A DNA stretch of 64,000 nucleotides. Source: Octopus bimaculoides (lineage: Eukaryota). The notes beneath the pieces are model-generated. The model ran no database searches and was not told the origin of the DNA. It worked only from the letters and a program-made list of their open reading frames with translations. The stretch is taken from positions 5,077,691 through 5,141,690 of the forward strand of contig NC_068982.1 in assembly GCF_001194135.2 (NCBI RefSeq). Direction: 5' to 3'. The first letter of the stretch is position 1. Every line of letters starts with the position of its first letter. Shown here piece after piece: positions 1 to 64,000 of this stretch. The position numbers were made by a program, and so were the translations under genes.

Positions 1-1160
1 GAGAAAACAAAATGATGCTGAAAGCAAATGATCTTTTAAATATTGAGTGATTGTATGTGCTTACGTTACTGAATAGTTTACCAGAAATTATTAGAAAACT
101 GCATAATATTTCAAACAGCACACATTAATTAAATACCTTAACAAAACTATATGGATATATTCTAAGTAGATACAAACATACAAGAAGACTTCAACAAGCC
201 TTCTTTATCATTTGCTCAATTTACAGTAAACTATACAGATCATTATATTTCAAAACAAACGTAGCTATGTGCCAACACAGCCTTTAGGCATCCTGTGAAG
301 AAAAGCAATCAGACAATATCTGTAGTAATGTCTAATGACTTCCAGAATTGCGACAAATTGTGAAGTAAAAGTTACCATCGAGATGGTTATTCCAAATAGA
401 ACGAATTTAAAATGTTAGAGCTAAGAAAATAAAGGAGAACATTATAAATTGTTTGACCAAATGAATATTCCTAATAATTAGCAAAACCATTTTCTTTAGA
501 AACACAATTCTTTTCAAAATTGCCCAATCATTTGACAATTCATTTCACTTCAAAAGAAATTACAAATACCTTAATAGCCATTCATAAACAAATATGTGGT
601 ATGCAACTTATCGCACATAACAACATATCAACATCATTTGGCAAGAATATCAACTGTCTTCTATAAGAAAGAGAGATATTCGTACACATACATTTGCATA
701 TATGTGTGTTATGTGTGTATGCAAAAAAAAACAAAAAAACAACTAAGATAACATGTAAATGTATACAAACATATACATACGTACACACACACACACACTT
801 TTTTGATATAGGAAAAAGATACTGAACAAAACTGTGAAAGAATAGTAACAAAAACAGAGATATTTAGGAAAATAATGAGACACAAATATAAGGAGAAAAA
901 CACACAAAATTGATATGTAACAAAAGTAGAAACTAAAAGAGAAGTATAAAAAAACAAAAAAGATTGCCTTCACATACTTCCCGCCTCCTCCTCTTACACA
1001 TGCATAAAGATTCTCAGATGCAAAGTGGAAGAGAGGTGGAAGATAGCAGAAGCTAATGGGAATAAGGCAGATGCGATAGTAGCTATTAGAGCTTCAGCAA
1101 TTTGTGTTTAGTAAACATTCATGTGACGTCTAAATGTCTCCACAAGTAGAACAGCCTGCT

Positions 1161-1211
1161 TCAATTCCTGCAGAGCAGTGAGGACCCAGCCCATAAAACA
1201 GTAAACAATAC
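1161..1211 (-). CDS. Candidate terminal coding exon (VLFTVLWAGSSLLCRN*)
   Basis: Acceptor cttttggtttgcag. An alternative phase-1 reading, IVYCFMGWVLTALQELKQAVLLVETFRRHMNVY*, ends at 1108. Confidence 0.2.
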   Translation of the reverse strand, partial: VLFTVLWAGSSLLCRN

Positions 1212-1489
1212 CTGCAAACCAAAAGTAGTAACTGATATCTGCTTCCTATCCTATACTACGAGTCCGTTTCAGCAGATCCAGAAGTAACTCTGCCTCCTAC
1301 ACATGACAGTTTGGCATTCTTCACAGAAATTTACTAGAAATTCACTTAGCAGCTTCTTCAATTGATGCACGGTTTGGAAGAGGAAGACAAAAGGAAGAAG
1401 AAGAAGAAAAAAAAGAACAGCTGCTGGCTTATCTCAAACTTTGAAACTTTTGACATCATTCTGAAAGAAATATGCATGTATGTGTGTAC

Positions 1490-1513
1490 TTAAATATATA
1501 TATGCATATATAT

Positions 1514-1564
<51 letters not shown>

Positions 1565-1785
1565 TATATACATACATATACACACACATACATACATACA
1601 TGTATATACATAGATATACACACACATACATATATATATATACATAGATATACACACACATACATATATATACATAAATATATATATATATACACGTCAC
1701 ACACACACATATATATATACATACAGGTGGTGCTATTCAGTTAGACATGGCCTGGACCAATCTTTGGTCAACACATATCCAAGTT

Positions 1786-1838
<53 letters not shown>

Positions 1839-1865
1839 TATATATGTATGTATGTATATATATAT
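1490..1865. repeat. Compound (TA)n/(CA)n microsatellite (representative of many)
   Basis: Similar tracts occur at about 2120-2180, 3960-4120, 19320-19465, 26010-26260, 27540-27850, 48660-48730, 54555-54630 and 56760-56818. Confidence 0.95.
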
Positions 1866-2039
1866 TTAATATCATCTGGGTAATAACCTCATAACGTGCA
1901 TTTCAAAGCTCCAATACAGTTATCGGCTACCATATGCCATCATACAGCAGGATTACTCCTTTTACTGGATATACATGTGGAAATCTGTTAGTGTTTACAG
2001 AATTTATATAAACATTTATAAAACAAGATGGACCGACCA

Positions 2040-2087
2040 GGCTTTAATCACAAATCACAACAATTGTTGTGATTTGTGATTAAAGCC
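2040..2087. repeat. Perfect spacer-less 48-bp palindrome
   Basis: ggctttaatcacaaatcacaacaa|ttgttgtgatttgtgattaaagcc. Confidence 0.95.
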
Positions 2088-2137
2088 GGTTCATTCAATC
2101 TTTTTGTTTTATACAGTGTGTGTGAGTGTGTATATAT

Positions 2138-2182
<45 letters not shown>

Positions 2183-2489
2183 AGTGTAAATATTATAATA
2201 GTGCATATTGATGTATATAAGAGGGAAAGGCAACAGAGAGAAAATGGCTGTCCAACTGCGGGACATAACCCTCTTCATGTCTAAAGGTGATTCATCAACT
2301 TTGCTCCTCTATCAGTTTTAATATTCATTTTAGTCAGGTGAGTGGATGCAAGCAAAATGAAGTAAAGTACCTTGCCCAAGGGTTCAAAACAAATTCAGGT
2401 TAGGAGGGATTGAACTCAGAAATGTATCTTATGACTAAGAACCCAGTTGCCCAGTTGTATGTGTATGAGAGAGAGTGAAAAAGAGGGGG

Positions 2490-2541
<52 letters not shown>

Positions 2542-2603
2542 AAGAAAGAGAGAAAGAGAAAAAGAGAGAGGGAGCAAGAGTATTGGTAAGAAAATTAACA
2601 ATA

Positions 2604-2817
2604 GGCGGTGAGTTGGCAGAAACGTTAGCACACCAGGTGAAATGCCTAGTGGTATTTCATCTATCTTTACGTTCTGAGTTCAAATTCGTCCGAGGTCGAC
2701 TTTGCTTTTCATCCCTTCGGGGTCGATAAATTAAGTACCAGTTGTGTACTGGGATCAATCTAATCAACTGGTCTCCTCTCCAAAAACTTTGGGCCTTGAG
2801 CCTAGAGTAGAAAAGGA
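2604..2817 (+). mobile_element. tRNA-derived SINE family B (representative)
   Basis: A box tggcagaaacg, B box gagttcaaattc, body cctttcatcc..ggggtcgataaattaagtaccag, tail gcctagagtagaaaag. About 22 copies, e.g. 6990-7208(-), 7222-7438(-), 11290-11487(-), 12065-12302(-), 14170-14388(-), 15205-15390(-), 16370-16555(-), 16600-16815(-), 19880-20065(+), 22218-22601(+, two), 29276-29715(+, two), 32615-32785(-), 33855-34048(+), 50855-51060(-), 58225-58428(+), 58475-58673(-), 61940-62152(+). Confidence 0.85.
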
Positions 2818-3559
2818 TATTAAAACCCTTTTATGATTTCAATAGCTGAAGGCTCAGGAGATGCAACATTTGGTGAATAAAGGGAGTGGATGTTCTCATA
2901 CAGTTTATATTAATTAGTTCTTATAACAGAATTAAAACTCCTCTGACAATCACCATTATAATAGATACCAGTAACATGTGAGAGTGGTCAATTCACATGA
3001 AACATCTATCATTACTAACATGAACAAACAAACAAACAAACAAAAATAGAAAGAAAAAAAAGAAAGAAAACATTAGCTTGAAGCTTAATGAAATGAAATC
3101 ATTATTTTCATCAATATCTAATAGCAGAAAGAAAGGAAGAAAGGAAGAGAATGTGTCTTAGATGCTAATTATATATTCGAAAGACAAGAACAAATCAAGA
3201 TAACTGATGAGATCAATCAGCATCAACATGTTTCAATTATTCACATCAGTGTGCTGCTACTACTGCTGCTGCTGCTGTTAGCAAGGCCACACTGACAAAG
3301 CTAATGAGTTTGATAACATTGACTTTATAGTAGAATGTGCCTTAATCAATGAACATTATCTCGTACTAAATCCATGACAAATCACAGACACTGACAAACT
3401 CCCTTCAATGGTTCTTTTATCAATGACATCAGTGAGATCTTTTAAGATAAATATCAATTTGGCAGCGTAAGGAAAAGAAAGGCAAGGATTTATCTTCGGT
3501 CTTCTCGGTCCTGAATTGATTACAAGGGACAGTTCACTAACACTTTAGATTCTTCACAC

Positions 3560-3770
3560 ATATTTACGGAGACACAAACATTTCCATCTCTCTCCTTCCT
3601 TGCCAAAACATCTGAGAGAATAACATGGAATCGGTGTAGAGGTTTTCAAGAAACAACTTCACCTTCTGCTGTCCAAGGACCCAAATGAACCTGCGTCGTA
3701 GCAAGAAACTCAAAAGAGGGCAGGGTAGCAATATGGAACTCCCTCTTTCACCAAAAGCCAATTATAAAGA
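3560..3770 (+). mobile_element. 3' remnant of a related CR1/L2-like LINE
   Basis: LPKHLRE*HGIGVEVFKKQLHLLLSKDPNEPAS*QETQKRAG shows the same C-terminal motif type as 60727-61080. Confidence 0.55.
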
Positions 3771-3959
3771 ATGGCTATTGAAAAGGTGATAACACTGGTG
3801 GTGCCCCAGTATGGCCACAACTTTTGGGCTGAAATGCATAAATGAATAGAAGAAAGAATAAAAAATACACACACACACACACACAATGACTCAGTTCCAT
3901 ATTATTCAATGTTTTGTGTTTTGTTGGCTTAGATGTGCAAGGGCTCACCTACCTGTACA

Positions 3960-3993
<34 letters not shown>

Positions 3994-4049
3994 CTTGTCT
4001 CTCTATCTATCTGTCTGTCTAACTACCTATCTATCTATTTAATTATCTA

Positions 4050-4124
<75 letters not shown>

Positions 4125-5194
4125 TCTCTGTTTTTACACCATTTCTTTCTCCATATTTTCACGGGTAGACTTTTGCTCGAAGAAATTGTTATTACAGCTG
4201 GACGTCATTCTTTCTGTTAACCACCCAACAAGGAAGTAGGAGAGGAACCTGTTTTTAACCATCAAAATAAAACATTTAGAGCTCAGGGCAATTCTCTTTC
4301 AAGTGCATCATGAGCTTCACAAAGTGAAACACATACTGCACTGCATGCAACCACAAAGACTATAGCAGCACTCTGTATCACACACTCCTTTATACCATTT
4401 GTCTTCATCTGTGGAGACCCCTTCATTAATTATCTACACATCAGACCATTTAAGGGTACCGTTCAATCATTGGGCAATAAACTGTGCTTGTGAAGACCTG
4501 TTGAGGCAAGTGAAGTTGTTGGCATGGCCGATGACAGCACCATCAGATTGGCGCCTGTGCCGGTGGCACGTAAATAGCACCATTTGAGTGTGGTCGATGC
4601 CAGTGCCCTCTGACTGTCTCCCGTGCTGGTGGAACGTAAAAAGCATTATTCGAGGGTGATCAATGCCAGCGCCGCCTGACTGGTCCTGTGCAGGTGGCAC
4701 GTAAAAAGTACCCACTACACTCTCAGAGCGGTTGGTGTTAAGAGCATCCAGCCATAGAAACATTGCCAGATCGGATTGGAGCCTGGTACAACCTTCTGGC
4801 TCGCCAGCCCTCAGTCAAACTGTCCAACCCATGCCAGCAGGGAAAGCGGACGTTAAATGATGATGATGATAATGATGATGACTATCAGAAACTCAGTAGT
4901 AAACAATCTAAGCTCATCAACACTGTCAACTTACCAGCTTATCTTCTGTTGCAACTACATCAATTTGCCATCGCATGTTGCAATGAGCTTTCTCTAAAGC
5001 TGAGCAATCCTTCTTAGCAGAATGTGACACTCAAAGTAGTTTGAATGATGTTAATTTAAATACAAACCCTTAAAGTTTCTCCTCTGGACTCAAGGGAAGT
5101 CCTTTTCTGTTCTATATTTAAGAGATGAAGAATTATGTACATTATTTACATCATTTACATTTGACGGATATTTGTCCTCATCTTGTTTGTTGTT

Positions 5195-5240
5195 AACACA
5201 ATGTTTCGGCTGATATACCCTCCAGCCTTCATCAGGTGTC
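5195..5240 (-). ncRNA. Minimal type-I hammerhead ribozyme motif (family D, copy 1)
   Basis: Minus strand reads gacac-CTGATGA-a-ggctg-gagggtatat-cagcc-GAAA-cat-t-gtgtt. Helix I is gacac/gtgtt and helix II is ggctg/cagcc. Helix III ACGT has decayed to ACAT. Confidence 0.75.
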
Positions 5241-5537
5241 TTGGGGAAATTTCGAACCTGGGTTCCCATTCCTGAGGTCTTTTTCAATGTTATTATTATT
5301 ATTCAGGTCACAGCCTGGAATCTATTACAGGCTGTGACTTGAATAACAACAATAATAATAATAATAATAATAATAACCATAAGAGAATCACAGCAAACTA
5401 CAGCACATACCCAAGGCACACAGAGCTGTGCTCAGTAGTGAAGTGAAAGCACACTATAAAACTACTGAATAATAACAATAATAATAACATCGAAAAATAC
5501 TCTAGGAATGAGAACCCAGGTTTGAAATTTCCCCCAA

Positions 5538-5583
5538 GACACCTGATGAAGGCTGGAGATTATATCAGCCGAAATGTTGTGTT
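5538..5583 (+). ncRNA. Minimal type-I hammerhead ribozyme motif (family D, copy 2)
   Basis: gacac-CTGATGA-a-ggctg-gagattatat-cagcc-GAAA-tgt-t-gtgtt. Same helices as copy 1; helix III ACGT has decayed to ATGT. Confidence 0.75.
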
Positions 5584-5915
5584 AACAACAAACAAGATGA
5601 GGACAAATATCCATCAAACGTAAATAATGTAAGTCCTTTTCTGTGTATTTTTTTTTCCATTTCTAAAGAGAGATTCTTTAAATGAAAGAGTCTAAAGGCA
5701 CAGGAGTGGCTGTGTGGTAAGTAGCTTGCTCACCAACCACATGGTTTTAGGTTCAGTCCCACCGCGTGGCACCTTGAGCAAGTGCCTTCTACTATAGTCT
5801 CAGGCCGACCAAAGCCTTGTGAGTGGATTTGGTAGACGGAAAGTGAAAAAAGNNNNNNNNNNCGACCAAAGCCTTGTGAGTGGATTTGGTAGACGGAAAG
5901 TGAAAAAAGCCCTTC

Positions 5916-5947
<32 letters not shown>

Positions 5948-5954
5948 ATATATG

Positions 5955-6240
5955 CAGAGACCCCCTTCGGTCACGAATGACCATGGGACTACACCTAGAA
6001 AGTTACCATCTGAGGCAAAAGTCCAGGCAAGGTTGTTTATGGAAGGCCAGCAGTTGCCCATGTATATCACCCTCCCCTCTTCACACCACTGATGTTATCC
6101 AAGGGAAAGGCAAAGGCCAATACAGCCTGGCACCAGTGATGTCGAAACTCATTTCTACAGCTGAGTGAACTGGAGCAACATGAAATAAAGTGTCTTGCTC
6201 AAGAACACAACACGCAGCCTGGTCTGGGAATCGAAGTCAG
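5955..6240 (-). mobile_element. SINE-like element with CORE-like segment
   Basis: The minus strand carries ttcttgagcaagacactttatttcatgttgctccagttcactcagctg; the same motif is seen at 17570-17640 and 21985-22045. Confidence 0.55.
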
Positions 6241-6865
6241 AACATGAAGACAGATGAAATGCCGCAACGCATTTTGCCTGGCATGCTGACAATTCTGCCA
6301 ACTTGCCACTTTCCAAAAATACAAATATATTGAAAATCAGATATTTGCAGAAATATTAAGAGACTACACCATAGACAATACAGATGAATCGAAGAATTAA
6401 ATGTAAATATCTTTGATAAGTAAAATTGGATTAAACAATGCTAAACCCAAACAAAAGTGAACTATTGTCACTTGCATATCCAGTCTCCATTTCAGTGTTT
6501 TCCACCTCAAATTTAACCGACATCTCTCAACAAAGGCAAGGGTTATCTTGAAAAGCTAATATAGATATAAATTTTCTGAATGGATAAACCACAAGGCTAC
6601 TAAATCTTGAATTGTGCTTTATTGTGTACATAAATCAAATTCTCAAGGCAACATTTTAAAATATAGTTAAGAATATCTGGGAGGGAAAACGGTTAAATAC
6701 TTAGGCACCAGCAGCCAAGTCCAGCTCGTTATAAACAATTACCGAAGGCAGTGTAATTCTCTATTGTTAACAGCATGAACACAACAAGCCTAATTAATAT
6801 CTTGTTGGCTTGAGGTGTTATAATTCAATTTTTCCCATTAGGAAAGCTGCTTGTGATCAACTCAC

Positions 6866-6906
6866 CTGATAAACAGCGAAAGATTTTATTTTGCATTTGT
6901 TAAATG
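6866..6906 (-). CDS. Candidate internal micro-exon (FNKCKIKSFAVYQ)
   Basis: Acceptor tcgcttttgtag, donor CAG|gtgagt, 41 nt, only phase 1 to 0 open. Confidence 0.25.
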
Positions 6907-7561
6907 CTACAAAAGCGAATGACATGCACTAACCTTATGATTGCAGGATTACCAGGGGACAGCTTACATTTTCTCTTTCATACTATAGAATATTGGTTTC
7001 CAATTCTGGCACAAGGCCAGTAATTTTAGGAGAGGAGTAAGCCAATTACATCGACCCCCACTGCACAACTGGTACTTAGTTTACCAACCCTGAAAGGGTG
7101 AAAGGTAAAGTGGACCTCGGTAGAATTTGAACTCAGAACATAAAGATGGATGAAACGACACTAAGCGTTTTGCCTGGCATGATGATAATTCTGCCAGTTC
7201 AGTGCCTTAGATGTGTATTAATATTGGTTCAAATCCTGGCACAAGGCCAGCAGGTTTGGGGGAGGGGGGAAAGTTGATTACACTGACCCTAGGGCTCAAC
7301 TGGCACTTATTTCATTGACCCCAAAAAGATGAAAGGCAAAGTGGACCTCAGCAGAATTTGAACTCACAGTGTAAAAGCAGACAAAATGCCACTAAGCACT
7401 TTACCGGTGTGCTTAACAATCCTGCTAGCTCACCGCTTTTCCATTTTACAAAACATAAATACTAATAATGCAAGCATGTCGACAGCATTATGTTTTTATA
7501 AAACAAAATAGTCTTATCTCATTTTTCATAAATTCAGCTAATCAAGAAATAAGTGAAAACA

Positions 7562-8041
7562 TTAACCCTTTTGTTACCAATCTACCTGAAACCATCTCTG
7601 GCTCTGAGTACAAATGTCTTGTTTCCATAAGTTCTGAATTAAAATCTTCCACCAAACCTGAGTTACAATTTATGTTCCTAACACTAGCTGAATGATAACT
7701 AAGTTATTTTACTAAATTCTTTGTTATATTTAAAATTAATTGAAAGAAACACGGAGCATTTCAACAGAAATATGGCAACAAAAGGATTAAAATATATAAT
7801 AGAGAAAAAATTCTTAACCCTTTTGATACCAGCCTGCCTAAAACCAGTTCTGGCTCGAAGTACAAATGTCTTGTTTCCATAAGTTCTGAATTAAAATCTT
7901 CCACCAAACCTTAGTCACAATTTATGTTCCTAACACTAGCTGGATGCTAATTAAGATATTTTACTAAATTCTTTTTCATATTTAAAGTAATTGAAAGAAA
8001 CACTGAGCATCTCAAAATAAATATGGTAATGAAAGGGTTAA
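7562..8041. mobile_element. Tandem dimer of a TTAA-flanked (piggyBac-type) MITE
   Basis: Units 7562-7790 and 7814-8041 each begin TTAA-CCCTTTTG[T/A]TACC and end GG[T/C]AA..AAAGG[G/A]-TTAA. They are joined by a 23-nt spacer. Confidence 0.8.
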
Positions 8042-8047
8042 ACTCAC

Positions 8048-8101
8048 TGTAAACAAGATTTGACAGTAATAGTTTAACTGTTGTTTTTTTTTTCCACTCT
8101 G
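8048..8101 (-). CDS. Candidate internal micro-exon (EWKKKTTVKLLLSNLVY)
   Basis: Acceptor ttttcttttcag, donor ACA|gtgagt, 54 nt, open in phase 1 to 1 (also phase 0 to 0). Confidence 0.25.
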
Positions 8102-8304
8102 CTGAAAAGAAAACACTTCAAATATGAAAACTAAATTACAATAACCTGGTATTGTGATGTGTTTCCATATGTTTCTGTCAGAGAAGAGCAGGATTGTTTT
8201 GTCTTGACTCATAATGAATTAATCCACCACTAACCAAAGAGAACAAGAATTTCCCTACCTCTGCATACACAAGCATGCGAGTGTATACACACAGGACATA
8301 TTAA

Positions 8305-8690
8305 CGTGGCACTCCGTCGGTTACGATGACGAGGGTTCCAGTTGATCCGATCAACGGAACAGTCTGCCCGTGAAATTAATGTGCAAGTGGCTGAGCACTC
8401 CACAGATACGTGTACCCTTAACTTAGTTCTCGGGGAGATTCAGTGTGACACAGAGTGTGACAAGGCTGGTCCCTTTGAAAATACAGGTACAACAGAAACA
8501 GGAAGAAAGAGTGAGAGAAAATTGTGGTGAAAGAATACAGTAGGGTTCGCCACCATCCCCTGCCGGAGCCTCATGGAACTTTAGGTGTTTCTACTCAATA
8601 AATACTCACAACGCCCGGTCTGTGAATTGAAACTGCGATCCCATAACTGTGAGTCTGCTGCCCTAACTACTGGGCCATTGTGCCTCCACA
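8305..8690 (-). mobile_element. SINE-like family E
   Basis: The shared block gagcactccacagatacgtgtacccttaac also occurs at about 17405-17715(-) and 54265-54415(+). The tRNA-like head is at the right end. Confidence 0.7.
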
Positions 8691-8823
8691 CAGGACATAT
8701 TATATGCAATGGGAAATATGTTGAATAAAGAAGTGCAGAGAATTGGTAGCAGATGACAAGATAAATGTGTAAGGATGGATTAAGCACGGTTTTGATAATA
8801 AGGATGGATTAAGTAAGGTTTGT

Positions 8824-8879
8824 AATTAACTTTATAAGGTCAAATTTTGTAACCAGAATTTGACCTCATAAAATTAATT
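8824..8879. repeat. Imperfect hairpin, 26-bp arms, 4-nt loop
   Basis: aattaactttataaggtcaaattttg-taac-cagaatttgacctcataaaattaatt. Confidence 0.85.
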
Positions 8880-10699
8880 CTTTCAGATGAAACAATACAA
8901 GAAGGTACATGCAAAGTTAATACAGTGAAACTGAGGGAAAATAGTTTGTTTGTGTATTTGGTTTGCAAAATTCTTAGTGTGAATTCATGTGTTGAAAACA
9001 AATCTTTTTGTGTCTTGGGAGGGCCATTAAGCCAATGATAATGACACACACACTGGTTCAATATCACTTATCTTCAAGAGAGTCATTGAAGAAGTTGCAA
9101 ATAGCAATGAAAGGACTTTGACTAAGAAACAACCAACTGATTGTTTAAACCAGCACATTAAACAAATAATTGGTTAGATATTTAACCAACTGACTAACAA
9201 TAAAAAAGTGATAATGAACCAGTGTGTGTGTGTTTATTATTATTGGTGTAATGACCTTCCCAAAGGACAATGAGAAAAAATAGTTTTGTTATATCAATGA
9301 TGATATTGTCAAATTCATTACATTTCATAATTAACATTTTGTATTTGGGTTAAATATTTCTTTGTAATTTCTAAAAAAACAAAAACAAAATCATAATAGT
9401 AATAAATCGTATGCAGTGTGTACTTTTTGAAAAATTAAAATTCTTGTTTTTCTGAAATTTATCAGAACACAGCAACAAAAAGAAAAAAAGCACAGGTTCT
9501 TGATTTGTTTCTCGTTATATGTTCTCTATATTTGCAATTATTTTAAAACTGTGTTAATGAGTTCTGTTACTAACCCTAGATTGTGATCAATTAATCATTC
9601 AATATATTATTGTTATGCAGAACAAAAATGAAAGCAAAAAAAATATTCATAAATTTGCCCTTAATCCTTTATTACTCGTTAATTAAGCATCATTATCAGT
9701 TTCTGATAATGATACTTTAATTGCAAGCACTTCTAGTTTTCTTTCAATACTCTCAAAGAATTTTTCCTTTCATACCTCCAGTAGATTGACCAATTAATGT
9801 ATATAGCATCAAGCGAATTTTATGAAGTTTTGAATAGATAATTATATTGTTCTCATTCATGCATTAGTAAGTAAAATGGCCTAAAAATAAAACTCAGTGC
9901 ACCTTTCAGAAGATAAAATACACATGATGATAGCAATATATCTATTTGCCAAATTAAGTAAGGCTTAAAAGTAGATTAAATTTCAATTTCAAGGTAAAGA
10001 AAAATAAATTTTGTCTTGTTTCAGGTGAGCTGCATCTGAAGAAGTATCCCAGAATGCAACTGAATCAACCAAGGAGATAAAATTTCTAAACAAAGTCAGC
10101 GAGAATCATAAGAGGTTGTAGAGTTTTCATAATTTCCAGGAAGCTTTCAAATAATAGACTGAGAGAAAAAAAAAGAAAGTTTTATCTCATATTCCAACAC
10201 TTAAATTTATCTTTGAAAACAAGATAGTCTGACTTGACGTGCGAAGTAGTTAAAGTTTTAGATTACTAGCTAATAATAGGTCTACATTTAAACCTTGAAA
10301 CAGGTTCAATATCAGTTCTTGTACAAGAAACTATATTTACATAGTTAAAACTTCTACTTCTACCGTATAATATTTTAGAGGCTAAAATTGTGAATCGGTA
10401 AGTGAGATAGAGCATTTTATTTTCAGCTGAACAATCTTAATTTTATAGTATTGAGATTCTAGCCATGGCATGCTATAGACAGATAGCCCACACAACTTAA
10501 TGACGGTAGTAAGAAAGTTTAAAACTATAGCAGATTTTAAACTGAATCACCAGATAGCCAAGCATACACCACAATGAGATCCGTTGTTTCACACGATCAA
10601 CCAGTTAACTGACCAATCTGCATCAAGCCATCACATGATTTGACTTTCTAGAACTTTCTCATTGAACCCTACTAAAAGTTACTTTTTGGTGGTAATCCC

Positions 10700-11272
10700 A
10701 GAATGTGAGGCAACTGTTCCCAGCATGTTGAAGCACTGCCCTGATGTCTCCGTTCTCACGGCAGTTTAGAAGATGCAGATTTTGTCATCACGAGTATAGT
10801 GCAATTATTTTGCAGTCGCAATGGGCCAACCACAAATTGATACATATCAGTTAGTTTGTCATGGATCTCAGTAATATGTCTCTCCCAATGTATAAATGAT
10901 ACTGTTATTTCCATACCAACACCAACACAGAAAACACTATGTGCAGTAAATAAGTCTTCTGTTAATTGTATGTGAGTGTTGTTAATTACTTCTTCACGCA
11001 GCCCTTTAAAGACATCTTCATTCTCCACCAAAATCAAAATTCACAAATGACACCTTTGCAACAAAACAAATGACCATGTTGTCAGTTGTTAAGCAGCTTA
11101 ATTTGATAAGCATTATGTCTACAAGTTTCCAAATATACTTTTTTGTACGGTAAGCATAACAGAAAGAAGAGCAAACTTGTACAGAAAGAGCCCTTTTACA
11201 TTTAGAAAATGTGTTGCGTTCTTTGAGCAGATTTTTTTCTGTATTTTTTACTGAATTCCTATCAAAATTCAA
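10700..11272 (-). pseudogene. Decayed coding remnant, tentatively IS630/Tc1-like transposase
   Basis: Two adjacent non-repetitive ORFs (84 and 93 aa) in different frames, plus the third-frame segment TAVRTETSGQCFNMLGTV. The resemblance is by eye only. Confidence 0.25.
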
Positions 11273-14200
11273 GCCCTTAAACTTCCTAAAATATCCTTTC
11301 TACAAAAGGCCTGAAAAATGGAGGGAGGGGGGGGGGGCTAGTCAATTACATCAACCCTAATTTACTGACCCTGAAGGGAGGAAAGACACAGTCAACCTTA
11401 GTGGAACTTGAACTCAATGTCAAGCCAGAAGAAATATTGCTAAGCATTCGTCCAGCCAGGTAACAATTCTGCCAGCTCACCACCTTTAGATTTCCTCAAA
11501 TATCAAGACTTCTGATTATAACAGTGTGAACATTTAACTAACCTCTGCCACCCAATGGTCATACCATGATTTGAACTTATGGCCATGCAATATCAGCATA
11601 CTAATGCAATAATCTCGTAGCCAAAGTATTTATGAAATAAACACTCTGCTCTCCTTTATTTCATTTTCTAATTGCATAACTCATCCATCATACTTTTGAT
11701 GTCTTACTTCATTTTCTCCAATCTTGACTTAAAACTGTTCAAATTAAAGGCCATGTTAGGAAACTGTCACACATAGGGAATCATTTTTTTAAATTATAGT
11801 CAGTGAAAATATCAAATAGTGCCACAATTAATTATAGGAAATTATAGGCAATAAAATTATTTATAATAAAACACTAAACGATATTATCAAAAATGATCTT
11901 TCATTTCTTCTAATTAGCAGTTGTATAAAATATAAATAATTTACATTAACTGTGATTAACAGTTGCTAAGGTTTAAACCTAAAAATATTACAAGACACAA
12001 CTTCTACTGCTTTGAGCCATTGTTTCATTGAGACGGGTTTAATTGCAACTGCTTAAATTCTGTCAGAATATGGCTTTCAAATCGTGGCACAAATTTTTGC
12101 CCAGCAATTTCAGGGTAAGGAAATAAGCTGATTACATTGACCCCAGTATCCAACTGGTACTTATTTTATTGATCCTGAAAGGATGGTATTAATTTTATCA
12201 ACTTTGAAGTTGACCTTGGTGGTATTTGAACTCAGAATGTAAAGACAGACGAAATGTTACTAAGCATTTTGCCCTGCATGCAAAGGATTCTGTCAATTCC
12301 CTGTTTGTATCAGAATATTGACAGGTCTTTAGACTTGAGAAGCAATTTAGTCAAACCACAACATTGTACATTGTAGCAACAGTCTAGTTCAGTATCATAT
12401 TTCTAACAATTCTTTAAATTACATTACTCTTTTCCCGTTACCAAGAAATTTCTTGAAACAAACTTATAAAAAGTAGTTTGAATTATTGCCACTTGACTGG
12501 CTCCCATGCCGGTGGAACATAAAAAGCACCATTCAAGCATAGTTGATGCCAGTGCCACGTAGAAAACACCCACTACACTCTCAGAGTGGTTGGTGTTAGG
12601 AAGGGCATCCAGCTGTAGAAACCTTGCCAGATCAGATTGGAGCCTGGTGCAGCCTTCTAGCTTGCCAATCCTCAGTCAAACCATCCAACCCATGCCAGCA
12701 AGGTAAATGGACGCTAAACGATGGTGATGATGATGATGATGATGATGAACAAAGCAAGGATTGAATAAACAGGCTCTCACTATGTTTTGTCTTGTTTTGT
12801 ATTTTTTTTTGTGTAAGTTTCATTTAGTGAGTTGAGGTCAAACTGGTGGAAGTTCCTTTTATTCTTTTACTTGTTTCAGTCAATGGACAATGGCCATGCT
12901 GGGGCACCACCTTGAAGAATTTTTGTCCAACGAATCAACCACAGGACTTGTTTTCCTTTTTAAGCCTGGAACTTGACCCATTGGTCTCGTTTGCCAAACC
13001 ACTAAATTATGGGGATGTAAACATACCAACACCAGTAGTCAAGCAGTGAGGCAAGAAGGGACACACATACACAACAGGCTTCTTTCAGTTTCCACCAACC
13101 AAATTCACTCACAAGGCTTTGGTCGTCCCGATGCTATAGTAGAAGACACTTGCCCAAGTTGCCATGGAATGGGACTGAACCCGAAACCATGTGGTTGGGA
13201 AGTAAGCTACTTACCACACAGACACACCTATATATATGACAGCCTTCTTTCAGTTTCCATCTACCAAATCCATTCACAAGGTTTTTGTCGGCCTGAGGCT
13301 ACAGCAGAAGACACTTTCCCAAAGTTCCACGAAGTGGGACTGAACCCAGAACCATGTTGTTGGGAAGCAAGCTCCTTACCGCACAGCCATGTGTAGAGAA
13401 ATTCAAATTAGTTATTAGTTAAATATAGAAATATGAGATTTGCTAATTATCTAGCTGCCATCACATCAGAAATATGCAATATGAGATTCTGCATAATGGT
13501 ACAAACCCAAACTGTATTTCGTTTCAGCTTTATCTTGCACTTATATTTAATTTCTATCATTTCTATCCGCCAAGTGTATTAACTTGTGATTTTTCTCAAT
13601 AAAGCTATAAAGAGATACAAAGAGAACAAAATGTTTGATACACGTGAGTGAGGTTTAAGCATCTTAAGCCTGGCTCTTTTGATCAGAGTAGAGAAGATAC
13701 AACAGCACTGATATTAGACATGTAAAGTGAATGAATTAGCTGCCGAGTAAAGAAGGAGGACACCAAAGTGAATTAAGAGTTAAGATGAGATAGAAAGACT
13801 TAAGAGGAGAGAGGAAGCGAGAAAAAGTCATAGGGAAACAAATTATCAAACCTGCAGAGATAAAGGACCACATAGGCAAGATTGAGATTAAGAATATAGA
13901 AGGACAATGACCGAAAGTATTAAATCTGATGGATCACAATCTTGCTCATCTCTGCAAGCCTAGAGTATGCCTCTATGTGGTCATTCAACTTACTAGAAAT
14001 AGCAGCCAGACCTCCCTCAAGTCACATCTTATTTTATTAGAAGGTAGGCATTATGTAATGTAATTCTTACCACTCTATGGGCGAAAAAAAAAATGGTATG
14101 GTCTTGATTGAAATAAAGTTGCTTGACCAGAGCTGAAGAGGGACTAAGCAACAAAAACAACATGTTGTAATATTGATTTCAAACTTTGGCACAAGGCTAG

Positions 14201-16854
14201 TAGTTTCATGGGAGGAGGCTAAGTCGATTACATTGACCCCAGTTCATGACTGGTGCTTATTTTATCGATCTCAAAAGGATGAAAGGCATAGTCGATCTCG
14301 GCTGAATTTGTACTCAGAACGTAAAGACAGACAAAATGCAATTAAGCATGTTGCCTGGTGTGCTAACAATTCTGCCAGCTCACTGCCTTGCAACATGTTG
14401 TAATATTGAGCAGTTCAACAATAAGTATTAGTGGAAGCCAAGAAAATAATAACTAGCACCAATCATCATCATCATCATCGTTTAGCGTCCATTTTCCATG
14501 CTGGCATGGGTTGGACGGTTTGACTGAGGTCTGGAGAGCCAGAAGGCTGCACCAGTCCCCAATCTGATCTGGTTGAGTTTCTACAGCTGGATGTCCTTCC
14601 TAACGCCAACCACTCCAATAGTATAGTGGGTACTTTTTACATGTCACCAGTACAGGAGTCAGTCACACGGGCCTGGCATCGATCACGTTCGGATAGTGCT
14701 TTTTACTTGCCACTGGCATGGGAGCCAGTCAGGGAGTACTGGCATCGGCTACGTTCAGATGGTGCTTGTTATGTGTCACCGGCACGGGGGCCAGTTTATT
14801 ACATTCAAATATCATAACGGTTATACATTGGTATGTTTTATTTCACGATGAAGTCTGCTCGCAAAAACATTACCATGGTAATGATTAATAACGAAACGTG
14901 TAAAAAAAAAACCGATTGTGTTTCGTGCGATGGAGTTATTTCTTTCCGACTAATGCAAGGATTAATTAAACTATTGCTATCAAGTACAAATAAAAAGAAA
15001 ATAACTAAACAAAAATCAGTAACAAAGAAGATAAATACAACTTAATCAGCACTATTGATTAGTGACTATGTAATTAGCATTTAGTGTGACAAGAATACAA
15101 TCTAAAGATAAAATGAGACCCATTTAAATTTTCAGTAAGACAAGGGAGAAGGACTGAAAATTAACTTTGCGGGGTCAGGAAAGAACAAAATACATAGATT
15201 CAGATTTTAGCAGAAGGCCGGTAATTTTGAGGGGAGGGGCAAGTCAATTACATTGACCCTAGTTCTCACCTGGTATTGATTTTATTGAGCCTGGAAGGAT
15301 GAAAGGTGAAGTTGGTGAGATTTAAATTCGGTACAGACAAAATGCTAATGAGCATTTTGTGCAGCATGCTAAAAATTCTACCAGCTCGCTAACCGAAATT
15401 TTTCCAAGATTGTAATAAAAAAAATCCCCAGCAAATACATTCTCTGGCACAGGCCCTGCCACCACCACTCCCAAAGATGTCTCTAAATCTGCTATTGATA
15501 GCTTCTTTCAGTTTGTCTACCAAATCCACTCACAAAGCTCTGGTCAGCCCGAGGCTATAGTAGAAGACAGTTTCCCAAGGTGCCACGCAGTGGAACTGAA
15601 CCTAGAACCATGTGGTTGGGAAGCAAGTTTCTCACCACACAGCCACTCCATTGCTAGCTAAAGGAAAAACAAATTAAAAGTAGAAATATTCATGGGAGGA
15701 AAATTCAAATTTTACCATATCCATTGTGTTGCTAACCAAGTATATAACTCTGCAAGCTCTTTAGTATAGGATGGTGTGAAACAGGTTCCACTCCTACTTC
15801 ACGGCTGAGTAATTAGCTAAAGGAAGGTTAGCTATAAAAACAACTGTTCCAACAAAAATCCTTGCACCTATACAAGCATGGAAAATTAATGCAAAACAAT
15901 GAAAGAAAAATACAGATTCTGACAATGAATGCTAGCATTTAAGAGAAAAACAGACAACTTAATTGATAACATAATATCAGGTGATGAAAATTATGCTAAT
16001 ATTTATAGTGTGCAGCTGTGCAGTTAGTTTACTATTTGTTAATCTACAGCGATGCCAATCTACTGTTTGGTAGTGCAAGTAAATACAATTCAAAATCACT
16101 GAAAAAGAATGAAAACAAAAAGTGTTTATGCAGCTTCTTTTTGAAATTTCAAAATAGTCTAATGTCTCTTGATGTTTATGGATAAGATTTTTCCCTTTCA
16201 TTTTCTTCTCTTGTTTGTCATTGCTTTTAACATCCACTTTACAATGTTTACATGGGTTGGGCAGAGCTTGTTTTGGAAACTTTTCTACAGCTGGATGCCT
16301 TTCCTGTTGCCAGCGCTTACATGTTTCCAAGGGAGGTAATAATCCTTTCTACTATAGGTACAAGACATGAAATTCTGTGAGATGGGTTACGTCAATTACA
16401 TTGACCCCCCAGTGATAAACTGATACCTTTTTCATCGACCCTGAAAGGATGAATTGCAAAGTCAACTTTGACAGAATTTGAACCAAGAACATGAAGACAG
16501 ATGAAAGGGTGCTAAGCATTTTGCCCAGCATGCTAACAATTCTGAAACTCACCAGTTTCAAGTATGTTAATAATGATATTCATTTAGAATAGGCAGACAA
16601 TCTTTTCTATTCTAGGTACAAGGCCTGAATGTTTTGGGGAGGGGTCCAGTTGATTAGATCGACCCCAGTATGCCACTGGTACTTAATTTATCAACCCTGA
16701 AAGTATGAAAGGCAAAGTCGACCTTGGAGAATTTGAACTCAGAATGTAAAGACAGACAAAATACCGCTAAGCATTTCGCCTGGCGTGCTAACATTTCTGC
16801 TAGCTCGCTGCCTTAGAATAGGCAGACATTGACAAGACAAGGAGATACAAACGT

Positions 16855-16888
<34 letters not shown>

Positions 16889-18249
16889 ACATAGTCATGA
16901 TAGATGTCTTTCAGTTTCTGTCTACCAAATCCACTCATAAGGCTTTGGTTGTAGAAGACATGTCCCCAAGGTGCTATGGTTTCAGCACACAACCTCACAA
17001 ACTGAAAGTAGTCAGTAAAAAGTTCATATCATTCACCAGCGCAAACAGTGGGAGTATTGTGAAACTGGTGAGTATTTCAGTGGTTTGAAATGCAAGTTCA
17101 ACTCCTCCAGTCCCGCCTGACTAGGACCCGTGCCAGTGGCACGTAAAAAGCATCCACTATACTATTGGAGTGGTTGGCGTTAGGAAGGGCATCCAGCTGT
17201 AGAAGCTTTGCCAAATCAGATTAGAGCCTGGTGCAGCTTTCCAACTTGTAAATCCTCAGTCAAACTGTCCAACCCATGCCGGCATGGAAAGTGGACGTTA
17301 AACGACAACAACGATGATGATGATATCACTGACTTCTTCTGTACTGATCATTTTTGAGGGAGTCACTTACTTGTCCAATATCTAAAAAAAAAAAAAAAAC
17401 TAGCACTCCATTGGTAAGAATGATGGAGGTTTCAGTTGTTCCAATCAATGGAACAGCCTACCCATGAAATTAATGAGCAAGTGTTTGAGTACTCCACAGA
17501 TATGTGTACCCTTAACATAGCTCTCAGGATATTCTGTGTGACACAGCATGCGACAAGGCTGGTCCTTTGAAATATAGGTATTACTCATTTTTGTCAGCTG
17601 AATGGACAGAAGTAAGGTAAAATAAAAAGTCTTGCTCAAGAACATAACATTCCACCAGGAATTGAACTCACAATCTTACAATTGTGAGCGAAATACCCTA
17701 ATGACTAACACACAGGCCTTCACTTCCAATAGCTTCTCATCTTTCGAATCACTGCCGCATAGAATTATATATTATATCAGTTTGTGACAGCTATTGAGAT
17801 CTAGGTGGATAGGTGACCTCAGCCACTAATAAATAGTCAAGTGATATATTGCAGTGCCAATCTGAGGGTATGAACAGCTAATGTCTTGGTTATCTGCCAC
17901 AGAATCAACTTAGCACCTGCTCTTGCATAAAAATCAGCTGCATTTATTTAACGTGTAATATTCTGGGAGTGATTCATGGTTTAATGACTCAGAACACAGA
18001 GTTATCAACTATCGTTATTATAACGAGAGTGCATTGGCAATATGCAAATTTGGATTAAGCTTAGCACATTTTATGAAATTCTACATACAAATATGAAAGT
18101 CATCGTCGTCATCATCATTTAACGTCTGCTTTCCATGCTAGCATGGGTTGGACAGTTTGACTGGGGACCGGCAAGCCAGGAGGCTGTATGAAGCTCCAAT
18201 CTGATCTGGCAGAGTTTCTACAGCTGGATGCCCTTCCTAACACCAACCA

Positions 18250-18580
18250 CTCCAAGAGTGCCGTGGGTGCTTTTTACGTGCCACTGGCACATGAGCTACT
18301 CAGGCAGCACTGGCACCAGCCACACTCAAATGGTGTTTTTTTATATGCCGGTCAGGTGGCTCTGGCACCAGCCAAGCTTGAGTGGTGCATTTTATGTGCC
18401 ACCAGCATGGGTGCCAGTCAGGCGGCACTGGCATAGGCCACACTCGAGTGGTGCATTTTATGCGTCACTGGTATGGGTGCCAGTCAGGTGACACTGGCAC
18501 CAGCCATACTCAAATGGTGCTTTTTACGTTCCACCGGCACAGGTGCCAGTCAGGTGTCACTGACATTGGCCCCAACTACA
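18250..18580 (-). repeat. About 60-bp minisatellite (about 5 units) forming the 5' part of family A
   Basis: Unit is approximately ggtgctttttacgtgccaccggcacgggtgccagtcaggcggcactggcaccagccacactcgagt. Shorter arrays occur at 4520-4720 and 14620-14795. Confidence 0.8.
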
Positions 18581-19319
18581 ATTTCAAATACCTTAGAAAG
18601 GGCAGATATTTTATACCAGTTATAAAATAAATATCAACCAAGAAGTAAACGCTTGCAGAGAAACTAGCAGAAGCGTAGAGCTCCGAATTATTTCTTTAAA
18701 TGTCACAAATGCAATATCTGAGCCATATGAAGAGAAAACACTTCAAAAACTTGAAGCAACAAGAAAAAAAAAAAAGAAACATTTTGAATGAAAGTACACA
18801 AAAATGTAATTTAATAGCAAAAGCCTTTGATACAAAGTTAGATGAAATCATGTGGGTACTTAAAAAAAAAAAAAAACCAAAAGAAGAAATGTAGACCGAT
18901 GACGAAAATACAGCATTAGGTAGAAGGAAAATAATAGAGAACAGCCTATAACAGAGATGAAGAATATTCTCACATGATCTCAAACTGAAAGTTGGCTTTC
19001 TGAGTCATTTTGTGTAAAGAGAAGCACTAAAGTAGTACTTTTGCAACTAGTAAATGCAACTAGTAAAAAATAATATCAAAAGTTAGCAAAATATAATCTG
19101 ATACTTTCACCACGAGGAATTCTTTTTGTTTTTTCTGATACCATGCCAACAGATGGGTGGAGTGATGCCTGTGCAGTTACATATTCTGCTTTGCAACTAC
19201 CTGGCTCTTAGTTCAGTTCCACTGCACAGCATCTTGGACATGGGGTTTTATCATAACATCAGATTAACCAACATTTTGAGAGTGAAATTTTGTTGACAAA
19301 TACTATATGAAAACCTGTC

Positions 19320-19351
<32 letters not shown>

Positions 19352-19406
19352 ATATATACACATGCACACATACATGCACAAATATAATTAGGCTTGATAC
19401 ACACAA

Positions 19407-19465
<59 letters not shown>

Positions 19466-20555
19466 AATATAAATTTTTTTACATAGAGCATAAAAAATAC
19501 AGAATGCTTAGAAGAAAGCAGATAATTTCTTAACTCAACACCTGTTTCAGGAAGCTCAGTGTTATGGAATAATTGTAATATTCATAATTTGCAGATGGAA
19601 TATGTAAAAAGTCTATAATGTGCAACCAGTAAATATATGATATTGTTCAGTTTTATTTCAAGATTTCTTGCCAATAGAGAAACGGGAAGAAGTAATTGAA
19701 GTAGATGGTGAATATGCTCCAGAATAATCATTTAAAGATGTTTTTGTTAAAGATGTTGTTACTGATTTTGTTGAATAAAATTTATTGAAAAAAAGCCACA
19801 ATAATTATGCACCAACGCAATGGATGCCCATCTGATGCTGTATGGCATTGAATGCATGTTCTGCTATTTGGAATTGTTAGCATGCTGGGCTAAAGGTTTA
19901 GCAGCATTTCTTCCGTCTTTACGTTTTGAGTTCAAATTCTACCAATGCCCCTTTGCCTTTAATCCTTTCAGGGTCAATAAAATAAGTGTTAGTTTAGTAC
20001 TGGGGCTCAGTATAATCGACTTAACCCCTCCCCTCAAATTTCTGGCCTTGTGCCAAAATTTGATTTTGATATTCAGACAGTTTGTGTATGTTTGATGCCT
20101 CTGTGGTGGACACTTCAGAAAGATGCATTCAGTGTTTAACCATATTTGATTCTTTAGCATTCACCGAAAGAAATTAACAAAGATTTCAACTCAATGTCTA
20201 AATTAATATTTTGGAATGTGAGAAGGTTTTAAATTTACTCATATTTGACAAAACCTTTGGCGATTTGCTGTGCTTGAGAAGACTCCTCAAGCCAAGTGAA
20301 ATTGTAGTCCTGGACAGTGCTGATGACACGTCATAGGCACCTGTGCCAGTGACACATAAAAGGCACCCACTACACACTTGGAGTGGTTGGCATTAGGAAG
20401 GGGGTCCAGCCATAGAAACCAAGCTAAAATCAGACTGGAGCCTGGCACTGTGGTTTATGAGTTCCAATCAAATTGTCTCGCCCATGCCAACATGGAATAC
20501 GGATGCTAGATAATGATGATGATGATGATGGTTGAATGAAAAGTAAAAGACAGCA

Positions 20556-20800
20556 GGGGCATATGGCGTAGTGGTTAAGAGCACAGGCTACTAACCCCAA
20601 GATTCCAAGTTCAATTCCAGGCAGTGACCTGAATAATAATAACAATAACAACAACAACATCAAAAAATAGATTAGGAATGAGAACCCAGGTTCGAAATCT
20701 CCCCAAGACACCTATTGAAGGCTGTAGGGTATATCAGCTGAAACGTGTTAACAATAAACAAGATAAGGACAAATATCCGTCAAATGTAAATAATGTAAAT
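20556..20800 (+). mobile_element. Near full-length family D element: tRNA-like head, (AAT/AAC)n spacer, tail with degenerate hammerhead
   Basis: A box tggcgtagtgg and B box gttcaattcc, anticodon-like loop ctactaa, then (aat)n. The tail ccccaagacacCTATTGAaggctgtagggtatatcagctGAAAcgtgtt at about 20707-20750 has a mutated core. Confidence 0.8.
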
Positions 20801-23800
20801 AAAGCAGTGCTATTTGTCTTTTACCCTGCAGAGGTGTTATAAATAAATGAGTAATGCACTTCACTGTCCATTTGTATTCCTCTAAATGAACTTGGACAGT
20901 GTCAGCACAACAAACTAATTAGTATAAAGCGATTTAACTCACTGAATTTAAGTTAGGAGGAACAGTGCTTCTAAGAAACCATTGAAGTAAAAAAATTCTT
21001 AATTAAAAAACACCATTCAAACCAAGCATCTCTTAAAATATTCTGCCTATGCTTAATAGCAACAAGATCTACCTTTGAATAACTTCTGATGATCTACAAA
21101 CTAAGCATTACAAGTTTAAGTTTTAAATCGTAGAAAACATTAATGAAGCAGAATGGTCTTGGAATACTGGGAAAAAAATTCTTTAACAAACTATCTTTGT
21201 GTTATAGACTCACTGAAGCTAATCAACAACAAAGAATTTACTTGGAAAATTTAACAGGCATTTTTGCACAGCTCTCAAGATGTAGTTATATTAATATACC
21301 AGAAAGGTTAACTTGATTCGAAATCGAAAGAAGTGCTTCTTGTTTTTTAAGTAAATTCTTTAATCATTTAAAGTAAAAGAAACACTCAAAACATTCTTCC
21401 TCTTGAAGTTAGAAGCGAAAAGTTCTAAAGTTAACCACAATCACATTTCAGCTGTAAAGGTCTCATAAATTACTTCTTACCTTGGTATTTTATTATCAAT
21501 ATTTCTCAAGCGGATTTTTTTAATCTTTCCTTAAGAGAAATACTTGCTGTTGATGTGGTTCATATTGATTTAGACTTTTAGTTAAATGACAATTGCTTAA
21601 CATCTAATGGCTTTATATATGTGTGTGAGCCAGATTCTTGGATTGAATTAAGATTTCAAAGCAAAGCTTTGACAAAAAAAAAAGAAAAAAAAAAAGAATC
21701 AATTACAGAATCACCTCTTAATAGTATTCTTCCAATCATGGTGCTGGGTATGATATACGTGCAAAGTATGGTGTCTGATTGATTCCATTTCAGACATTCA
21801 AGTAAGTCAACCAATGGTTTTCTTCTTGGTCAGTGTTAACGCTGAGTAATTCTCTACAAGCAATGGTCAGACTTCAATGACACTGAAACATCATGGAGTA
21901 TTAACATCAATCCGGAGTGGAGGTGTGTGACTAGGATTCATAATCAAAAGGTTGTGGTTTTTGATTTTATGGACTGGGTGATGTGTTGTGTTCTAGAGCA
22001 AAGGAATTCATTTTACATTGCTCCGGTTCACTTGGCTGGCAAACGCGAGTAATCCTGTGATGGACCAGTGTCCAGTGCAGCAGGAGGAATATATGCACCA
22101 TGGAAACTAGGAAACTGGCCCTATTAGTCTATAATGACTCGGGAAGGACCTTTATCTTTGTTTGATCCCAACAATAATCCTGAGCCAAACAGTTGTCTTT
22201 AGTAAATTGAACAAACTTAAGGCAGCGAGCTGGCAGAAACGCTAGCATGCTGGGCAAAATTCTGAGTTCAAATTCTGCCAAGGTCGACTTTGCCTTTCCT
22301 CCTTTCAGGGTCGATAAACTAAGTCCCAGTTGCATACTGAGGTCAATCTAATCGGATGGCCCCTGCTCCTCAAACATTTCAGGCCTTGTGCCTAAAGTAG
22401 AAAAGAAACGTTAGCATGTTGGGTGAAATGCTTAGCAGTGTTTCGTCTGTCTTTACGTTCTGAGTTCAAATTCCGCCGAGGTCAACTTTGCCTTTCATCC
22501 TTTCAGGATTGATAAATTAAGAACCAGTTATGTACTGGGGTCAATCTAATTGACTGGCCACCTCCCCCAAAATTTCAGGCCTTGTGCCTAGAGTAGAAAA
22601 TGAATTAAAACAAACTTGTGGGTCCTTTAAAATGAGTCATAAATTATTTTTAATGACAACTATTTTTTTTTTTTGAAGTAATAGATTAAAATTCATTTAA
22701 AAAATAAAACCAAAACAAAACTAACTAAGGTATCAGAGCTAATGTATCCCCAGTAACCTGTGGTATATTTTTGATAATAGTAAGAAATAAGACAGATAAA
22801 TCAAAAGATTTTTCCTTTGGTATAGATTTACAAAATAACTGCATATTTCTCACAGCAGAAATATTGGAAACAAAAGAGACCGTATTAATGCACTAATATG
22901 TTAACGTTAGCCATGATCCAAACTGCCACAGAAGAATTTCATGCAATATTTATAATGCATCATCACCACCACCACCACCACCACCATCATAATCATCATC
23001 GTCGTCATCATCACCACCATCATAATCATCATCATCGTCATTTCAGTATTCTTACTATTATTGTGCTTTTACTGCATAACTGAATGCACCTCTGTGTAAC
23101 TTGGCTGTGTGCAGTGGTTTGTTTTGGTTTTCTATTCCATTGAAAATGTTCTCCATAATCCGTGTGTGTGTATGTGTGTGTGTGTGTGTGTATGTGTGTG
23201 TAGTGCTCGGTGGAGCTGTTTCTCACTATGCTGTGGACATGTTTCATGCCCCATTCTTCCCTTTCGTATTAATCTACATCATTGTTTTATCATTCCCAGT
23301 TCTATTACTGCAATTGCTTCCGTGTGTCCCATTCCTACGTTCTGCTTAGCACCATCCCTAGATCTCGACATTTATTCTTTCATTCTTTTACTGGATTCAA
23401 TCACTGTGCTACGACCATGCTGCAGCACACCTTCGAAATTTCAGTTGAGCATTTATTTCAGTTTGGCTTTGTCTTATTTTTATGAAAGCTCCAAGAACAC
23501 TACCATGCCTATGAATGTGTACATGTACATGCACACACACATACACACAAACACACACATGCACGCAAATATACATCTTTTATCTTTTAGGTGTTACAGT
23601 TATAAGACTGTGGCCATGCTGGAGCACAACCCTGAAGAATTTTAGAACAAATTGACCCCAGCATTTATTTTATTTTAAGCCTGCTTCTTATTATATTAGT
23701 TTCTTTTGCTAAACTGCTAAGTCAGAGGGATGTAAACACACCAACACCAGCTGGTCAAGAGGTGGTGGGGGTGCACAAACACAGACAATATTCTATTCAG

Positions 23801-23824
23801 CAGACATTAATAACAAAAACATTC

Positions 23825-24051
23825 TCTCCCACATTGCGCTGTTTAGGGACCAGCATGTCACAGAATGGACCTGCGCTCTGACCTCACAAAACCCTCTCCA
23901 GCAAGGACTACCCAAACAGAGCCCAGAGTTGGAGGGTTGTTGCCTGAGTGGGGCAAAGGTGTCACCTTCCAGGAATAGGGAATCGCCAAAACATGGTGGA
24001 TGCAGTGATGCACTGTTATAGCACATTCCCCCATACTACAACTACTACTAG

Positions 24052-24088
<37 letters not shown>

Positions 24089-24140
24089 GCTGCTACTACC
24101 ACTATTACTACTACTACTGTTGCTGCTACTACCACTAGTC
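23825..24140 (+). mobile_element. Probable RTE-like LINE 3' end with (ACT)n tail
   Basis: SKDYPNRAQSWRVVA*VGQRCHL resembles the A.DR..WR..V C-terminal motif and is followed by (act)n at about 24035-24135. Confidence 0.4.
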
Positions 24141-26121
24141 TCTCTGAACCTAGTCTTTACCTGTAATATTTGCATAGTTTTTCATTTGTTAACCATTTTT
24201 AAAAAGATATTTCAGACCATTGTATCACGGTGGTTTTTCAATAATAGTTTTTGGTTTTGTCTTTACACTGTTTGCTGTTTTTTTTTTTGCTTTTGCTCTT
24301 TTAAATTTGGCAGCGTTTTACATAATTCTCAATGAATGTAACTACCAACTTAGTCGTGTTTGTGAATATATTATAACTTCACCAAGAACAACTGGCTGGA
24401 GACAACAATGATAAATTGTTTCTAGATGGTTCCTATGTCGATATTTTATTCATTCAACCATTCTACCTCTCATAAGGAATAACGACCAGTGCAAGCAGAT
24501 TACTCAGCCTAGCAGGAGTAATTATCTGATCAACTGCTTAGAATGTTTTTATCATTAATTTTGAGAGATTTACACGATACAAAGAGGTTTAATTGCAAAG
24601 AAAGAATCAGAGAGGCTGAAAGTTTTAAAAGGTGTGGAAAATGAGAAGATATGTTTTCCACCTTTCCCAAAGGTATCAGAAGTGTAATCAAGTTAAAATA
24701 GCTTCACTTGAAAATCATAACTGTTTTACCATCTTTGGCTGCTGCAAACCACAATTATTTAATTAACAGGTCAATAGTTTTGAAAATTAGTAGCACCAGT
24801 AAAAGTAATAAAACTTTCCAATATAGTTCTACCTACACACGACATCAAACACTGGAAAATAGTGGAAAGAGAAGCAGACATCTGCTGTAGTGATCTATCC
24901 TTCCTGCCATTGCAAATAGAGACACTGTACAATTGACAAGCACCACACTGGACTGTCATAGTAAACTAACGTTCTTGTCTGAACAAAACCAGATATGACT
25001 GGTTTTAATGCTAAACGGTTAAATAATAGATATAATACATTTCTAAATCTCTGACAGATTTATACAGTAGTAACACGATAAAGTAGTAATATGTTGTCAA
25101 CTTAATGTGGCAGTCCCATGAAAGGGAAGAATGCTACTGTTATTTAGCCCCAGGAAGCACCACTTCCTGTCAGCCTTGACACATTTCTTGTGTCCTTATG
25201 TTTACAAAGGGGGAGATAAGCACCTCCACATGCATTTATAAGTGTGTCTATACACCCAATGTTTTCTTACATAAGTTCAAGGCCATATCATTTGCAGAAC
25301 TGACGTAGTTTCTATTCAAAGAAGACAAGTATATAACTGGTATTTTATTTCATCAACTCAAGAGAAATGATGTGGGGAAAAAAAATAACAAAACACCCGG
25401 TGTAGTGCAATGACAGCCAACCACTTAGCAAAGAGGGTGGATATTGCTACAAAAAACATGGCTCAAGTTAGACACCATTATTATAAATGGTAATGATAGT
25501 ATTGAAAACAACAAAAGAAATCATGATGCCAAAGATGATGATGATGACAATGATGATGATGATGATGGTGGTAGTGGTGGTGATGATGGTGATGATGACT
25601 TGACTTTCAGCCATTAGTAAAGGATACCAACTTTTCTCAACAGACAAAGGACTCATAGTTAAATAGTAGAGTTTAAGCTATATTTCCTGCATCAGAATAA
25701 ACTCTTTGGTAATAAACTTGAATTAATCTTCCAAAATTGTTTTCCTCGGAATAATATGTGAAGTCTGTTTTTTGTTTATATATTGTCAGAAAATTCTAAT
25801 ATGGAATCAAAGAAATAACATGTTCACAAAAGTCAAAAAGATATCATATTTTGTTATTGATTGCATTAATATTTATTAAATATCAAAAATCTGTCTTTAT
25901 AGATCAGTTTTCTTCAGAATAAATCCATGTTTATATTCATGGAAGCGTGTCTACACATGCATTCATGAGTGTGTCCATACACACACATGCATATCTTATA
26001 CATACATATATGTATATTTGTAAGGGGGGTCATATGTTTTATATATATATAAATATATATAAATACAAACATTCATATAGATTTATAGATATTTATGCAT
26101 TACATATTTAAGTATATGCTT

Positions 26122-26178
<57 letters not shown>

Positions 26179-26267
26179 TTATAAACATGGGTATGTTGTA
26201 TATGTATGTGTGTGTATATATGTGTGTGTGTATGTATGTATATATGTGTGTGTGTGTATCATCATCA

Positions 26268-38599: not shown

Positions 38600-39400
38600 C
38601 CAACACAAGAGAAATCATTATGTGACTTGCACAATTAAAGAGTCTCCTCAACTGTGGAGATAAGGGGGTCACTGTATGAGGTGTTGGTAAGTGGAAGTCT
38701 GACAGAAGGAGCAGGAACAGGTTAACTGTTGAGGTTTCTTGGCCTCCACACATTTTACATGTGTGGTTAGTTGGAGAAGTGCCAGAAAATTAGGTCATTG
38801 TAGCAGTGACAAGGTGCCAGAATGAGCCTTTACAGGTGACAGTCCAAGAAAGTGAACGAAAATAATGAGTGTGAAAACAGAAGAATAAACAAGAGTGGGT
38901 AAGGCTGCAGGAGTGTGGAAGGAGAGAGAGAGAGAGAGAGAGACAGGCAAGCAGACAGACAGACAGACAGAAACATGAGGTGGAGATGGTCAGATGCAGG
39001 GAGGAGGTGAATGTCATGAATGGAGAACAGGAATGGGGGTGGTTGTTGAAAAAGGAGTGGTAGGGCCAATGATAAGAAAGAGGGATGAATGCTGATTGGA
39101 AGTTGCTCAGAGGAGAGGGTGTGATGACTGGCAGAACAGAAATGGAGATAAGGTATTGTATGGAGTAACAGGTTCTGCTTTCATTACTTTATAGAACAGT
39201 AAACGAAAAACTGTTGAAAGGTGAGTGATATAGGGGTGAATAATAGAAAAACGAGGGGGTGTGTTTAAAAACAGCCAGAGTGTTAGAATAGAGTGATAAA
39301 AGGACATTAACAAGCTGGGCGTGGTCAATGAGGAACATGAAGGTAAGATATACTAGGAGGAAGGGGAAGTAGCTTGGAAGAAAGTTACAGACTTGACCGG
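38600..39400 (-). mobile_element. Highly degenerate retroelement-like remnant (unclassified)
   Basis: Purine-skewed, GC-elevated block with fragmentary LINE/PLE-like peptides (CHCYNDL, PHTVT, FSIIHPYITHL). Confidence 0.25.
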
Positions 39401-40099
39401 GACATTGTACATATACATTATGCTATAAAAACCTGTCACACAACTCTAGTATAGCTGGGTGGGTCTTTGCAAGCATTGCATATCATCAGTCAAGACATTT
39501 TGATGTAGTACTCAATAGCCAAAAGCCCTTCCTGATACCAATCGTTATTTACCAAAGTCAGGCAGTTTTTCCACTGGATTTTATACATTGAACTTCCAGA
39601 CACATGGAGAACACAAACAAACATTACCACAGCTTAAACAGTGTCAATTCAAAGTCATTTGAAGGCAAACACACACACATACACACGATAGATATTCAGT
39701 TTCCATCTACTAGATTTCACTCACAAGGAACTGGTCAGTTCAAAGCTATAGTGGACAACACCTTCCCAACGTGTCCCATACAGTGAACCCCAAAACTATG
39801 TGGCTACCAAGTGAACTTCTCAAGCATGCAGCCATGCTTGTTCTCATTTATAATAATGATTAGGTGTGGTGATGTAAGTGACTTGTTACATAATTGATTG
39901 AATCAAGAGCTTAATTTACAATGATAAGGTTAATGATTGCTTTAGCTTGAGAATTCCCAATTCACTACGATTTAAATAAAGTTTAATTTCTTCATTGCAA
40001 ATTAAACAGCATATAACTGCTTAATTACTCAAGCAAAAGGTTTTAAGGGGGTCCTAATATATTCTTTCAAAAAATGGCTAGTTATTTTGAGTTTTTTAT

Positions 40100-40363
40100 T
40101 CTTTTATTCTTTTACTTGTTTCAGTCATTTGACTGTGGCTACGCAAATTGACCCCAGGACCTATTCTTTGTAAGCCTAATACTAATTTTATCAGTCTCTT
40201 TTGCCAAACTGCTAATTTACAGGGACATAAATACACCAGCTTCGATTGTTAAGCGATGTTGAGGGCACAAACACAGACACACACACACACACAAACACAA
40301 ACACACAAACACACACACACACACACACACAAACACAAACACACACACACACACACACACATA

Positions 40364-40404
<41 letters not shown>

Positions 40405-40565
40405 GACAGGCTTCTTTCAGTTTCCATCTACCAAATACACTCACAAAGCTTTGGTCGGTCCGAGGCTATAGTAGAAGACACTTGCCCAAGGTGCCATGCA
40501 GTGGGACTGAACCTAGAGCTATGTGGTTGGTAAGCAAGCTACTTACCACACAGCCACTCCTGTGC
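40100..40565 (-). mobile_element. tRNA-derived SINE family C with internal (TA)n(TG)n microsatellite (representative)
   Basis: Head ggagtggctgtgtggtaagtagcttgcttacc..ggttcagtccc, tggcaccttgggcaagtgtctt, tail tgactgaaacaagtaaaag. Other copies lie at about 5700-5925(+), 12860-13395(-, two), 15500-15650(-), 33050-33200(-), 35340-35580(+), 39690-39840(-), 44800-45225(-), 52640-52997(+), 54435-54818(+) and 62620-62995(-). Confidence 0.85.
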
Positions 40566-41689
40566 CTCTTATTATTATTATTTTTATTATTATTATTTAT
40601 TTATTATTGATTTCTTTTTATTATGGAATGCAATATATTTATAGGGAGCCATCTTTAAGAAGTTTAGACACAGACAAAATAGATGGCAAAATTTTCTCCT
40701 CTCTCTCCCACTCTTTGTCCTTCTTTCTTTGTGATTTTTAACACCAAATAGTAAACAAAAAAAATTATAAACTTGCTCACAGTTATGTGTATATGCATAT
40801 TTCATGACGAAGAGAAAGAGTTACAGACTTACCAACATACACACATCTGTAATTTTTGCAAAATTTCTTTCAAACAGGAAGAAAACTTGTACGAAATATG
40901 ATTTACTAAATACGATGTATTTGTTATTATGAATTGTCCTTTTAATTCATTTTTAATCATAGACACATAATTATATGCTGAAAAAGGCTTCTGTCACAGG
41001 TTGGAGTAACAACAAATGAGAATATATTTGTGCAAAGTTGAGGGAGTCTCAAAATTTAGTTTGGTCTGGTGAACAGAACTAAGTTACCAAAGATTACCAG
41101 TAATGTTCCAAGATGTAAGCATCATCTGCAGAGCTTTGTGAAGAAAAATCTAATCTGTGAATAATTATGAGAAAAGTAACAGGTGATCTATTATATTTGT
41201 TTTAATAAAATTCAATATGAACTTCTGATTAAGAGGTTATTTAAGTTTTGTAATAAAACATAAGAGAAAATATTTTTATTTAATATTTTTTTAATTTTCA
41301 TATTTTTATTCTTTTTCAAAATGGATAGTCCAGAAACATTCCTATCCAGGATTGTTGTAATCTTTTCTTTATTGAAGTTAAGTTAGTGTTAATATGTTTA
41401 ATGTAGAGAGTGCTGATATGCTAACTTCAGCAAGTAAAGACAAGTATTAGTCAGTGACCACTATTATTTTGATCATTTTGACAAGGAAATGACTGTAGAC
41501 ATGTTTCTGCCTCAATAAGACCTCATCAATGACACAGACATCACATTACTTGCTCAAGAAGTGATGAGAGATTCACTGAGTAGACCTAAGTAATTGAAAA
41601 CTGATTGACATAGACAAACAAAGCAGTTTAGAAGTCTGTTTCACTGATGAGGTTGAAATAAAATGAAAACATGTCTAGAGTTATAATTA

Positions 41690-41876
41690 TTATTATCATT
41701 ATTATTATTCAGGTTACTGCCTGGAATTGAACTCAGAATCTTGGGGTTAGTAGCTCGTACTCTTAACCATTACGCCCACAGGCATATGGTGTAGTGGTTA
41801 AGAGTGCAGGCTACTAACCCCCAAGATTCCGAATTTGATTCCAGGCAGTGACCTAAATAATAATAATAATAATAAT
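41690..41876. mobile_element. Head-to-head inverted pair of family D tRNA-like heads (about 80-bp arms)
   Basis: ttcaggttactgcctggaattgaactcagaatcttggggttagtagc...cttaaccattacgcc is followed by its reverse complement gcatatggtgtagtggttaagag...ccaggcagtgacctaaataa. A possible degenerate TSD is atgtctagagtt (41671) / atgtctgaagtt (41875). Confidence 0.8.
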
Positions 41877-42160
41877 GTCTGAAGTTGTCTCCTGTATTTG
41901 CCAAAATAATAAAAAGAATATTAGTTAATACTGATAAATAGTGTTTTTTGCCTTACCACATATATCTAGTTAGAGGCTTAATATACCTTCAATTAAGTAT
42001 ATCTTAACATTAATTTAACTATTGTTTATTTGATTAAAAATTGATTACTTAAAATCACATTTGATCTGTCAAACCCAAAAACAGTCACAACTGAGAAAAT
42101 CTAGCAACATAAATGTTTCTAAACAAAATTTTGACATTTAGGATTTTTTTTTCTTTTACA

Positions 42161-42205
42161 TGAATAATTTATGTGAATAATTTATGCGAATAATTTATGC
42201 GAATG
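42161..42205. repeat. 13-bp tandem repeat x3.5
   Basis: [t/c]gaataatttatg units. Confidence 0.85.
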
Positions 42206-42581
42206 ATTAACTACAAAACATTGTAGTATAAATTTGTTCAAATTTTGCTCAGGATTTGAGTATGGGATAACTACATGAAAGATTATTGTTGTTTAGCCCA
42301 TGGTAAGCCATAGTTGAGCAGACCTATGATTAAAACCACTCTAGCCACCATGACCATCCCTTCTCTTATGCCATAGTTTACCTCAGACTACATTATCCAA
42401 TATGTCCGTCTATTTTAAAAGTTTTAGAGAGCTATTTTGAGAGATTTAGTTGCTATAAGTTAGCATGTTGAACAGTTATGCTGAAGCTAAGTCAACAAGG
42501 TGCCTTTATGTGGTTATTCAACCTGCAAGAGTTAACATCCAAATTTCCCAGCTGTCTTGAAGTAGGAAAGATGCTTTAGAT

Positions 42582-42866
42582 CAGTGCTACTCAAAGCGGT
42601 GGTCCATGGACCGGTGCCGGTCTGTGAGCCATCAGCTGCCGGTACATAGTGAGTTTTCAGAAAAGAAAGAAATTATAAAATGCTTATAAATTGCTTTTGT
42701 TTACAAAATAAATATAAGATAAAAAAAAATTGTCAACTTTTATTATATTCATTATATATATTGTTTCCGGTATCAATCAATATTACTAAGAAAAATTACC
42801 AGTCCTTGGCACATTGGAGGAAAAAAAACTGCCGGTATGCCATATTGGATAGTTTGAGAATCACTG
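42582..42866. mobile_element. hAT-type MITE
   Basis: TIRs cagtgctactcaaa and tttgagaatcactg; 8-bp TSD ctttagat (42574-42581) / ctttagaa (42867-42874). Confidence 0.8.
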
Positions 42867-45800
42867 CTTTAGAAAATGTAGTCCTAGATACATTATGTGT
42901 TAAACGAAGGTAGAGTAGTCACAGCTGGTATGTCTTTGCTTATAAGCTTGCTAACTCAGAGCTGATCTGACTTTGTGACAGAGGTGATCTGCTGTGGTGA
43001 AAGAACAACCACCTACACTGTTATTGTTTTAATTTAGTTGATAATATAATTGGCTGAAATTTCTGCTACTGCAGTTTTCTGATTTTTAATTTCCGGCAGT
43101 GCAAGATTTATAATTTTAACAGGTTTTGGCATATCAGATTTAAAATAATTACTATAATGCTGCAGCGTGTGAACTAAAAGCATTGCTAGCCATCTCTAAA
43201 ATAGAAGAGACAAAATTTGATTAAACGGATGTAAGGATAAAATTTAATACAATGGATTTCCAAAGTTCTTGAGAGTGACAAGTACTTTCAAATATATAAC
43301 ACTCTTTGCAAAAAAAACCATCAATAGAATTGGCTTCAGAGACACACATTTCCAAAGTTAAATCTAGATCAAAGATTAAAGACAAAAAATAAGCTGACGC
43401 ATTTGAGCTACAAAATTTTTTTCCATAAATAAGTAAACACAATAATATAAATCCAAAGATCCAAGATGGGAAGGCAGAGCTTGTGATGTGAGCAACAGGA
43501 TGCAGTGGGGGTTACAAAAGTGGGTTTGTACATTCTGAAAGAAATTGTAGCAAGACCATTTTCTATCAGGGGACATAGAATACTTTGAACTGATAGAGGC
43601 TCAAAGCATTAATCTGTATTGATTGGTTGTCTTACCTATCATGTGAGTTTTGAACATTGGTCTAATCCTGTGCTTTGATTGGTTGAGTATTATGTGGGAT
43701 ATGGATCAGAGATCCAATCAGGTTGCGTGTAATCCATTCTCAAACAGCTAATCTGAATTTGTGCTGCAATCTACCCTCCTTCTATAAATAGCTGTAACAA
43801 ATCATCTACGAAAAGAGGGGTGAGTAATTTTCATGAAGGTGAGTCATGTTATTTTCCTGCCATTATTCACCAGAACAAAATTAATATAACAGAGCACATG
43901 TAACCAATGACAACCAGAGCTGATTTATGCAAACAATGGATGAACTATACAAGAACCAGAACTTGTGATGTTTTATTTGGTCCACTGTACTATTTAACGG
44001 AGGAATAAAGTCTCGCTGTTATTTTTAAAGTTCATTTCTTGCATTATTTCCTTGAGTGAACACACATGTATAGAAGAATGGTATGCAAGATTCTGTAGTA
44101 AACCAAGGGAGATTTTAGACCACTCTGCTAAAAATAAATGTAAGTAAATTTCCACCAAGATACAGTAACAGGGAAATAGGATCAGCTAATTGTTTAATAC
44201 ATCTGGATTACAAAGATGGATAATTAAGGAACAATTAAGATATTGATTGCGTTAATCCAGATATTGTATTGAATCCAGAATCACTAATTCAAACCTAATT
44301 CCATGTAATGGTAACATTGTGATTCTATACACTCTTTCTTATTAAAATGGTATGTACCAGTAATCCTGGAACCTATTTTCTAAACTGGCTTCATTAAAGT
44401 AATCAACCTAGAATTAAGTATTCTACATATAGACCAATAAAACACTTGTAGTGGAATTGTATTCCTGGCTAACCAGTCATTTATCCAACACTTTATCAAC
44501 AAAACTATTTATATAAATTATTAATTTGAATAATAACAACAGACACATTTCCTAAATTTCAAAGAACCTTGAAGATAGTTACTTTAAAAAATATGCTTAG
44601 CTCCAATTTCATGGCATGAAACCAATGAGCGTGATAAATCTCATCCTGGACAGGGACACCAGTTTATCACCCATAAACAATCCCAGATTATTTCATAATT
44701 CTTAATAGCAATTAGGTAAAAAAAATGTGGTGGTAGGTAACATAAAGTTTCTGTTTTGCCAGAAACATAACACAATGCTTGTAATGGATTTGAAATCATC
44801 GCATCTTTTATCGTTTACTCGTTTCAGTCATTAGAGTGTGGCCATGCTGGGGCACAGCTTTGAAGAATTTTAGTTGACCCAAATCGACCCCAGTATTTAT
44901 TCTTTTTTTTTTTGTTCAAGCCCAGTACTTATTTTATTGGTCTCTTTTCCCAAACTGCTAAGTTACAGGGACGTAAACACACCAACACCAGTTGTCAAGC
45001 AGTGGTGGGGGAGAAACACAGACATAAAGACACACACATAGATAGACATGTGTGTGTGTGTGTGACGGGATTCTTTCAGTTTCCATCCACCAAATCCACT
45101 CACAAGTCCTTGATCAGCCAGAGGCTATAGTTGGAAATATTTGCCCAGGGCGCCATGCAGAAGGATTGAACCAGAAACCATGTGGTTGGGAAACAAACTT
45201 CTTACTACATAGTTATGGCTGTGCCTGTAAAAATTTTACTAAGAACTCCCTTCGATAGGATTGATCCCCTGTCTAGAATGTTTATATGTGGCTGTGCCCA
45301 CAAGACCACCGAGACCACCAAGACAACATGTGACAATTTTTAAAAAGACTTCTAAAATAAACCAGAATAATTCAATCCAAATAAAAAAAAAAGGTGAAAT
45401 TTAGAGAATTTTACCAGCCAAAAAATGAGTGAAACGATTTAATGATATTTGTGACATACTGAAGGAAGGAGACTAACCATGGGTATCCCCAGAGTTATAT
45501 GAGAGAAAGGGACAGAACCTTCAGAATGCTTTCAAAATATATTTTGAAAATTTCTCATTAAAATTTCAAAGAAAACAAAATTTCTGATTTAAATGTTTTA
45601 TATGCAAGATAATGAATATACATCATTATGTTTAATTACTCTAAATTTCAAATGTGTTTATATAATTATTTTAGTTTTTTATTTCAGAAATCGACTTTCA
45701 AGTTGGTTCTTTTTCCTTGATACTCTAATGTAATAAGAAAATAGAATATTCACAACATATAATCAAATATTTCAAACACGAAAAAAATGTTAGCTATCAC

Positions 45801-47339
45801 AGATGCTAATTTTCATACAGGAGATTTCATTAAAAAAATTACTACATAAAAAAAAAAAAAAATGTGTATATAAAAAAAAAATAGAGGAAATAATCACATG
45901 GTGATGAACAAGAAATAAAAATCAGATTCTAATCATTTTGGAATTATTCTAGAAAATGTAAATATTCACACAATATCAATATCTGTGTGCAAAACACTAA
46001 TCTTGTGTCTGCAGCCATAAAAACCTAAGAGTAAAATTTCAATATATGGAGCCTGGCTATATTTAATTTTTAAATCAATTTACCAATAGTGCTTCACCTT
46101 ATTAGTGTTTAGGCTTCATAAAACACAACAGATAGAAGCATATGGTACAATATTATGTTACATAATGAGGTAAGAGAGTTTATATGATGTCTAGAAGGGA
46201 GTCATTGATCCCAAACTACAAAAAGCAGTTCATTGATTTATTCATATATCATTCCAAAATGACTGGTGATATTGATTTCTTTCAACGGAGTCTAAAGAAC
46301 TGATTTATACAATAAGGAAAAATTGTATGATATAATGACACATATGCATTTTCCTAAAAACATTACCAACACAAGTAAAACGAAATCTCTTCTGTCGAGA
46401 ATTAAAAGAAGATTGTAAATAAAAATTGCAGGGAGATTAATTTTTCTTCATCAGCCTTTACTACGCACACATACTTAACCAAAGAGCCTTTAGGAGAAGA
46501 GGGAAAAAATTCTGCCAAGTTCTTGTTTTTCTCAAGGATATAAGTGGTGTAAATGAATTTGCTCTGCTCTGACCTCACCACCTACTTACCATCTTGGAGT
46601 ATTATTAGCTTCCTCTTTCGAGCCACAAGGTTTAAGGATGAAAATAATTGTAAGAGAGATATTGCTGATACGTCATCAAACCCAGATGGATGAAAAGCAA
46701 ATGCAATGGCAACAGTCTTTGAAATCCCTCACAGGAATGAAAATCAATAGTGTAAGATATTCAGCTTGGTGCCTTACCATTTTTACAAAATCAACAACCT
46801 AACAAATTAATAATGTATTTAGTAATAAACTCCAAATGAGCCAAGTTCGCAACCCAGTTTAAATTCATAATTAAAATACCCTTGATAATGATTCAAATGT
46901 CAAAGTTTTCTCTTTTCCTGAAATTCCAAAATCTTGTGACTATATAAGAAAATCAATATTAATAAAATCATTCCAAAAATAAGTTATCAGATTCTGTTCA
47001 AATATAGCATCAAAATTTTCCTCAGCAAAGAACTAACTCTCTTTAAAATGGAAGCTACATGCTTTAAGTTCTAAATCTTATCTCCACATGTCTTTTGAGA
47101 AAGTTACCTTATGTTTAGTGAAGCAAAGCTAACTGGAGATATTCAACAGCTACAACAGCATTTACAAGGTCACAATCCTTGAATATCATTTAATAATTTT
47201 TCGTACTTAGGCAAGGAAGTGGAACGAGTTTGCTTTTTTCACAAATTTTGGAAATTTGAATATGGTTGGAGACTAGTTTCTTACTTCTAAATGCTTTTGT
47301 GGAATGCTAACCTTTCAGCAGTGAGATGGTTAGATGATG

Positions 47340-47617
47340 ACAGGTTAGCATGGAACGTTAAGCAGTTGTGGTCGATGAAAAAGGTGGTAGTAGTACCAAT
47401 AATTGTCTGAGCCCTAGGAACAGTAAGTAAAAATCTTGAGAAGTACATGGAATGAATAGGGGCTGCGATAAGGGTGGAGCACTTGCAGAAAACAGCAATG
47501 CTTGGAACCGCTTGAATACTCCGGAAGGTGCTCGAAAAATAAGGGGTGTTACTTTAGTTCACTGGTAATGAACAGCTGACACCATAGAACAGCTCCAACT
47601 TTAGAAGCTGTGCAAAC

Positions 47618-47652
<35 letters not shown>
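47340..47652 (+). mobile_element. 3' end of an R4/Dong-like (RLE) non-LTR retrotransposon with (ATC)n tail
   Basis: Translation LAWNVKQLWSMKKVVVVPIIV*ALGTVSKNLEKYME*IGAAIRVEHLQKTAMLGTA*ILRKVLEK* matches the typical VVPIVIGALG...LQKTALLGTARILR C-terminus. Confidence 0.7.
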
Positions 47653-48662
47653 AATGAGGATTTTTTCTTTTCTTTATTTTTAAGGCAGACAAACTGAAAT
47701 CATCGCTGGCTGTGGTAAGACCAATGTACCAGCTATGTGATCAGTCATCCAGTAGTTTAACCTCACTGACATTGTACCAATGCATTTTAGATACAATTAA
47801 AATCTTTTTTATAGAGTGCAACATTTACATTGTAAATGTGTGGTAAAAATCAAAATACTTTGATACTGTGGGGGCTGAGATCCCCGTTGACAGGCCCCTG
47901 ATATTTAAATCAAAGCAGTGACACTTACAGTCTGCAAAATTAGTTGCCCCAGTTTCCTGCAGCAACTGAAATTGTTGAGTATATAAACAGATTGGCTGCT
48001 TGTTTCTCTGGGGTTGGTCAAATTGATATAAGGGCCACTGATGAGAGTCCAATAATATTCAAAAATTGAATAAGGCTTTTCATCATCTTTTCAGTCTATG
48101 GAGAAATAGCTGAATTAGCCCTGTTTATAAATGTGCTATACAGGTTACATATACATTTATACATAATACTACGTGATCATGTGATCATGGGATGTAAGCA
48201 TGGCTGTGTGCTTAAGAATTTCACTTATGCTACCAGGTTTGTTACCACTGCATGGCTTTTGGGGCAAACCTCTTCTATTATAGCCTTGGATGGATTACTG
48301 TCTTGTAAACATTGCTGAGGCAGAATTTTCTATGGCTGGATGCCAACTCTCACTAGTTTCCAAGCGTTATAACAATTCCCTCTGTCTATCAATCAACAAA
48401 CAACCTGGACATGTTTTTATGGAAGACTGCCAACAAATGACATTGTGTCTGTCAATGGTGAGGCTTTCGTTTACAATCAGCATGTACATTGGGAATTTGT
48501 ACTCAGTCTCATTCGCACACACATATATATACAAATGCAATGGACTTCTCCACATTTTGTCTATTAAATTTCACTTAAAATATATTGGTTGTCATTCACA
48601 ATGTACTGCAACTAGAGTAGAGGAGACGAGCAAACTTCTAAAACCATGCTGTCATATCTGCA

Positions 48663-48730
<68 letters not shown>

Positions 48731-49280
48731 CGGAGCAAATATTTCATAAGAAAAAAAATGACTTGCGAAGATATCATTAACTCTGTTATTATCTAGTGTA
48801 ACAATTTTAAAATGATAATAACAGAATAAAAAATATAGGCGATTGCGGGTCCCCCGACCCCAAAAAAAAAGGCATTAGATAGCTGAAGGATTAAAATTAA
48901 TCAAAGGACATACTAAGTCTGTCTGCCTATTGTTTTTCTCATGAAATATTTGCTCTGTACTGAAATTATTTTCGCACTGGTGGCTGCCAGGATTCAGTGC
49001 AAAACGAAACAGTTGCAGCGCAGACTTCATCACTACAGTTTGGGGCTTTCCATCATGGTAACACGTGCTGAGGGAGGTGAGGCTATTATGCCAGTCCAGA
49101 AACCAGTCCACGTGAGTCCAAATACTTGAATGTATGCTGAGAGATTGTCTGAACCCATTTGCCTTCAGACGGTTGATTTCAGTAGTAATTATCAGTATAT
49201 TTTGGCAATTTAAATAAGAGTTTTGACTGCCATTTCCAGTAGGTAGACATACTTAGTATGTCCTTTGATTAATTTTATAT

Positions 49281-49562
49281 AAGAAGGAGAAGAAGAAGAA
49301 GAAGGAGAAGAAGAAGGAGAAGAAGAAGAAGAAGAAGGAGAAGAAGGAGAAGAAGAAGGAGAAGAAGAAGAAGGAGAAGAAGAAGAAGGAGAAGAAGAAG
49401 AAGGAGAAGAAGAAGAAGGAGAAGAAGAAGGAGGAGAAGAAGAAGGAGAAGAAGAAGGAGAAGAAGAAGGAGAAGAAGGAGAAGAAGAAGGAGAAGAAGA
49501 AGGAGAAGAAGGAGAAGAAGAAGAAGAAGAAGAAGAAGAAGGAGAAGAAGAAGAAGAAGAAG
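49281..49562 (+). repeat. Pure-purine (GAA/GGA)n tract running into a gap
   Basis: About 280 bp of only A/G; after the gap the sequence continues as (GGT/GAT/GAC)n to about 49930. Confidence 0.95.
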
Positions 49563-49883
49563 NNNNNNNNNNNNNNNNNNNNNNNNNNNNNNNNNNNNNN
49601 NNNNNNNNNNNNNNNNNNNNNNNNNNNNNNNNNNNNNNNNNNNNNNNNNNNNNNNNNNNNNNNNNNNNNNNNNNNNNNNNNNNNNNNNNNNNNNNNNNNN
49701 NNNNNNNNNNNNNNNNNNNNNNNNNNNNNNNNNNNNNNNNNNNNNNNNNNNNNNNNNNNNNNNNNNNNNNNNNNNNNNNNNNNNNNNNNNNNNNNNNNNN
49801 NNNNNNNNNNNNNNNNNNNNNNNNNNNNNNGTGGTGATGACGGCGGTGATGGTGATGGCGGTGATGGTGATGATGGTGATGGT

Positions 49884-49924
<41 letters not shown>

Positions 49925-51302
49925 TGATGATTTGTGCAAGTCTGAGAACACAGTGGTTTAATCCAATTACAAGCTCTAACTGGACTTGATAAATATAGAC
50001 TATATACAATATAGAAAGATTTTTTTTATTTTTCTGGATAAACTGTTATCACAAGGGAGAAGGAAATTCATTTTCATATTTTGTTTTGTCTTTTATTTTT
50101 TTCGTAGGGTTTTTCTAATGTTGAAAATCCTTGTATCATCGCTTTACAGTTGACAATAATCAGCAAACAAAAGATTATGTGAGCAAACGTGATGAGTTAA
50201 GTACAGAGTAGAATGCAAATCAGAGTGATTATCAAAGTAAGCAAGCCAGGATTAGAAGAACAAGTGATAGCAAATAGGATTATTTACAACTCAATGACTA
50301 TTTAAATGCTACAATCACATGTGACACAGAATAGTACAGAAACTATGAAGCAACTGTGTTGTCTTACTTTTTACTGAACTTGCAGATATACAGGAAATAT
50401 GTTTCTTCATATTTGCAAGTGTTACAGAAGAGCTAATGAGTGAACCTTCATGCAGGCACTTGAACTGCTAGAAATAGCAGGTCAAGTACTTGCATGTGAT
50501 TTGAGGGAGAGTTGAGCTGAATTTAAGTACCTGAATCTTTTGGCGTTCAGATTACTCTTTCAAATATAAGTTCCGTTCACAATGTTTTGAATTAATTGTA
50601 CATTATCTCATAGCTTCAAGATTTCAATGATGTAATTCTTTTTTTTTTTTCTTAGAATGACATTGTAAGGTAAGTGTGAGAGGCTGGATCTGGCCTGTTA
50701 TAACATAAAACAAGTACAATATTTGGACCTGATGTGGCCAGTTTGAATCCTAAAAGATTAAAAGCAGACATAGGACACACAGGACAAAGATACTCCCTGA
50801 CACCTAATTTCTTTTAATCAAAGTGCAAGAACACCTTCTGTGGATTAAGGATATATTTGTTTCAAATTTTGGCACAAGGCCAGCAATTTCAGAGAAAGGG
50901 GTGGGTCTGTTACATTGACTCCTGTGCTCAACTGGTACTGTATGAGCTCTGAAAGGATGAAAGGTAAAGTCAACCTTGGCAAAATTTAAACTCAACGTAC
51001 AGACAGACAAAATGCTGCTAAGCAATTTGCCTGGATTGCTAATGAGTCTACCAACTCAGTTCTGTTTAAATTGACACTGGTATGTTTTTTATTGTCCTAA
51101 AACAAATGACAAGCAAAGTTAATCTTGGCAAGGTTTAAACTTGAGACTGAGAAAGATGAATCTAAAGGCTGCAATATATTTAGTTGGGTACTGCATTATC
51201 TTTGTCATCTTTACTTCCTGATATACTCACCATATTAGGGTACACCCACTGTTCTTTTAACTAGTCTGTTGCATAAAGTTTAAAATCTTTTTTTTTTTTG
51301 GT

Positions 51303-51746
51303 AGTAAAGATTGTTTGCCAACATAACATGGCAGTCCTGGTTTAGGATGAATGTTGCTGTAATTTAACCCCAGGAGACATCGTCTCCAGCTAGCTATACA
51401 GCATGATCTATGTCCTTATATTTTCTAACAAGGGAATCTAGCACCCACACTCAGCTCAAAACAATATCTGTGTATCGCGATTTCTTGGTTATATATAGTT
51501 TTCAGCTATATATCTTGAACGAGAATTTGGCAATTATTCTGTGCTGATGAAGAGAAATAACCCAGAAATCGCGATACACAGATATTGCTTTGAGCTGATT
51601 GGGGGTGCTAGATTCCCTTGTTCGAAAATATAAGGACACAAATCGTGTCGTATAGCCAGCTGGAGACGATATCTCTTGGGGCTAAATTACAGCAACATTT
51701 GTCCTAAACCACGACCACCATGGCATGTTGGCAAACAATCTTTACT
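51303..51746. mobile_element. Long inverted repeat (about 190-bp arms, about 64-bp spacer), probable Penelope-type inverted terminal repeat
   Basis: agtaaagattgtttgccaacat...tctgtgtatcgcgatttcttggttat (51303-51492) mirrors ataacccagaaatcgcgatacacaga...atgttggcaaacaatctttact (51557-51746). Confidence 0.85.
51538..51582 (+). ncRNA. Degenerate type-I hammerhead-like motif (family H3)
   Basis: tctgtg-CTGATGA-agagaaataaccca-GAAA-tcgcga-TA-cacaga. Helix I is 6 bp and helix III is the 8-nt palindrome ATCGCGAT; helix II is poorly paired. Confidence 0.5.
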
Positions 51747-53336
51747 CCAAAGTACTGTTGCTGAATATTTCATGCTGTTCTTTTTTTATTTTTTTTTGTA
51801 TATCAACATAACCTCTATCCTTTTTTCAGAGAACAAAATAACTGCTGTATGCTTTACTTTGAAAGAAAGAACAGAGAGCTCTAAAAATAAAATCAAAGCT
51901 TTATCTCTGTTCATACAATTTTATCAAATGTCTTTTCTTCAAATCAGAGCATTTGCTTCACCTAAACTCATATTACATCCTGACTGCATAATTCAAGTCA
52001 GCTCTGATATCTCTCTAATTTGGAAGCTGTCAATCATTAATATTTCACAATCATTACCACACCTCCACCCTAGCATTCATCAGTATCTTTAACTGCTACT
52101 TCAACATCTTATGCCCTAACCCTAACCCTTGCTGTGTTTCTCCCCCAACCTTCCTAAAGCTACATAATGCCATTATCACTATGAGGTCACTCATTTTCTA
52201 AGAAACAGCAACTTATCTTGCTAAAATCATACCAGGAAGGACATAGGTGTCTCCAGGATACTCCTGGGATGTTATACCTTAAACAAAGACAAGATGCTCA
52301 TAGATAGTCTATTTCCTGTCAGAGATCTGATGACTCATGGTTGACCAGAGGTAATGCAAAGAGAATGACTATTCTTATATGCCTCACAATTCAAATTTTG
52401 TTTTAAAACCATTGTCCGATCCCCTCTTTCAAGATTTATAAGCCTGGAATTCTTCGTCTCATTGCCTTTTATCTACTAAAACTGAATGTCAACTGAATAT
52501 CATATATACTTACCTCATCCAATTATATCAATGCATAGTGAAAGAAAGCCTAAAAACACTATCAGCACATTGTCTTCTCCACTGTAGTAGTAGTAGTAGT
52601 AGTAGTAATAGTTTCTAACAGAAGAATGCTTAACCACAAAAGGCCAGATATGTGGTAAGTAGCTTGTTTACCAAGCACATGGTTCTGGGTTCAGTCCCAC
52701 TGCATGGCACCTTGGGCAAGTGTCTTCTACTATAGCCTCGGGCTGACCAAAGCCTTGTGAGTGGATTTGGTAGACGGAAGCTGAAAGAAGCCTGTATATA
52801 TATACGTGTGTGTGTGTGTATGTGTGTGTGCATATATGCTTGTGTCGGTGTTTATGTCCCTGTAACTTAACGGTTCGGCAAAAGTGACCGATAGAATAAG
52901 TACTAGGCTTACAAAGACTAAGTCTTGGGGTCGATTTGCTCGACTAAAGGCGATGCTCCAGCATGGTCACAGTCAAATGACTGAAACAAGTAAAAGAATT
53001 CATTTGCATTCATTTACCCAGAGGCCTACACTGTTGCTTGGGTGGATCTGCATGACCTTAACTTTCAATCAAATATTGAATAATCATTGACTAAAGACAT
53101 ATGCATAAAGAAACAGTATTTCAACTAATGACAGGTTCAAGTATAAGTGAGTTTGTTAGAAGAGAAAAATGTGGGTGGAAGAAACACTTCAAGAATTGCA
53201 ATTAAAATGTTTATTTGTCATATTATTGTCAGATGGTCTGATAGAAACCATTCTTGCAAATAAAGCACTTCCTGTGAATACAGAACTATAAATGACATAC
53301 TGGAATAGCCTAAATATTATTATTGGCTCAATGTAA

Positions 53337-53380
<44 letters not shown>

Positions 53381-53806
53381 AAGACAAACTCAAGAGAGCC
53401 ACGAAGCGAAAAACAGAAACAAGGAAATAACTTAGAAATTGAAATTGAAGTGATGATTGCAATCAATAAGACTCAATAACATAAGCAATATGGAATAAAA
53501 ATACAATAAGAAACAACGAACGTTGCATTTGATGTTCGTTCTGTAACATAATTGGAAGAAATATTTAGTTAAATATTGATGAAAATAGGTTAAACGAAAA
53601 TGCTTTTATATGAATATGTTGGCTGGTGTAAACCAGTGTTACAAAAATAGTTCCATATATGTGTTGGCTTGTGTAAACATCATCATCATCGTCATCATCA
53701 TTTAACATCCATTTTCCATGCTGGCATGGGTTGGATAGTTTGACAGGAGCTGGTGAGGCCAAATGCAGCACTAGGTTCCATAGTCTGTTTTGGCATGGTT
53801 TCTATC

Positions 53807-54252
53807 AGGGCTGTAGAGTCGAAACAAAAAACTTCGATTCCGACTGACTCCGACTCCTGTACTATTGGCACCTCTGACTCCGACTCCTCTTTATGTAATT
53901 GATTGTGGTATACATATCTCATAAAGCATATGGATATGCTTGTACTTTGAGTAAGCCTATATGTAAAAACTGGTTTATATTAAAGAATAAAGATACTGTG
54001 AGTCGGAATCAGAGTCGTTATAGTTTTACTGACTGATTCCAGCTATCCCTTCGTTGTTTCCAACTGACTCTGATTCCTCTTTATGTAATTAAGTGATTAT
54101 GGTCTACATGTCTCATAAAACATATGCATACGCTTGTACTTTGAATAGGTCTATGTGTTAGAACTGGCTTATATGAAAGAATAAAGACATTGTGAGTCGG
54201 GAATCAGAGTCAGTATAGTTTTACCGACTCTGACTCTGTCTCCAGCTACCCC
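53807..54252. mobile_element. MITE-like element with (GAGTCG/CGACTC) subterminal repeats and an internal about 190-bp duplication
   Basis: It starts agggctgtagagtcg. Two units run gactcctctttatgtaatt...gtgagtcgg...ccagcta[t/c]ccct. It truncates a family A SINE at about 53805. Confidence 0.55.
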
Positions 54253-54549
54253 TTAAATGCTGCTCTGTGTCACACTGAATCTGCCCGAGAACTACGTTAA
54301 GGATACACGTGTCTGTGGAGTGCTCAGCCACTTGCAAGTTAATTTCACGAGCAAGCTATTCCGTTGATCGGATCAACTGGAACCCTTGTTATCGTAACCG
54401 ACAGAGTGCTCCTAGCATAGAGCCAAAGTAGAAAACAGGTTCCAGTTTCAGTCCCACTGTGGGGCATCTTGGATAAGTGTCTTCTACTATAGCCTCGGGC
54501 CAACCAAAGCCTTGTGAATGGATTTGGTAGACAGAAACTGAAAGAAAAC

Positions 54550-54616
<67 letters not shown>

Positions 54617-56756
54617 ATGCTTGTGTGTGTGTGTTTGTTCCCCCAACATCGCTTGACAACCAATGGTGGTGTGTTTACGTCCCCATAACTTAGCAGTTCG
54701 TCAAAAGAGACCGATAGAATAAGTACTAGGCATACAAAGAATAAGTCCTGGGGTTGATTTACTCGACTAAAGGCGGTGCTCCAGCATGGCCACAGTCAAA
54801 TGACGGAAACAAGTAAAAGCGTAAGTGGTTCAATGTAGTGTTGAAATATTCAAATTTGTGTGCACGTGCATGTGTGTGAGTGTGTCCGTGTGTGTTTGTG
54901 TGTGGTGTGTATGGATGTATGTGTGAAAGAAAGTTGAGAGGTTAGGATCTCTTATGCCCCACGGTGCCCACCTGAGCCGTGTGGCAGAGGAAAAAATCTG
55001 ATGTATTTGACCTGACCAAAAGACATCAAAGAGACTCGTAACAGATTGTATTCAATTAATAAGCAGTTATCAAATATATGACTTTTATAGACTCACCTAA
55101 TTCACAGTTATTCAGCAATAAAATAATTACTACTATTGCTGTTTATTACAGTGATGATGATGATGGTGGCGGGGTTGGTGTTGGTGGTGGAGATAATGAT
55201 GACGGTGGTGTTGGTGATGATAACAAATTACACACAGGGAAACACACCATCTGTGCTACATCGAATNNNNNNNNNNNNNNNNNNNNNNNNNNNNNNNNNN
55301 NNNNNNNNNNNNNNNNNNNNNNNNNNNNNNNNNNNNNNNNNNNNNNNNNNNNNNNNNNNNNNNNNNNNNNNNNNNNNNNNNNNNNNNNNNNNNNNNNNNN
55401 NNNNNNNNNNNNNNNNNNNNNNNNNNNNNNNNNNNNNNNNNNNNNNNNNNNNNNNNNNNNNNNNNNNNNNNNNNNNNNNNNNNNNNNNNNNNNNNNNNNN
55501 NNNNNNNNNNNNNNNNNNNNNNNNNNNNNNNNNNNNNNNNNNNGTGATGATAACAAATTACACACAGGGAAACACACCATCTGTGCTACATCGAATAAAA
55601 AAAAGCAACCACAGATTAAAATATAATGACACTTTGCAATTGACCATCAGTTTCGGATAGTTGCAGCTACACAGGATTGAATATTTTCGCTGCTTATTAC
55701 TCATAAGTATTCTATCAACTTCAGCGATATAAAAGAGCAAAGTCATCTATGCAAGAAAATATGTAAATGCTATAAATTTCGGTGCCATTAATTACTACAA
55801 ATATTGGTGCAACAAATGTGACGTTCATATAACGCAGAGAAAATGGTGAAGACTATGCCAGGCTCTTTTTTTTTTTTTTTTTTTTTCAGAAATACATTTA
55901 TAATTTCTGAACAGATTTTGCTAGCTATCAATTAAAAGATGGAAATATAATTAAATAATTACAATTAAATAATTACATTTGAATAACATTAGATTCAAAT
56001 GGAGGATCATTATTCCAAAATCAAAAGGAAAAGGTCAAATGATGTTGAAATGAAAAAAAAGGAAAATGAAAAATTAATTAACAAATTAAAAGTAGCCTAT
56101 AATAAGGCAATTTCCGAAAGAAAAGGAGAGACATTGAAAGCAAGGAGCAGAGATAAAGGAAATGAGGAGGTAGATTTCTTTTTCGGGGAATGTTTCAGGA
56201 AAAAAAATTCAGATAATTCTCTACTTGTGTCAACTTATTAAGTAGCATAGATAACAGATTAATCAAAATAACAGCTGCAGGCTACTGAAGAAACACAAAA
56301 GTACATGACGGAAAACCTATGTAAATGTGCAGAAATATGCAATAAACACAACAGATATACTTTCCAAGCAAGATGAACGAAAAGATTATCTCTAATAACA
56401 TTGGCAGTAACTGCTATTAACAGCATTGCCAAACATCATGGAGCAATCACATTACACCCTCATGTTATAACGATAATAATACCATTAGCAAAAAGCAACT
56501 AAGTAGACAGAGATATTGTTATTCTTTATCCACCAGCAGCAGCAGCAGCAAGCTCCCTCAAAACAATATATTTTGTCGAAGGAATATTTGCCAGCAATAT
56601 AAAAGAAAATAATAAAATTCACCCTGTTTTCATCTTTGTCTGTATATGGAAAGCGGACGTTAAACGATGATGATGATGATGATGATGATATATACACACA
56701 TAATGATATATAATGGATGAGCTCAAGAATTGTGGTTCTTTTCTCTAAATTATATA

Positions 56757-56818
<62 letters not shown>

Positions 56819-56819
<1 letters not shown>

Positions 56820-57240
56820 GTAATCAATTTTTATGAGGAATTCTGTGGAATATTGCCGTGTAGTTCACTAATGTTTTCCCATCCAGTTTAGAGTTGTGTA
56901 GTGATGTGTGTTGCAATTGCCCCTTGTTCTAAGTGCATGGTGAACTGGCAGGAAAGTATTGTACATGTATGGCTAATATAAGGGTCGGATTCATAAGATT
57001 TACAGTCTTCCATATAATTTGTAAATCACACTGTCATTAGTAGATTCATCATGGGTTTATATACTTGTGCTTTGTAATTGATAAAGAAGTTCTTAATTTT
57101 AGTGTTTTCTTAGTATATTATTAGACTACATTTATGGCTTGGAGTAAATGCATTGCATGTTGAAAGCTCCAAATCCCAAATGGGATTCATAAATTGTGAT
57201 TGCAAATATAAAAGTTGTAAATTCCACTTGTTATATTGGC
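56819..57240 (-). mobile_element. Penelope-like element remnant, GIY-YIG endonuclease region (frameshifted)
   Basis: Minus-strand translation: VIYKLYG / EDCKSYESDPYISHTCTILSCQFTMHLEQGAIATHITTQL / KLDGKTLVNYTAIFHRIPHKN*LR. This matches the VIY..C...YIG.T...L.RR..H pattern with CpG-type decay. Confidence 0.65.
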
Positions 57241-57289
57241 CAAAAAAAGTATGACACTTTCTCATTGGTTCACTGTACACTCACAACAA

Positions 57290-57620
57290 AGAGTTTTTGC
57301 ACTACACCACACAAGATAAAAGCATAACTAGATAAGAAAACATTGGTGGGACAATACATTAGTGCCCTACAGAATTTCCCACAAAAACAGGCAACCAATG
57401 ATGGAAGCAATACTCATAACAATGCCAGAACAAACACATAGAAGACATACAGACATACATATAGACACTGGCCAAAAACAGAAATAAACATTTGCCAGTT
57501 TACATAGAAATTTAAAAGTTAAAGTTCAAATTTCAGCAGTAATCTACAAGACATAGCAACATGTGCCAACATCACTCAATCCTGAAGATGAGATTGCAAA
57601 GGTCCAAAATATCAATGAGG
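57290..57620 (+). mobile_element. Second Penelope-like GIY-YIG 3' remnant, inverted relative to the first
   Basis: ctagataagaaaacattggtgg...ctacagaatttcccacaaaaac is homologous to the minus copy, encodes MEAILI at 57401-57418, and has a degenerate CTGAAGA core at 57582. Confidence 0.55.
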
Positions 57621-57719
57621 AATTTATAAACTTTACTGTTCTAAACAAATGGCACAAAACTCATATGAAAATATGAAAAATCCTTCATAAAAGCTATTCC
57701 CATATATATAATTGTATAT

Positions 57720-57970
57720 GGGAGTGGCTGTGTGGTAAGTAGCTTGCTTACGACCACATGGTTCTGAGTTCAACCGTGTGTGTTGCAGCTACACAGGATT
57801 GAATAATTTTGCTGCTTATTTCTCATAGGGCTTCTTTCAGTTCCTGACTACCAGATCCACTCACAAGGCCCGAGGCTATAGTAGAAGACAATTAACCGAG
57901 GTGCCATGCAGTGGGACTGAACCCGGAACCATGTGGTTTGGAAGCAAGCTTCTTACCATGCAGTCATGCC
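57720..57970. mobile_element. Convergent inverted pair of family C heads with a foreign 46-bp junction
   Basis: Plus-strand head at 57721-57775, minus-strand copy at 57830-57970, and a junction matching 55660-55705. Confidence 0.7.
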
Positions 57971-60726
57971 TCCACCTACGAGTAAAGTGAAAAGAAGGGG
58001 AAAAACTAAGATTGGTTAAGTATGTCTTTAAATTAAGACATATTTGTACAAAGAATCTTTATTGTAAAAGACTCCTTTCTTTGCAAACCAGTCACCCTTA
58101 AGATGGCACGATACCTAGTTTCTTTGTTAGCAGACTGAAAACAATAAACGGTCTACTATGCTTTCATATTAACATATTGCAGTTTATGTAATACAATTTT
58201 ATTATTAGTATTTGTTGGTAATGTGAACTGGCAAACTCATTAATATGCTTAGTGGCATTTCGTCTGTGTTTACATTATGTGTTCAAATTCCATCAAGATT
58301 GATTTTGCCTTTCATCCTTTTGGGGTCAATGAAATAAGCACCAGTTATGCACTGGGGGGAGGGGGTCGATACCATTGATTTACTCCCTCTCTCAAAATTG
58401 CAGGCCTTATGCCAAAATTTGAAACAAATATTAATTGGCATTTATTCTACATATACTTAAAAAAATATTCTTTTCTACTCTAAACACAAGGCCCGAAATT
58501 TGGGGGAAGGGGGCCAGTCAATTAGGTTGACCCCAGTGCGCAACTGGTACTTAAGTTACCAACCCCGAGGGGATGAAAAGCAAAGTTGACCTAGGCGAAA
58601 TTTGAACTCAGAACATAAAGACAGACGGTCATTTCGCCTGGCATGCTAACATTTCTGTCAGCTTGCTGCCTTGTAAGAAACAAATATTAAAAGGGTCAAT
58701 AGAAATATCCTAGCACCAAGATATCTATGCAACCCTAAAATTATATTCATAAACCTTAAGATAAAATTCATGATAAAACTCAGAACGTAAAGACAGATGA
58801 AATACCGCTAAGTCTTTAACCCGGATTCCTAACCTTTCTGCCAGTTCACCACCTTCTGCCACTAAAATATTGAGTCAAAATTATCAAAATAGTAACTAGT
58901 TGCTTGTAAAGTCTCCAAGAGGGTGCAAGTACATAATTATACACGTGTAGCATTCCTAAACGTTATTCACAAAAATTATTCACTTGAAATACTAAAGCTG
59001 ATGAGATTTTGGATAACGTAATTCTCTGTAAGGCAATCTAATTTGAAACTTCGTCACAGTAAAATGACACATTTATTAAGAGCCAACTTCCCAAGACACT
59101 TAAATAAGAATAGATTTGCATCAAGAGTTTGAAATGAAATAAAATTTAGGTCAAACACATAATGAAATATTGCAGTTTTTTCTTGTTTTCTTTTCAGATA
59201 TACCCAGCAGAATATTAACTTCATTTTGATCATTAAAAAGCTTTTAGTTCACTTAAAACATAATTTTAAAAATTTCTTTAATTTTAATGAAATTGTTCAT
59301 AATTGCTGAGGCAATACATCAGAGTAATTATTCGAATGCTGCTTTCCATGCTGAGAAGGTCCACTTCATACAAATATGAACTGGTTATAGAAATATTATT
59401 TCTCTTATGAAAACATAATTCATGAATCAACTTTTAAGAGCAAATTAATATTTAGATTCTTTTTTTTTTTTTTCTTTATTACTAAATTATTACGTTTCAT
59501 AATAAAATGATAAACTTAGTGCACATAAGTCTTTTCCCATCTGAATTGCATTGACTACAGTCTTTTTACAATTGTTAAGTCTTCATGCCATTTCAAGCAT
59601 AAAAAGTTGATTTTTGTAGAAGTAGTTCATTACAAAGAACTGAAGTTAAATGTCTGATAATTTCAGAAAATAATTTCAACCAGAAAGCACTTACCAAAGC
59701 TAAAATACTACCTTGGTTCCTTTGATGTTTAAAGAGGCTGCCAGTTAAAAACTATGATGCTGATTTGCTTTGCAGCTGTCTATGAATAAAAATGAGTAGC
59801 AATAGCCAAAATTACAGCGCTTTTAGGTGAAGAAACCTGCTTCCAGGATCGTCCAAAGAAATTATACATAAGCAACAATACAATACATCTAAGAATCAAT
59901 TTTGAAGTAACACAAAGCCAAGAAGACTGGAGAAAGCAGGTAAGATGCAGGCAAAGTGAAAATCTGTTGTAAAACTACAAAGATTTTTTAAAAAATATAT
60001 TGCAGTTTCCAATATTTCATGAATGTCAGAATACTAATTTCCAACTGGAGTACCCGTGTATCTACTCTGCAGCAAGACACCTGTGTCTGTGCCCTCTATA
60101 CCCTAAATCTTTAAACTGGCACAAGCCACTAGTCCTCACCATCTCAGTTGAGAGGTTCTTGTTTTGCAAGGCACTTGGTGGTCCTGTCAATGCTGGTGCC
60201 ACATAAAATGCCGTGGTGTTGGCTCCGCATAAAAAGGATCCGGTACATTCTGTAAAATGGCTTGCATTAGGAGGAGCATCCAGCTGTAGAAACCATGCCA
60301 AAACAGACTATGGAACCTGGTGCATCTCCTGTCAAACCACCTAACCCATGCCAGCTCAGGAAACAGACGTTAAATGATGATAATGATGATATAACATTAG
60401 GTCTGACAGAGTTTCTGTTGTAACCTCAGAAGCAAATCTATTTTAATTTACTCGTCTTTGTTTATGTAGTGAAATATTATCTGACACTAAATTACTGCTT
60501 TTTTGATGAGAGAAAGACATCTTCAATTCGCTTAAGACCACAAAAAATGTACAACTGTCAGCCTTTTAAGTTATGCTGTTTTCGAAAAAGACTGAGAAAT
60601 TGTAGAAATGCTGACCAAATATCATGGCATTTAGTTTCAATTCTCTATGTCCTAAGTTCAAATTCTACCAAAGTTGGCTTCACATTCCATTTTTTATCAA
60701 TTTGTTTTGTGTATGTGTATGGCAGG

Positions 60727-61080
60727 TTTCATTAAAACATTGAATCTTTCTTCTCTCCAGCGTCAATGTAAGTGCTATATCATTTGCACAATGTGGAGAA
60801 TATACCACAAGCATTGCCCAAAAGACCTTAACATTAGATTCAGAATTCATCCATGGATGGGGCCACTAAAAACTTCAGGCTCACAATTTCTCTTCTTCCA
60901 CAGGCCCTGCTCTATATAACATTATCCCAAAACAGCTCAAAGAAGAAAAAGATCCCATCAACTTCAAACGAAACCTGGACAGTTTTTCTCAAGTGATACC
61001 AGACAAGTCACCGATACCTCAATACATTTTGGTCAACAAAACTCCCTACTTCACTGGGCCGTGACACCACAAAAGTTGAC
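60727..61080 (+). mobile_element. 3' remnant of a CR1/L2-like LINE
   Basis: LKTLNLSSLQRQCKCYIICTMWRIY... and HNFSSSTGPALYNIIPKQLKEEKDPINFKRNLDSFSQVIPDK resemble the LYSLQRRRERY...GP.LFN..P...FK..LD..L..IPD.P C-terminus. Confidence 0.6.
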
Positions 61081-61634
61081 TCACCAATGACTTAACAGAT
61101 CCTATCTTTGGCCAAAATGTTAGAAATACAGAGGGTCAATTCAATTAAATATAATCCACTTTTTAATCAACTTTGTGCTGACACAAGAAATAAAATCATT
61201 TTATTGCAAACAAAATCTGCCTTACAAACCACACAGACAGAAATTCAATATTTTATCCAGCATATTAACACAATTGACAGGAAGAAAGATGTTCAAGAGC
61301 AAATCAGAAATAAATTTATATAAATTTTGTAATACAGAATTATTTTTACTTTTGTAAAAGAGTGAATATCACCAACTTTCACCTATTTATATCTGTCCTA
61401 TCTCCTCTTTGATTTATTTCCCTGCCAAATGCCAGAATACATCATATAATTCAACAAATTAAAATCAGTTGAGTTTATCCATCATCATTCTTCAATGTTA
61501 ATCCAAATTTCTATACATCAGACTTACTCCTTCCTAAATCTATATATCTATATATATATATATATATATATACACGACATATATGTGTTTTGATATATAC
61601 ACATGTATATGTGAGAGTGTGTGTGTGTGTGTGT

Positions 61635-61899
61635 TGTGCCGCCTGATTGGATTCCGTACCAGTGGCACATAAAAAGCACCATTTAAGCGTGGCTGATGGC
61701 AGTGCCATCTGACTGGCTCCCATGCCAGTGACATGCAAAAAGCACCCACTACACTCTCGGAGTGGTTGGCGTTAGGAAGGACATCCAGCTGTAGAAACTC
61801 TGCCAGATCAGATTGGAGCCTGGTGTAGCCTTCGGGCTCCACCAGTCCTCAGTCAAATCGTCCAACCCATGCTAGCATGGAAAGCGGACGTTAAACGAC

Positions 61900-61930
<31 letters not shown>
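61635..61930 (+). mobile_element. SINE-like family A with long (GAT)n tail
   Basis: Family hallmarks plus about 14 GAT units. Confidence 0.85.
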
Positions 61931-63035
61931 AGAAAGAGGGTTAAGCTGGCAGAATCATTAGCATGCTGGATGAAATACTTAGCAGTATTTCGCTTGTCGC
62001 TATGTTCTGAGTTCAAATTCTGCCAACGTTGACTTTGCTTTTCATCCTTTCAGAGTCGATAAATTAAGTACCAGTTGCGTACTGGGGTCGATGTAAATGA
62101 CTCACCCCCACCCCCCACAAATGGCTGCTCTTCTGGCAAAAATTTGAAACCATTATTACTCTAATTGATGATGACTCATTGCTGAAAATTACCAATAATT
62201 TTACATAGACAATACTCATCAAATCCACCCATGCCCTTCTACACTTGCATGCCTAAGAGATTTTTCTTTTTTTTGTTTCTTTTTTTTTTTTTGTAATTTC
62301 AAGAGACAACAAAACATCATCATTAGAATTGAAAGAACATCTCAATTCTATGATACAGTTTGTAGCTTAAAACATGAATTTCTCATTGCTTTCTTTTTGT
62401 GGAAGTAATTAATGCAGAATTTATTTCATCATTATTTTTATCATTCAACTGAAGTCAATTTTTGCATGCTAACACAGGTTAGATATTTATCAATCTGCGT
62501 ACATGGCATCACAGCAGCTGTGCAAATCGGTGCCGGAGAGAAGAAACGGAGAAGATAATGGATATTGAAAGATAACGAACACATTCATAACAGGAAATAT
62601 TATAAACACAGACTAAATGTCTTTTATCTTTTATCTCTTACTTGTTCCAGTCATTAGACTATGGCCATGCTGGAGTGCAGCTTTGGGGGATTTTAGTTGA
62701 ATGAATCAACCCTGGTACTTATTCTATCAGTCTCTTTTGACAAACTGTTACAGGGATGGAAAGATTCCAGTATTGGTTGTCAAGTGGTGCAAGGGGTGGA
62801 GGGAACAGACACAAACAAACACACACACACATGTATATACAATGTTCTTCTTCCAGTTTCTGTGTCCCAAATCCCCTCATAAGGCTTTAGTAGGCCTGAA
62901 GCTGTAGGGCTACAGAAGAAGACATTTGCCCAAGGTGCCATGCAGTGAGACGGAACCTGGAGACATGTGGTTAGGAAGCAAGCTTCTTACCACAATCATA
63001 TCATAGAAAGAAAAGTCATAATATATCTAAAACAA

Positions 63036-63228
63036 AAGGCAGCGACCTGGCAGAAACGTTAGCACGCCGGGCGTGCTTACATTCCGAGTTCAAATTCCAC
63101 CAAGGTTGATTTTGCCATTCATCCTTTTGGGGTCGATAAATTAAGAACCAGTTGCATACTGGGGTCGATCTAATTGACTGGCCCCTTCCCCCAAAATTTC
63201 AGGCCTTGTGCCTAGAGTAGAAAAGAAT
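63036..63228 (+). mobile_element. SINE family B copy
   Basis: Family hallmarks, ending cctagagtagaaaagaat. Confidence 0.85.
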
Positions 63229-64000
63229 ATATCTAAAACAAATAACTACAAGCAACCGTAATTTTTAGATTTTTTTTGTTTTGCTGCATCAGATTAATTG
63301 CATTTTGAAAATTATTATTAACCAAACAAAAACAGAATCAAACCTTAAGCAGAATTTTTATCTGGAGTACTTTAGCTGTCATTTAATCCATTTGATACCA
63401 ATTTTAGAATCAGAATGAAGAAAAAGAATGCAAAGGAAGAAAATATTGGATGTTTTGAAAAAATAAAAGAAAACAAATGGAAAAGAAAAAGGAAAAAACA
63501 GAGGAAAAGCCTTTGTTAAGGAATTTAAGCAATAAAGATAGAAATCATAAACATTCAAGAATGTAGCAAATTTAATTATTCATTGTGTTTAATAAAAAAA
63601 AAACATTCAAAACTAAACAAAATAACAACAAAAAAACTGGTTCATTGACTAACTTATATAATTAATTGAATTCAATGATAAGGTATAAGAACTGTAATAG
63701 TGAATTAAACTGATAAGACATGTGAACTCTAATAGCTAAAAAAAACAGTTTTCCATCTTTCTTAGGTTTCTTTAAATGAAAGATTCTCAATTGTTTCAGA
63801 AATGCAAAAGTGGATTAGGAAAGAAAAAAAAGTAAGACCAACCTATAAATTCCAGTTAAGTATTTTGAATAAATAGATTAATGTGGGTCTTATGAAATAT
63901 ATAAATGCTTTCTGATCATTTCAGCATTTACCTCCTGTTAGAGCAATTTTTCTATGAGTGGAGTTTTATTTCTACCAAGAATCCTTTCAAAACATAATAC

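What the first reader, a model, noticed from the sequence alone, without database searches (positions are those of the whole stretch)
5097..5644. tRNA-headed, hammerhead-tailed fold-back element: candidate non-autonomous 'ribozyme SINE' mobilised by Penelope-like machinery
Seen: family D combines a Pol III tRNA-like head (intact at 20556) with an (AAT)n spacer and a 3' tail carrying a type-I hammerhead fold. At this locus two copies sit head-to-head, each with its ribozyme near the outer end, and the whole unit is bracketed by a 14-bp direct repeat (aagtccttttctgt). Established: minimal type-I HHRs with palindromic helix III occur in Penelope-like element (PLE) terminal repeats, and PLEs often insert with inverted terminal repeats, whereas ordinary SINEs borrow LINE tails. 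Inference: this is a SINE whose 3' end is set by self-cleavage and which parasitises a PLE RT/GIY-YIG. It may overlap earlier-described octopus tRNA-derived SINEs, but I do not know of the ribozyme tail being noted.
Basis: partly seen in the sequence, partly recalled or inferred. Interest (0 to 1): 0.9.

Follow-up and report, generated by a model that had tools for sequence, protein, structure and literature searches.

The report
Octopus tRNA-headed SINE with hammerhead tail
This is an old, decayed, back-to-back double insertion of an octopus jumping element that joins a tRNA-like promoter head to a unit of a hammerhead-ribozyme repeat; its insertion scars look like the work of Penelope-type enzymes, but the ribozyme does not set the element's 3' end.

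Summary
Window 5097-5644 is a head-to-head pair of 5'-truncated copies of one retroposon family, bracketed by a perfect 14-bp target-site duplication.

The family has a 74-nt tRNA-derived head with Pol III A and B boxes but no detectable cloverleaf, then a (TAA)n linker, then about 185 nt of tail. The majority consensus of 13 tails fits the published Penelope-type minimal hammerhead: helix I 5 bp, CUGAUGA, an unpaired A, G10.1-C11.1, GAAA, a palindromic CG, then U-U and the cleavage site. All three window copies are dead, through CpG decay, core mutations or a deletion.

New here: the tail is about 1.3 units of a 129-135-nt hammerhead repeat. In another assembly that repeat forms 98%-identical tandem arrays with intact ribozymes, again next to a tRNA-like head.

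Head-to-head junctions recur: 4 of 8 extra octopod contigs, and 10 of 82 translated relatives against 0 tail-to-tail. One arm regularly lacks the last 32-40 nt. Both are described hallmarks of Penelope-like insertion.

Not supported: the 3' end lies about 90 nt beyond the predicted cleavage site, so self-cleavage does not set it. No autonomous Penelope element was found to match, so the partner is inferred. The closest precedent is schistosome SMalpha.

The parts
5097..5110 (.). Left copy of the 14-bp target-site duplication AAGTCCTTTTCTGT. Its last 5 nt (TCTGT) also match the element's 3' terminus (...ACAGA on the minus strand), which suggests microhomology priming.
   Evidence: The 3' terminus was compared with L021 and P0001.
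5111..5321 (-). Left arm, read as the primary copy. It is 5'-truncated at head nt 59 and carries the full 'long' 3' terminus.
   Evidence: blastn and nhmmer against the full copy; alignments A1 and A5.
5111..5137 (-). Terminal extension. With the 5 nt that overlap the TSD it reads CATAATTCTTCATCTCTTAAATATAGAACAGA (32 nt). It is present on this arm only.
   Evidence: The same sequence ends other copies: P0001, P0007/L021, L019 minus arm, L007 plus arm. It is homologous to the last ~38 nt of the 129-nt tandem unit.
5132..5161 (-). 3.3 copies of the 9-mer GTAAATAAT (the copy number varies between elements).
   Evidence: TRF; alignment A1.
5195..5240 (-). Decayed minimal hammerhead: GACAC-CUGAUGA-A-GGCUGG-loop8-UCAGCC-GAAA-CA-U-U|GUGUU. 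Position 16.2 has changed G to A.
   Evidence: descriptor scan.
5290..5303 (-). (TAA)n linker of the left arm.
5304..5341 (.). Palindrome centre. The 3' ends of the two head fragments (from head nt 59) lie at 5304-5321 (-) and 5324-5341 (+), with a 2-nt spacer.
   Evidence: the repeat finder pair I3; A1.
5342..5376 (+). Expanded (AAT)n linker of the right arm.
   Evidence: TRF.
5377..5469 (+). Nested fragment of an unrelated repeat family ('X') that ends in ACTGAA plus a trinucleotide repeat. It probably inserted later into the linker.
   Evidence: 75% match to 23059-23133 (-); absent from the left arm.
5488..5631 (+). Right arm tail module, read as the secondary copy. It ends at ...AATGTA, 32 nt short of the long terminus.
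   Evidence: The same end point occurs in L007 minus arm, L019 plus arm and 20556 copy.
5538..5583 (+). Decayed minimal hammerhead (GAAAUGUU: position 15.2 has changed C to U; two changes in loop 2).
   Evidence: descriptor scan.
5631..5644 (.). Right copy of the 14-bp target-site duplication.
20556..20802 (+). Full-length reference copy: head 20556-20629 (A box 20564-20574, B-box-like 20608-20618), (TAA/CAA)n linker, tail from 20658, dead hammerhead 20707-20749, short 3' terminus. No significant TSD.
41687..41875 (.). Head-only head-to-head pair: 41687-41778 (-) and 41781-41875 (+). Each arm ends in (AAT)n. The arms start at head nt ~10 and ~2.
   Evidence: The candidate TSD is not significant.

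Best explanation
The 548-bp unit is one old retrotransposition event of a composite non-autonomous retroposon of octopus.

The element:
- a 74-nt tRNA-derived head with Pol III A and B boxes;
- a (TAA)n linker;
- about 1.3 units of a 129-135-nt repeat that carries a Penelope-type minimal type-I hammerhead;
- a variable (GTAAATAAT)n tract and a 32-nt terminal piece.

How I read the event:
1. The left (minus-strand) arm is the primary target-primed copy. It starts from the true 3' terminus, with 5 nt of microhomology to the target.
2. cDNA synthesis stopped at head nt 59.
3. The polymerase then turned back. This was most simply hairpin self-priming on the nascent cDNA; a second priming at the other nick is the alternative. 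That made the right arm, which ends 32 nt short of the terminus.
4. The whole unit was sealed with a 14-bp target-site duplication.
5. Later, another repeat landed in the right arm's (AAT)n, and CpG decay inactivated both ribozymes.

The hammerhead was inherited with the repeat unit, a retrozyme-type and PLE-related sequence. It marks the element's origin and does not define its 3' end. The enzyme that moved it was most likely a Penelope-like RT/GIY-YIG endonuclease.

Shown: the anatomy, the TSD, the hammerhead motif in the consensus, homology to tandem hammerhead arrays, recurrent head-to-head junctions, and the one-sided terminal piece.

Inferred: Pol III transcription, ribozyme activity in master copies, the turn-back step, and the identity of the enzyme.
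For: Anatomy and TSD.

Promoter boxes: one hit in the window against 0.004 expected by chance.

Hammerhead:
- The majority consensus of 13 tails (A5) reads GACAC CTGATGA A GGCTGG-8-TCAGCN GAAA CG T T GTGTT. [quoted passage not shown] Helix II is 6 bp, against the 7-8 bp quoted there for schistosome motifs.
- At 15.2-16.2, CG is the commonest state (6 of 13). TG (2) and CA (2) are the expected CpG-decay products.
- The descriptor gave 0 chance hits in 1000 simulated windows.

Homology to hammerhead repeats:
- A translated-frame search found 82 cluster representatives, among them tandem arrays.
- L020 10030-10379 has a 129-nt period, 2.7 copies at 98% identity, and two intact minimal hammerheads.
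- The D-family (this retroposon family) unit aligns end to end with that unit. All core nucleotides are identical. The differences are confined to N7, loop 2, one compensated helix II pair (U-A to C-G) and distal helix I.

The head-plus-tail architecture recurs: L012, L017 twice, and L020 with a different tRNA-like head.

Head-to-head junctions:
- window loci 1 and 3; contigs L007, L012, L019, L021, L020, L023;
- 10 of 82 translated relatives run antisense then sense, and 0 of 82 the reverse.

One-sided terminal piece of 32-40 nt with a fixed boundary. An 8-bp duplication flanks the whole L020 complex.

Literature:
- PMC8557442 describes PLE insertions as 5'-truncated, with an adjacent inverted 5'-truncated copy, partial tandems, and a 30-40-bp tail at one end.
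- PMC4209133 reports dual minimal hammerheads 100-700 bp apart on opposite strands.
- Octopus vulgaris has 30 recently active Penelope families (PMC13282606).
- Animal retrozymes are argued to be non-autonomous PLE derivatives (bioRxiv 10.64898/2026.07.22.740005).
Against: - No PLE ORF, and no match to a PLE 3' end, was found in the window or in the two 20-kb loci that hold relatives. The RT genes there are APE+RT LINEs.
- A variable microsatellite-like 9-mer tail is typical of LINE-dependent SINEs.
- There is no covariation inside the D family: 81.9% of cells are paired against 80.6% in shuffles.
- 4 of 11 D copies carry the inactivating G5-to-A change, so selection for cleavage in the SINE lineage is doubtful.
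- Rfam hammerhead models give no hit. They also miss the intact units of L020, so this is uninformative rather than negative.
- The head has no detectable cloverleaf.
- In context, the minimum-energy fold of the tail sequesters the 3' strand of helix I in another hairpin.
- The turn-back step is inferred from symmetry only.
Confidence: 0.65

Rival explanations
1. It is an ordinary LINE-dependent tRNA SINE (partner CR1, L2 or RTE). Its body happens to contain a fossil piece of a hammerhead repeat. The inverted pairs arise from hairpin self-priming or twin priming during LINE target-primed reverse transcription.
For: - The 3' end is a variable-number 9-mer repeat (1.4 to 3.3 copies), like the tails of stringent LINE/SINE pairs.
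- A 14-bp TSD is typical of LINE insertion.
- The only RT genes seen near relatives are APE+RT LINEs.
- RTE, CR1, Dong-R4 and L1-Tx1 LINEs are active in octopus (PMC13282606).
- The L020 complex could be read as twin priming on one RNA.
Against: - The whole 135-nt tail, including its terminus, is homologous to a hammerhead tandem unit. It is not just a central fragment.
- The LINE in L023 shares no similarity with the unit.
- Head-to-head duplication of the same segment is not what twin priming gives.
- The 10:0 orientation bias and the fixed one-sided 32-40-nt piece are described for PLEs, and are said not to be seen in LINE TPRT (PMC8557442).
Confidence: 0.2
2. One reading: the hammerhead cleaves the Pol III transcript and so creates the 3' end that is reverse-transcribed.
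For: - A type-I hammerhead leaves most of the ribozyme on the upstream fragment.
- From my own knowledge (paper not read here): in endonuclease-lacking PLEs, hammerheads next to terminal telomeric repeats have been proposed to expose the priming 3' end. PMC8557442 says only that adjacent hammerhead motifs and reverse-complement telomeric repeats assist attachment to telomeric overhangs.
Against: - Copies retain 57-90 nt of conserved sequence downstream of the predicted cleavage site.
- Both alternative 3' termini (...AATGTA and ...TATAGAACAGA) are far from GAAACGUU|.
- In tandem relatives the insertion ends at ...TTTAGAC, about 10 nt before the next CUGAAGA box.
Confidence: 0.03
3. The hammerhead resemblance is a chance match in an ordinary SINE body.
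For: - Rfam gives no hammerhead hit.
- Folding energy is unremarkable (z = -0.9 and -1.6).
- There is no covariation inside the family.
Against: - 0 chance hits in 1000 simulated windows, and no other hit in the real window.
- Features not required by the catalytic boxes are present: the unpaired nucleotide, G10.1-C11.1 and the palindromic CG.
- The motif is the best-conserved part between the D unit and a 129-nt tandem unit, with one compensated pair.
- Rfam also misses the intact tandem units.
Confidence: 0.03
4. The palindrome is a DNA-level event (a fold-back or MITE-type DNA transposon, or an inverted duplication by repair or replication), or two independent insertions.
For: - Terminal inverted repeats and a flanking direct repeat superficially resemble a MITE.
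- MIR-like hairpin hits in Rfam show how hairpin-like the locus is.
Against: - A 14-bp duplication is long for cut-and-paste transposons (own knowledge).
- The same family exists as a single copy with a promoter head and no inverted repeat (20556).
- Both arms start at the same head nucleotide, with a 2-nt spacer.
- One TSD encloses both arms, so two independent insertions are unlikely.
- The arms differ at their outer ends by a discrete 32-nt piece, as in other loci.
Confidence: 0.04

Closest known systems
SMalpha / Sjalpha SINE-like retroposons of Schistosoma (Ferbeyre et al. 1998 and Laha et al. 2000, as summarised in PMC6765202 and PMC8490949)
   Same: A short non-coding retroposon with a Pol III promoter followed by a type-I hammerhead. 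It occurs both dispersed and in tandem.
   Different: - Different phylum, and no sequence comparison was made here.
- SMalpha has a canonical, fast-cleaving hammerhead with loop-loop contacts. This one is the minimal, PLE-type form with no helix III beyond ACGU.
- Here the ribozyme lies in a separate repeat unit joined to the head by a (TAA)n linker.
- Head-to-head insertions and a one-sided terminal piece are not part of the SMalpha descriptions in the papers I read.
Minimal hammerheads of Penelope-like elements and their dispersed 'solo' copies (Cervera & de la Pena 2014, PMC4209133; Lunse et al. 2017)
   Same: [quoted passage not shown]
- Pairs of motifs a few hundred bp apart on opposite strands.
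   Different: - Those motifs were mapped to pLTRs of autonomous PLEs or treated as truncated PLEs. Here the motif sits in a short element with its own tRNA-type promoter head.
- Helix II is 6 bp, rather than the 7-8 bp quoted for schistosome motifs.
Metazoan non-LTR retrozymes (Cervera & de la Pena 2020, PMC7229834; review PMC7761336; Li, Clavereau & Pollet 2026 bioRxiv)
   Same: - Non-coding repeat units with a type-I hammerhead, proposed to be non-autonomous PLE derivatives.
- Relatives of this tail form 129-nt tandem arrays with an intact ribozyme in each unit (L020, L023).
   Different: - The review states that retrozymes seem to harbour no promoter. This family, and the L020 relative, carry a tRNA-like A/B-box head.
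- The octopus copies are dispersed single units with defined 5' and 3' ends, not circularly permuted tandem units.
- The unit (129-135 nt) is shorter than the 170-400 nt reported.
Insertion architecture of Penelope-like elements (Craig et al. 2021, PMC8557442)
   Same: 5' truncation, an inverted 5'-truncated copy abutting the 5' end, partial tandems (in the relatives), and a 30-40-bp terminal piece present at one end only.
   Different: - There is no RT/GIY-YIG ORF here.
- In three loci (window loci 1 and 3, and L012) the arms are nearly symmetrical, which suggests self-priming. Symmetrical arms are not mentioned in the passages of the PLE paper I read.
Octopus tRNA-derived SINEs OK, OR1, OR2 (Ohshima & Okada 1994)
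   Same: Octopus, tRNA-derived head.
   Different: In the library I searched, no paper combining 'hammerhead' or 'hammerhead ribozyme' with 'octopus' describes a hammerhead in an octopus SINE.

Membership tests
PLE-type minimal type-I hammerhead (descriptor of PMC4209133) | Catalytic boxes CUGANGA and GAAA in type-I order | tested here: met
   Present in the left and right arms and in the 13-copy majority consensus. Mutated in the 20556 copy (CUAUUGA).
PLE-type minimal type-I hammerhead (descriptor of PMC4209133) | One unpaired nucleotide between A9 and G10.1, and a G10.1-C11.1 pair closing helix II | tested here: met
   CUGAUGA-A-GGCUGG...UCAGCC-GAAA. The same holds in the intact tandem units of L020.
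PLE-type minimal type-I hammerhead (descriptor of PMC4209133) | Palindromic 15.2-16.2 with no loop 3, then U16.1 and H17 | tested here: inconclusive
   Met by the majority consensus (ACGU-U; CG in 6 of 13 copies) and by L020. Not met by any copy in the window: CA, UG (a wobble pair), or ambiguous because of a deletion.
PLE-type minimal type-I hammerhead (descriptor of PMC4209133) | Helix I of 4-5 bp formed across the motif | tested here: met
   GACAC/GUGUU, 5 bp including one G-U. 86% of cells are paired over 13 copies, with no covariation.
PLE-type minimal type-I hammerhead (descriptor of PMC4209133) | Self-cleavage, as a dimer | not testable with these tools
   Needs in vitro transcription of monomer and dimer.
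Rfam hammerhead families (Hammerhead_1 and the others) | Covariance-model score at or above gathering, or at least E<=10 | tested here: not met
   No hit in the window. The same models also miss the intact, 98%-identical units of L020, so the test has no power for this variant.
tRNA-derived SINE (definitions of SINEBase, PMC3531059) | Short (<1 kb), interspersed and non-coding, with a target-site duplication | tested here: met
   About 250-285 nt; dispersed copies in the window and in 8 octopod contigs; a 14-bp TSD at this locus.
tRNA-derived SINE (definitions of SINEBase, PMC3531059) | Internal Pol III promoter: A and B boxes at tRNA spacing | tested here: met
   TGGCGTAGTGG followed 33 nt later by a B-box-like site (AGTTCAATTCC at 20608-20618). 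One hit in the window, 0.004 expected by chance. No TTTT run inside the sense strand.
tRNA-derived SINE (definitions of SINEBase, PMC3531059) | At least 60% identity to a tRNA over 60 nt, or a cloverleaf | tested here: not met
   ARAGORN finds nothing at thresholds from 100% down to 70%, and the Rfam tRNA model gives no hit at E<=10. Identity to individual tRNA species was not tested, as no tRNA set was at hand.
tRNA-derived SINE (definitions of SINEBase, PMC3531059) | [quoted passage not shown] | not testable with these tools
   Only indirect: 82 clusters of translated relatives at 50% identity. No octopus genome could be scanned.
Non-LTR retrozyme | Tandem repeats with a type-I hammerhead in every unit | tested here: not met
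   Octopus copies carry one unit and are dispersed. The feature is met by the relatives in L020 and L023: 2.7-2.8 units of 129 nt.
Non-LTR retrozyme | Expressed as circular RNA of unit length | not testable with these tools
   Needs RNA work.
Non-autonomous Penelope-like element | PLE-type insertion structure: an inverted 5'-truncated copy abutting the 5' end, and a 30-40-bp terminal piece at one end only | tested here: met
   This locus plus L007, L012, L019, L021, L020 and L023. 10 of 82 relatives are head-to-head against 0 of 82 tail-to-tail. The terminal piece is 32 nt (D family) or ~40 nt (ENA family) with a fixed boundary.
Non-autonomous Penelope-like element | 3' end shared with an autonomous PLE of the same genome | not testable with these tools
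   No PLE sequence was present in the window or in the fetched loci, and no octopus genome or repeat library could be searched.

The most novel reading that the evidence does not exclude
Pol III-driven, tRNA-headed SINEs built from a hammerhead (retrozyme) unit are a widespread and overlooked class. They would supply the missing promoter for animal retrozymes and would be the main short parasites of Penelope-like elements in cephalopods and at least one other animal lineage.

Their near-symmetrical head-to-head copies would record a turn-back of the PLE reverse transcriptase. In this locus the turn-back falls at T-loop position 58/59 of the tRNA-like head, which would hint that the SINE RNA is modified like a tRNA (an m1A58-type RT stop).
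Probability: 0.25. Interest if true: 0.75.

Novelty: new variant of a known kind. Interest (0 to 1): 0.58.

Why it matters
Two open points in the field would become testable.

1. How promoter-less animal retrozymes and PLE-derived hammerhead repeats get transcribed. Here a tRNA-type Pol III head is fused to one unit, in octopus and, with a different head, in a second organism.
2. How Penelope-like elements make their peculiar tandem/inverted insertions with a one-sided 'tail'. A 250-nt element with many copies gives clean junctions (turn-back point, fixed 32-nt boundary, TSD) that are hard to read in 3-4-kb PLEs.

It would also give the first SINE-PLE partnership comparable to the SINE-LINE pairs.

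On the practical side, Rfam's hammerhead models miss this whole variant. Such ribozymes and their SINEs are therefore probably under-annotated in mollusc genomes. One copy is even annotated as the N-terminus of a dystrobrevin isoform in O. bimaculoides.

Tried and rejected
- Rfam at gathering and at E<=10 on four stretches found no hammerhead and no tRNA, only spurious miRNA-like hairpin hits caused by the palindromes.
- ARAGORN at lowered thresholds found nothing in the heads.
- Exact 20-nt seed scans of the JGI metagenome and GTDB genome collections returned only chance 20-25-nt matches; L001-L005 are irrelevant.
- Pfam scans of the 20 longest window ORFs found no domain. Most long ORFs are artefacts of N runs.
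- A translated antisense-frame query found nothing.
- DNA for the O. bimaculoides chromosome copy (P0017) could not be fetched because the gene range is too long.
- Candidate TSDs at 20556 and 41687 are not better than chance.
- I first took the 27-nt stretch at 5111-5137 for untemplated or locus-specific sequence. I rejected that when the same sequence turned up at the end of other copies.
- An alternative hammerhead register with a hairpin helix III (GUUGU-GUUA-ACAAC) fails: there would be no U16.1/H17.
- Supplementary sequence files of PMC4209133 and SINEBase are not held, so there was no comparison with published minimal hammerheads or with the OK/OR1/OR2 consensus sequences.
- The RT genes near relatives turned out to be APE+RT LINEs, not PLEs.
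Full report
**1. What is at 5097-5644**

The region is an inverted repeat. Arms 5146-5252/5526-5632 are 92% complementary and arms 5243-5303/5474-5534 are 87%. A central palindrome has arms only 2 nt apart.

It is bracketed by a perfect 14-bp direct repeat, AAGTCCTTTTCTGT, at 5097-5110 and 5631-5644. No shuffle in 200 reached its score.

The window is AT-rich (34% GC) and full of short retroposons with trinucleotide-repeat tails. Translated copies of this family are recorded from Octopus bimaculoides.

**2. The family**

blastn and nhmmer find three tail copies and five head copies or fragments in the window:
- a full-length copy at 20556-20802 (+);
- the two arms of this locus;
- a head-only head-to-head pair at 41687-41875.

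The full copy has three parts: a 74-nt head, a (TAA/CAA)n linker, and a ~150-nt tail.

The head has an exact A box (TGGCGTAGTGG) and a B-box-like site (AGTTCAATTCC) at tRNA spacing. This combined pattern occurs once in the window and 0.004 times per simulated window. It is not an intact tRNA: ARAGORN finds nothing even at 70% thresholds, and the Rfam tRNA model gives no hit at E<=10. 'tRNA-derived promoter head' is a fair description; 'intact tRNA-like' is too strong.

Both arms of the locus begin at head nt 59 and run outwards through the linker and tail. Because one TSD encloses both, head fragment, linker and tail were inserted together. The composite is therefore a real transposing unit, not a nested accident. 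Head-tail linkage recurs in other contigs: L012, and L017 twice.

**3. The hammerhead**

Read as RNA, the tail contains GACAC-CUGAUGA-A-GGCUGG-(8 nt)-UCAGCC-GAAA-CG-U-U|GUGUU.

This is the architecture that Cervera and de la Pena described for Penelope-like elements (PMC4209133):
- a short helix I;
- a G10.1-C11.1 pair;
- no helix III beyond a palindromic 15.2-16.2, so that two motifs must pair to form helix III.

I coded that descriptor. With the 15.2-16.2 pair left free, its only hits in both strands of the window are 5195-5240 (-) and 5538-5583 (+). It gave no hit in 1000 Markov-simulated windows.

No window copy is intact:
- the left arm has CA at 15.2-16.2;
- the right arm has UG;
- the 20556 copy has CUAUUGA, a C11.1-to-U change and a 3-nt deletion.

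With ten more copies from other contigs, the plain majority consensus is GAAACGTT. CG occurs in 6 of 13 copies, and TG (2) and CA (2) are the expected CpG-decay products. The consensus passes the strict descriptor.

Rfam finds no hammerhead.

Four of 11 copies carry G5-to-A. The dispersed copies therefore decay neutrally, and the SINE lineage may not depend on cleavage.

**4. Where the tail comes from**

The tail is open in one reading frame, so I searched its translation.

Two close relatives appeared first: an O. bimaculoides UniRef entry and a Logan contig. A profile search then found 82 cluster representatives.

Many of them are tandem arrays of a ~43-residue unit. One locus, L020 from ENA assembly ERZ21867824 (organism not named), holds 2.7 units of 129 nt at 98% identity. 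Two of them carry intact minimal hammerheads: CAC-CUGAAGA-A-GGCCGG-(8)-UCGGCC-GAAA-CG-U-U|GUG.

The octopus unit (135 nt, from helix I to the 3' terminus) aligns end to end with this unit:
- In the 46-nt ribozyme, 38 positions are identical. These include every core nucleotide, the unpaired A, G10.1-C11.1 and C15.2-G16.2.
- The eight differences are N7, two loop-2 positions, one compensated helix II pair (U-A to C-G), and three distal helix I positions.
- The rest of the unit is 70% identical.

That pattern is what a constrained ribozyme would show between families. The ~50 nt upstream of the octopus ribozyme resembles the end of a preceding unit by my reading. On that basis the tail is about 1.3 units of a retrozyme-type repeat.

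In L020 a different tRNA-like head (A box TGGCGTAACGG, B box GGTTCAATTC), followed by ~130 nt of body, precedes one unit on the opposite strand. The head-plus-hammerhead-unit architecture is therefore not confined to octopus.

**5. Insertion structure**

Head-to-head junctions recur:
- window loci 1 and 3;
- L007 (junction at 705), L019 (164/165), L012 (heads abutting at 89/94), L021;
- L020 and L023.

Among the 82 translated relatives, 10 run from an antisense copy straight into a sense copy. None runs sense into antisense.

The arms differ at their outer ends in a regular way:
- One arm carries the long terminus ...AATGTA-CATAATTCTTCATCTCTTAAATATAGAACAGA. This is seen in the window left arm, L019 minus arm, L007 plus arm, L021, P0001, P0007 and P0020.
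- The other arm stops at ...AATGTA. This is seen in the window right arm, L007 minus arm and L019 plus arm.
- In L020 and L023 the short arm stops ~40 nt before the unit's end.

An 8-bp duplication (CTTAAAAA) flanks the whole L020 complex.

Craig et al. describe exactly this set for Penelope-like insertions: 5' truncation, an inverted 5'-truncated copy abutting the 5' end, partial tandems, and a 30-40-bp 'tail' at one end only. They state that these features are not seen in LINE target-primed reverse transcription (PMC8557442).

In three loci the arms are almost symmetrical:
- this locus: both arms start at head nt 59, with a 2-nt spacer;
- 41687-41875 and L012: the arms start at nt ~10 and ~2-4.

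This fits a turn-back of the polymerase on its own cDNA (hairpin self-priming). Other loci are asymmetric, and L020 could be twin priming. This step is inference.

**6. Sequence of events at this locus (inferred)**

1. Target-primed reverse transcription started from the long 3' terminus on the left side. The last 5 nt of the element (ACAGA) match the target, which suggests microhomology priming.
2. Synthesis stopped at head nt 59.
3. Turn-back produced the right arm, which stopped 32 nt short.
4. Sealing left a 14-bp duplication.
5. Later, a fragment of another repeat family (5377-5469; homolog at 23059-23133) entered the right arm's (AAT)n.
6. Both arms then diverged (K2P 0.09-0.15 between them). 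With the calibration quoted in PMC13282606 this puts the event very roughly 10-25 million years ago.

**7. What is not supported**

The 3' end is not made by self-cleavage. The predicted site (after GAAACGUU) lies 57 nt (short terminus) to about 90 nt (long terminus) upstream of the copy ends, and that downstream sequence is conserved in the copies aligned. In tandem relatives the insertion ends ~10 nt before the next CUGAAGA box.

The ribozyme is therefore a passenger or a regulator, not the 3'-end maker.

The partner enzyme is also not shown. The window has no recognisable RT or endonuclease gene. The two RT genes near relatives are APE+RT LINEs unrelated to the unit.

The variable 9-mer tail would fit a LINE-dependent SINE, so that rival keeps about 0.2.

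**8. Comparison with what is known**

- Schistosome SMalpha/Sjalpha are Pol III SINE-like elements with a hammerhead (PMC6765202, PMC8490949). A 'ribozyme SINE' is therefore not new in kind.
- Minimal hammerheads in PLE terminal repeats, and thousands of dispersed copies, are known (PMC4209133).
- Animal retrozymes are now argued to be non-autonomous PLE derivatives (bioRxiv 10.64898/2026.07.22.740005). They are said to lack promoters (PMC7761336).
- No paper in the library I searched describes a hammerhead in an octopus SINE. Repbase, Dfam and the 1994 OK/OR consensus sequences could not be checked.

I file the element as a new variant of a known kind: a tRNA-headed SINE built on a PLE-type hammerhead unit, with PLE-type insertion scars.

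**9. Verdict**

- Observation: confirmed.
- Interpretation: partly supported. The PLE link is likely; the role in 3' end formation is wrong.
- Confidence in the overall explanation: 0.65.
- Interest: 0.58. It is a useful, testable link between SINEs, retrozymes and Penelope-like elements, resting so far on decayed copies and indirect evidence for the enzyme.

Noticed in passing
window 41687-41875: Head-only palindrome. Two tRNA-like heads abut at their 5' ends (arms from nt ~10 and ~2, with an 11-nt centre). Each ends in (AAT)n and has no hammerhead tail. Either a simple head+(TAA)n SINE exists on its own, or priming occurred inside the linker.
   Followed up: partly
window 5377-5469 and 23040-23160 (-): A separate repeat family ('X') ends in ACTGAA plus a trinucleotide repeat. 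The D head ends the same way (CCTGAA + (TAA)n). At 23040-23160 it is flanked by (CA)n on one side and (ATG)n on the other.
   Followed up: partly
window 5690-5900: Another tRNA-like SINE lies next door. It is interrupted by a 10-N gap (5853-5862) flanked by identical 38-nt stretches (5806-5843 and 5863-5900), which looks like an assembly artefact.
   Followed up: no
window 4800-4881 and 20400-20535: A third SINE-like family ends in ...CCCATGCCAGCA..GGAAA..CGGA.. plus (ATG)n. It sits shortly upstream of both D loci.
   Followed up: no
window 26501-27321, 36657-37228, 49563-49830, 55267-55543: Long N runs (assembly gaps) produce the longest 'ORFs' of the window in all frames. None has a Pfam domain.
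   Followed up: yes
P0017 (NCBI, Octopus bimaculoides GCA_001194135.2): A D-family tail, hammerhead frame included, is annotated as the N-terminus of a 'dystrobrevin beta isoform X1' model. It is either exonised or a gene-model artefact.
   Followed up: no
L020 9691-10382 and L023 10076-10511 (ENA ERZ21867824, organism not named): Young 129-nt tandem arrays with intact minimal hammerheads, arranged head-to-head. In L020 the minus arm is a full SINE with a tRNA-like head. Many gene-caller ORFs beginning MANGIRTGDPRGFNKG... are translations of this element.
   Followed up: partly
L020 9000-11000: Rfam release 15 reports no hammerhead family, even at E<=1, for intact units that fit the published minimal descriptor. 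This variant is invisible to standard annotation.
   Followed up: yes
window 5324 and 5321 (head nt 59): Both arms stop at the position that corresponds to T-loop nt 58/59 of the tRNA-like head. That is where m1A58 blocks reverse transcriptases in real tRNAs. It may be coincidence.
   Followed up: no
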